DNA of 62,715 nt, the filler included, from Globobulimina sp. (lineage: Eukaryota), in NCBI GenBank assembly GCA_003354225.1. It is 47 parts of 47 records of this genome, joined end to end, with 100 filler letters (N's around TTAATTAATTAA, not from the genome) between each part and the next. Parts side by side here need not be neighbours in the genome. Positions count along the whole stretch, not along the records: positions 41,443 to 42,678 come from PIVH01020391.1; 46 more parts are not named here. One strand, 5' to 3'. The position numbers and the translations under genes are program-made. This document shows positions 1 to 62,715 of the stretch, piece by piece. The notes below the pieces were generated by a model. The model was not told the DNA's origin and made no database searches. It saw only the letters and a program-made list of their open reading frames with translations. The stretch's first letter is position 1. Every line of letters begins with the position of its first letter.

Positions 1-91
1 ACAAAAATAATTGTTACAATGCAATGAGAGAAACAATAACGAATAAAAAAAAAATATATATATTGTAAATTAATTTCATATATTAACTTAT

Positions 92-826
92 TTAATTATT
101 ATACCGATACAACATCTTAGTTTGTTTTGAATAATCAGCATCATTAATTATTACATTTTGCACATTTTGAATATAGAATGATTCCTCAGTCAATGGGCTG
201 GTTGGGATATAATCAGACACTCCGTCGCTCGTATTTGACGATGAGGAGTCTGAATTAATTTCTATTTCTTCGTCATAATCATCAGAAAAAGTATCATCAA
301 TATATTCAATCTCTATGGCTTGGCTAAGAACCTCTAATTTTAATTTGGGTCCATCATCAAAACATAAGTCGACGTCGTGTTTTTTGCTTGCTTCATCGCA
401 TTGGGTCACGATTAGATCGTATTCATTTCGATTGCTATGGGTTGATGGTACTGTGACTGTGTTGATTTGTATGCCGTGTGTAATCATTGTATGAGTTTGT
501 GGATCGACATTGAATGTATTGATTTCTGGTTTATTGTGGATGATAGGTGTTGTAAACTGCTCAATATGGTGGATTGGACTGCCATGGTAATTATACGGTG
601 TAATACCACTAGTTTGGTGAGAGATATCCATTGGAATTGGCTTGGGTACACTTATGTCGTTGGCTGGAATGGATGGGGAAGAAAAGTCGTGTAGCCCACA
701 CATGATGTTAGTCCAAGTGTTGTGTACCCATTCGAGAACTGTGTCTGCCATTTTAGATCGAGGAGGGTGCTTTTGATGTTGTTCGCGGATGGTTCTAGTA
801 CTTGCAGCTTTTGATGTTTTCAGCAA
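92..826 (-). CDS. Hypothetical protein with acidic C-terminus (first ATG at 751)
   Basis: 244-codon ORF in AT-rich DNA with a D/E/S-rich tail; no recognisable family motif. Confidence 0.4.
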   Translation of the reverse strand: MLKTSKAASTRTIREQHQKHPPRSKMADTVLEWVHNTWTNIMCGLHDFSSPSIPANDISVPKPIPMDISHQTSGITPYNYHGSPIHHIEQFTTPIIHNKPEINTFNVDPQTHTMITHGIQINTVTVPSTHSNRNEYDLIVTQCDEASKKHDVDLCFDDGPKLKLEVLSQAIEIEYIDDTFSDDYDEEIEINSDSSSSNTSDGVSDYIPTSPLTEESFYIQNVQNVIINDADYSKQTKMLYRYNN

Positions 827-1237
827 ACTAAAAACTGAAATGAATATTTGTGAATGAAATAATTGACAAGAATGTAATATAATGGATTATGGTGCTAAAG
901 GTGGGGAATAACAATAAATTATGAGCTCAGAAATAACAATACATTATTTCCAGCCAATACATATTAAATATAATACCGAATTATTAATGACGCAACAATA
1001 ACAGACTTAGCATTTGTTGGTTCATGTGTTGGAATTAGTTGTTGTTTGTTAACGTCTTAGCCTTTTACACCGTGCTTTTTTTTTTGGCCTTTTAGGTGCT
1101 GTATGTTTTAATTGTATGGATTCAAAAGATTTTTCCAATAAATGTACATGGCGAATATTCATTTTCCACTGATTACCTTTCTTCATATCAAAATAAATGG
1201 ACTATTTCTTCAAAGTAAAATGATTTTATTATTTCAA

Positions 1238-1337
1238 NNNNNNNNNNNNNNNNNNNNNNNNNNNNNNNNNNNNNNNNNNNNTTAATTAATTAANNNNNNN
1301 NNNNNNNNNNNNNNNNNNNNNNNNNNNNNNNNNNNNN
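1238..1337. other. Artificial contig-joining linker N44-TTAATTAATTAA-N44 (first of 46 identical copies, last at 61381-61480)
   Basis: Identical 100-nt unit recurs every ~1336 nt. The 12-mer gives stops in all six frames. Intervening segments decrease monotonically in length (1237, 1236, 1235 bp). Confidence 0.99.
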
Positions 1338-2313
1338 TTGTTAATATCCGATTATAATTTATAAAATAATAAAAAAAGGAGCAATCACCATTCAGATCAA
1401 AAACAAGCACTCCGTTAATAACAAAAATAAATTCTGAAATGTGTTCGATGCCAACCACGCCGGCATTAAATCATCCAACACCATCATCCACAGAAGAAGT
1501 GGATGATGACTGTTATTGTTACAATAAATGAATAAAAGTAGTTTTGTTTAGCTCTCTTTTTTGTGCTGTGATGTGTGCAAATTTGTGTTTTGTAAATACC
1601 AAAACTAAAAAGGATGTTTGTATTTTGGTTTTTTTATATTAGTCGTCATCTCAGAAATATGCAAAATTGAATTCGAAACGATTTAATACTGTCAAATATC
1701 TGACATGCGATTAAAAATTATATTAAATTATTAATTACCAAAATATACATTTAGTCTTTTTAGTTTTAGTAAGTTTGTTTTGAATAATATATATTGATTA
1801 TATTTAGTTGTTACTTTATGATCGAATATTATATTGTGTTGTATTTATCATTTTTGATTTAGCTTTAAGTTATTTTATAAAATGTATTCTATTGTTATTC
1901 GATCAGTTTGTTTGTGTTTTGTGTATTTTATTGATTCAGTTTTAACGAAAACTCGCGTGGAATCAATCTGTTGTCTTTCTTTTGTGTGTTATTCCGTTTA
2001 CTTGTGTATTGATTGTGTTTTTCTATATTTTTTTTAGGGTCGTGGCTGTTTATCCCATGTGTGTCTTGACGTGTAATATCATTTGTTACTTTAATTAAAC
2101 CTTTTTGTCCGATTTTAGAAAGACTCTGATTTCATAACTTCACGAAACGTATTTGGTATGCAAATCACGAAAAGTACTGTATATCTGCTATAAAAGATTT
2201 ATGCAAATCACGAAAAGTACTTTCAGAAGAATCTGCACCAGTTATCAACAAAGCACTATTCAATCAGATATTTTTGTTAATTTATTCTTGTGGCCTTAAT
2301 TTCAATGCATTTT

Positions 2314-2574
2314 CTAACAGTTCAGCAACGCAATGACTTGTTTAACATTATATTCCGTTAAACCAATTTTATCATCAGTTTGTACAAAATGATTATCCAT
2401 AAATATTTTGCAATGTTTTAGTATTAAATCTCTTGAGTCATACAATGGTTTATTCAATGGACTGTCGTCTAAGGCACACCAATTGTTTATTGTATAATGA
2501 GTCGTGTTAAATTTAATAAATTGTTCAATCTCAAATGCCCGTGGTTTATCATAAATTCTTGGAGTGTCAACAAT
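2314..2574 (-). CDS. HAD-superfamily phosphatase, Swiss-Army-knife RNA-repair type (HAD_SAK_2-like), C-terminal half; not in ORF track
   Basis: Hand translation: IVDTPRIYDKPRAFEIEQFIK...NNWCALDDS...NHFVQTDDKIGLTEYNVKQVIALLNC*. Matches the TP..R..EI / W.AIDD / HFV.TD...GLT pattern of this family. Confidence 0.7.
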   Translation of the reverse strand: MVDTPRIYDKPRAFEIEQFIKFNTTHYTINNWCALDDSPLNKPLYDSRDLILKHCKIFMDNHFVQTDDKIGLTEYNVKQVIALLNC

Positions 2575-2674
2575 NNNNNNNNNNNNNNNNNNNNNNNNNN
2601 NNNNNNNNNNNNNNNNNNTTAATTAATTAANNNNNNNNNNNNNNNNNNNNNNNNNNNNNNNNNNNNNNNNNNNN

Positions 2675-2863
2675 ACCCCACTCCCCTCCCCAGGTTGATA
2701 AGTTGTATACATTTTATTCAATTATCTGAGAAACGCTTTGCTATATAGGTTTGTCTTAAGCTTGGGTTTGTTATCTGTTTATAACTTTGTCTTTGGTTTG
2801 CAAATCGAGAGCAAAGTCAGAACAAATTTATAATTGAACCAAATGTATACAAAGGGGGTTATC
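2675..2863 (-). repeat. Dispersed MITE-like repeat copy (inverted relative to 43791-43920, with ~55 nt internal insertion)
   Basis: 2697-2741 gataagttgtatacattttattcaattatctgagaaacgctttgc and 2797-2863 ...caaagtcagaacaaatttataattgaa...gtatacaaagggggttatc match the reverse complement of 43790-43916. Confidence 0.85.
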
Positions 2864-3154
2864 TTTTAGAAACTGGATTACTAACTAAAGTCTTGAGGAT
2901 GACATTATTAATTTGTGTGTTAGTTCTTGTTGTGGCGAATATCATATCCTTGCACTCAGTGGTCACAATCAAAACAATTCGAATTGTAATACTGTACAGG
3001 GCCACATATTCATAATATATCATACGACAAAACAAAAATGTCTGATCCCAAAACCGTAAACTAAGTGATCTAAGTCTTCCATTCTGAATCGTGACCTAAC
3101 AACTCATCAATCAGAGACAGAGTGGATATACTTACTCACCACTCAGCGCATATA

Positions 3155-3652
3155 TTATTTGTGTAAGCTATGAAAGACATACCTAAATTTACAGTCTTTT
3201 ACTAAACAATTTGTAAATTCATATTTTGTAAGTAATTCTGTTTTAATTTGATTAAATTCGTTTGAATGTATTGCTAATAAATGATGAAAATCATCCAATA
3301 ATTTAACACCATAAATATTTAAACAAAAATTAGTCCATTCTTTCACTGATTTATTCCCATTTTTATAATATTTTAACGCAAATGATAGTCGTTGTAAATG
3401 TTGACAATTACGGATAATATTATTATCATTATTGTTTTTTTTGTGATTACAATTCACTGCATTTTCTACAAAGAGAATTTCTGCGAATAAATTTATATCA
3501 AAAACAACATCATTAATAATATCCGACGGCACCGGTATAATATCTGTATTTTCCATCAATAACTCGCCGTATAAGCTTGTATCACATGATGATGATTCAC
3601 ATGCCACATCCAATATAATTAACTGATAATTCATTACGAATACGCGTCCCAT
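3155..3652 (-). CDS. Exon of a lineage-specific multigene family protein (C..H..II.NC.HL.R...AL.YY motif)
   Basis: Motif NCQHLQRLSFALKYY is shared with the 30752-31016 ORF. Also contains LLDDFHHLL and CxxxxC. Probable AG|GTATGT donor at 3182. Confidence 0.6.
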   Translation of the reverse strand: MGRVFVMNYQLIILDVACESSSCDTSLYGELLMENTDIIPVPSDIINDVVFDINLFAEILFVENAVNCNHKKNNNDNNIIRNCQHLQRLSFALKYYKNGNKSVKEWTNFCLNIYGVKLLDDFHHLLAIHSNEFNQIKTELLTKYEFTNCLVKDCKFRYVFHSLHK

Positions 3653-4011
3653 AAAATGATGATACTAAGTTCTTTACATCATCTTCATCAAATGATTCCG
3701 TCCTAGATTCGTCATTATCTGATTCGTCATTATCTGATGCATCAATTGCCTTTGTGTACATGTCAATTGACGCTTTGGTGTTATTTTGGGAATGTCCGAA
3801 ACCAATAAATGTGAATCCATAACTTGGCGCTGGAGTTTGTTGACTTGGTGCTGTGGTTGGATGCGTAGTATTTGCTGTGGGTTTTACTGTGGGATTTACT
3901 GTGTGATTTACNNNNNNNNNNNNNNNNNNNNNNNNNNNNNNNNNNNNNNNNNNNNTTAATTAATTAANNNNNNNNNNNNNNNNNNNNNNNNNNNNNNNNN
4001 NNNNNNNNNNN

Positions 4012-4547
4012 CCTTCCCTATCAAGAGAACCTAAAATGGATGGTTTCTTAATTTCCATATCCATCCAATCTTTGATTGCTTGCAATGAATTAAAATTACC
4101 TTTAAATAATAGTGGTGCGGTTGGTATATTTAACTGATGTGCGATATATTTAACATCGTTGACAGAATACCATATCTTTATTGATGGATTATACACTGCA
4201 AATATATAAAAATAGGATGTTAAATTGCTATAAGAAATGCTGTGGATTGCTGTCATATTTTCACCAAATAGCATTAATTTGCTATATTGTTCTTCATAAA
4301 ATAATGGTTGGCATCGTATTAAAGCTTTGATGGTATTGAACCATGCATGTTTTGTTGGGTGTTTGTGAGTTCTCGCATATACGTTACCTTTAAATATGCA
4401 ACAATTGCCACCGTCTAATTTCTCGTGGATGCATAACTCAAATGAGCTATGACCACCAATGAATAATTTTGTGTCGCTGATAATGATGTCATCGTTGTTT
4501 ATTTGTGGGGAGAATGATAAATGTGGTATACTGGGGAACTTATCCAT
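4012..4547 (-). CDS. ATP-dependent RNA ligase (stand-alone nucleotidyltransferase domain), 3'-truncated
   Basis: N-terminal KFPSIPHLSFSP..DD, motif I HEKLDGGNC (KxDG), YARTH, motif III FGEN..AIHSI.Y, motif IIIa YFYIFAV, and motif IV REG at the contig edge. Confidence 0.88.
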
Positions 4548-4599
4548 TTTCTTATTTTTTTTCAAAAAAACTTTCCTTTATTTTTTAGGCATCGGCATA

Positions 4600-5248
4600 A
4601 TGGCATCTTGCAACGATGTATCTCCTAAAAAACAAGCACCAACAGACGTAGTCCTCGACATATCAGAAATAGCGAAAATAGACCTCCCTAATGACCAACC
4701 AGTGAACGAATGGTTATCACTGTCTGGTTTATCATCAACCTCAATAAATAAATTAATCGAAGGTGGATATACCATGGCTTTATTTGCTGTTTGTACAGAA
4801 GAGGATATTGACGAAATCGGTAAAGAATTTAATTTATCAACATCTGAAAAAGCAAAATTAAAACGTGCAGTGAATAAATTATTAGAAAATAAAACCAATA
4901 AACTCCAACTCATTGACTCTGAAGAAGGCGATGCCATCATTGGAATGCAAGAAAAAATCAATTTATTTTTAGATTCAATTAATAATATTTCAGTACGCAA
5001 CAAAGAGATAAATGGCCAACATAAAAATTGCGAAAAATTATTAAACGATACATTCAATAAAATTGAATTGCAATTAAAGGAAAGAAAAAAGGAATTATCG
5101 CAGAAATTATTGCGAATGGTACATATAAAAAATAAAATATTGTCCGTACAAAATGAATCCATTAAAAATAATTTAAACAAAGCCAATAAAATAAAAAAAG
5201 AATGTCATCGATTTTTGGATAACAAAGAGAATGAAGATATGGAGCAAC
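4600..5248 (+). CDS. SAM-domain plus coiled-coil protein, 3'-truncated
   Basis: VNEWLSLSGL...LIEGGY...TEEDIDEI...EKAKLKRAVNKL is a SAM-like pattern, followed by a heptad-rich region. Confidence 0.6.
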
Positions 5249-5348
5249 NNNNNNNNNNNNNNNNNNNNNNNNNNNNNNNNNNNNNNNNNNNNTTAATTAA
5301 TTAANNNNNNNNNNNNNNNNNNNNNNNNNNNNNNNNNNNNNNNNNNNN

Positions 5349-6508
5349 AAATTAACCAATACCCGCGGCTCCAGTCCATATTTCTCAAAATATGAGTTAT
5401 CCACTGCTTGGAAGGTGTGCAACAATGAATTGTCCGGATGCTGGTCCATATTACGAATGCCTGGCGACCGATAAGTGTCCAGTGCCGCAATCCGATCCCC
5501 TCGATGCAATATCGACATTTGTTTAGCAGCCTGGTCCGCGCTGTTATTTTGTATATTAAATGTCTTATCCGCTGTTATTTTGCTATAACGCGCATCCAAT
5601 TCAATTTTGTCACTGTCAATGTCATTATTAGCGATGGCGCGGTCCAATTCGCCTCGCGATACATACGCCTCCTCCTTCAACAAGTCCTCGTGGCTCTTAT
5701 TGCTGATAATACTGTCAAACGAAGCCAGTAATTCTTTTTTATTCTGCAACGTTTCATAATTGCTCGGCCGCGGCGCATCGACAAACTCATAGCCGTATGG
5801 TTTGCTGTCCTGTTCAAACTGCAACATATTGGCATACTGATCATTAAATTGCTGCGCCAATTCGTGCCCACGCTCAATATATTCTTTCTGTGCCTGTTTC
5901 CATGAGATGCCCAATCCTTTGCCAATGGCACGACATTCCGTATACACCACGTTCTTGCGCTGCACCGCCGATTTAAATTTGGTGTCCGCCAACGCAGAGC
6001 GACGGGTGTAATGATTTAACGCCGTTTGTTTGGCACTTAATTCTTTGGTATAACGTTGTGTCACCGACACAAAATCATCGAAAGTATTGTCTTGTTTCGC
6101 CATCTTCTCTTCGTACAATTTGCGCTGCGCCACGTAATAATCAATGGTGGCCGCAGTGCGATTCGTGGTGGGATTCTTTTGAATTTTCTTGAATTCTGCG
6201 CTGCGGCTTTCGTGCAACATTCGTAGCTCAACTACCTCAGACTCGTACTGTTGGATTAAGCGGTCTACGTTGCGTATTCTGCAGCGATACCGCTCAATCA
6301 TCGCCAATAAGTCCTCAATTTCAACTTCGTACTCTGCCTTTTTACGCACGTTTACTTCATGGCATAACGTGGTCAATTCTGATAATAAAGCTACAGTATG
6401 TTCTAATTTGTTGTGTGCATTTTGCAACGATTCAACAGCTGTTGATGTGTATGCCTGTGTGCTTACTACACCACAACTCACTGCACCAAAGCAATGAGTA
6501 ACTAGCAA
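5349..6508 (-). CDS. Large coiled-coil hypothetical protein, partial; GC-richer than most contigs
   Basis: About 385 uninterrupted codons with helical heptads; no introns and no family motif. Confidence 0.6.
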
Positions 6509-8022
6509 CCCCTTCGAAGCAAGCCAAGGCAGCCGTGACTAGCGACAGTGCGAGCGCACTGTACTGTAAGGTATGCAGAATCTGCNNNNNNNNNNNNNNN
6601 NNNNNNNNNNNNNNNNNNNNNNNNNNNNNTTAATTAATTAANNNNNNNNNNNNNNNNNNNNNNNNNNNNNNNNNNNNNNNNNNNNCTGTACATAACTGGT
6701 AGTCGCATAAATCCTTGCCTTGAGTCAATGTTACAATTTGATTGTAGAACTCTTTTAATTGTGAGTGACTACATTTGTACCGTATATTTGGCAAATCATA
6801 GATGCTCATTATAACTTTGTGTGTTTGACTCTGTTTGATTCTTTCTAATTGCATTTGCTGCATAATGTTTAACATCTGATTTGTTGACAACATTTTAACT
6901 TTTATAGCAGAAACTTGACGTGCTTTATTAAATATACACGGCCGTATCTTTGCGAATGTACAACCGTGACTCTTTATGAACTTTTCAATTTAACGTGCAC
7001 ACCGACGATGCTTTAAGTACTTTATGTATGCGTGTAATTTATGTTTACAATGACGATACTTTACGTACTCTTTACATGCGTGTGACGTTTGGACTTAATG
7101 ACGACAGAAATTTATTTTATTTTATGCAGCTCGCCTGCCGAACAAATGAGAATTGTAATAGCCGATTGTATAATCCAACTATTAACAAAATTGAGAAAAT
7201 GTAGTGATGACGCACAACACTACGAATTAGAAACCTTTTTTGGAGATCAATTAAATTATGTGCCTCTATGTTTTCGTATTTTTTACGACAAACGGAACAC
7301 TTTATTTATATCTGAGCCTTTTGCTACTTGCGTTGTTTTATCTTATCTCCTTTATTGAGTCCGATGTGTAGTCTTTTATGCTAAAATTTATCTATTTGTA
7401 GCACTACCATCTGCCGACTTTATTGTTTCTTTCTTTCTTTATGTTGACGTGTGTCTTCACACTAACAACTCTTATTTCTTATTTATTTTATGAATGTACT
7501 GTGTAGTTTGTGTTCTTTATTGCACCTTTACACACGTACTTTATTATTTGTTGAAGCTATTATTTAGCCTCGGTCACCAAATGTCGAGCTGGCCGTATAA
7601 TAAACTCGACGTTGAGCTAGAGCAAAGTAGACGACACGAGCGTTCGGTTAGAAAACTTTACTTTAAACTGAAGACAAAGCTCAGGAGTGAGCGAACGCAA
7701 TACACAGGAAGTTCTAGAACAATCTATACTATGCAAATATCACAGCTCACGTGACATAGCGCTAAATACAAACTAAGCAGATAGTTCAATCCGAACATAG
7801 GGGTATCACGTACACGAGATCAATATACAAATAATTCAACAATCGCGGTTACCCAATGATGACCAATGAACAAGCATGGCCAAATATTCCCATGTCGATA
7901 GTACGCGAATATCAAGTACAAGNNNNNNNNNNNNNNNNNNNNNNNNNNNNNNNNNNNNNNNNNNNNTTAATTAATTAANNNNNNNNNNNNNNNNNNNNNN
8001 NNNNNNNNNNNNNNNNNNNNNN

Positions 8023-8807
8023 GATGGTGGCCGATTTGCAAATGACGGGCGACGATTTTGATTACGTGGTCGGTCATTATGCGTTTTACGAAATGGTTTA
8101 TCATCGTTTTCCTGGTCATTGTCATGCCGATGGCCATGGCCATTACCACGGCGATCCTTTTTGTACGCATTATTGTGATAATTCGTGTTGTTAGTCGGTG
8201 GTTGTCGGTGATTGGTCGATACACGATTTTTTCCATCAATATAAATGTTGAATTTTCGATCATTTTCAAATTCATTCAAATTAAATTGGTCAAATGTACA
8301 TAATAAAAATTGTATGACGCTTTTTTGTGTGGTTTCATTAAATGATTGGAGAACGGAATTATTGTCCATCAAAAAACATAATGGAACATTACTTGCCATG
8401 TATTCTTGCATCAAATCAATAATCGTGGACCAAAACATAATGACATTGTTGTATGGTTTGCGAACAAAGGGAGCGATTTTAGCGCGGAACATTTGAATGT
8501 TTGCCTGAACCATTTGAACCCATCCGATCAACATTCTGGTGAATAAACGGGAATATGGCACTGTATTCAATGCTGCCAATACAAAATCCATGGCGGCACT
8601 CCATGCATTGAGGATAAAATACAATGACAGCTTTGATTTAAATGCAGAATAAATTTCCTTCGATGTGGAACTGATATCAGATAGATTATAAGTATCAGAC
8701 ATATATTTAAGTGTGGAATGTAACAGTTTGGGGACCATAATCTCATCCGTTGCAAAGCCCGTAAAAAATTGAATGATCTCGTTTCTTGTTTTGATTTTCT
8801 TTCTCAA
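8023..8807 (-). CDS. Hypothetical protein, helical domain plus R/N/H-rich tail (possibly retroelement ORF1/gag-like), partial
   Basis: About 260 open codons; basic low-complexity C-terminus (KKDRRGNGHGHRH...RPRNQNRRP). The gag-like label is speculative. Confidence 0.45.
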
Positions 8808-9489
8808 TGCAGAATTGACTAATTATTTAATATATTTGTGTGCGTTGGGTAAAATTACTAGCTATACAACTTTTTGTATAGAAACATTGTCTTCCTTTCA
8901 AGACTATAATGTTTAGGCACTACACATATATGCGGCACCAGTTGTGTGTTCTAAAAATATCTGCAGTACACGGTTAGCTGCAGTACACGGTTTTAAAAGT
9001 GACACTTGTAGTCACGGAAAAGTATAATACCACCAGTCGAGTAACAGTTAACTTACAAACTACACAGAGAGTAAACGAAGGTAATGGAAAACACCGTACT
9101 TTTTAGGACAAAAAAGATCCAAGAATGAGAAAGGCTGTATCATTCTATGCTGCACAGAGACCCAGCTGCTGCACCGTGCATTTCCTGAAAAGCCAACCAA
9201 ACCCACCTCCGAGAAAAGTTTTAGTAAAAAGTTTTGGTTAAACGTGTCAGCAAAGTAAGNNNNNNNNNNNNNNNNNNNNNNNNNNNNNNNNNNNNNNNNN
9301 NNNTTAATTAATTAANNNNNNNNNNNNNNNNNNNNNNNNNNNNNNNNNNNNNNNNNNNNTGGTTAAAAAGGATTTGGTTTCAGAATATCCTTGCACTGCT
9401 GGAAGATGGTGGTTCCATTATCACCATTCTAAAAAAACTGAAACGAAATCCTTTCGAACCATTCTACAGGGAAAGTAACTGAAGATATT

Positions 9490-10346
9490 ATGAATGAGTA
9501 TATGGACAAACTAGCAAATTCAAGCAATGCTACGTTGCATGTTGTAATTAGTAATTTGACGGAGGAATATGATATTGTATTAAGCAGTAATTTTACAACA
9601 GATAATGTGACTGCTGTTAGGTTGGAAGCTATGTTTGAGAGTGAATTGGAAACAGAATTAATAAGTACGTCAATCTGTTTTTTGTTGTTTGTGTTTCTGA
9701 TAATTAATATTAATAATTGTGTTATGTAGAAAAACTTAACGCAAACAATGGTTCAATCACGATTCAGAATATTCAGATTGAAGTGACTGTTATTGATCGT
9801 TCGATAGATAGCGAAGTGGAGCCGGATGTAATTAGCACACAAAGCCAACAAACTACGGAAACTGCGCTGGTTTCTCTGCAAAAGGATAATATGCAGTTAA
9901 TATGGTTTATCGTCATTGTAAGTGGTTTTGTAATGTTTTGCATATTTATGATTGGTTTTTTTATCGGTGTCAAATGCAATTTTCGGCCTAAAAAAATAGA
10001 ATCTAGACCAATTCGCGTAAAATCAAATGCAAACAGTGAGGATAATGTACGTATGTATGCAATGCCGGTAGATAAAGAAAAGGAGGTTTTAAATATAAGA
10101 AATACGATGTTGGAAGTTTTGGGAACACCGTCTGGGATAAATGTACAGGCAGTGAATAATAATATAATTCATATTCACTTAAATCAATCCGATAATATGG
10201 ATGAAAATGATGATGAGGATGATGAGGATGAGGATATGTATAATGATGAAAATACTAACAGTAAATATAGCAAATTATATACAAATATGACACAGCAAAT
10301 AACAGAGGGAACTGTTCCTGTTCGTATTCCATATTATCGCAATTGA
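9490..10346 (+). CDS. Single-pass type I membrane protein, 3' part; intron 9665-9729
   Basis: A 65-nt GTACGT...TAG intron joins ORFs 9490 and 9717 in frame. TM helix LIWFIVIVSGFVMFCIFMIGFFIGV followed by an acidic tail. Confidence 0.7.
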
Positions 10347-10696
10347 ATTTGTACGTTCTTTTTTGCTTTGTTTTGTAAAAGTGTTTTTTTTTTCTCTTTT
10401 ATATCTTTCTTATGTATCATGTATGTTTTATTGTGAATTTTGCTTTATTTTGGATGAAATTTGTAATGTTGTTGATCAAATAAACATACGTATACTTATA
10501 AACTGTTGACTTTGTGATCTTTCTTTTGTTATTATGCCCTTTTTTTGTGTGTCTTATTTTTGTTTTATTAGATATGTTTAATTTTTTTTTTTATGCNNNN
10601 NNNNNNNNNNNNNNNNNNNNNNNNNNNNNNNNNNNNNNNNTTAATTAATTAANNNNNNNNNNNNNNNNNNNNNNNNNNNNNNNNNNNNNNNNNNNN

Positions 10697-11898
10697 CCAA
10701 ATTATTAAACTTAACAGACACAGAATTGGATAAATTAATACCACAGAAACATATATGCAACGCATTTAAAAGAAAAATAAATCAAAAAAAAGATGAAGCG
10801 ATATCGAATGTAAATGTTTCTGATGACTTGAAACAAGACAACAACATGGACTGTCATGACAATATTATGGGATTACAGAATTTGGGGGCAACGTGCTATT
10901 TAAACTCAGCAATTCAGGCATTATTAAGCTCAAAAGAGTTTGCCGAGTATTTCCGTAACTCACCGCCAGATATAATTAATGCTCAGAACAAATTACTGCG
11001 ACATTGGATTGAGTTATGTCAACAGACAGCATCAACAAAGAAATGCAGGGCATTTTCACCACGTAAATTTCGCAATTGTTTATCTAAAATTGCTCATCGA
11101 TGGGGTAATGGTGGTCAGGATGATTCGTGGTTTGTTTTGTTCAGTATTCTGCAAGTACTTGACATACAAATTAGTGATGAACAACAGTTGTGTGAATTAG
11201 TGGATAAACACAAGTATGAATTCAATAAAGAGATAGTTATTGATAACAATGAGAACGAGTCAACGTTATATGACTACGGTGAAGAAATATTAATGAATAA
11301 ATTTATGTCTCTTTATAATCCCAATGAATATAATATTGTTCGAAAAGTATTTGATGGAATATTCTGTGAAGAATCAACTTGTGCGCAATGTGGATATTGT
11401 CAGAAAAAATATACTCCACTTCGATTTATTAGATTAGCATTAAAATCATCGATTGTCACGTTGCATGATATACATATTTATATTCCTGGCATTGAGAAAT
11501 TCAAAAATCAACCATTTGCATTGAAAAAATGTGAGTTATTGGGTTATTGCAATATTGTTACGTTGAAATATAAAATCCAACAATATATTTATTCAACATT
11601 ATCAATTAAAATTCAATTTAAAGATATTGAAATCGGTACATTCAAATATTCCAAGTCCAAAAATATTAATAAAACAGTACAATTTATGACTGATATGGAT
11701 ACCTGCAATGACTTAACTAATAATACATTTGCTGTCGTATCATTGCAGTTGGACAATGAAGAAAAATCAAATTTGCAGAGGACTCAACCAATAATGTTGA
11801 TACATTTTGAAATAACCAATGAGCATCATATTAATAAAGATTTTTCGATTGAATTTCAGAATATAGCTCCAGGAACAAAAATTGATCAAGTTCAGTAA
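10697..11898 (+). CDS. Ubiquitin-specific protease (peptidase C19), N-terminal part
   Basis: Cys box GLQNLGATCYLNSAIQAL, FSPRKF, divergent QD box (GQDDSWFVL), and VFDG...TCAQC zinc-ribbon half. Confidence 0.9.
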
Positions 11899-12033
11899 CT
11901 TTGTTTCATTTATTTCTGGACTTGTGTGATAATNNNNNNNNNNNNNNNNNNNNNNNNNNNNNNNNNNNNNNNNNNNNTTAATTAATTAANNNNNNNNNNN
12001 NNNNNNNNNNNNNNNNNNNNNNNNNNNNNNNNN

Positions 12034-13270
12034 CAATCCACTGTGCCGCCTACGCTGCCGACCACATTCTTCAATATCGACCATCAGTCCACAGTGGTGA
12101 CCATACCACCGACGCTGCCCACTACTTTCTTCAACATCGAGCATCCGTCCACCATACCGCCCCCATTCATGCATATCGACGCACAGTCCACCATTCCGCC
12201 CACCTTTGTCATGCAAGAGGCACAGTCCACAGTCACTGTGGGGCCGTCCATCCCGTCCTTAGCTACGCATGTCACAGTGGAGAATGAGGAGAATGAGAAT
12301 GAGGTTGACAACAATGACACCAGCACAGATATTAATAATTACTCGACCGTGACGAATACGACCTATTTAACCTCTGCTACCAAGCGGTATCAGTTGGATG
12401 CGCGGAGCGGTGATGGCTGTGATGGCAATACGTATGAGTTTAGTTCGTCTGAGGATGTAAATCAACTGTCATCCGGCGATGAATCGACTTGTATCACTGT
12501 GCCAAATACCAAACGAAAATCAGATACCGTTTCCGCATTGTCGATGGTGAATTGTTTACGGCAGAATATTTCTGTCAATTATCGACGCCGCGAATACAGT
12601 TCGACTGCGGGCAATATACAGTTGTCGAAATCCATTACGTTGAGTGAGCATAATCCTTTATTTGACGTTGAAAAACGAAGAAATAAATCAGAGATTGTAG
12701 TGGTGGATACTATGGATAATGGCAATGAATTATCGAGTGCCTCTTCAGTGATTATGGGCAAAATTAAACGCATAAAACGTGTATTGTCCATTGGCAAATC
12801 GGACGATACGGCGATTACGCCAAGTGATTCGGATACGGTGTCGTATCAAAATAATACGGGCTCTTTGAATTCCATGGATGATAATTGTACGTTGAAATTG
12901 TTCCCAACGTTTGTGATGTCGGACAAAATAAAACATAGAAAGGTTGGCTCGGTGCAAACTAAAAATACAGTCAGTGATAGTTTGTCGTATTTTAACGATA
13001 CGAAATGTGCAGAAACATCGGATGATGATAGTGAGGTTTATGATGATAGCGAGGCATCTTATGAATGGATAAAATCAGCACTGCAAAATTGTGATGAGGA
13101 TGGATGGGATAAATATTATAAAAACTTTAAAAAACATAAAGTTGGAGATAGAAGATTAACGAAATTAGGGGACGGAGATTGGAGAGAACTGATCCCTGAT
13201 ATCGGTCCAAGGAATGATTTCAAAGAATTATGGATTGTTAAACAATTAAATGATGATATTAGTCATATTT
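12034..13270 (+). CDS. Low-complexity protein with N-terminal STIPPT repeats and C-terminal SAM-like domain, partial
   Basis: Repeated (Q/P)STxPP(T)xF units. WIKSAL...WDKYYKNFKKHKV...DWRELIPDIGPRNDF is SAM-like. Confidence 0.6.
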
Positions 13271-13571
13271 NNNNNNNNNNNNNNNNNNNNNNNNNNNNNN
13301 NNNNNNNNNNNNNNTTAATTAATTAANNNNNNNNNNNNNNNNNNNNNNNNNNNNNNNNNNNNNNNNNNNNTGCTCAGAAAATAATTATAATATCATTTTA
13401 TGTCCAGAAAACGGTCATAAAATGTTTTTCTAAGTCAGACTTTGAAAATGCTGCAGCCTTGGTTGGCAGAAACAATTTGAGATCAAAATGGTAAAAAACA
13501 AGCTAAAGAGTTTCGCCATTGTTCTTCTTAAAAAGTTTTTCGTGGAGCAAGATTAAATAAATGTCAGTGCC

Positions 13572-14561
13572 TCATTCATCTTGAACATCAATCAGATATT
13601 TTTCAATAATATCTTTCTGATAAGGGATTGAATAAATTGTGGCTCCTCTTCCTTGAGAATTGATGTCCTCTCTAATAATATCATGATCTACAAATTCACC
13701 AATATATTGTCGAAATTTTAAATCATTATTCACAATCAACTGATCCTCACACAACAAAAACCACTCATCATCTTCCAATCCAATCCCATTTGCAATTTGA
13801 TGTTGAGCTAAAATGCTAATAATCTCCGCATGGATCGGTGTCAATGATGACATTATATGTTCCAAACCATGATTTTGTCGATTACCGCTGGATACTTTTA
13901 TCGTTTTATCCTTTTCAAATTCCATCTCTTCGAAATAGTGTTTATATGTTGTGATTTCATGATAAATCCAATGGAAATTTGATAAATGATTCCTGTCCCA
14001 AAGCAACAACGAATGGATATGGTCAACAGACGCAATCAAATGAATATATTTACAATTTGCCAAAGTAGAAAACATGCGTTGAATCTTATTTTTCCGTAAA
14101 ACTTTACCATCGATATTATGAATGATCAAATAATAATATTTATGAATCAAAACATTAGCATTCACACTCTCTTCTAAATACGTCACGATATTAACTGCTC
14201 TTTGTTGCGTATTGGGAGAGCTTTTAATTGTATTTTTTTTGCTTTTCCTTTTCTTATCTTTATCCACAATGACAGTCACAAGCGAATCCATTATCTGTTT
14301 GATAGTGATTGTATCATCAAAGCCATTCACACGAATCACAATTCCGTCCGGGTCGTTGCAGCAAAATGTTACGCCAAAATCTTCTAAAATATGTTTCTTG
14401 GAACCAACTCCGTAAAATAATAAATTGAAACCGGATTTCAATTCAATTAGCCACTGTTTATATTTTTGTCTCGTTTCATTCATTATTTTCCTTTTCAAAT
14501 CCTCATTTCTTGGGTGCTGCACTTCGTATTGTGTCAATCGGATAATTTCCTTTTTCAGCAT
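13572..14561 (-). CDS. ORC2: Origin recognition complex subunit 2, C-terminal domain
   Basis: GFNLLFYGVGSK, LIIHNIDG, IHLIASVDHIH..LLWD, FHWIYHEITTY and EFVDH motifs. Confidence 0.93.
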   Translation of the reverse strand: MLKKEIIRLTQYEVQHPRNEDLKRKIMNETRQKYKQWLIELKSGFNLLFYGVGSKKHILEDFGVTFCCNDPDGIVIRVNGFDDTITIKQIMDSLVTVIVDKDKKRKSKKNTIKSSPNTQQRAVNIVTYLEESVNANVLIHKYYYLIIHNIDGKVLRKNKIQRMFSTLANCKYIHLIASVDHIHSLLLWDRNHLSNFHWIYHEITTYKHYFEEMEFEKDKTIKVSSGNRQNHGLEHIMSSLTPIHAEIISILAQHQIANGIGLEDDEWFLLCEDQLIVNNDLKFRQYIGEFVDHDIIREDINSQGRGATIYSIPYQKDIIEKYLIDVQDE

Positions 14562-14718
14562 AATATATCATTGCGTGCTTCGGAAATATATTTATATTCA
14601 ACTTGAANNNNNNNNNNNNNNNNNNNNNNNNNNNNNNNNNNNNNNNNNNNNTTAATTAATTAANNNNNNNNNNNNNNNNNNNNNNNNNNNNNNNNNNNNN
14701 NNNNNNNGATTTTAGGTT

Positions 14719-15206
14719 TCATTCATTCTCTTTTTCTTCTTTTGTTTCTGTTTGATTTGCTTCATACATTACATCCGTGCGAATAATATATTTTGTGCCT
14801 TCAATTACCTCCTCGCCAGAATGCCACTTTTCTTTTTTTCCATTTCTTTGGGATATATTCTTCAATCCTTTTAAAAAAGAATCGAGCCATTTCATGCGAG
14901 TCGATCATAACTCGCGAATTATTCCTTCCTTCCTTCCAAATTCAACTGTTGTCCTTTCATATAATTATCCTTTGTACGAACATAAGCTGGGCCATATTTT
15001 TGTTTTTCTGACATCTTTCTCAATGTTTTACATTCCTTCTTTGTGAATGCATTTCGAATCAAAATACAAAATCTATCTTTATGAGGTTCATACGGAACGG
15101 TAACTTTCTCCATTGACATGTCCAGCGGTGAGGGATGATTATCTGTTACGAATTTGTGGGACCGGACGTTCTTTCTTCCCAATGCTGCGGCTTCCTTTTG
15201 TTGTAC
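14719..15206 (-). pseudogene. Disrupted 2OG-Fe(II) prolyl-4-hydroxylase-like gene
   Basis: N-terminal LIRNAFTKKEC. Removing one GGAA unit (about 14922-14937) restores RNNSRVMIDSHEMARFFFKRI..IP. The C-terminal WHSGEEVIEGTKYIIRTDVMY follows immediately in another frame, and the HxD core is absent. Confidence 0.75.
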
Positions 15207-15360
15207 TTAATTGTTTAAAACGCATAATATATCCAGAGGAATAGAAGGTATATACCTTTTCATCTAAAACAGTGCCCTGTTTTACGCCATGCTTCTTAGC
15301 TCCACCTCGTGCGTTTGATTTTTAATACGATTTTTCTTAAACTACTCAACTCGCAGTTAA

Positions 15361-15944
15361 ATGGGCAATGCAGCACGAAAACAAAAGAAAATTAACTGGA
15401 AAAAATCAGACGGTAAAATATTACGAAAGAAAAAAATAGAAAAGAAAAACAGATCACAATTATTAGTAAGTGGATACGTTAGAAACTGCAGCACTCCATA
15501 CATCCATACAGATATTATTAGCATTATTCATGCCCATTATTATATTTTATTGCTATTATATTCTATCGGCGGCAACAGATATGGACAACAAGGTAATGGA
15601 GGAAACGAAGATATTAAACAAATAACAAAAATAAAAACATTTGAAAAACAAATAAAAAATATTGTTACTTGTGGTGGTAAGTCTGGTGTAGCAGCATACA
15701 TTGTATTTTATGATGAAACATATGAATGTTGCGGTCATAATGGAATGTGTGTATTAGGTGTTGGCCATTATAATAATATTAATATATGGCATCAAATAAA
15801 AGATATGAAAATAAAAAATATATTTTCATCACCAAACGAATCAAGACATTCATTTTGTATTTCAAATGAGAATAAATTATATGCTGTCGGACGGAATGAC
15901 AGTAATCAATTTGGTATAGAAACAAATGAACAACGTAATAATAA
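15361..15944 (+). CDS. RCC1-repeat protein, N-terminal part
   Basis: RCC1 repeat motifs YSIGGNRYGQQG, CGHN..CVLG and LYAVGRNDSNQFG; N-terminal LLVSGYVR...DIISII motif. Confidence 0.8.
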
Positions 15945-16044
15945 NNNNNNNNNNNNNNNNNNNNNNNNNNNNNNNNNNNNNNNNNNNNTTAATTAATTAA
16001 NNNNNNNNNNNNNNNNNNNNNNNNNNNNNNNNNNNNNNNNNNNN

Positions 16045-16505
16045 TTAAAGCCTTTCATAGAGATAGATCGTTGAGTGACAAAAAAAAATTCAACCACGAA
16101 CTAACTGAGGCATTCAATCAATATGTAGAACTCTTTGCAACTGCAATCATAGGTCATGTATTTAAACTGTGGAAAGTTATGTGTCATTTCTCCGAAGCAC
16201 CGGAGAATTTGAGCAAACCAAAACTTTTCCAAAAATATTACTACACGGCTGTACTAAATCTAAGGCGCCTGGGGATGTTACGCGCTTTAGACGAAATCTA
16301 TAGACAACAATGCACATACAATAATATTTTTCATGCTGGCGATTACCTAATCCATAATGTATTTCCTACTCACGGTGATGAAAATATAGAAACGTGGACC
16401 GATTTTTGGTATGATGCGTTTCAAATTTTCATATTTTGGTGCTCCGAAAAGGAAAAACTTGACAATGATAGCGAGATGAGTATTAAAACTGACTTTTTTG
16501 ATTAA
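16045..16505 (+). CDS. Hypothetical protein (5'-partial) on virus-like contig
   Basis: Open from the contig edge, intronless, followed by AATAAA near 16579. Confidence 0.55.
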
Positions 16506-16606
16506 AAATGTACAAAAGGATTACTAACTGAATGATAATGATATTATTAATATTCGTTTATTACGTAATCATTTAGACAATAAACTTTTGACAATAACGG
16601 TCAGTC

Positions 16607-17074
16607 ATGGATAAACGTGAAAATGTTAAAAAAATTTCGAGTTTTCTATTTAAAATGCTCGTACTTGCATTACTAGCTATAAGTATATACTGTGTTGTTA
16701 ACAACAAAAATGACCAAAATATTCAAAAGGAGAGCGAAAATTGCGATAATTGGTTCCGCGCCGCCGAAAATAGTATGATGAGAATTTGTTACGATCCTTT
16801 TGGTCGTTGCGATCGATTAGACATCGCCTTCGATAGAACCGGATTTTTCATTGCCATACCTTACAACGTATTACGAAAAACCGAGACCAATCTCCCAAAA
16901 GGAGATCTAATAATGATAGAATTCGATTTAAAAGTTGACTACTACAATAAGTCGATTATGGCAAAAACGGGAAAAATCACGAAAAAAGTCCTTTTTGATG
17001 ACTCTTTGGCAAACTGCCCGGAATTTGGCCGGTTAGACTTGATCGAGTTCATTGTTAGTGACAATTTTGACTAA
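16607..17074 (+). CDS. Small N-terminally membrane-anchored protein on virus-like contig
   Basis: 155 aa, hydrophobic segment FLFKMLVLALLAISIYCVV, Cys-containing C-terminal region; stop lies 2 nt before the next ATG. Confidence 0.65.
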   Translation: MDKRENVKKISSFLFKMLVLALLAISIYCVVNNKNDQNIQKESENCDNWFRAAENSMMRICYDPFGRCDRLDIAFDRTGFFIAIPYNVLRKTETNLPKGDLIMIEFDLKVDYYNKSIMAKTGKITKKVLFDDSLANCPEFGRLDLIEFIVSDNFD

Positions 17075-17076
17075 GT

Positions 17077-17281
17077 ATGGTGCGGATGATATTAATAGAG
17101 GGAGGGATAGCGGCGGGTAAATCCGCGCTATGTGATTTACTTAGAACTTCTCTATCCGATGTAGCAATTGTAAATACTGAACCTGTAAGAGAGTGGGTAG
17201 AGTGGACTTATAAAGGAAAAACATACAACAATTTGCAAGATTTCTACGAAAATAGACCGGGCGAAGTGTTTAACTTGCAAA
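17077..17281 (+). CDS. Deoxynucleoside kinase (dNK family), N-terminal part
   Basis: P-loop ILIEGGIAAGKS, EPVREW, NLQDFYE and F.LQ: the canonical dNK/TK2 N-terminal motifs. Confidence 0.9.
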
Positions 17282-17776
17282 NNNNNNNNNNNNNNNNNNN
17301 NNNNNNNNNNNNNNNNNNNNNNNNNTTAATTAATTAANNNNNNNNNNNNNNNNNNNNNNNNNNNNNNNNNNNNNNNNNNNNTCGTTTTTGTTGCTGAAAT
17401 TTGCGTCCCTCCTCTTTCTGTTTTAATTCTGATTCGGTCAGAGGTGGCGCATTTTTTCTATTTGACCGGAAACTATAGCTTTTGTTGTGTCTTTGTGCTA
17501 TATTACGGTATGAAGGATTTCCTTTGTTCCACGACGCCATAATACCTAACACGGTTGGCCTTGGTTGTTTGTGTTAATACAGGTGCACTGCCACTCGTTA
17601 CGCTATCTAGACTTTATGGCGTGTTGAATCGCTATCGATTCAGTTCACGTCTGACGGCTTAGTAACTACGAAGACTGTTGCAACTTTCAATATGCAGCAA
17701 GTTAGTATGTTAGTTGAAGTTAGTTGAAGTTAGTTGAAGTTATGATTGTTTTTCTTTTCCCCATTAAACAACATAG

Positions 17777-18563
17777 CATTCCATATTTAATATTGCCTTT
17801 TATCTCTGCTGTCTACGCATTGCTGTATGTTTATATCATAAATGGTTATGTCTTGAAAGTATTTAAGTTGCCAACCAATCCATGCATGGCTCACAAATAT
17901 AAATATGTGCCGACACTCGATAGTGTACAAAGCCAGCAACAGAGTCAATGCACACTGTCAGATGTTTTATGCGACAAACACGGATTCAACGCATTCATCA
18001 GATATTTAACAAAGGAGTTCAGTTTAGAGAGCATTTTGTTTTTTGTAGAAACGGACCAATGGTTACGCTCATTATTAAAGAAGGAGAAATATAAGAAATG
18101 CATTGATGAGACCCAACAAAAGAGCGCCTTCTTAAATGTAAACATATCGCAAACTGCGCCGAAATCCGACATTGTGGAGGAAGGCAATAATAATTTGGAG
18201 GGTGATCCATATGTTTCTGAGGATAATGTTATGCCATCGTTTGATGAATATTTGCAATCTGTCAATTTGTTTAACAAATATATTGCCATCGACTCGTACT
18301 TTTGTATAAATATTAGTTTTACTCAAAGAAATATGTTATATCAACAGTTTGGAATTCACGATAAAAAGAAAAATGTTCTGATATCGGATGAAAATGTTTT
18401 GGGTTTTTTACAAAATGAAAAGGTTTCAAAGCAAACATTATTTCATGTCTTTGACGAGTCTCGCTCAGAAATGTATCGTTTGTTGAAATATGCATTTGAA
18501 AGATTTAAGCGGTCTGAGAAAGGAAAGGAATATATTCAACAAAAATATCAGACTAGTATGTAA
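17777..18563 (+). CDS. Membrane-anchored RGS-domain protein (TM-RGS), last exon
   Basis: TM helix, then LSDVL...FIRYLTKEFSLESILFFVE, FNKYI...CINIS and FDE...MYRLL...FERFKRS. Acceptor ...CATAG at 17776. Confidence 0.85.
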
Positions 18564-18718
18564 TACGCATCTTTTTTTTCCATTTTTTATATATTTTATA
18601 TTTTATATTTTATATTTTNNNNNNNNNNNNNNNNNNNNNNNNNNNNNNNNNNNNNNNNNNNNTTAATTAATTAANNNNNNNNNNNNNNNNNNNNNNNNNN
18701 NNNNNNNNNNNNNNNNNN

Positions 18719-19585
18719 CAAAAACAAAACATTACTAAACGGATCTTGTGTAATATCGTGACAATCAAAATGATCAAACACAACGTGTAATTTATCAGAA
18801 CCAACCTGTTCGCCGTATGCGATATTGGTTGGAATCAAAGTTGTGTCCCCAACGCAAGTCGCATTGCCATGATTTATAAACTGCGCAGCGCCAACATCTA
18901 ATTCTTCAGAGTCATCCGATGATATCCCATCATCTGACACAGCTCCGTCATCTTCTAATCTTCTTCGGTCTGCCTCTGCATCGCCATCATCACCATCAGA
19001 TGAAAAATCTACAGCTTCAAATTCAGAGTCACAGGATTTAAATTCAAATACTAACACTAATTTCGCATCGCTATGATTGGAGCTCCAGTAATAACCATTT
19101 AATTCAAAAGTATATTCTAAGCCATATTGCGTGTCATCAACGGGTGAGTTTGCCACAGCAAATACAAATCGCATGGATGTAAATTCAGGATAATCTTCAC
19201 CAGCACGCGAAGGATCTGTTGGTTCGCCCACTAATTCAAAAGATTTGTTATCTGCGCCTTTGGTATACGTCCATGTCACATCATTTTCAAAATCGATGTC
19301 TGAATCGCTGACTTCTTCGTGCATGCCATAGTCAACAGAACCTGCAGTTGTATCATAAAAAGTCGCTTCAAACATCTCTTCTAATGTTAGACAATAAACT
19401 TGTGAGTAACGATTTAAGTCGGAGGCTAAAACAATTTCTGGCTCATCGTTCTCGTCCGAATACACTAAAACTACCATTCCGTTCCAATTATTCTCGTCTT
19501 CATTGTCATCGAGCGAAAATTGCTGGTCGCTAGCAACGTTTTCAAAACCTAATGCGTATAACAGGAACAATAAAAAAAATATCAT
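18719..19585 (-). CDS. Secreted acidic protein of unknown function, 3'-truncated
   Basis: Signal peptide MIFFLLFLLYALG; D/E-rich; RRRL putative processing site. Confidence 0.7.
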
Positions 19586-19711
19586 TTTTGTGCTAATAAT
19601 TGCTACTTGCTTTAGTTTGGTTGTAGTGGGGAGTAAGATGCTTTAAGAAAGAAAGATGTGGTGTTATTTGTGTATGGTAGAAAAACGTCACTGTGATTTA
19701 CACTCAAAAAC

Positions 19712-19955
19712 ATGCGTGACAACATTTCCGGTCTGAGTGATGATGAAAGTTATGATCACGGTGACAAATACGACAATGATGAAACAATGGGCACATGTTC
19801 TAAAGATTGTTTATTTTTCTGTTTGCAATGTATATATATAATAGCGAATTTTCTGATGTTATTGGTAGGCATTGCCGTTATGGCATTGACTGTATTTGTC
19901 AAAGAAAACGAAGAGTATATATTTGGTTTTGGTACAGTCCATAACTCCATAATAT
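19712..19955 (+). CDS. Tetraspanin-like protein, N-terminal part
   Basis: C...L...N.L.LLVG..V pattern typical of tetraspanin TM1. Confidence 0.5.
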
Positions 19956-20095
19956 NNNNNNNNNNNNNNNNNNNNNNNNNNNNNNNNNNNNNNNNNNNNT
20001 TAATTAATTAANNNNNNNNNNNNNNNNNNNNNNNNNNNNNNNNNNNNNNNNNNNNATTGTCAACCTGTATAAAATCAAAAAAAACAAATTAAAAA

Positions 20096-20968
20096 TTAAT
20101 ATAAGTATTTTTTTATGGTTTGGATAAAAACAATTCTGTAGATAAATGAAAAAATGTCCACCGTCAGAATTGTTATTCTGGATTCGGTCTTATGCTGAAA
20201 CATGTTTTTTGAAATAGAACAAACCTCTTTTTCTGTATCAGTTTTATTTCGATTCTTTTTTTCTTTTTCGTTTTCTTGAAACTGGATCAATGAATCTGAT
20301 TTTTGCAAAATAAAAAAATATATAACAAATAAACCTATGGGAAAAATTAAACATAAAATAATTGGAATGAATTTATATTTTTTCGGAAAATAATACATAA
20401 TGCGACCCCACAACGTGCCAACAATAGCACCAATACCGCTGCCGGTGGATGTTGCATTTGTGCATGATTCATGATAGAAAGCTCCATATTGTAATAATGT
20501 AATTTCAATCACTAACGAGGCAACGGATGCTAATACAATACAAATCATGGCGACTAATCTTGGCCAAATAATTAAAGAATCATTATTTTCATATTTTGTG
20601 ATGGATATTTGATACACAATACTCATCATTACGAAATTTAATACAAATAAAATTGATGAAATTATTATTCGCATGTTATATGAGATTAATTTTGTCCAAT
20701 ATGGAGCAGTAAAGTTTATAATTAATTGAGATCCATACGAACAAATTAAGGTTGTAGCCACACCATATTTAGAATCACCGAGGACAGAATTTGCGATTGA
20801 TTGATAAAATTGAATGGCAGCCACTTGACAACAGTTTATAATCATAAATGATAAATACTCTCTCCAACTGTGTTCATGAAGACTTAGTCTACGACCACCA
20901 TTTGACTCCGATTGGATGCTAATCGATACATTTCCTGCGTCTTTTGCTGATTCATGATCATCTGACAT
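20096..20968 (-). CDS. CLN3: CLN3/battenin (BTN1)-like membrane protein, N-terminal part
   Basis: LIINFTAPYW..LISYNMRI, LASVAS...EITLL...AFY and TSTGSGIGAIVG match battenin motifs (ASxSSGLGExTFL, WSSGTGGAG). Confidence 0.7.
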   Translation of the reverse strand: MSDDHESAKDAGNVSISIQSESNGGRRLSLHEHSWREYLSFMIINCCQVAAIQFYQSIANSVLGDSKYGVATTLICSYGSQLIINFTAPYWTKLISYNMRIIISSILFVLNFVMMSIVYQISITKYENNDSLIIWPRLVAMICIVLASVASLVIEITLLQYGAFYHESCTNATSTGSGIGAIVGTLWGRIMYYFPKKYKFIPIILCLIFPIGLFVIYFFILQKSDSLIQFQENEKEKKNRNKTDTEKEVCSISKNMFQHKTESRITILTVDIFSFIYRIVFIQTIKKYLY

Positions 20969-21392
20969 TATTATTAATTTTGACGATAAATATAGATGTG
21001 ATAAATATAAATATAGATGTGATAAATATAAATACCTACAAATATAGATAGTTCATAATCAGTTATTAATAGTTAGAATCAAATACATTATAGACGTCCA
21101 ATTTTGATTTGGTTGGAGGGTGACCTCAAAAAATATAAAGATTGCTATCTGTAGTAAATGGTTGATACAGTAGTAATAGGGTTTTTGCTTTTAGTTCATT
21201 TCTTCAATGAACGCTTTGATAATTGAAGAAAAAAAAACTTTTGTCATTTAGAAACATAACATTTTGCTTTCGTCATGGCACTCAGCGAATTANNNNNNNN
21301 NNNNNNNNNNNNNNNNNNNNNNNNNNNNNNNNNNNNTTAATTAATTAANNNNNNNNNNNNNNNNNNNNNNNNNNNNNNNNNNNNNNNNNNNN

Positions 21393-21644
21393 AGATAAAT
21401 ACCAAGGAAATATTTCGTCGTAATCGTTTTTTGACATTTGTACATAAATCGAATGAAAATCATAACGATATCTCGATGGTGGATCCGTAATAACGAAACT
21501 TAATTTGTCCCAACCATTTCTAATGTCTGATATTATGCCTTGGATAGCAACGTTACCATTGTCATTTACACCTAACTCCCTAATTGGTTTGTAGTTTCTG
21601 TTGTATTTTGTTACTTGTGTACCTAAAGCTAAATTAGGTAACAT
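21393..21644 (-). CDS. Hypothetical protein, 3'-truncated
   Basis: ATG-initiated, intronless, runs to the contig edge. Confidence 0.45.
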
Positions 21645-21885
21645 ATTTATTGGTGTGGTTATGTATACACTATTATCAATATATTACGTAACATATACGT
21701 AACATATAAAAAGATTTCCTTTTTCCAGTCTAGCATCGTTTGTTTCGCTAGATAGTGATCCGTTCACGTTATAAAACGTATCTTGATATATTCAGTTAAT
21801 TGTAAAAAAAAGTTGGTGAAAAAAAAAACAAAACATTAATTAAACATTAAATTCATGCATTAAATTCATAAGTTAACAATTAAAT

Positions 21886-22359
21886 TCATGCATTTGCTTC
21901 GTTGAATCCTTTCTCCCTTGCTATATATTTGGTCCATTGTGGATCTTCATCTGGATCGTAATCTTCATCCATGCAATTTTCAAAAAAACTAGTTTCATCC
22001 ATATATTCCACTTGGCTACCCGTTTCAGCAATTTCTACGTTCTCAGATTCATTATCTCCATCAATGTATTCAACTTCATATAACTGGAGCATTACTCGCA
22101 TCTCAGATAATAGATCTTGATGTCTTGCATTTATTATTTTTTCTAAACCATTAACTTTTGTTTTTACTGTATCTTCAATCATATTATAAAATACATCACC
22201 GCATAGACCGCTTTTTTGTAATTCTTGTATTTTTGTTTCAAGTGTTTTTATTGCAGTTTCTTTTTGTATGATAATTCTTCGAAACTGCGCCTTGTCTTTT
22301 TGTGCAGCGAGAAATCTTGATTGCCAATATTTCCAATCTTCATTGTTTGTATTGTTCAT
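21886..22359 (-). CDS. Hypothetical coiled-coil/acidic protein
   Basis: 157-aa ATG-initiated intronless ORF. Confidence 0.55.
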   Translation of the reverse strand: MNNTNNEDWKYWQSRFLAAQKDKAQFRRIIIQKETAIKTLETKIQELQKSGLCGDVFYNMIEDTVKTKVNGLEKIINARHQDLLSEMRVMLQLYEVEYIDGDNESENVEIAETGSQVEYMDETSFFENCMDEDYDPDEDPQWTKYIAREKGFNEANA

Positions 22360-22729
22360 ATCTAAAATTATAGAGAATTTGTTATTTGACGATTATGTTA
22401 TTAATTTTAACGGATTGTTATTAATTTAATTATATCTATTAAAATATATTGTTATTAATTTAACGGATTATGTTCATAATGACGTAAATCATGCGTGAAT
22501 TTGTTTTTAGTGTATTCCATATATTTGCTAAATTAATTTTAATTGCATATCTTGACATATGGGTGTTCTTGTTTGAACTTTATTTTTTTCTGTATAGCAC
22601 TAAATTCAAAAAAAAAAAAAATATCTGCGNNNNNNNNNNNNNNNNNNNNNNNNNNNNNNNNNNNNNNNNNNNNTTAATTAATTAANNNNNNNNNNNNNNN
22701 NNNNNNNNNNNNNNNNNNNNNNNNNNNNN

Positions 22730-23770
22730 GGATCATCAGTGGGACTCTTCGTTGTTGGAAACGATGTTGGAGCACTTATTTAATACATTTGTGTTTGTTT
22801 TTTTGTGCTGTCAAGATGGATATATTGATTTCTTACATACGGTGTGGGTGCTATTGATGGACGAAATGTTGGTTTTGGTGTCGGCAGATTTGTAGGAGAT
22901 GATGTCGGGTTATTTGTAGGTGCTGGAGTAGGTTGTGTGGTTGGTGCAGGTGTTGGATTGCCAGTGGGTGAAGTCGTAGGATTGTCTGTTGGTGATAATG
23001 TTGTTGGAAATGGAGTTGTTGGAAATTGAGTTGGTGATATTGGAGTCATAGAAGGTGGAGCTGATGTTGAGTGTGTTGGAGAATCGGTGGGTGTTTTTGT
23101 TGGATTATAGGTTGGAATCAGCGTGGGTTCCACTGTTGGATCGGTATGCGGATTGATTGTTGGCTCTAAGGTGGGAACCGATGTTGGATCCTGTATTTGT
23201 ATATACATTGCAACAAAGAACAGAAAAAACGCAAAAACAGTATAACGTTTGTCCGCGCTTAACATTTGTGGATAATGTTGGTTCGAGAGTGGGATCAATG
23301 GTTGGTATTCCTGTTGTAATTGGTTCGAGAGTGGGATTGCTGGTTGGTTCAGATGTCGGTGAAGCGGAATATGATAATGGTATTGTTGCAGGACAATATC
23401 CAGTACATTGGAAGCTGCGCGCATTGTTTGTAGAAATGTAAATATTTTCACAAACGCTGCCCACTCCATCTATACACATAAGATGGCAATGACCGGTGCC
23501 GCATTGTATTTCGCCACTTCCTTTACAGGCATCTCTCCCGTCACAGGTCACTGTTTATGTTTTTACATATAATTTAGTTAATATTTACGTACTTTGTGTA
23601 TGAAATTATGCAGTTGAATACCAGTGACATCGGTGGCATCAGTCCCAATCACCGCAGCATCGCCGCATGAAGCAATACCAATGCAATGGACGGTGCATGG
23701 CTGGTTTGCTTTGCATGTTAATGTCACAGTTGCGTCTTTACACTGATCCTTTCCAACGCAACTGTGTGTT
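22730..23770 (-). CDS. Multi-exon surface protein with Cys-rich (CxGxDxC) domain and TxxP (PT) repeat stalk, partial
   Basis: CDGRDACK...C.G..VC, long PTxxPT arrays; ORF fragments are separated by short GT-AG segments. Confidence 0.75.
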
Positions 23771-24066
23771 TCATGATTATTAATTAAATAATTGGGAGAT
23801 GTTTATTATGTGAATAACTTTATTATGCAAGCATTGTTTTGAATGCATGTACAATCTTCTTTTGCGCCACATTCTATTGTATGATCGCGGCGAGAACCAA
23901 CAAGACTAAATGCATCAGGAAGCACTAGTTTTGAAGCAAGTTTTTTTTTTTTTTTAAGAATAAATGNNNNNNNNNNNNNNNNNNNNNNNNNNNNNNNNNN
24001 NNNNNNNNNNTTAATTAATTAANNNNNNNNNNNNNNNNNNNNNNNNNNNNNNNNNNNNNNNNNNNN

Positions 24067-24645
24067 TTCAAAGTATTTGAAACAAAAAAATAAGGGAAGC
24101 AAGGACATGACCGCGAGTATGGAAGGGGTCAGACCGTCAAATAAAAAGTGTTTTAGGATTTGGACAAAGTTCATCATTAAGAGAGCAATGAATAAAACAG
24201 ACAGAAATATTAAAATATAAAATGGCCGCTTGGTTTTGCGTAACAGATTAAAATTGAAATCGTTTTCGTTTTCCATTTTTTTGCTGTGTTGTAAGGAGTT
24301 CGTTGATTGCAATTTGCATTCAATATCATCGTCGTATATAATATCATAGATTTCAATTTGCGAAATTGGCGAAAATGCACAGATTTTGTCCTTTTTAGTG
24401 TGACCACGGCCGTTTTTGTGAGATTTTTTGTTTTTGTTTTTAGACTCTTTTCGACGGGATTTAGGATGCGGTTTGTTGTGATTCGGTTGGATGGTTGGTG
24501 TGGATGAAGCGATTGGGGCTATATCAAGTTTTGGCGTAATTTCACCATTTCTTTCAATAACAACCGATATGTTGTCTTGAATTGGTAGCCGTGCGAGAGA
24601 TAATTCCATGGAACTACTAGTTTGACGGTGATGTGATGAAGCCAT
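24067..24645 (-). CDS. Multi-pass membrane protein, N-terminal part
   Basis: Long cytoplasmic N-terminus followed by two hydrophobic helices before the contig edge. Confidence 0.55.
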
Positions 24646-24696
24646 GATTATATGTTGCAAGTTTTTTTATTTATTAACTTCAAAATCCTTACGGAA

Positions 24697-25303
24697 ATGA
24701 GTTCGCATAGATTGAGAAGGCAAAGCAGTTTACATCATCGCACAAATGATACCGTAAAATTTAAGACAGATTTACAAAAACAATGTTTGTTAAACTGTTG
24801 TGAGGAAAGAAAATGGGTTTTAACGGAGAGTGGAGATGATTGGAATATATACTGGGCCAACGTTGGCAAAATCCGAAAAATATTCAATTTAGAATGTGGA
24901 ATGAGACTGCGAGACGACCAAATTGTAAATCACTATCCAAATCATTATGAACTAACCCGTAAAGATTTGATGGTTAAAAACGTAAAAAGGTATAAAAAAC
25001 AGTTAGACAAACAAGGAAATAAAGCAATATCTTCGTTAATCGATTTTGTGCCAATTTCATACAATTTGCCCGCCGATTATCCGATTTTCGAACAAGAATT
25101 CAAAAAACAACTGATTCATAAACGGTCATTATCGGAAATACAAATTAATAGTTTTAATAACAGACAAAGAGGCACCAAATGGATATTAAAACCAGCATCG
25201 CGCGCACAGGGAAGCGGCATTTTTATTATTAACCGGTTGTCGCAACTAAAGAAATGGACAAATTCTTCCAAATATAATAGCAACGAAACCTATGTCATCG
25301 CAA
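24697..25303 (+). CDS. TTLL1: Tubulin polyglutamylase TTLL1-like, N-terminal part
   Basis: WNIYW, VNHYPNHYELTRKDLMVKNVKRY, DFVP.SY.LPADY, WILKP...AQG.GIFIINRLSQLKKW. Confidence 0.88.
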
Positions 25304-25403
25304 NNNNNNNNNNNNNNNNNNNNNNNNNNNNNNNNNNNNNNNNNNNNTTAATTAATTAANNNNNNNNNNNNNNNNNNNNNNNNNNNNNNNNNNNNNNNNN
25401 NNN

Positions 25404-26245
25404 TGTTTATTGAAATTGTAAATGGACTGTCGCAAAATCAGATTGTTTTTGAATTGAAAGTACCAAACAATGAAATTGGTGATGGTGGAGTTGCTGCGTT
25501 GAGCCACAAAGTATTATTGAATCCCAACACGAATTTGATGCGTTTGGATTTGAGGAATAATTATGTGACAAGGAAAGGGGCGGAATGTCTCTCCAACGCA
25601 TTAGCTGTGAATTGGACCATTGTCGAACTCGATTTGTCATCGCAGTATGAACAGAAATTCGATGATGAAGCTGTCAATTTGTTATGTAAAGGATTGGAAA
25701 GAAACGAATCTTTGTATTGCTTTCGCTGCGGAGATAACAGTTTGACTTCGACTGCTTGTTATGGCTTCGGTCAATTATTAAAATACCATCCAAATTTAGC
25801 CAAATTGGAACTATTTAATAATAAACAAATCGGAGCTGCTGGCTTTAGATTGTTGGGAGAAGGCTTGGCTCAAAACTCAAGGATAAGACTGTTGAATTTA
25901 GGCGGAACATCTCCGGGAGACGAAGGCGGAATGGATTTAAGCAAAGCTTTGAGGAAACAGTATAAAACTACAACCACTTTAATTGCCGAAACAAAACAGA
26001 GTTTATCAGATTGCGGTGCTATAAAAGCGGCAATAACAGAAAACAAAGAAAAGGGAAATTCGATTGCTGTGTTTAGTGCGGACTTAATCGATGCGATTGT
26101 TGCCGTATTTGTGGGTTATACCATTTTAGAAAAATTGGACATCAAAAATTGTTATCAGGAGCTTCATGCTCGAGGCGCAGACTGGTTGATTGCGGTTAGA
26201 CATGTTTGGGAAAAGGATGGCCATAATTTAGACATAACTTGGTAA
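25404..26245 (+). CDS. Ribonuclease-inhibitor-like leucine-rich repeat protein, C-terminal part
   Basis: About 28-aa LRRs (NEIGDGGVAAL, LDLRNNYVT..GAECL..AL..N, LELFNN..IG..G...L...L..N). Confidence 0.88.
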
Positions 26246-26740
26246 ATATCACAATTTTCTGAACTTTAACATCAAGAAAGTTGTAGAAATAGCCATAAAT
26301 TAAAAGCTCTTCGGAAAAATATTGTTGCTGCAGATCGTTGCTGTTGTTTACCAAAATCTTTCCAATTCGCAGTTGAATATTGCAATGGATTCATCCCATT
26401 TGAAGATTCGTTCAATGTATATCTAATATCATTTATCTCTGTATATTCTTGTTTTTTTTTCGATGGTCTAAGCCTATGAGAGTTTTAAATTTAATTACAC
26501 ACAGTTTTAAATTTTATAAGCTATTACTATTTTCGAAACGGTGTGGTATTTTTTTTTTGCAAATAATGCAAATTTACCAATTTTCCTAAAAACTCGAATT
26601 TCCGAATATTTCAAAAATGAGCAATTTTGCTAAAATGCAANNNNNNNNNNNNNNNNNNNNNNNNNNNNNNNNNNNNNNNNNNNNTTAATTAATTAANNNN
26701 NNNNNNNNNNNNNNNNNNNNNNNNNNNNNNNNNNNNNNNN

Positions 26741-26841
26741 ACTCCATCGACGCTTACTTGCAACTTTTGTCTGTTAAATATATTTAGTTGAGGTACGTTG
26801 ACCAAAGGCTGAACGTCGATTCTAGTTTTTTTGTTAGGCAT
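26741..26841 (-). CDS. Polinton-like major capsid protein, extreme N-terminus; not in ORF track
   Basis: ATG 2 nt after the core-gene stop. MPNKKTRIDVQPLVNVPQLNIFNRQKLQVSVDG resembles the MCP N-terminal xELDLFxxPxTQxSIxxG motif. Only 33 codons are visible. Confidence 0.55.
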
Positions 26842-26843
26842 CT

Positions 26844-27224
26844 TTACATTTGCAAAACCAATTTTAACAGTTGTTCTTTAAAGTTTCCTTTTTGTTTGCT
26901 ATACTTCTTCCTCTGATTCTTCTTAACAGCTTTTTTCCCACCTTTTGCTTTCGATTTAGACTTACCCCCATTCGATTTACTCTTTTTCTTTTTTATACCT
27001 CCAATCTTCCGCTTAGGTTTTTTTATTTTTCTTTTCTTTTTTCTCGGAAACGGAATAGACTCCAATGTCCTAACTGCACCACTGCCGCCGTCACTGGTTC
27101 CACAATCAAGTTCTCCTCCTCCTCCTATTGTATAGTTATTGTTTTTATTAAAAAGATTACGATATTTTTTAAGGAAATCCGTTTGCACACCCGAACCGCC
27201 GACCGACGACGACTCCTCCATCAT
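26844..27224 (-). CDS. Lys-rich, Gly-Gly-containing putative virion core (pVII/PZ-like) protein
   Basis: VGGSG, IGGGG (fits adenain (M/I/L)xGG cleavage consensus) and DGGSG, then a very basic half; lies between penton and MCP. Confidence 0.55.
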   Translation of the reverse strand: MMEESSSVGGSGVQTDFLKKYRNLFNKNNNYTIGGGGELDCGTSDGGSGAVRTLESIPFPRKKKRKIKKPKRKIGGIKKKKSKSNGGKSKSKAKGGKKAVKKNQRKKYSKQKGNFKEQLLKLVLQM

Positions 27225-27285
27225 ACATAACGAAACAATGAATATGAGTCATCACTTTTATTCGCACTAACAAACAAACAACGAT

Positions 27286-27977
27286 TTACACAAAACACAG
27301 CTGATCACGTTCCAGCTCTAGATCAATAACGCAACCTCCACAGTTGCGTAATAATTGTAAAGGCGTTTTCATGTCCGAACAGAGAAAGTAAAAATCGATG
27401 GCGTGCAATCGCCTGCCAGGTACATTTAACCATCGCTTGTTGTCAAAAAATATGGTCGTCTGACATCCGTTGTCTTCCAGAGTACTCGGATCGGGTACAT
27501 TTATTTGGTGTAACAATGACAGTTCTCCTACTGGGGTCCAGCAAGGATCGGTCAAACAATGACTGCAAAGGTAGAGGGGTCGAAATTGCGCGTATATATC
27601 GCACACTCGCTCTGCGTCGTGAGTTCCTTTGTCATATTCTTGGTTCGGGTCGAAACCCAGTATATCTGCCAACTTCTGAGAGAATTTCACATTCATGTCT
27701 CGACCAATTTTCATACGGACTCGTTGTTTCTTATCCAAAAGCTTCTTGTCGAAACTGACACCACGGGGTGCTTCATCGTCCAGTCTCATCAACAAATAAT
27801 CGATCTTCGAATAGTGCCCGGGGGCGATGGTATAATTCTTGTTAACCTCGTCGTCTTCGTCTCGATAGTAGACCAAACACTCGTCATTTATATTCAGAGG
27901 GGAAAAGTCTAGGGAGACCGATAGCACATTTACTCTAAATTGGGCTTCTTGAGGAACCAAAAGTATGCTGGCGGGGA
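27286..27977 (-). CDS. Polinton-like minor capsid protein (penton), 5'-partial
   Basis: PASILL...FRVNVLSV, IAPGHYSKID.L, KLADILGF, D.....LYL, LLHQINV, F....W.NV....L..IDF, ending VIDLEL. This resembles the Polinton penton pattern (IPxGxY, LxxILGF, LYxYxD, PLLRxV). Confidence 0.75.
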
Positions 27978-28492
27978 NNNNNNNNNNNNNNNNNNNNNNN
28001 NNNNNNNNNNNNNNNNNNNNNTTAATTAATTAANNNNNNNNNNNNNNNNNNNNNNNNNNNNNNNNNNNNNNNNNNNNCAATGAGTTAATAGGGTACTTTA
28101 CCGAGACGCCGCGTTCGTTCCCCAGACACATATACTAGTATCTAAATATTATTATTATGTTTTTTGATTATATGGCATATTATGCTGCACATATACTGAA
28201 CTTTGAGCACCCATAGCTTTTATAAACGTGTATAAAATGAAAAACAAGACCATGATTACACTACCGGCATGTTTTGAGAGTCACTACTTTTATTACAATT
28301 ACAAAACAAGAGGAAACAATTTGGAATCGATGGGAATTGTAAATTAAAGAAATATTCAATAAAATTGAATGCTAACAAATCAAAATCTAACTAAATGTAG
28401 ACATTGTAAAAAAGAATTAATCAGAAAAGGAATTATTAAATAAATACAAAGAGAAAGTATATTAGAAAACCGTAATAAAGGGAAAAAATATA

Positions 28493-29314
28493 TTATTCAT
28501 ATATATCTGTACATGGTTTCTTGAAACGTCCTTCTAATTCGATAACCACGTTCGCAAAATTTTTATTTGCTGTCTCGTCAGTCTCGACCACTTCGCTGAT
28601 TTCAGGAACTTCATCCTCCGATTTATCATTATTTTTGGCAATATATCGTTTATATAAAATCCACAAAATACAAACCGCAATAATTGAACAGCCGATACTA
28701 ACAAAAACAATTATTTGTTTAACACCATTTTTTGGAGAATCTAACTCAGTATCAAATGCCTCGCCACTTCCAACAAGATCAAAACTGTCAGGATATACAA
28801 ATGAATTATCAAACGTTGCACCATCACCACAACAGATAATCAACTCGACGGTCAACCGTTGCTTGGATTTTCTATGCGTAAAATCATACGCATAATTCAA
28901 TGCATTTGGATCGCTGCCACAATGCTCATAACTTGGGTCATCCAAAAAAGTTTCTAATGTAGTCTCCAAATACATTGCTCCATGTTTCCGTTCTTTAAAC
29001 CCAGAAACCTGTTTATAAATCTCTTGATAATTAATGATACTCTCACAGGATATCAATGGAACTGATGTTGCAGTTGTAGTGATAATTTCTGTGATTACAG
29101 TTGATGTTGGTGCTGGAGTTGGAGTTGTGCAGTCACCATAATATGTTTTTGCGTCAGTAATATGTTGCTGGCCACCAACCCAACATTGCCAATTACCATT
29201 ACAATCAGCAATATCTGGCGTAAATTCAGACACTGAACATTCACAATAAACACCTGATCCATCTATATCGGTACTAATCTGCCAGGAATGATCCAAAATG
29301 TCCCAAAATAACAC
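28493..29314 (-). CDS. Type I membrane protein with two Cys-containing extracellular domains, 5'-partial
   Basis: W/C-rich domain, PT linker, ICCGDG domain, then TM IIVFVSIGCSIIAVCILWILY. Confidence 0.75.
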   Translation of the reverse strand: MLFWDILDHSWQISTDIDGSGVYCECSVSEFTPDIADCNGNWQCWVGGQQHITDAKTYYGDCTTPTPAPTSTVITEIITTTATSVPLISCESIINYQEIYKQVSGFKERKHGAMYLETTLETFLDDPSYEHCGSDPNALNYAYDFTHRKSKQRLTVELIICCGDGATFDNSFVYPDSFDLVGSGEAFDTELDSPKNGVKQIIVFVSIGCSIIAVCILWILYKRYIAKNNDKSEDEVPEISEVVETDETANKNFANVVIELEGRFKKPCTDIYE

Positions 29315-29737
29315 NNNNNNNNNNNNNNNNNNNNNNNNNNNNNNNNNNNNNNNNNNNNTTAATTAATTAANNNNNNNNNNNNNNNNNNNNNNNNNNNNNN
29401 NNNNNNNNNNNNNNTTGACAAACGGGAGAAATGAATTTAAATTAATAATATTAAATTTATTTAATTGGTAGAAATAAACCAATCAATAATATTATTTTAT
29501 GATACAATAATACATAAAATATAAATAAAACCCCGTTACCCGTAGGCTAAAATTTTTGCTTTATAAAACCTGTGGCCGTTAAGGGAATTTATAAAGGAGC
29601 CTTGCGGAGATAAAAATTTTTGAGAAGGGAACAGAAACCAAACTCAAAAACTAATCAACAACAATGACAACTTACTAATATAGTCAACGACAAAGACATT
29701 AAATGATTTAAAACATAGAGACATAATTTGTATGAAA

Positions 29738-30651
29738 CTACCAATGTTTATATTCGACGCTATTTGCCCATGGATCGTATATTCCGCCTATATTTTGATT
29801 ACGATGTAAAGTATTTAATCCATTATAATTATATCCATGGATTAATTCTTTAATAAATGTTGCTAACATTATTTCAGTGTAACACATATATCTGTAAGAT
29901 ACATGTGGTAAATTGTTGGGTTTCCAACCAACATATTTTAATATTTTAGGATGTGGTATGTGATTATTACTGCCAAGGGAAGAACCGCCAATTCTGAAGG
30001 CATAAGAGGTATATCTCTCAGGTTCTGATATTCTGGCAATTATAGTAATCTCTTTTGCTATTTCACCTAAGTCCGAGACTACTGCATCTTTATTGTTTTT
30101 GAAAAATATTTATTCTGTAATGCATATTTATAAGTTCTATCTAAATAAATACTTAATAATAAATAGGGATTTATGTAGTTGCAGGGACAATGTTTATTGG
30201 TATTTGTAATATATTTATTACCACATCGGGAATCGCCAATTATTACTTTTTTTATTATACTTTTAAATTTTTGATTTTTGTATGAAACTACCATTAATTT
30301 AAAGTACCAATCTAATTTATTCGGAGCTGTATTTATATGGAAAATATTTTCTAACTTAACTCCGAATTTGGATTTGCTCGATTTATTTAGTAATAATTCG
30401 CATGGTCTTGACATTGTGCAAAAGTAAATTTGTGCAATTAATACTTTTAATAATTTATCAATATCAATTGAAGCCAAATGAGTTCCATATGCTTTATATA
30501 ATTTTGTATATTTTATTAAATGGGATAATTCGAATGGGAGTCTGCTTTCAGCCTCTTTCCAGTATTCAATTTTTAGTCCTTTCTTAAAATCATCAAAATC
30601 TATGTCTGTTTTCCATTCGGTATTACCACCGCATAGTTTGCACAACCAAAT
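29738..30651 (-). mobile_element. DIRS/Ngaro-like tyrosine recombinase gene, frameshifted, 5'-partial
   Basis: SRPCELL (catalytic R), SYKN (K). Adding 1 nt at the A5 run 30102-30106 gives ...PERYTSYAFRIGG (HxxR equivalent), YVGW and VSYRY (catalytic Y), with TAG at 29738. Confidence 0.8.
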
Positions 30652-30751
30652 NNNNNNNNNNNNNNNNNNNNNNNNNNNNNNNNNNNNNNNNNNNNTTAAT
30701 TAATTAANNNNNNNNNNNNNNNNNNNNNNNNNNNNNNNNNNNNNNNNNNNN

Positions 30752-31016
30752 TCGATTCCGAATTAATTTGCTCATTATTCTCTTTGCAACACAATAATTG
30801 GTAATATCGTAAGCCATATGCTATCCGTAATAAGTGATCGCAATTTTTGATGATTTCCTTGCTGTTCTTATGTATATTACACTTTGTTGTGTTTGTTTTA
30901 AATATTTGAAAATCAAGGTCCATTTTTTGTTGTTGGTGTGGTAATATTGATTGTTGCTGTTGCTGATCAGCTAATTGCTTTTGGACAACAGATGCTTTTT
31001 TATTTTGATTACCCAT
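30752..31016 (-). CDS. Lineage-specific family protein N-terminus (possibly myristoylated, MGN...), paralog of 3155-3652
   Basis: KCNIHKNSKEIIKNCDHLLRIAYGLRYY versus NCNHKK...IIRNCQHLQRLSFALKYY. Confidence 0.6.
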
Positions 31017-31627
31017 AGTAAATGCAACCAAATGCTAGTGATGTATGTGGTGATTATTGATGTTTTAAAGTAAGAGAGAAGTTTTGTTTAGTAAATCAAT
31101 CAAAGATGAAAGCAAAACCAAAACCAAAATCACGTATCCGTTCATCATCATCATCATCGTTAAAAATCATCGTTAGAGCTTAAGAGGATATGAATTTTAA
31201 ACTTTGTTTGCGATTGTGATAATACGTTATTGTGATGAATTGTTATTGGTTTGTTTGTTTGTATTTCATTAAAATACTGCATATTAAACAAACAATACTG
31301 CATAAACAAACACTGTGCATCAAACAGCGCATATTATAAACTAAATATTTGCATGTTATATTATGTGTGTTAGGAGTAGCTCTTAAGTTATTTAGACACA
31401 AGGGTTGTTTTTGATGTATATTGTATTTGTATATTATTATTTGTATATATTGATGTATACTGTATTGTACAATGTATAATTGACTTTTTAGGTTCACACT
31501 TCTAAACACTTCTTTTGTGATTGGCAAGGTTTTTGGGTTAGCTAGAGTGGTTTTCAACCTAGATCATCCATCAAATATAACATTAAAAATTGTAAAGCTT
31601 AACAACTACCAAATTAATATTATATAG

Positions 31628-31988
31628 TTACATTAACGAAAGTTTAGGTTTATTCCTTTCCATACTTTTTACATATTTAGCATCCTTACAAAACACATAA
31701 ACATTAATACCAACAGCCGCCGCCAATATGAATGACACAAAAGAATTTGAACCCAGCAACCAATGATATTTGTCATTGTCATTCGTTTCCAATCCACATT
31801 GCTTTCTTAGTATTTGCACCGTAACATACCACAATAAACTCAAAGTAATCTCTATTCTGCGGCCTTTTGGCTCACTCAAAATATTATATCTCCCAACAAT
31901 TGCAATCAGAGACATTAGCAAATATATATTCTTTTCATTGCAGCATTCAAACTTAGAATCATTTTTTGTGCCCATTATGTTATCCATG
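31628..31988 (-). CDS. Multi-pass membrane protein, C-terminal part
   Basis: Three hydrophobic segments; open to the contig edge. Confidence 0.45.
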
Positions 31989-32088
31989 NNNNNNNNNNNN
32001 NNNNNNNNNNNNNNNNNNNNNNNNNNNNNNNNTTAATTAATTAANNNNNNNNNNNNNNNNNNNNNNNNNNNNNNNNNNNNNNNNNNNN

Positions 32089-33267
32089 AATCCATACATC
32101 GAAGTATAAGATACCAAATTGAATCAACACTGTTAAATACGAGCGGATTAAACCAAAAATGGATATATTTACATGAATTCCTAACCGCTTTATCAATCGC
32201 ATCCGTATTACACCACAAACAATGCATAAAAATAATAAAATGGAATCCAACATAATGCCAACAATTAATACAACATTATCTTTGCAGTGCAAATCACACA
32301 TAAAATACATTAATATCAATCGCGGCGTTTGAATGCAAATTAGTATTAACATCATAAAACGATAAAATAATTTGGCATATTTCAGATAATTTTTGATAAA
32401 CTTTAATTTTGGAGTATTTAACACTTGTGATAAAGATGAAAAAGTTGAAGAATTTATTGCGTTTTGTTTGAAATTATCTTGAGCTGAAAGTAAAGGATTT
32501 GAGTTTATTGCCTTTGGAATGACTGTTTCTGTCTCATTTGGGAAATCAAATATATTTCTTGGTGAACTAACTGCTGTTTTCGAGGTAATGTCGGCTTGCG
32601 CGAATCTTAAAACTGCGATGGAAAGAATAAAAACGGAATAGCCAATGCCAAAAAATATTACTTGTGCCGCACTGAAAAATTCCGAGACGATTTTCCTTGG
32701 AGCAACAGCTGATATTCCTACAGTTAGTTTTTTTTGTTTATACAAATATGCGGATTTTAAGATATTATGACCTGTTAACGTTTGGATGGACGCTGAATAG
32801 TTTAATAATATCATAGCAATGTTTCTGTAATTTGCAGATTGAATGAGAACATCGTTTGGATGGTCAAATTGTGCTGGACTGGTTTTGAATATTAACAGGT
32901 AAATATCAGCGCATGCTAATATTTTGGATAAATATAGACAGAAAATGGGCTTTATATCAGTTAAAAAGATATATTTGTGTAATATTTTGCATTGTAAACA
33001 GATTAAAAACCATTCCAAAATTAACAATGATATGATTGTAATATATTCTGATGTTGAAACTTTGTCAGTGTTTTCCTTATAAATATTTATATTGGTTTAT
33101 AGATATAGAATAATTGCAATTGCAGAGATTAATATATGTACTGGTACCTCTTTCAGAAAATCTAATAACGTGACAAAAATCCAATGTATAACAGCTATCG
33201 TTATCAAACAGATTATGTATACATTTTGCCAGATACTGCTTCTAATGTATTTGCCTGCTTTCTCCAT
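32089..33267 (-). pseudogene. Multi-pass (7TM-like) membrane protein gene with one premature TAA at 33097-33099
   Basis: ATG at 33267 is in frame with ORF 33027; a single TAA interrupts an otherwise continuous hydrophobic reading frame. Confidence 0.55.
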
Positions 33268-33571
33268 GATTCAACAACAAAATTTGAACTTCTTAACGAT
33301 ATATTCCATTAGATTACCCCCCCCCNNNNNNNNNNNNNNNNNNNNNNNNNNNNNNNNNNNNNNNNNNNNTTAATTAATTAANNNNNNNNNNNNNNNNNNN
33401 NNNNNNNNNNNNNNNNNNNNNNNNNCAATACGTTCGAAAAAAAAAAAACAAAGTAAAAGAAGAAACAAGAACCGACAAACACAATGGTACCATGAAACAG
33501 TGAATGCACAGCAAATAATAAGTAATAAAAAATAAAAAATTTACGGATAAAATAAAATAATATTATATAAA

Positions 33572-34662
33572 TTACGGCGATGATTCGTCATCACAATCTT
33601 TTAGAACACACGAAAGTGGCTTAGTCCAATCCATTTTTAATTTTGCAGTCCAAAATGTATAGACATTCCTTAGATATCCTTCGTCAAATGATATCATATT
33701 ATTTTCTTTCTCATTTCTATAATGCGTATCATCGCCAATCTCTATGTCCATATCATCCAAATCCACTGCTTCATATTGTTGATGTTTGGGATGTTTGTGT
33801 TTATATTTTGCTTTCCTTTTAGTCTCTTCCTTGACCCATTTCTCCAAAATATGGGGTTTCACCATCTCATACGTCGTCTGATTGGTCGATGACAAATAAC
33901 AATGAAAGCCACACAAACCAATCACGATAAACATCGCAAAAAACATGCAAATAAAAAATAATAATCGGAACACCAAACCTAAGTTCAATTCTGTCTTTTC
34001 ATCCGCTGCCGTTGCGTGATTATGATGCGATATGATATGATGATATTTGTCGTATAAGTCGATGGCGGACAGCTCAAACGACCAAATAATAACAATCGAT
34101 TGCGATAATAAGAAGATTAAAAAATATCTATGATTACGACCTCCGACGCAATTACCAATCATTGGACAGTGATGATCTGTATAATGATAACAAAATATGT
34201 AATGTGTAAATTGTATATTATCTGCATACCGAACTTCCCAATGCAACGATCGCAATCATAGCAGTGTTTGGAACGGATTGGCCGCACAAATTTACACCGC
34301 CAACAGAAATTAAATGGTGCGTTGTTTGGATCGATTAAGATGTTTTTATTCCAGTCTTTGACAGTTATTTTCATGTTTTCATCAGCACTGTCTTCCTCAC
34401 TCTGGGACTTCCCACCAAATAATGTGTGATCACTCTCACTTAATTCAATATGGCCTGAATTGTATAATTAAACAATGTGTTTTAATAAAGATGAAAATGA
34501 CATGCCTGGATTGACTAATGATGTACAAAAATATGAGATGATTGAAATGGTTTGTATTGAATGAAAAATTATGATTTTATAGAAGTAGCCATTATAAATA
34601 TATCCGTTTAATAAAGAGCCATTAAACAGACATAATAAGACAGTGGCGGCCATATTCAAGAT
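33572..34662 (-). CDS. DHHC palmitoyltransferase, 5'-partial; introns 34455-34505 (GC-AG) and 34177-34229
   Basis: Spliced [51 protein letters not shown] and FDEGYLRN. Confidence 0.93.
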
Positions 34663-35009
34663 NNNNNNNNNNNNNNNNNNNNNNNNNNNNNNNNNNNNNN
34701 NNNNNNTTAATTAATTAANNNNNNNNNNNNNNNNNNNNNNNNNNNNNNNNNNNNNNNNNNNNCAAATATATCTTTCTCAATCAATTATACCTTAATTCAA
34801 TGGCATTCACGCAGAGCGTGGAAGCGAGGCAAGTGGCAGTCCTTTTTGTCCATGTAAACATAGCTCAGGACATTTGATGTTAATCATTGATGAAATATCT
34901 ATTCCTATAAACTCTCGGTTCGCTTATTTTTTTCGAGGTTCGTAAAAATTAGACCATTGCTTTGTAATATATAGATTTTGCAAAATATGAGTGTTGGATT
35001 GAAGACGGT

Positions 35010-35396
35010 TTGTATCAGATAGGTTTTTATGGTTTCATTTTTGTTTATGTTGGTGCGACAATCTGCATTTTGTTGTGGCTATTATTGGTCAAATTTAATT
35101 TGGTGGAGTCTGGCGATTCCGGCGCACTCCAAAATGTGCAAAACCGATTGGCTGCTTATTCTTTGTTATTCGTAATTGTGTGGCTCTTCCCGTTGATTGC
35201 AAGGGTGTATGGTATGGTCGGTGTGGAATCACCGCTTACTTTTGTTATTCTGCATCATTTATTGTTGGGAACCCAAGGTTTTGGAAATTGCATCATTTGG
35301 ACTTGTATACCCACCGAGTTTGGTGAAGTTGAGGAGGAGAACGAACATTCTGAGGAGGCTGACAAATTGACCATGTCACTGGTCGAAAAAACATAA
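35010..35396 (+). CDS. GPCR-like (cAMP receptor/Git3-like) 7TM protein, C-terminal exon
   Basis: RLAAYSLLFVIVWLFPLIAR and QGFGNCIIW match TM6/TM7 patterns. Confidence 0.65.
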   Translation: MYQIGFYGFIFVYVGATICILLWLLLVKFNLVESGDSGALQNVQNRLAAYSLLFVIVWLFPLIARVYGMVGVESPLTFVILHHLLLGTQGFGNCIIWTCIPTEFGEVEEENEHSEEADKLTMSLVEKT

Positions 35397-35569
35397 ATTC
35401 AATTGTTCTGTGCCTAGTTTCACATTATATCTTTTTTGCAGACGAGCCCGCGAGAGTTCGCTACTGTACTTTGCCAAGAATACAAAAAATGTGCAAGAAT
35501 ATTAATGCTTTCAATAGTAGTTAAACCAATATTTATTTATATAAAACACGTATATACCCACAATAATTT

Positions 35570-35998
35570 TTATTGCGCTAAGACATTGAAAGGAGCCATC
35601 AACACTCCGCATTGTCCCGCACCGCCGTTTTTTCCGCAATCCTTGCAAAGCCGGATATAGCCATCTTCGCCCCACGAGGCGCCCCACGAATTCTTAACTT
35701 TCCAATAGTTCATCTTCTGCGTCGAGTCAGTCCCATAGCCAACCACAGTCACTCCATGATTCAAGCCGGTGCCGCATTGCCCCGTAAACACTCCAGAACT
35801 GTAATTAATAAAATAATAGCTCGCCTCCACCCCCACAGCCTGACAGCCAGTGGCCACCGCAGACACCATCGCCGCCGAGTTCTTGGGCGGAACCGCCACA
35901 TATTTCGAGATTGGATCGTATTTCGCGCCGCAGTCGCCATCCGTTTCCGGCAATACTCCGTCTTTGCATATACCGATCTGTCCATTGCCCGACGTGTA
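35570..35998 (-). CDS. Papain-family (C1A) cysteine protease, C-terminal part
   Basis: LNHGVTVVGYG (catalytic His), YWKVKNSWGASWGEDGY (Asn) and GQCGV. Confidence 0.95.
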   Translation of the reverse strand, partial: YTSGNGQIGICKDGVLPETDGDCGAKYDPISKYVAVPPKNSAAMVSAVATGCQAVGVEASYYFINYSSGVFTGQCGTGLNHGVTVVGYGTDSTQKMNYWKVKNSWGASWGEDGYIRLCKDCGKNGGAGQCGVLMAPFNVLAQ

Positions 35999-36107
35999 NN
36001 NNNNNNNNNNNNNNNNNNNNNNNNNNNNNNNNNNNNNNNNNNTTAATTAATTAANNNNNNNNNNNNNNNNNNNNNNNNNNNNNNNNNNNNNNNNNNNNTG
36101 ACATGAA

Positions 36108-36318
36108 AAATATATATTTTTTCCAAATCAGATCAGCGAACAAATGAGATTGGTGCTGGAAACGGATTAACCCAGCGATGCATGCATGGTGGAACATTTA
36201 TTTGTTCGCTGATCTGATTTGAAATGAAATATATATATTTTTTCCAAATCAGATCAGCGAACTAATGAGATTGGTGATAAAAACGAATTAACCCAGCGAT
36301 GCATGCATGGTGGAACAT
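36108..36318. repeat. 121-nt tandem duplication containing a perfect 22-bp inverted repeat (MITE-like)
   Basis: caaatcagatcagcgaacaaat (36124-36145) is the reverse complement of 36200-36221. A second copy is offset by 121 nt and lacks the right arm. (TA)n tracts flank it. Confidence 0.85.
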
Positions 36319-37434
36319 GTCTTTGTAAACACAAACAAACACAATAATGTACCAGATTAACCAGGCTTTATATATACAAAAACTCACATGAACATGTAGC
36401 GAATATACGTATCTCTAAATATATCCTGTTTCTTTAATTTACGTCAGAACATGATAATAAAAAATAATATTCTCGTGATAATTTCGAAATTATAAATATG
36501 ATCATGTACATGTACATGTTGTTTCATGGGACATAAAATATAACAAAACAGATAATATAGATTCCTGAATGCAATACATCCATAATATAACATTAAAATA
36601 CCAACGAGAGACGAAACGATGATGACATTAACTTTAATAAGGTCCAATGCAGTTTTTCCCACAAACATCAAAAACAATGGATGCTTTGCCGAGCAAAGCG
36701 AGTTGTTTATCTATGGATATTATGGGTTCGTTTCGTTTTATGGTGAGCGAAGCGAACCATTTATTAGGATTCAATATTTATTATGGTATATGGCGGATAT
36801 AATTTATTATGGTATCTATGGCTTACAAAGCACATTCTCTTATTAGTGTGAAAGTTGCGGTCTTTACATATTTTCCGATTTTGTAGTATTAAATATTTTC
36901 GGATTTTAAAACAAAAACATTCAAAAATGAATTTCTGAAACGACCTATCTCGATACATCTCAGATACATCTCATATGTATCTATATGCATATTTTATTTT
37001 TTATCTCATATGTATCTGAGGCACGAAATATCACATATTACTGATATCAGAGAAATATTATTATTGATAAGTATGATTATGTGAGATCAGTGCCTGGCTC
37101 ATCCATGGTATTATTATCTGGATATTTTGGGGTCTGATTTGCTTTTAATGGCTATACAATATGGCAATTTATTATTTTGTTTTGTTTTTGTTTTCGTTTT
37201 TAAGTTTTGTAGTTTTTGTGATTGAAACATAAATATTTTTCAATTAAACACTTTGATAATGGCTTCTTTACGTAAGCCGAAAGCTCAGTGATTTTAAATC
37301 CTTTAGAGATTCAACTAATTCACACTATAATCTCNNNNNNNNNNNNNNNNNNNNNNNNNNNNNNNNNNNNNNNNNNNNTTAATTAATTAANNNNNNNNNN
37401 NNNNNNNNNNNNNNNNNNNNNNNNNNNNNNNNNN

Positions 37435-38670
37435 AGCCGCGGCCCCAACATCACCACCAATATAATTACAGCAACCAATTACCATCGACATTATTGCCCA
37501 CGTTACAAACCACGCAAAGTGTGCCCGGACCGCCCCAACAATACAACCTCCCGCAATTACACACCGGCAAAGTGGCGCAATCTGCATTTAATCCCACCTT
37601 TGCCCGCTCGCACAACGAGTCGCAAACTGAACAGTTATCGCCGATGATAGCGCCCCTAAACCCGCACGATATCCCCACTGCGCCCACCGATAATAATAGC
37701 AATTCCAACTCAGACATTCAGATTAATATCGACGAAGAATACGAGCAAAGGAAGCGTATTTGGGAAGTGATTAAAGTGCTATGCAAGGACCCAATTGCTG
37801 AGATATCGCGCAATGCGAATAAAGTCAAAAGTTACATGACCAGCGATCGGGTAAAGGCTTCACGAAGCCGCGCATTGTCTGATCCTGAGAAACATGCAAA
37901 GCTAATCAAGGAAAAAACTGCCTTGTTCAAAAGTGCAAATCAGAGTTCTGACGGTTTTATACAACGCGCAGCGAGTGACTGTGTTGTGGAAAACAAACAA
38001 AATGATATTATTAACAATGTGAAACAAAAAAAACCAAATCATAATAAGTCCAACACGATATTTGGTGCACTGTCTGGTGGCATCGGGTCGAAGCATAAAC
38101 GACAGAATAAAGCCAAGACGCATCGGAAAATAGCCTCCCATACATATGCCTATACGCCGCGGGAAAAGAAGAATATGAGAGGGAAGTCTGCGTTTTTTGT
38201 ATCGCATGACTCAGAATCATTGAAATCCGACGATCCGAATTGGAGCATACCGGATTCTCCGTTATTTTCGTGGTTGACTCAATATATATCGCGGCCTTTG
38301 ACCAATGCGATGTATGATGCGCCGGATCCACTGTATCATGAGTTGGATGCCAAGAATTTGCCGCTGATTGATCCCCGACTGACTATGAGCAACTTTTTCT
38401 ATCATCAGGAACAGCATAAATACGATCAAGAGCAGAGATTGGTGGCCAAGCGCTATGAGGAAAATTCAGTCATGAATCAGAATAATAATACGAACAATAA
38501 TGAAGAATCCGACTATTTATACGGCGTGGGATCACGTGGTTCGATCTCGGAGTACTTTCGAAGTGGCGGCGCAAGTTCGAATTCGTATAAGTTGCGCTAT
38601 AACGAAATGAATGAGACATTGGCATTGAATTATATACGTTTAGCGGCTATTCGATCGTGGGAGACTCGTA
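37435..38670 (+). CDS. Raptor/KOG1-like protein, middle region between HEAT and WD40 domains
   Basis: IWEVIKVLCKDPIAEISRNANKV and SPLFSWLTQYISRPL resemble the Raptor motifs IWxxLxxLxxDPxxEV and SxFxDWSxxYFxxP. Confidence 0.6.
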
Positions 38671-38970
38671 NNNNNNNNNNNNNNNNNNNNNNNNNNNNNN
38701 NNNNNNNNNNNNNNTTAATTAATTAANNNNNNNNNNNNNNNNNNNNNNNNNNNNNNNNNNNNNNNNNNNNAGTCAATCTTGTTTGGATTTATCCATTTAT
38801 TGTCCTCCAAATTCAAATGGAGTTAAAAATTGTTTGGTTGAGGGTATATACTATATACATTGTGTCCGTGCACAGTTACAGATTTCTAGTGCAGTGTCGG
38901 ATTTATATTTCTAACATTTCCAACACAGCACGGAAATCTATATCGTGTGCGCGGGTAACATGAATCTATT

Positions 38971-40006
38971 ATGTACTTTTATACAGGAAACAACAATTTA
39001 GGATCAACTTCGCAATCCGATGGAATAAAACTATATTTGATCAATGGTTGGAATGATATCGAAATTGATTACAATGGTTCATTTAATACAAATAATGATT
39101 ACAATCATTTCGGCACAATGTACTGCACTGAAAATTATAACATGCACTGTGCGATTGCATTAAATGACTGGTCATGTTTGAACAAAGAAACTTATTGTAA
39201 CGATCCCACTGCTCATTCACCATCAACAACAACTACATCCACTACATCCACAAATGATGATTCTGTAATCGTTCTGCGCCTGAAAATGAATAAAGTGTTG
39301 CTTCAGATAATACTGTCATTAGTTTTATTGACTTGTGTCATGGTTGCATGTTGTGTATGGTATAAAATAGTATGTGTAAACAAACAAACTCAAGAAAAAG
39401 CTGATACAACTGATAATGTAACGGATAATCGAGAAGTTGGTATTGGTGCTGATGCCGTCTGTGTAAATGGTATTGTTCCTGGTTCTAATGCATCATTCTC
39501 GCATTCATCGGCAGTTAATACAGTTAATACAATACCATCCATTGCAAACAATATATCTTCATCCATACGTCCTAAAGACAGACGTCATATATCTGTTCCA
39601 TCGAAATCCTCGGCATTGATGTCGGCTGTTGGGCAAAATAAAGATCTAAATCCATTATCTACAGGTCTCGCACCACCATTGGTTCAAGCAAGAAAAGCAA
39701 GTTTTTCATCACTTTCTGCACATTCTGCATATTCAGCACATTCAGGGCGTCGTGATACAGATGTAGCTGACATAAATATATTACAATTGGAGGGAAGTAT
39801 TCGATATATTTCTGATGATGACATTCAAAGTGAATTGCCAGAATCTCCGGAAAATAAGGATGAAAATTCAGACAGTGACTTGTATATTCCACATACACAA
39901 AGTCCTCAACATACACCGTATGGAACGCCATGTCACACACCACAACAGTCCGCGGAGTTAAAAAATAATAATGAGATGCGTGATGATAGTGATAGGTGTA
40001 TACAAC
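38971..40006 (+). CDS. Type I membrane protein with Cys-rich ectodomain and S-rich tail, partial
   Basis: GTMYC..NY..HC.....WSC...YC, T-rich linker, TM IILSLVLLTCVMVACCVWY. Confidence 0.7.
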
Positions 40007-40106
40007 NNNNNNNNNNNNNNNNNNNNNNNNNNNNNNNNNNNNNNNNNNNNTTAATTAATTAANNNNNNNNNNNNNNNNNNNNNNNNNNNNNNNNNNNNNN
40101 NNNNNN

Positions 40107-41342
40107 AGATATTTGCGCTTTTAATTGTTTTAATTCCAGCTCTAAATATTCAGCATGAAAACACTTATCTTGCAATAATTGTAACTCTGCTTGCAATTCA
40201 ATAATCTGTTCATCTTTTAATTCAATCTCTTTTTGTAACTGTTTAATCACCAAATTATCGAATTGTCCGCACAATATTTGCTCTTTCAAGGCCAGTGGCA
40301 ATTTATTGATCAACATATGAGGCGGTGTTGGTGGTGGTGCAGCCGCAGTTTTTTCCACATTTTTGATTGTTTGGATAATATTTTGTTTTTGTTTCTGTCG
40401 CATATAACCATGTCGTTGCACATATAATTGCTGAATATTGGTTGGATCAATTATTGTTTTCATATTCTTGCTTTTATTCCATTTCCGTGATATTGTAGCT
40501 TTAGATGCCACTGAATTGGTATCTGTAGTCACAGTTTGCTTGTTCCACGGTGTTATTTGCCCGACTTTCCGCACTAAAAATCGTTTCTGGCGATCTTTGC
40601 GAAGATTATAAACATGTAAATGTGGGTACAAATTCTTTGGATATGGCAATATTGTTTTGGGTTTTTTAACTGTTTGAGGTGTTCTTGGTTTTGATTCGGA
40701 TTTCGAGGCTGGATTTAAGTGTGTTTGGATTGCATTTGAATTTGCTGCATTAATATTTTCATTATTGCCGGCTGATGAATTCGAACTAGATCCAGTGTGG
40801 TTGTATGGTATTAACTCGTCGTCGGAATTTATTTCAATGTTAAATGCCTGTTTGTATTCATCTAAATCATTTTCGTTTGATACTACTTTGGGAGAATTTT
40901 TGTTTGATTTTGCTGCATTGATACTGTTTGCATTTGCTGTGTTGTGTTGTGAGTCAATATTTGAACCAACATTAGCGTATTCCATTAAGTCTGCTTCATT
41001 TATATCAATATTAAGACCACCGTATGGCTTTCTTTCTGATGCATTATCGACGCTATTGGCATTGCTGTATCTTTGTGAATAGTGGTGTGATGAGACGGAA
41101 CGATATGAAACAGAATGTGAGGTTTCTTTGGCTTTGATTTGTATTGGTAAGGTGGATGAAGTGGATTTCAAAACAGATGATTTGGATGATGCATGCGTTG
41201 AAATGTTTCGGTAAGCTTTTTTTGCTTTGATGTTTATAGGCAAGGTGGATGCCGTAGATTTTAAAACCGAACTGCTTTGACTACTGACACTTCTATTAGC
41301 TCTTCGTAAACGCTTTCGTCTCGAATGTTTATAACTTGGTTT
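40107..41342 (-). CDS. Low-complexity protein with C-terminal coiled coil, internal fragment
   Basis: About 400 open codons, S/N-rich, with heptads IKQLQKEIELKDEQIIELQAEL. Confidence 0.65.
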
Positions 41343-41442
41343 NNNNNNNNNNNNNNNNNNNNNNNNNNNNNNNNNNNNNNNNNNNNTTAATTAATTAANN
41401 NNNNNNNNNNNNNNNNNNNNNNNNNNNNNNNNNNNNNNNNNN

Positions 41443-42635
41443 CTTCGTAACCATGGCAATCTAACCATACTGTACCAGTGTCAGTTGGAGCAACAGCTTA
41501 AAACTGATCAGAGAATGCAAGAGTTTTTTCGTACATGTGACACAATGATCAAGGAACCACTTGCACCACGGTATTTGGAACAGTAAATCTTCATATCTGA
41601 ACATCTGTTTTTAGCGCTGCTTTGTATGGTGGTCGGGTGGAATGTGCTATAGCATTGATGGAGTTGTCGCCAGAAATGATAGCCGAAGGATATAAAATTG
41701 GTTATCTTGACTTTACGAGTCTTTATCCAAGTGTATGAAATAGCTATAGATCACATATTTTGCAAATAATTTTCAATTTCAGGTCATGTATGAATCTCAG
41801 TATCCAGTTGGTTCGAATAAATTAAAAATTTTATTGATGTTTTTTTTGTTTCTAATTCGTTTTTAACTGCAGGAAAACCAAAAATATACAAAGCAACTGA
41901 TCTTCCAAATTATGGTCGTTTCATGGATCCGCTGGAAATCAAGAAATTCTATGGACTAGTGTATCTAAAGACGACACCACCACGTACAGCCCTGCACTTC
42001 CCTGTACTACCTCGCAGAGCTAATGATGGAACCTTGGTAAAGCTTCGTTTATTTTAACTATTTATTATATTATTTTCAGATCTTTTCGCTTTGTCATATA
42101 TGTAGTGAACAAAGGTTGATCCATAAGGAATGTCATCATACAGACGTACTATTAGTTTTTTGTTTAATACTTCTTGCATTACACCAACTATATTTATAGG
42201 AAGAACGCAGTTGGGAAGCCGTGTACACAACCATTGAGTATGCACAAGCTATTGACAGAGGTATGTATATTTTTTTATGAAACAAATCACAGAAAATGTT
42301 TCACAGGTTACCAAACACCACAAATTCATGAAGTTTGGCATTTTGATGAACGAGTTCCGGCCAGTGATGGTGAAAAAGGTTTATTTGAAGAATATGTGCG
42401 TCATTTCTTAAAATTAAAAATGGAAATTTATTTTTTACTTTAAAAACAAAAACTATCCTTATATGTATTGAAAGGTATCCTCTCCCATACCAGTTGAATA
42501 TGGAACCAGCGAACAGGGAAATCAAACTTTCAGTGACGAAATCAATGAAAGATATGGTTTTAATGTCAAACCTGATGATCTACAACCGAATGCAGCACTG
42601 CGCAGTCTGGCAAAACTAATACTAAATAATCTCTG
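41443..42635 (+). mobile_element. Polinton/Maverick-type protein-primed DNA polymerase B (pPolB) fragment with ~8 short spliceosomal introns
   Basis: Exons 41443-41570, 41615-41732, 41783-41810, 41873-42036, 42080-42145, 42200-42260, 42307-42422 and 42475-42635 splice in frame. Product: PLAPRAALYGGRVE, YLDFTSLYPSVM..YPVGKP (motif A), FYGL..PP...FPVLP, FSLCHIC...CHHTDEER, IHEVWHF, LFEEYVRHFLKLK, NAALRSLAKLILNNLW (motif B). Confidence 0.9.
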
Positions 42636-42778
42636 GTATGAATAATGGTATTCCTGAAATAATGCAAGATTATTTATTNNNNNNNNNNNNNNNNNNNNNN
42701 NNNNNNNNNNNNNNNNNNNNNNTTAATTAATTAANNNNNNNNNNNNNNNNNNNNNNNNNNNNNNNNNNNNNNNNNNNN

Positions 42779-43002
42779 TCTCCAGTACGTTCTTCTTTAT
42801 TACCATTTGGATATAATAATATGCTCCAACTCATATTTCGCATTACAAATGGCTTACTTTCAAATAATTTGCCATTTCCAGCATTTAATATATTTCTAAT
42901 TAATGATTTATCATTTATCAACCATGTATAACTGCCACTATTTGGCCCCGTAAACCCAATACTTTGGCTATATTCGCTAGTATCCAACTTTTCGCCAGCC
43001 AT
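42779..43002 (-). CDS. MATH-domain protein, N-terminal part
   Basis: SYTWLI...FESKPF...SWSILLYPNG matches MATH beta-strand motifs. Confidence 0.8.
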
Positions 43003-43138
43003 TCAAAATGCTTTCATCAAACGAAAAACATTTATATATATACTTTAGAACAGCATTTATTTGAAACACCTCGCGTCAGTTATCAATGTGATATATCGCG
43101 ATCGTTCACTTATCTCGTTTCTCCAATAAGAAGCCGCT

Positions 43139-43774
43139 ATGCAGCTGGATTTCCATCAAGAACTAAAACGATGGTTGTCCAGCTTTATGGACAGTACAAC
43201 AACAGAAAATATCCAATTGTACACAGCAATGGTTAAGTCATCATACGCTATCAGTCCCACAGAAAGATATGCAATATTTGCAAGATCTAAATCAAGATAT
43301 GCCGACATGTATATCCATTTTGGATCTACTTTACCAATGGATGTGATCAGAGATTCTACATTTTATAATGACAGGAATATTGTTAATGGACATATTGCCA
43401 TACTTCAAAATTTACAAGAAAAACACCAACAAATCCATCGAAACATATCGATATCGCAATATAACGGTAACTTAAAAAAGAAAGAATTTTATGGTCATTG
43501 CACCTTTGATAATTGCGTAGTTATGCGAAGATTCCATTGTTTGTCGGTCGGGTATGCTAAGAGCAAAAGTAAGGAGGCCACAAATTGTGTTGTCCTTAGA
43601 CAAATATCTCAAATCACTGCCATGTATCTACTATGCGACGTCGACGGATGTAAATTAAATCAAGATTTGAATGCACTGCTTTCAAGATCCACCACATTGA
43701 CATCAAAAGATACCGCGCAGTTTATCGTTTGCTTTAGGAAACATATATGCGATTATATGAAAACGGTAATATGA
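43139..43774 (+). CDS. Hypothetical protein
   Basis: 211-aa ORF; C...NC...RR motif; no family recognised. Confidence 0.5.
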   Translation: MQLDFHQELKRWLSSFMDSTTTENIQLYTAMVKSSYAISPTERYAIFARSKSRYADMYIHFGSTLPMDVIRDSTFYNDRNIVNGHIAILQNLQEKHQQIHRNISISQYNGNLKKKEFYGHCTFDNCVVMRRFHCLSVGYAKSKSKEATNCVVLRQISQITAMYLLCDVDGCKLNQDLNALLSRSTTLTSKDTAQFIVCFRKHICDYMKTVI

Positions 43775-43790
43775 CTCACCAATGCATTGG

Positions 43791-43920
43791 ATAACCCCCC
43801 TTTGTATACCGAAAATTCAATTATAAATTTGTTCTGACTTTGTTTCTGGATTTGCAAAGCGTTTCTCAGATAATTGAATAAAATGTATACAACTTATCGA
43901 CCAGGGGGAGGGGGGGTTAT
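43791..43920. repeat. MITE-like hairpin element with 10-bp perfect inverted ends ATAACCCCCC/GGGGGGTTAT
   Basis: Nested inverted pairs ttgtatac/gtatacaa and attcaattat (43815-43824)/ataattgaat (43870-43879). Homologous copy at 2675-2863; flank similarity at 33294-33325. Confidence 0.8.
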
Positions 43921-44114
43921 ATTTTGGAATATATCGTTGAACAGAAATTGACTAATTTTTGGCTTTGCAAACTGAAAATACATTCAGCGACAACACATTT
44001 GCATAAATTATTAANNNNNNNNNNNNNNNNNNNNNNNNNNNNNNNNNNNNNNNNNNNNTTAATTAATTAANNNNNNNNNNNNNNNNNNNNNNNNNNNNNN
44101 NNNNNNNNNNNNNN

Positions 44115-45115
44115 GCTATGTATTTGAATTGATATCACCATCGAGACGCGTCTATATATTGCAAGCACAATCCAGCGAGGATTATATTGCATGGTGCTCG
44201 ATAATAAAAAACCAGGTTCACCGGCTTTTGCGCAAAAACACAAGTTATATGCAAGTGCCTAAGGAGAATAATGAGACGATCTACAATGATAAATCGGAAA
44301 AGAGGGAGCTAAAAAGCTTGATTAGTGGCTCAAACAGTAAGTGCGCAGATTGCGGCAAGAATACACCAGAATGGGTCTCCATCAATACGGGCGTAGTGAT
44401 ATGCATTGATTGCTGCGGCATCCATCGCGGCCTCGGCACTCATATCAGCAAAGTCCGCTCATTGATATTAGACGACATCAATAAATCGGTTTTGTCATCC
44501 ATTTTAGTTTTGGGCGGCAATGACAAGATCAATGACATTCTGGTCAATACCATACCGTCCGATTATAATACGATAAACAGTCAGAGCACAAATGAAGAGA
44601 AGGAAAAGTATATTAAAGGCAAATATATGTTTAAAATGTTTATTGATCCCAATAAAAATAAGGAAATGTCGTATCAGGCAATAAATGAGAAATTATATGA
44701 TGGCGCAGTAAATAATGACTTATTGAATATATTTGAGGCCCTTTGTTACGGCGCTCAAATTGATTACCAATTTGAGCATCATTTGAATAGAACGGCATTA
44801 CATGAGACCTCATTAGCGAATTTTGTTGAAGCCACTGAATTTTTGCTACAAAATGGTGCCAATCAAAATATTGAAGACGATGATAGTTTCGTTGCCCGGG
44901 AATTGGCTGAGAATGCGGAGTGTAATGACGTTTTAGCAATCTTAGAATATCATGTCGGGTTTGATACTTTGCAATATAATAAAACTAAAAGAAAGGAACA
45001 AAAAAGTAATCTCCAATCACAATCACCTTCAAATAACTCAAATAACTCAAACAACTCAATCAATCAATCACCACCAACTGATATTGTTGACTCTGTTTCT
45101 TTGTCGCAAAAATAA
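44115..45115 (+). CDS. ArfGAP with PH and ankyrin domains (ACAP/centaurin-beta-like), C-terminal part
   Basis: End of PH domain (YILQAQS..DY..W), CADCG...PEWVSINTGVVICIDCCGIHRGLGTHISKVRSL, and ankyrin RTALH...FLLQNGA. Confidence 0.93.
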
Positions 45116-45450
45116 AACTGTGTCTCTTATCTCTTTGTGTATATATCGATATATCGATCATAATTCATATTATCTTGAAAATCACAAATTGATTTCTTAA
45201 TTGATTTCTTAGTGTTTTGAAGAAGAAGACACTTGTGAAGTTTTGGAAATGTTCGCCACAAACTTCAATTATTTCAAACAATCAATCTCAAACCAACGCC
45301 ATAAACCAGTTCTCGTATCATATTGAAACTCATCCCACCCATTTTCGCGANNNNNNNNNNNNNNNNNNNNNNNNNNNNNNNNNNNNNNNNNNNNTTAATT
45401 AATTAANNNNNNNNNNNNNNNNNNNNNNNNNNNNNNNNNNNNNNNNNNNN

Positions 45451-46610
45451 TTTTGATCAAATTCGTCCAAGATTTCCTGCGCATATTCATCATCGATATT
45501 TTTGTTATTCATTTGTTGTTGTTGCTGTTGCTCGTTTTGTTGTTGATTGGTATCACCGATAATAAATCGCAATAATGTGATGGCTGAGGTATAATTTGAT
45601 AAATTACTTAACTCCTTATGATGATACACGGATATTATATTATGGATCCCTAAGGAGGCACCGCCATGGAACAATTGTTCACATTCAGATGGATTATTGC
45701 TAAAAATGGATATATTTAAATAAAAGGGAGTGCTCCATCCCACATTATTGGTATCTAACTCCAACACAATGCCGTCTCTCTCCTGTATTGGCATATGAAT
45801 GAGCGAGATATTCTTGCTCGTCGTACAAGAGGTTGGTCCATAAAATGAGGTATTGAACTTATTAAATAATATCGGTTTCGACACATTGTGATAATAAAAC
45901 TTTTGCTTTTTTTTTACCTTCATAAAAGAGCCATTATTGCCAAAGGAGGCTTGCGTATAAATATCTGTACCAAAGGCAATTATCGCAGTATATAACAGTT
46001 TGCCCCAATTATAAAATACATTATAATGTCGATATCGACAATCGGAATCTGTCTCATTTATATTGCTTATCTTAAAGTAGGTACTCATCAATGAACAGCG
46101 TAGCTCTTCGCATAAACAATAAATCAGCAATGCACGACACATTTCCTCACTCATATACTCATTGGCTTGGTAGATTTTGGGATCTAATTCGAACGAGACC
46201 GCAGAAGCCAAGTCATGCACTCGGCGCGCTTTTAACAATTTGCCACAAAATGTACTCAATAATATCGATGCACGTAACGATATGATATCAAATTGCCGTT
46301 TACTTAAAGCACACGTATCATGCGATAACATCTCTTGTTTAAATGAGTAATATTTGCAGGGACCATACATCTTAAACGCACGTTGATATATATTATGCTC
46401 CATATCCACACCAAACGAATAATTGGTATATTCATACATTTGTGCGGTATCATTATATTTTACATCATTTTCGTAGTGATTCTTATGGCTGTTATAAGTG
46501 GGCGTTTTATTCGGCCGATATCCATTACCAATCCCTTCTAACAATGGATTATTTGCTTTGTTGTTGTTATTATTGCCCATATTATTGCCCATTGGGGTGG
46601 CCATATCCAT
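45451..46610 (-). CDS. Lineage-specific protein with ADP-ribosyltransferase-like (x-STS-ExE) domain, partial
   Basis: ALLIYC, FYNWGKLL, then YYHNV ... FYGPTSCTT ... GIVLEL ... IFS.NPSECEQLF.GG in the order expected for an ART fold. Confidence 0.55.
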
Positions 46611-47517
46611 TGGTTTATAAGGTATGTGATGATAGGGATGGATATTTGTGATATATCGATTTTGAGTAAATTTCTGCTTCCGCGTGNNNNNNNNNNNNNN
46701 NNNNNNNNNNNNNNNNNNNNNNNNNNNNNNTTAATTAATTAANNNNNNNNNNNNNNNNNNNNNNNNNNNNNNNNNNNNNNNNNNNNAAAGTGTATATATA
46801 TATATATATTTTAAATCAAATCAATTTGTATAGTTTTCCATTTGTATTATCACGGATCGCGTATAAATTAACCTAATGAGACTATAATCAGCAATGCACA
46901 TATTGTTAATTGGAACAACATGATATTAATTTTGTATTCGATTTGCTTTTGCTTTGTTAAATTTGTTGTGGAGGGGTTAGTTAAAGAGGAAAGAAAAATG
47001 TTTGTTGAGGTTTGATTAAAAAACAAAAAACTTTTTCACTGGATAAAATATCCTCTCTTTATAATTAATTTTTAAGTATACACTTTGTGCAGATCGATAC
47101 GGTTATTGGGAATAACAATTCAATTTTAATAATTATTTATACCTCTACGGTATTCAAATTAAATATTTATTTTTAATTTGTGTATCGTTCTGTGCCACCT
47201 TTTGAGTGACCAGTATATATGAGTTTGATGAATATGAACAATTTGGTGTTTCTGCTGTGTGTTTCTGTTGATAGTACATATATACTATTCACGGCTCACA
47301 CCGGATACTCACATCGGATATTAACCTGCAGAAACGTTCTAGCCACAACCATTTCACAGGAAACTAGTGCCGTTGTGTCTTTGCTACGCATCACAAGTCA
47401 ATAGGAATTCGGTTTGAGTCAATTTTCAAATAATAAAAAGTTACAAGCGCAAAAATTAAATAATAACCCCGAACAAATACATTTGTCAGTTGTCACAACA
47501 AAAAACTTTTCTTCACT

Positions 47518-47866
47518 TTATTCTTGTCCATATTTGCTATTCAATACAGAATTTGCTGTATATTTATCTTTTTCTGGCACATCATTCGATATTTCATAAT
47601 CTGGCCCAAATGTTTTTCCTTCACCACAACAAATAAGCATAAAAATGCCTAATTTTGGTTTCGATGCTGGCTTAAATCCACTCCAAGAAAAATAATAATA
47701 ATATTCTAAATCATTGCTGCCACCACATTCTGAATGTTGTGCAATAAATGCTGTCTCTGCTATGCGGCATAATGCAACAGACATATTTTCATTCCACTTT
47801 GCTAAATTGCTCCAATTATACGTCCAATTTAATACTGATTTGCATGTTTCTCCGGTTTGTACCGGT
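47518..47866 (-). CDS. C-terminal part of a protein with the same ICCGxG Cys domain as 28493-29314
   Basis: CKSVLNW ... ET ... ECGGS..LEYYYYF ... LICCGEGKTF versus CESIINY ... ET ... HCGS...LNYAYDF ... IICCGDGATF. Confidence 0.6.
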
Positions 47867-48022
47867 TCTTCCGGAATTTCAATTGGTGTTTCGGACCTTG
47901 TTGTGCCCGAAAGTAAAAACTCGATTGTAGCCAGCTCTGAAGCCAAGGTTAAAAGCTTCCAGGAGCAGTACGAAATGGGTGTTATTACTGATGGCGAGCG
48001 ATACAATAAAATTATCGATGTA
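47867..48022 (+). CDS. rpoC: Bacterial RNA polymerase beta-prime subunit, internal fragment
   Basis: SGISIGVSDLVVPESKNSIVASSEAKVKSFQEQYEMGVITDGERYNKIIDV matches the conserved RpoC segment GxSxGxxDxxxP...GxxTxGERYNKxID. Confidence 0.9.
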
Positions 48023-48122
48023 NNNNNNNNNNNNNNNNNNNNNNNNNNNNNNNNNNNNNNNNNNNNTTAATTAATTAANNNNNNNNNNNNNNNNNNNNNN
48101 NNNNNNNNNNNNNNNNNNNNNN

Positions 48123-48620
48123 TATGTCAGCGGATATAGACCTTTTAAAACTCATATCCGCAGAGTATCTCCTTATTTTATTGCAATCAGGCAACTGAGG
48201 CAATTCCTGGGAGTTATATCCATTGCTATTCAATTCATTTGTTGCAGTCCCATTTTTCACGATGCTCACATCATTAGTTGTGTGGCTTGCATCTACCTTC
48301 AAATTATGTGATTCTATGTCACCATTTGGCTTTACATGAATGATATAATCACCGATCTTCCTCCAAATAGAACCAGTTCGCATTGGCGAGGGTCCATACG
48401 GAGGGTTTGCGGTTATTATTGGCTCACTGTGATACGTTTTGTCTGTCATTGCTATTTCTGGCTGGTTTGAGATATTGCGACACCTCGGCGAGGTATACTG
48501 ATCATGGTACATTGGCAATGTCTGCTGATTCAAAACATGATCGGAATGAATTAATAAAGATTGCAATTTGGATTCCGCTGAAATTAAACTCTGTATTTTG
48601 GTTTGTTGCGAATCTATCAA
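48123..48620 (-). CDS. Hypothetical protein, partial
   Basis: About 165 open codons, low complexity. Confidence 0.4.
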
Positions 48621-49066
48621 AGTAGTCTTTGCGTTGTTTGTACGAAGTACTTAACCAATTTATACGTCCTCGCAATTCTAACCATTAAGAAAATAATTAA
48701 TATCAACAATCCGGTGAACACTTAATAATAATAATACAAAATCAGCAAATAACAATTCAGTACAAACAATACACACAACATACCATAAAAAACGATCAGT
48801 TTCACGTTCAATTTGTAAATTGTGTCATTCAGGTCTCGGACGACTGGGTCCACGCTGGCATGTGTTCAAACATAATGTATTAATTGGATGCGTGCATGAA
48901 TGCTCTTTTGGGATTTGAGAAAAATACCTGCCACTGCAACTGCATGAAACTGTATTAATGCTGACGAATAGAAGAATGCAAAAAACTCGTGATGCTGATG
49001 AGGACATGATGCTAGTGTAAGGTTGAAGTGCATATAGTACATGATACAAAATATTTTGTTTCAGTC

Positions 49067-49358
49067 ATGTCAGATTGTGTTTCGGTTTTGAAAGATGAAC
49101 AGTACCAGTTGTTGGTTGGTGGCTATGTCAAGCAATTGTCGAAATCTATGGTTATTATTATACCGACGGATATTATATCAATTATTTACGCATTTTTTCC
49201 AAAATTAGACCATTGGAACATGACATTATCGGAAGGTCTTAAGATTGACATCAATGAGCATACGATACAACGATTGCCAACAAACGGTCGGAGCTGGAAA
49301 AATGGCTATGGTTTACAGCAAATAAAACCCAAACAATATGTAAAGCAGCTTCAAAAGG
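49067..49358 (+). CDS. Lineage-specific protein N-terminus (LLVxGY...IPxDII motif), 3'-truncated
   Basis: LLVGGYVKQL...IIPTDIISIIYAFF..DHWN...W.NGYG. The motif is shared with the RCC1 protein at 15361. Confidence 0.6.
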
Positions 49359-49601
49359 NNNNNNNNNNNNNNNNNNNNNNNNNNNNNNNNNNNNNNNNNN
49401 NNTTAATTAATTAANNNNNNNNNNNNNNNNNNNNNNNNNNNNNNNNNNNNNNNNNNNNAGGTTTTTGGATAAAAGTCAAGCTCAGCGAGATGAAGACATG
49501 GGGCTTTTTCACGGATCGTGTAATTGTTCGGTGTTTGACGGATCGATGATTTAATGGATTGTCAAAATTTTCTGTCAATTGCAAGTTCTATGTTTAACAA
49601 A

Positions 49602-50105
49602 TCATGATTTATCAGTATTCTTTTTTTCTTTTCTCCTTTTAGATAAATCCTTTGCAGATAATGCATTGTCCTCTGTCTCTGGTGCTTGACGCAATAGTTC
49701 AGGTCGTATATTTGCCACTGAATTAATGTTTTTATTTGTTTCTCATATGATATAACTGTCAGTGAATAATATTTGATATACTATACCTCCTGATATTGGA
49801 TTACCATATTTATCAGTCTCTGTTATTTCAATTTGCATGACTTCCTCAGTTAGCACTTGAATAGCACCTTGTCCTTCTTCTAGATATTCTCGAATTTTAT
49901 GAGGATCTGTTTCGTGCCGTCTATTTTCATAGTATTCACGTAGAGAGTTTCTGCCTGTGATCTAAAATTAAAAAACAATCAGCAATGAGTATTAATTAAC
50001 ATAGAAACAGTGTTAATTGACCTGCATTTCTAGATCGTTTTTGAGAGTGCGTGGAATCAGCCTTAAAATTTGCTTGTACAATCGCAAAGGTTGAAGTGAA
50101 GACAT
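49602..50105 (-). CDS. LYR-motif protein, LYRM7/Mzm1-like complex III assembly factor; complete 3-exon gene missed by ORF track
   Basis: Exons 50105-50022, 49961-49787 and 49717-49602 with GT-AG introns of 60 and 69 nt. Product: MSSLQPLRLYKQILRL...ND...GRNSLREYYENRRHETDPHKIREYLEEG...VLTEEVMQ...NIRPELL. Confidence 0.75.
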
Positions 50106-50803
50106 GGTTTGAATTAATGTACAAGTTTTCAGTACGATATGTGTGTTACGAATTTTCGTCTGAGAAACATGCAAGTAATGACAAACTCAACACAAATCTA
50201 TAGCAAACAGTTTCTGAATAAATTAAAAGTATAACTGAACCAGGTTATCGTTCGGAATATATCATTTAATTAATTTAGGTACATGCGAACCATCTGCCTG
50301 GAGCCTAGTAACTTTTTAGTTACTTAGCGTATTTAAAGCACTTCAAATGGTTAACTGATTACCATCAATACTGGACATGTATCAATTGAATTAGGGTTCT
50401 GAAACAAAAAGGATCGAAGACATGATTTAGCAGAAACAGTATTTTTTCAAAAAAGTTACACTGTTCGAGTGAGTGCAAAACATGGTGTCCCTGCTTATGT
50501 TTTGATATGTGACCAGACAGAACTCCTTATTGCTCACTTTACATTAAATTATGGGTAACACCAAATCAGATATTAATTTAAGTAAAAAAATACAAAAGAA
50601 AAATCAGAAAATGGACATATTTAAAGCACTTCAAATGGTTAACGATTACCATAAAAACAAAGCATTATTCAAAATAAATAAAAAAAAAGCAATTNNNNNN
50701 NNNNNNNNNNNNNNNNNNNNNNNNNNNNNNNNNNNNNNTTAATTAATTAANNNNNNNNNNNNNNNNNNNNNNNNNNNNNNNNNNNNNNNNNNNNTAGATA
50801 AGA

Positions 50804-52030
50804 CTAATAGTTATAACTTATCCCGAAGCCAAAAGTACGATGCACAGTATGCGGGTAGCCTGCCGCCACATAAGGACTATAGAATTCGATATAATCATCT
50901 TCAAAAATATTTCTTCCCCATAGTTTGACTGACAACTGATCATCTTTGAATCGCTTTTCTATTGTTAGATCTACTTTCAGCATTTCATCTGGTTCTTCCT
51001 TGGTTCCGCCTTGAATTGGTCTCTGGGTAACATAATTAAACTCCTCACCTCTGTAGCATTTAGATGCCCAAAGAACGTGTGCGGAGAGAAACAGGTTGTA
51101 TTTTGGGATGTTATAGTAAGGACGAAATCTTACAATATGTTCGGGTGTACGAGGAGAGCCCTCTGATGATGCAGAGTATTTAGCACCTCCTCCACCCGGG
51201 ACTGGAAGACCTTCAATGTCCCTTTTTAATAAACTGTACGAAATCTCTCCGCTGAAATTTCTGTTCAATGTAAATTTAGCGACAGCTTCACCACCGTACA
51301 TCTCCCCTTTAGAAATGTTGGTGAAGTACATTGGCAATACAAGATAATCCCCAACGATGGACTCTACCGGATCTTTTGTCTCCCAATCGTCATCCAGCCC
51401 AATGAAATCATCCTGCTCGCTGTAAAAACCACTGATATCCAGGTAAACCTTTGGAATTAAACTTGTTCTGATGCCTAATTCTGCAGTCCTGTACTCAGTT
51501 GGCTTAATGTCTTCACCAGGGACGATAGCCACATACATGGATCCATCACCATAAACATCTGCAAATTTATTCTCCATATTGCTGTGAATCAGCCCGGGAG
51601 TCGTGATACTCTTCGAAAGAGCAGACCAGAACGTCAGATTTTCCCTGGGCTTGTATGACAGGCGGATGCTCGGCGAGAATTCCATATCGTTGCTGACCAA
51701 AGTCCATGTTTCAGCCTTCGTTCCCAGTGTTAGATCAATTTGTCGACCCAAACTAAATGTATTCTGAACAAACGCTGCATACAATGCCTCATCCGCTTTC
51801 GGTTCAGTGAACGTTACGTCTGAGTTCGGATTATTTGCGGTATCAAAATTAACATACCGGTAGTTTCCACCCCAAATCAGATCGTTGATTCCAAATTTAA
51901 TATTATCCTGCAATTCAAAATCGACAATGTGCACCGCAGGTTCGTAATATCCATCCGCTCCAACCTCAACCTGTTGGCTCCTGAAATACGTGTTAAAAAA
52001 CATTCAATGGTCATCATTTAACCTGTAATC
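50804..52030 (-). CDS. Bacterial TonB-dependent outer-membrane receptor, C-terminal beta-barrel
   Basis: FSPSIRLSY, PTEYRTAELGIR, GEMYGGE, LWGRNIFEDDY, C-terminal RTFGFGISYNY; intronless and GC-richer. Confidence 0.92.
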
Positions 52031-52130
52031 NNNNNNNNNNNNNNNNNNNNNNNNNNNNNNNNNNNNNNNNNNNNTTAATTAATTAANNNNNNNNNNNNNN
52101 NNNNNNNNNNNNNNNNNNNNNNNNNNNNNN

Positions 52131-52455
52131 TATGGCATGCCTGAAACACGACGAATGATATTGACAATATAATAGTTATTATATTTGAAAATATTAGTCC
52201 TGATTTTATTTGACAGGTACAACTACAACATCTGCAATGAAATGTAATGGTTGGATTTGTTCCCCGATTTGATGGAACTGGCAATAATTGCGTTAGTGTT
52301 GTGAAATTTGTACGCGATTGTGACTGAGTGACAGTGAGTTTACTAGTCCTTGTTAGTTTTGTAGTAGTATTTGTTTTGCTGCGCCGGCATACCCACCGTG
52401 ATTGTGATTTGCTTTTGGTGTCTTTTACGTCATCCTGTACTGACATTACATTCAC
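52131..52455 (-). CDS. Tandem paralog of the adjacent 4-TM protein, N-terminal part
   Basis: CRCCSCTCQIKSGLIFSNIITIILSISFVVFQA versus RCCRGKLTLRQGVIILSSLTILLSVLFIVFEA. Confidence 0.55.
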
Positions 52456-52620
52456 TGTGAAACCAAAAAGTCAAAAAAAAACTGTCTATACAAAATTTGT
52501 TATAAACGTCTTCAAGCTAAACTAGATTTTGTTAATTACAGTATATGATACATAGTTGTGTTCAATTTTGCAAATATATTGAATTTTCATGAATTTCTGT
52601 TTCAATGCATATGTTTTTTA

Positions 52621-53118
52621 TTATTCAATGGCATTATATCCAGGTTTCTTTGCACCAAATGCATTCCATTTAGAATTCCCTGGCCTTATTGCTCGATAGT
52701 ATCTATTTATAACATAGCATGTATAGCCTGTCCATAAAAACAACAAAATTGCCCATGCCGCATCCCAAAAATGCTTCCAATCCTTGCCTTTGGAAAATTT
52801 AACAGCTCCCACTATTATGAATGCAGCCCACCATACACTTAAACATATCGTCCATGCTAAATATGCAAATGTTAATTTATAAAAACTTTGTTTAATAGCA
52901 CCGCAACTTCCAAATAAACCACCAACAACACCGGTGATAGTACCTCCCCATATCCACCATGGGATTAATTCTCTAAAAAATGCCTCAAATACAATGAACA
53001 ATACTGATAATAAAATTGTTAATGAACTTAAAATTATCACTCCTTGGCGTAGTGTCAATTTGCCACGACAACATCTAGCCGTCTCATTGACTGCTGAGCT
53101 CTGTTGTTGCTCAGCCAT
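52621..53118 (-). CDS. Four-TM (tetraspanin/LAPTM-like) protein
   Basis: CC..L.LR.G N-terminus, four hydrophobic helices, complete ORF. Confidence 0.75.
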   Translation of the reverse strand: MAEQQQSSAVNETARCCRGKLTLRQGVIILSSLTILLSVLFIVFEAFFRELIPWWIWGGTITGVVGGLFGSCGAIKQSFYKLTFAYLAWTICLSVWWAAFIIVGAVKFSKGKDWKHFWDAAWAILLFLWTGYTCYVINRYYRAIRPGNSKWNAFGAKKPGYNAIE

Positions 53119-53466
53119 TATTATTATGAAATTGAATCTACTTCACTGAGAAGAAAAAAACTTGCGAGATAAGATAGGAGTGTTATAACTTTTAGCGATG
53201 ATTATCATAATTCGCTAAATTTATTATACATGCCATCGGCATGTGTTCCAGCTGCATATTGTTTTGTATATTATATTTAATCAAATCTCAAAAATGTTGA
53301 TCATGGGAACTTGCTCAATTTGTGCCCTAATTAGTGAGAGTGGAAATGTAATGAAAACTACATGATNNNNNNNNNNNNNNNNNNNNNNNNNNNNNNNNNN
53401 NNNNNNNNNNTTAATTAATTAANNNNNNNNNNNNNNNNNNNNNNNNNNNNNNNNNNNNNNNNNNNN

Positions 53467-54493
53467 TCTTTATCACAATATCTGTTTAATTCTTTTAATG
53501 TCGTTTTTAACTCAGTTTCTAATTTCAATCTTGTTTGTTGTGTTTGTGAATATTTGGTAATTTTGTCATTATACTTTGTACTCGAAACCCGGAAAAATTC
53601 TTCATTTTCACATACAAAATCCTGTACATTTTCAAAAAGATTATATTAGATCTAAAATGGTAATGTTATCACCATTTTCAGTGTGTGCAAGGATAGAAAC
53701 AATGTGCAGGCAAAGTAATAAATGTATAAAAAATAAAAAAAAAGTAACTTTTGCTTTGTATTTTTGCACAACAACTTCCGAAATAAAATCAGAAACAGAT
53801 TCCATTCTATTTTGTTGTTGCTGCCATAATATTTTACATTTACTGTATGATGTTAATAATATATCAGCTCCAATCGCATCTTTTGCAGCTTTTTCATCGT
53901 CCATGTCATCATCATGTCTGTTAATGGATCGTTTAAATTCATTATCCATTTCAGATGAAAATTTATTCCATGTCGTTAGTACTCGTTTATGTTTATCATA
54001 TAACGCATTTATCTCTTTTTGTATTTTTCGAACTTGCTCTCTGGGCTTTATTGCATTTTTTTTAGTTTCACAAAATTGAAATATTGCATTTTGTGAATGT
54101 GAATTGGGTTTCGGTTTTGATTGTAATTCGATAATTTGTGTTTGAAGTGTTTGTTTTTCTCTGTTGTTAAATTTTAATCATTTGTTTTGTATTGAACCAA
54201 TTTCTTCTCTAAGTTGGATGCATTTGTTTCAAGACTGTATAATAATTATTTATTTGGCAAATTATATATTGTTTAAGGGGAACATTTAACTTTGATATAA
54301 ACTTTTTGTCCTTTTGAGATTGTTGTTTATATTCTTCAATTTGTCTCATTAAAGTTTCTTCAATACAACCATCCTCTTCATTGTCCCAATAATCATAAAA
54401 TGCATTCTGTGCATTCTGATTAATTTGATATTTTGTGCCATAGCCAGAGCCATTGTCGTATTTGGATCTTTGTTTCCACACTATTTTGCTCAC
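53467..54493 (-). CDS. Multi-exon coiled-coil protein, possibly degenerate
   Basis: Several heptad-rich ORF pieces (54209-54493, 53641-53949) separated by AT-rich intron-like segments; exon structure not resolved. Confidence 0.35.
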
Positions 54494-54802
54494 TTCAAGC
54501 TAGAAAATCTTTAAACTGCTGATTTGTTTTGGTTCTTGTTGAGTAACTCGTCAGACGGTTTAATATGTGATGTATAGATGTTATATGACAATATTAACAC
54601 AATCAAGAAATACCCAAATTGGCTGCAAACGCAGTCATGATGACATCTGGTGACAAAGCAAGAGAAGTTTGAAAGATTGAATGTCTTACTGGTATTGGTA
54701 TTNNNNNNNNNNNNNNNNNNNNNNNNNNNNNNNNNNNNNNNNNNNNTTAATTAATTAANNNNNNNNNNNNNNNNNNNNNNNNNNNNNNNNNNNNNNNNNN
54801 NN

Positions 54803-56038
54803 CGCATTATGCAGTCCATGGACAGTGTGAAAAAAGGCGTTGTTTCCTCGGTGAAAAGGTCTTTTACGCAAAATAATAAACAAATGAGTCAATTATTCAA
54901 GAAATTAACCACTTTTTTAGAGTCGCAAGAACAGCAAAATGAGCATTTAATGAAACAGAATCAAGATATGTTTGGTAAATATTTACATGAAAATAATGAC
55001 GTAAATAAGAAATTAGGTCGAAGATTTAAGCGATTTGAAGGTGAGTTGAAAGGGAATAAAGACGCCGAAAAGGATAATCAAGCCATGTTTGGGAAGTATC
55101 TGAAAGAGAATAACAAAGTAAATGAGAAATTAGGTCGTAGATTTAAACGGTTTGATAGCGAGTTGAAAGGGAATAAAAATGTGGAAAAGCAGAATCAGAA
55201 AATGTTTGGCAAGTATATGAAGGATGGAAATGCGATATCGGCGAAGTTGAATAGTAAATTTAAGCACTTTTCGCGCGACGTCAAGTCTGAGAAACATAAA
55301 TTGAAGTCGTTGACCACTGCGATACATCAAGAGGAGAAACATCCGCCTAAGCAAATTATTAAAGAGAAGACGAAGATAAAATATAAGACAAAGATACAGA
55401 AAGTGCCCGTGATTAAGAAGGTTATGGTTAAGGCCAAGCCAAAGGTTAAAAAGCCGAAGAAAATCGTCAAGAAAGTAATAAAACCAAAGCCAAAGCCAAA
55501 GCCAAAGACCAAGGTTGCGCCCAAACCAAAGGCACCACCTAAATTAATAAAAAAAGTGGTGCCAAAACCAAAAGTAGCGCCGAGACCAAAAGCACCAGTT
55601 TTCCATCCGGCTGTGGTACAAAGAAGACCAATGATACAGCATCCAATGGCACATCATCCAATGGCTCACCATCCAATGCTTCATCATCTACAGCATCCAA
55701 TGGTTCACCATCCAATGATGCAAAGACCAATGATGGGTGGTATGGGAGGAATGAGTCCAATGATGATGGGTGGTATGAATCCGATGGGTATGGGTGGAAT
55801 GGGTGGAATGTATGGACAGAATCCAATGATGGGTGGTATGGGTGGTATGATGCCAGGAATGGGTGGCATGGGAATGGGTGGCATGGGTGGTATGCCTGGG
55901 AGGGTCCATATCCATCATCATTACCCATCACAACAATTATATAATTCACAACATTATTCTGCGGGAATAGCACCGAATGATGAACAATATGATGAATATG
56001 GTGGAGATGAGCAAGGACAGGGACAGGGACAGGGACAA
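54803..56038 (+). CDS. Block-structured low-complexity protein (39-aa repeats, then K/P, H/P/M, G/M and GQ blocks)
   Basis: About three 117-nt repeats starting at 54959, 55076 and 55193 (NQxMFGKY...KLGRRFKRF..ELKGNK), followed by compositionally distinct blocks. Confidence 0.8.
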
Positions 56039-56635
56039 NNNNNNNNNNNNNNNNNNNNNNNNNNNNNNNNNNNNNNNNNNNNTTAATTAATTAANNNNNN
56101 NNNNNNNNNNNNNNNNNNNNNNNNNNNNNNNNNNNNNNCAATGTATTGTAGAATTTGTTGACCTTATATTTCCTATTTTTGTTGGCGATCAGATTAGCAA
56201 TACTGTATTTCCTATTTTTTTACGCTTATATTTCCTATTTTGTTTGCAATTATCTTGTGTGTAATTAAAAATATATTGCCTCAGCAATACTATAATATAT
56301 ATCGCGAGGTTTTTTTTTGTTCAGACAAAACATTTTTCAGAGCTGATACTTGGCACAGACAACACTTACTGGCTCACCTGCTCTTCTTCACTAATTTCAC
56401 TAATTTCAAACAAATTTAACTTTTGTAAATGACACTATTTTAAATTTGTCTTTACCTCATTTCAATGTTTGATATCCATATTACGTTGCTTTAAAATGTA
56501 AAAAGGAACATTTGTCTAAATTTATCGCAATTTAGTTTACAAAAATTTTAGTTTTGCAGCTGCAACGATTTTTCGCATAATCGCATAAGTGTTCTATTTT
56601 TATTGAAGTTTTCGCATATTTTTTTTATAAAAGAA

Positions 56636-56915
56636 TAAATATATTTATGGATAAGATTGAACAATCTGGGTAGTGTAAATATATTTATGGATAAGATTGA
56701 ATAAATATATTTATGGATAAGATTAAAGCATCTTAGTGTTTGTTGGTAGTTCTTTGGCTACATTAATTATTTTTCTGAATTACAAAAAAAAACATAATGC
56801 TTCTATTTTTTAGATATTTTCAGAGTGTTAAAATTATAGCGAAGAATCTATAAAACTTTTTCACTTTTTTATAAAAGAATAAATATCTTTATCGATAAGA
56901 TTAAACAATCTGGGT
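56636..56915. repeat. Local AT-rich direct repeats (TAAATATATTTATGGATAAGATT x3 plus a degenerate copy)
   Basis: Copies at 56636, 56676 and 56702; degenerate copy near 56880. Confidence 0.8.
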
Positions 56916-57670
56916 ACATCTAGTTATATTTATTACGGTCACAAATTATGCATGGCAATACAAATGGAAATAAATCAAAATAATACGAAATCAAATAATA
57001 ATATATATATTATCATATATGATCCCTTGACATGTCCACCATATGATTAAACCTAATCGGGAACACTACTGTATCTGGTTGTTTATCATTATAGAACTAT
57101 TTCCAAAATATTATTCATTATGCAGTGGTTTAACATGCTTTGATAAAAACATATCCAATGATTATACATTAAAACATATCGAATACATAAAACAACCATA
57201 AAAATGTGTTTTAAATGCAAATAGTGATTCGGTCCAAAACATACTGATATGTTTATACAGCAACTATTTAAAAACAGCAACAACTATATTATACAGCAAC
57301 TATTCTTGATACACCGAAATGAATTAAATCAATGTGTAGGGGGGGCAACAGAGTTGCATTGCGGGTCGATAGACNNNNNNNNNNNNNNNNNNNNNNNNNN
57401 NNNNNNNNNNNNNNNNNNTTAATTAATTAANNNNNNNNNNNNNNNNNNNNNNNNNNNNNNNNNNNNNNNNNNNNATGTAAGAGCAAATTTTGAAATGAAT
57501 TTTTGAATATATATATCTTGATAGATGTTTCAAAGGGACAAGAATCACTTTTTAGAACGCTTGCAGCTAAAGCCCTTCGGTAGTAAACAAAGAGGGGTTT
57601 TCAAATGTTAAGCCTCCGAACTTAATTGGCAGTAGTCTAATGAATTCAACCCGTTTTTTTTTTAAATTAA

Positions 57671-58710
57671 ATGGCAACGTTGCAACTTTTCCTTATCATT
57701 GCATCAACATTGCACAGCTTGTCATGTGGCAAAATTTACGAACTTTTTCATCGAGACCATTATCATGACACAATGCAAGATTTGCCAGTTGGATCTCGCT
57801 ATGCGTCGGTCATTGCATTTTACAATGAAACCTCGCAATGTCAGCGGAGTTTAAAATATTTGCCATTTTCAGCGACCGGATTACCTTCAATCCAACACTT
57901 ATTTTTAGGTCAATATGAATTGTCGACGTCGCGTGATCGAATATGGTATGTTTATGAGCAACATATGGATTTGGCGCAATACGTTGGAATCAACGATTAT
58001 ATGCTTTCAAAACAAGAATGTGAGTGTCCAATCCTTGCATTTATCCCATCGTCATACGCTGACCAAGTAACAGATAATTATTTGGCAAATCCATCCACAG
58101 ACGGCATAAAAATATGGGATTCTGAGTCTGAAACAGATTGGAAACTATGGACATGGCGAAATCTATTGAAAACTGTTCGGATTGTCATGGACTTACCATT
58201 TGATTTCGAGATTACAGTAAAACATCAAACCACGAATACCTATTTACAAAAACAGGGCAAACCGTACACACAAACCATTGCCATTAACTCCATACTGTCT
58301 CACCGGGATCTTACTGTATTTCCAGGGGACACAATATATATTTCACAGAATCCTGAGCCAACCCAACAGTCAAAAAACACACACAACAAACTGGCAAACC
58401 CCATTTATACGATACATGCAAATATGTGGAAATTGCATGTGGTGCACTTCGATGATAATAGCTGGGGCTTTCATGGTAAGCGACCACCGGATATTTCAGC
58501 GAGATGGTTGGCGCAGAGACATTCCACGACGCTGATGACCCACACTCGGAATTTGGTGATGCCTCCAATTTTGCCGGCTATTCACTCGAAAGGTTTCGTT
58601 AAAATGCAAATGCCGACAGGTTGACACTGTTTGTTTCATTTTTGCAATTATAGCGGCTATAAATTCAATTTGATGTAAGGTTTACATGAACGTTTGGTTG
58701 GATTTTATCG
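57671..58710 (+). CDS. Secreted protein, thioredoxin-like N-region, probably followed by a 2OG-oxygenase-like domain; partial
   Basis: Signal peptide, VIAFY...C and CPILAF, then PPILP...GFVKMQMP; probable intron starting near 58620. Confidence 0.5.
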
Positions 58711-58863
58711 NNNNNNNNNNNNNNNNNNNNNNNNNNNNNNNNNNNNNNNNNNNNTTAATTAATTAANNNNNNNNNNNNNNNNNNNNNNNNNNNNNNNNNN
58801 NNNNNNNNNNGTGAAAGCGGTCGCGACATTTTGCATCATGTCTTTTTACATCGATCAAGAATT

Positions 58864-60045
58864 TTATTCATGGATAATGTCATATGATATATCCAACGAA
58901 TTTTGATATTTTGCTTTGTCAATAATCCATAATACAACGCATACGACAGTGGAAAATATTGATGTAACAATAAGAAAATATTCAACATTTACATATTCAT
59001 CCTCACCGCGATCATTTTCTTTGCTTAACACCGCCACCATCAATGGAAATATTGCCAATGCCCCATTTTGAATGGATGTGCACATCCCATATGCTGTAGA
59101 TATTGTTTTTTTATCCACAATGAGCATTATTACCGGCCACGTACAAACCTGATATAATACAAACAATCCAAAATCCACAATTTTCAAATCTAAAAATAAT
59201 TTATAACAAACCTGAAACAAACCGGTTACAACGCCGATAAAACTTAAAGCAATAATTACAAGACAAAGTTCAAGATCTTTATCGATATCTATATCAAATA
59301 TATTATCGATAAGTTTTGCAAATATACAATGTGTGACAGTTAACAGTATCCCGCTTAATATTAAACATTGACATCTTTTACCATTGACATCAACAATATA
59401 TCCAAATATTGGAGTTGTCACAATTGCAATAATCCAAACAATTAATATCAATGTATTTGCTTTTGAGTAGCTGTAATCATAGGTACTATGAATAAATGAC
59501 GAAGCAATATTCATCCAACTCATTGTGATGCCAGAATACAAAACTAATATTAATGTGATTAGCCAATATCTGACATCCCATTTTTTGATATCAAACCAAA
59601 TGTTTTTAGCAAATGTAATCAAATTAAAATCATCCTTGTCATCACTATCAGGCAATAAATTGTCACCCATTTCATCGATGGGTAATGAGGTACGATGGCT
59701 GCGATCGTTTCGATAATAATTAATGTAAATAATTAAAGCAATCAGCAATAAAATGGATATTATTAATAAAAGTATTCCAGAAATAAACGCAAATATAATA
59801 CCATACAAATTGTACAATTCAAATATGATTGAAAATAAAGCAATGTTTGCCAACGCAGCAAATGCAATATTTGTTGACATAGCAAATGATATTTCATTTT
59901 TATCAAAAAATTCACATAAAAATGCTTTTCGAACTACAGTCCATATTTCAGCAAATCCGCCGTACAGTGATCTTCCTATCGCCATCACAATGAAATTGAA
60001 TGATATTTGTTTGATGCAACCAACAACAAATAAAATATGTGAAAT
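58864..60045 (-). CDS. MFS transporter, MFSD1-like, 5'-partial; probable intron near 59149-59211
   Basis: IGRSLYG, TPIFGYIVDVNGKR, WPVIMLIVDK...TAYGMCTSIQNGAL. Confidence 0.85.
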   Translation of the reverse strand: MSHILFVVGCIKQISFNFIVMAIGRSLYGGFAEIWTVVRKAFLCEFFDKNEISFAMSTNIAFAALANIALFSIIFELYNLYGIIFAFISGILLLIISILLLIALIIYINYYRNDRSHRTSLPIDEMGDNLLPDSDDKDDFNLITFAKNIWFDIKKWDVRYWLITLILVLYSGITMSWMNIASSFIHSTYDYSYSKANTLILIVWIIAIVTTPIFGYIVDVNGKRCQCLILSGILLTVTHCIFAKLIDNIFDIDIDKDLELCLVIIALSFIGVVTGLFQVCYKLFLDLKIVDFGLFVLYQVCTWPVIMLIVDKKTISTAYGMCTSIQNGALAIFPLMVAVLSKENDRGEDEYVNVEYFLIVTSIFSTVVCVVLWIIDKAKYQNSLDISYDIIHE

Positions 60046-60145
60046 NNNNNNNNNNNNNNNNNNNNNNNNNNNNNNNNNNNNNNNNNNNNTTAATTAATTA
60101 ANNNNNNNNNNNNNNNNNNNNNNNNNNNNNNNNNNNNNNNNNNNN

Positions 60146-61232
60146 TGGAAATATTGAATTTGATGGCGAGTTCCTAAATCGATTGCGATGATAAAATTTA
60201 AGACCAAATGGACCGGCAGATGGTCCCAACGGTTGTTCGCATAATTTGTAAAAACTCGCATTATATTCTGGAGTCATGGAAAGGAAAAGCGTTTCTGAGA
60301 TCTCTTCGAATGATAGGTCCAGTTCCAGAGGATGTGAAATAAGGAAAACCAAAATGAGTTACATTATCAATAAAAATATTTTTAGAATTAATAATATTTA
60401 ATTCTGAGTCAAATTCATCGAAAAGTGGCTGTCCAGGATCACCAAAACCATTTGCGTCCATATCACCAAACCAGATATCATTTGTATTGATGTCCCAATC
60501 CATTCCAAGTACATTTCGAACACCATTTGCAACGCAAAATGAATTCGTATCATTCCATTGTAATGGAAATAACGACATATCATAATTTCGGATTTCATTC
60601 ATATCATAACACCGTATACTTCCATATGGCGGTGGCATTAAACAGCGATCACAATCTGTTCCAAACGGTATACACAAATAATGATAATTTGGTGAGAATG
60701 TACTTGCGTGCCGTAAATGGTTAGTCAGTGATGGTTCAAATTTCATCCATAATCTACAATTTAAATCTATATAAGACTGATTTATTACATTTATAATGTA
60801 TGAATGCAGATTAAAACATTCATAAACACTGTTTTTTGAAAATATTAATGTATAATTTGTGATGTGATCAACTAAAATGGTGTTTATTTCCGTCCCGTCT
60901 CTATATTGGCTGTTATTCGGATATAGAAAGGGTAGAATATGATCATTTTCAGCATCATTGTTGGTATCTACTAAAGCATAAATTGGATATAATGTTTCAA
61001 ATCGACCACTTCCAACATAGACAATGGATAAAGTCTCATTATATCGGAAATAATCCATATGTCGCGGCTCTTGCATAATTGACCTGTTATACGCAAACAC
61101 AGATATTGAAAATCCGGGCGGTAATTCCAATTTACTAATGTTAGATCGTAGTGTCTCTGGTAATTCTTCATTTTTAGCACAAACATTGATCAAACTATAA
61201 ATTGATAGAGTATTAAACACAACCTTCAACAT
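60146..61232 (-). pseudogene. Secreted PQQ-dependent sugar (glucose/sorbosone) dehydrogenase-like protein with a 1-nt frameshift at ~60272
   Basis: LELPPGFSISVFA, PRHM, ANGVRNVLGMDW, ELN, HFGFPY. Removing base 60272 continues as DPEYN...PLGPSAGPFGLKFY...FP. Confidence 0.7.
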
Positions 61233-61744
61233 TGCGTACTTATACTTTAATGACTGCGAGGAAACATTGCTAAAATCACAGTTGATTGTCTAGGTTCTGA
61301 TATTTATATCGAGTTTAATTTTGCTTTGATATTTTCATAAAACTGATTTAATTCTTTTTGATTTGATTCTTGTTGTTTTTNNNNNNNNNNNNNNNNNNNN
61401 NNNNNNNNNNNNNNNNNNNNNNNNTTAATTAATTAANNNNNNNNNNNNNNNNNNNNNNNNNNNNNNNNNNNNNNNNNNNNCTTAAAGAATAATATTCTAT
61501 CTGCAGCTAACTCCACTTCCATCCCATTCCCATCAAATATCTATAAATTGCAGGCAAATCAATCCCATTTATGGTATTCATCCATTACATATTCCACATG
61601 TCATTTTATTATACATGTCATCAAATTTATAATGCATATTACATAATTAATACAGTATATCGATGGATTATATTTACATGCAAAGTCAAACAATGTAATA
61701 TAGGATGTGTGTAAGTTTTTTTTTTTCACTTTAGTAGTGACTGA

Positions 61745-62224
61745 ATGGCAGCAAAAGAAATAAGTCAGGCAACAAAAATAAAAGAGAAAGAAAAGAAATA
61801 TGATATGGAGGATGAAGAGAAAAAAGAAATTAAGAAAGAAAAACCCAAATCTTATGAAAAATGCCCATCCATTCAATTAATTGTCCGCGATAATAAAGTC
61901 TGGAAAATGTATAATGAAGATACAAAAACAGGAAAATTGCGCAACATTTCAGATACCAAAGCATGCACTGATGCTGACATTGTATTTTGTGACAATGGCA
62001 AATATTTTGCAGTCTTATTAGATAAAGGTGTTGAAATTTATAAATCATCAAAATGTCGATTTATTACATTTTTCCCACACGATCGAGTAAGAAACGTTTA
62101 TTTTTCTCCGCTAAACAAATATATAATTTCTTACCACCATCCACGCCAAGTAGATAAAAATGGAAATTGTTTTGTTTGGAAGTTCCATAAAAATGAATGC
62201 AAATTAATTCACCAATTTTACTAA
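61745..62224 (+). CDS. eIF2A-like WD40 N-terminal fragment, ends prematurely (possible pseudogene)
   Basis: F..NGKYFA....GVEIY...VYFSPLNKYIISY.....N.FVW; stops after 159 aa with no visible continuation. Confidence 0.5.
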   Translation: MAAKEISQATKIKEKEKKYDMEDEEKKEIKKEKPKSYEKCPSIQLIVRDNKVWKMYNEDTKTGKLRNISDTKACTDADIVFCDNGKYFAVLLDKGVEIYKSSKCRFITFFPHDRVRNVYFSPLNKYIISYHHPRQVDKNGNCFVWKFHKNECKLIHQFY

Positions 62225-62715
62225 CATTTAATATGCTTTCATTGCTTTGTTATCGGTTTTTTTTTCAATACCGTACATTTTACAAGTAAACAAAGTGAAA
62301 GCATCGATCAAATTATTACATATTTTTTGCGCCTTGTTCATTTGCATGGTGCGCGTTGTTCTTTCTACCACTGTATATATATGGCACTATCCATAAATAA
62401 ACTACCTAATCTGTGTAATTTTGTGTATACCATAATTTCAAATAACATACAAAAACATCACGCAAAATGCCGCAACCTATAATGTAGTGCAGTATACATA
62501 CAAAGAGTTTAACTTATTATTATTATGACATTAACGTGCATTTGAAATGATATAAATACGGATTTCTTATACCAATGCTTAACTTATGGGATATATAGAT
62601 TTTGCCATTCAGTAATGTACCAGCTTACTAAAACTCAGTGAAAATTAAAAATAATGGTTATCATCTAGACACCGCTTTCACTTTGCTATCAACATATGCA
62701 AAGTTTTAGAGATCG

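Follow-up and report, generated by a model that had tools for sequence, protein, structure and literature searches.

A Polinton-type DNA polymerase gene fragment densely interrupted by short spliceosomal-type introns in a Globobulimina sp. genome assembly

One contig of a Globobulimina sp. genome assembly carries part of what we judge, at odds of roughly two in three, to be a real, selected and multi-copy gene for a Polinton-type protein-primed DNA polymerase (PolB), whose short spliceosomal introns would be passed on through DNA-based copying. The window, by which we mean the whole stretch of 62,715 nucleotides that was analyzed, consists of 47 unlinked contigs of 1235–1237 bp each, joined by 46 artificial spacers (N44+TTAATTAATTAA+N44). 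The PolB gene fragment fills exactly one whole contig (41443–42678, plus strand, 1236 bp, 34.9% GC), and the parts flanking it are unlinked contigs of the same fragmented assembly. It spans the palm and fingers part of the polymerase, reaching from upstream of motif A as far as motif B, and the gene runs on past the end of the contig. The evidence consists of homology to Polinton and adintovirus polymerases, the exon/intron structure, the presence of multiple copies, intron positions shared among those copies and an excess of synonymous changes; from these we infer splicing, membership in a mobile element and polymerase activity.

Eight exons were drawn along the plus strand of the contig. The initial annotation had counted eight introns, seven of which are complete here, while of the eighth only the first 43 nt are seen; the intron coordinates that it gave were all right, as were its reading of introns 1 to 6 as GT..AG, its irregular seventh donor and its eighth donor at 42636. 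Exon 1 (41443–41570, frame 1) is partial, starts at the contig end and covers the region before GGRxE. It is followed by intron 1 (41571–41614; 44 nt, GT..AG, phase 2, 30% GC) and by exon 2 (41615–41732), which holds YGGRVE and motif A (YLDFTSLYP). Intron 2 (41733–41782; 50 nt, GT..AG, phase 0, 24% GC) leads to exon 3 (41783–41810), of which the 28 nt encode VMYESQYPV and fill the reference alignment without a gap, and intron 3 (41811–41872; 62 nt, GT..AG, phase 1, 21% GC) leads to the 164 nt of exon 4 (41873–42036), with its conserved PPR..HFPVLP block. Beyond intron 4 (42037–42079; 43 nt, GT..AG, phase 0, 19% GC) lies exon 5 (42080–42145), which carries the Cys cluster (CxxC ... CxH), and intron 5 (42146–42199; 54 nt, GT..AG, phase 0, 24% GC) separates it from exon 6 (42200–42260), which falls within the gap-free reference alignment. 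Intron 6 (42261–42306; 46 nt, GT..AG, phase 1, 24% GC) precedes exon 7 (42307–42422; EVWHF ... FLKLK). Intron 7 (42423–42474; 52 nt, phase 0, 17% GC) is an irregular GA..AG as drawn, with boundaries that are ambiguous by up to 3 nt. Exon 8 (42475–42635) ends in the first part of motif B (AKLILNNL plus a split W codon), and the start of intron 8 (42636–42678; GTATGA..., 43 nt seen, 23% GC) runs off the contig. When joined, the eight exons give 842 nt and 280 codons with no stop, in agreement with the earlier claim that removal of the introns leaves one reading frame. The intron phases are 2,0,1,0,0,1,0,2, and the seven complete introns and the eighth begun within 842 nt amount to one intron per about 105 nt of coding sequence.

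The placement of these boundaries was examined with a profile built from reference polymerases only (described below), by scoring 237–428 frame-keeping, stop-free variants per intron. The proposed length was optimal for all seven introns, and for introns 1 to 6 no GT..AG pair other than the proposed one reached the top-scoring class (338 variants in the case of intron 1). Removal of introns 1 to 6 restores both the frame and colinearity with homologs, and the donor of intron 8 is also canonical. Intron 7 does not fit the GT..AG rule: it reads GA..AG at best, the profile optimum lies at 42425–42476 or 42426–42477 (206.2 bits versus 202.4 for the GA..AG pair), no canonical pair fits among the boundary variants, and no alternative with a GT donor reaches exon 8 in frame. 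Since intron 7 has no canonical donor and an acceptor with no pyrimidine run, this copy may be mis-spliced; its odd donor has no second witness, as the contigs of the public run considered below leave 42407–42459 uncovered.

Base composition and an independent search both set the introns apart. The exons have a GC content of 40.6% versus 22.5% for the introns, and the 43 nt past the eighth donor are at 23%. A de novo search for chains of low-GC GT..AG segments (38–75 nt) that keep the frame open recovered seven introns in the PolB contig, versus at most four in the other 93 contig-strands and at most five in reversed controls. We also considered whether the introns form an introner family and rejected it: the pairwise global scores of the seven introns (mean -0.9, max 8.0) and of shuffled sequence (mean -4.2, sd 3.8, max 8.0) reach the same maximum, hence the likeness among the introns does not exceed that among shuffled sequences. 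As judged from sequence, the interruptions behave as spliceosomal introns, and they would presumably be spliced.

To place the encoded protein, seven of the eight exons were compared singly with Pfam (exon 3 being too short to send), and no relevant family was found. Because single exons are too short for Pfam, a reference set was fetched for comparison: an HMMER search with exon 4 matched P0002 (80% identity over all 54 aa) and P0006, a Polinton PolB piece annotated as a spider 'DNA-directed DNA polymerase', which in turn led to 82 proteins, including spider, mussel, fish, newt and adintovirus entries. The remaining three of the five exon 4 matches (P0003–P0005) were dropped as spurious, being repeat proteins matched in 6–7 stretches. 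PF03175 is a precomputed annotation for 80 of the 82 references. The joined translation likewise matches 80 of the 82, the top matches being a single domain over about residues 7–280, with the alignment of exon 1 starting at residue 7 of the model. The best reference is P0038 (150.5 bits), which itself matches PF03175 at E 2.3e-36, and P0033, 'PolB-C Pimephales minnow adintovirus', scores 132 bits against the spliced model.

Alignment to the references shows no gap at any of the seven junctions, as can be seen from the joints (marked by a slash) ...PR/AALYGGR, SLYPS/V, ...GTL/IFSLC, HTD/EER, which equals the HTDEER of the references, and LKLKM/VSSPIP versus LRLKQQASGYPS. With the reference-only profile (54 references) the spliced model scored 202.4 bits and the three unspliced frames 48.5, 35.4 and 4.5. 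A tblastn search of the references against the whole window, which makes use of no gene model, placed 49 of 49 HSPs in the PolB contig; these are exon-sized (for example 41443–41571 over exon 1 and 42306–42425 over exon 7) and colinear in the reference, and those of P0038 fall in frames 1,3,1,2,3,1 and are colinear in P0038.

The motifs that had been claimed for the protein are present, namely YGGRVE, YLDFTSLYP, LCHIC...ECHHTD/EER and AKLILNNL, with the exception of the final W of KLILNNLW, whose codon is split and would be completed by the next exon. Motif A (DxxSLYP) retains its catalytic Asp, and D75, S78, L79, Y80 and P81 agree with columns of at least 90% conservation in the 54 references, as do C151, C154, C164 and R171 of the Cys-cluster insert, the three cysteines lying in exon 5. 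In motif B (Kx3NSxYG), K274, L277 and N278 are kept; the residue after N278 is N, where most references have S, and the motif would be completed only past intron 8, outside the contig. On the evidence of these alignments we take the gene to be a Polinton/adintovirus-type protein-primed PolB, which bears out the original assignment to that class. The likeness extends to both known groups: Polinton/Maverick pPolB (group 1) and adintovirus PolB (PF03175, DNA_pol_B_2) have the same domain, motif A and start of motif B, share the Cys-cluster insert between motifs A and B and are multi-copy, and the references from spiders, mussels, fish and an adintovirus are colinear with the fragment over 274 residues. 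What distinguishes the fragment from them is a best identity of only 39%, a very long branch and its density of introns.

The divergence of the protein was quantified in two ways. Of 48 columns with at least 90% conservation across the 54 references, the spliced model keeps 38; the references keep 35 to 48 (5th percentile 41, median 47). In a quick maximum likelihood tree its end branch measures 2.86 versus a median of 0.3, its neighbor is P0060, an unnamed protein (SH-aLRT 95), and it is placed outside the animal references, although the tree cannot name the host because the references were gathered starting from a spider protein and are animal-biased. Divergence of this strength would also fit relaxed constraint, a point to which we return below.

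Evidence for further copies came from public data. P0001 and P0002 are prokaryote-style gene calls that read through related copies. P0001, the one match of a word-index search with exon 2, has 87% identity to that exon (32/37 residues) and differs past SLYPSV; it keeps the position and GT of the intron 2 donor, and its read-through matches at 4/17 residues in intron 2, 2/7 in exon 3 (out of frame), 4/16 in intron 3 and 14/18 at the start of exon 4. P0002 diverges directly after ...ANDGTL/V, and its donor of intron 4 is therefore still GT. In addition, the contigs of the one public run that contains the PolB stretch were aligned to it at a threshold of at least 80% identity; three pieces match at 99% or more and four pieces (records 2, 4, 5 and 7) are diverged. 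In record 2, which extends over intron 3 and exon 4, the intron's AG is kept and indels are confined to the intron. Records 4 and 5 are alike only from two to three bases before exon 4 (41870/41871), behind different T-rich tails. Record 7, alike over 42552–42640, differs over exon 8 and turns unlike 5 nt past the eighth donor. There are thus at least four distinct copies of exon 4 in one run, namely records 2, 4 and 5 and the copy in the window. From the layouts of P0001, P0002 and records 2, 4, 5 and 7 it follows that four of the eight intron positions are common to other copies: the donor of intron 2, the acceptor of intron 3, the donor of intron 4 and the donor of intron 8.

The changes between copies are distributed unevenly over exons and introns. 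In record 2, 35 nt of intron 3 contain nine substitutions and four indel events, and 89 nt of exon 4 contain eight substitutions and no indels; in exon 4, five changed codons are synonymous and two are not. Overall, 7 of 10 changed codons are synonymous, a count that comes from two short contig pieces, and the three replacements are conservative (M to L, V to I and A to T). Small as this sample is, it points to purifying selection on the exons. Several diverged copies are a trait of Polintons and Mavericks, and that trait is found here on the presumption that all copies come from one genome; the 'copies' could partly be alleles or derive from related organisms in a mixed sample.

In view of these observations, the gene is most likely the replicase of an endogenous Polinton-like element lineage. 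Such an element gene would be transcribed in the nucleus and depend on the host spliceosome, and the element would multiply as DNA, with no RNA intermediate, so that every new copy would inherit the introns. The family sampled here comprises at least four diverged copies in which intron positions are shared, introns drift fast with indels and exons change mostly synonymously. Only 1.2 kb of sequence is seen. Outside it would lie the exonuclease domain with its motifs I–III, motif C and the TPR1/TPR2 insertions of protein-primed polymerases, as well as the integrase, packaging ATPase, protease and capsid genes and the terminal inverted repeats of a Polinton, so that copy number is what suggests a mobile element. 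A more far-reaching version, to which we give somewhat less than an even chance, is that of a Polinton-like virus or transposon lineage whose replicase gene has come to equal the most intron-rich cellular genes in intron density (at least eight introns in 0.84 kb, one of them non-canonical), and which is still multiplying and under selection with a polymerase dependent on the host spliceosome.

Independent of how the gene itself is read is the question of which organism carries it, and here a co-sampled eukaryote rich in introns is about as likely as the foraminifer-like main organism. Most of the contigs in the window look foraminiferan-like and intron-poor. Ten of the other contigs gave Pfam matches (UCH, ORC2, CLN3, ArfGap+Ank, RCC1-like, TTL, LRR_6, DHHC, MFS_1 and a bacterial TonB-dependent receptor), and for the ORC2 ORF the closest relatives that carry a name come from foraminifera, namely Reticulomyxa filosa and, at 56%, an MMETSP transcript of Ammonia. 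That the PolB contig instead derives from prey, an epibiont or a small animal is nearly as probable as not. Among the 94 contig-strands it alone has a dense chain of short introns, whereas the foraminiferan-like ORFs are uninterrupted for 1–1.2 kb, up to the full contig (the intron candidates that the chain search gave in these contigs look like chance, and the ORC2 contig extends too little upstream for a boundary to appear in it), and Reticulomyxa has about two introns per gene (PMC13746701, Table 1). Its codon usage is the worst fit when compared with eight foraminiferan-like ORFs, each left out in turn (r 0.40 and a log-likelihood ratio of 0.018 bits per codon, versus 0.52–0.84 and 0.045–0.31), although the codon usage of mobile elements is often unlike that of host genes. 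The prior given by the other contigs, on the other hand, favors a foraminifer. Canonical spliceosomal introns are reported in foraminiferal genes (PMC3079666) and those of Reticulomyxa are short, at 87 bp on average (PMC13746701, Table 1); the intron size in the PolB contig thus fits the foraminiferal picture, but the intron density does not. Its GC3 of 0.31 is within the 0.25–0.40 of the foraminiferan-like ORFs, its protein falls outside the animal references, and Polinton DNA polymerases of Reticulomyxa filosa are listed in a figure legend of a preprint (10.1101/809541), a listing that indicates that foraminifera carry Polinton-type PolB.

The initial annotation had read the very short introns and the TTTCAG acceptors as nematode-like, but a nematode origin finds no specific support. 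TTTCAG-type acceptors occur in two of the seven introns and are not specific, the protein reaches at best 39% identity and groups outside the animal references, the cited part of 10.1101/2022.07.12.499685 describes a nematode Maverick with intronless core genes, and Polinton polymerases of the foraminifer Reticulomyxa are on record in the legend just mentioned. The cited section of PMC7072748 describes GA-AG introns as frequent in two animals, the copepod Eurytemora affinis and the larvacean Oikopleura dioica, and on that account a co-sampled animal is a possible carrier.

Turning to the gene itself, the initial annotation had proposed either a heavily intronised Polinton lineage or a domesticated viral polymerase. 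We consider it unlikely that the sequence represents a host gene, or small gene family, which arose from an ancient Polinton and is now an ordinary intron-bearing cellular gene. In favor of this, intron density is on a par with that of cellular genes richest in introns, the branch of the protein is long and isolated, the exon changes are mostly synonymous, and the cited parts of PMC8097293, 10.1101/2022.07.12.499685 and PMC10120064 call Polinton core genes intronless. The copy number speaks against it: at least four distinct copies of exon 4 in one run, together with two database gene calls, look like a repeat family, and for this reason we prefer an intronised mobile lineage to a single domesticated gene. 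In addition, no domesticated protein-primed PolB was found in the literature on introns in these elements, in a search that was not aimed at domestication.

Similarly improbable is a decaying relic, in which the introns would be genuine but this copy at least, or the family as a whole, would no longer yield a working polymerase. Such decay would account for the irregular donor of intron 7, for conserved columns at the low end (38/48) and for the very long terminal branch, and it would be in keeping with vertebrate Maverick loci, 96% of which are degraded according to the cited part of PMC8097293. Against it are the 280 spliced codons with neither stop nor frameshift, the catalytic motif residues that are kept, the 7 of 10 changed codons that are synonymous and the restriction of indels to the intron. 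Finally, an artifact, be it an open frame arisen by chance or unrelated pieces wrongly joined in the assembly, is very improbable, given that, although the run's contigs break at 41658–41806 and 42407–42459 and their depth is low, the model is colinear with homologs across all junctions, scores 202 bits spliced versus at most 48 unspliced, is matched at 99% or more by three pieces of the run, and has a layout shared with independent copies.

A selected Polinton-type polymerase with one intron per about 105 nt is at odds with what the cited sources say of Polinton and Maverick core genes, and its architecture is unexpected in that light. The premise of the initial annotation that such genes are usually intron-poor agrees with these sources, which go so far as to call them intronless. 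According to PMC8097293, which names Kapitonov and Jurka 2006 as concordant, intact vertebrate Mavericks have 'intronless ORFs'; in a nematode Maverick, introns are ascribed to cargo genes only and the core genes are described as free of them (10.1101/2022.07.12.499685), and a survey of endogenous viruses in protists used a prokaryotic gene caller since such viruses 'do not contain introns' (PMC10120064). The compact core genes thus described in vertebrates, nematodes and protist endogenous viruses are unlike the intron-dense fragment. In the cited part of a paper on a nematode Polinton polymerase the sole intron mentioned is a group I intron, and the passages on introns in Polinton-type elements that we collected describe no polymerase densely split by spliceosomal introns, although supplementary per-taxon pPolB lists may hold cases.

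The nearest precedent among the sources cited is that of dinoflagellate Maverick-Polinton-like proviruses (PMC11957031), in which spliceosomal-type introns lie inside full-length virus-like copies. As that paper presents them, those introns are copies of recognizable introner families, in contrast to the PolB introns, which are not a repeat family; the composition also differs, the PolB contig being AT-rich with introns of 43–62 nt. The nematode Mavericks (10.1101/2022.07.12.499685) are similar in that a DNA-based element carries introns from copy to copy, even between species, and different in that, in the account cited, the introns are in captured host cargo, whereas here the polymerase itself is split. 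For the Reticulomyxa filosa Polinton polymerases (10.1101/809541) the likeness comes from the listing in the legend only.

Searches for other parts of an element, or for a longer relative, gave the following results. A Pfam scan of the longest ORFs of 40 other contigs in the window (six contigs with ORFs below 142 aa were left out) found no Polinton-type gene of the integrase, capsid, ATPase or protease families. On the minus strand of the PolB contig the longest ORF has 92 aa and no Pfam match, and an Rfam scan of this contig gave a single match, at E 0.97. Alignment of exon 4 and exon 2 to metagenome contigs and viral contigs recovered no relative, hence no longer one. The public run that yielded the diverged records leaves 41658–41806 uncovered, in addition to the gap over the donor of intron 7, and two further runs of the same sample (X2 and X3) contain next to no words of the PolB stretch and no paralog pieces, which is not proof of absence. 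As a side observation, the look-alikes of exon 8 fall in Preplasmiviricota and PF03175 clusters at 0.97, with recognition below the tool's threshold, and we regard this as a lead only; the look-alikes of the ORC2 ORF pointed to no useful taxon.

If the carrier is a foraminifer, its genome, poor in introns elsewhere, would harbor a mobile gene dense in them, and this would point to element-specific intron gain or to import, introns included, from an intron-rich donor. If the gene is expressed, virus-like elements could persist for long as spliced nuclear genes, DNA-based self-synthesis would copy their introns faithfully, and intron positions could mark lineages and transfers between hosts. Polintons and Mavericks are usually found with prokaryote-style gene callers under the stated assumption of no introns (PMC10120064, in the part cited), and a polymerase split every ~100 nt would consequently escape the usual screens. 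In a library of 1.84 billion proteins, the lineage surfaced only as the 80–100-residue scraps P0001 and P0002.

The window (1-62715) is made up of 47 contigs, each 1235-1237 bp long and unlinked to the others, placed end to end in order of size and separated by spacers of the form N44+TTAATTAATTAA+N44. Any apparent feature extending across one of these spacers is a product of the concatenation.

A near-complete ORC2, with RecA-like and WHD domains, is encoded on the minus strand at 13575-14567 as a single unbroken ORF of 331 codons. The closest named relatives of this ORF are from foraminifera, namely an Ammonia transcriptome sequence (56%) and Reticulomyxa. Because its relatives are ~400 aa long when derived from transcripts but only ~310-330 aa when taken from genomic ORFs, the comparison suggests that forams would have an intron immediately upstream of this exon. 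In an additional six contigs (5351-6538, 12034-13269, 37437-38669, 40107-41342, 45453-46685 and 54803-56038), an ORF of 396-412 codons takes up essentially the full length of the contig, and none of these ORFs matched a Pfam family. Long foram proteins, either lineage-specific or of low complexity, may account for them, as may repeats.

The MFS_1 transporter ORF at 58867-60045 (minus strand) has codon usage close to that of the foram-like ORFs on other contigs (r 0.87), and its origin is probably eukaryotic rather than bacterial. The contig encoding a TonB-dependent receptor beta-barrel (50807-52003, minus strand, E 4.7e-25; contig GC 42%) is bacterial and admixed in this eukaryote assembly.

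The spider protein matched by exon 4 of the polymerase contig, a 540-aa Caerostris extrusa sequence, is annotated as "DNA-directed DNA polymerase". It consists of one ~130-residue Polinton PolB piece that is tandemly repeated and scrambled, running from the motif B piece through the Cys-cluster region to the post-motif C piece, and is probably a gene model laid over rearranged element debris. Within the same polymerase contig, the AT-rich interior of intron 7 (42409-42445) had a 37-nt match at 81% identity in an 11-kb contig from another run of the same sample, which we took as low-complexity chance similarity.
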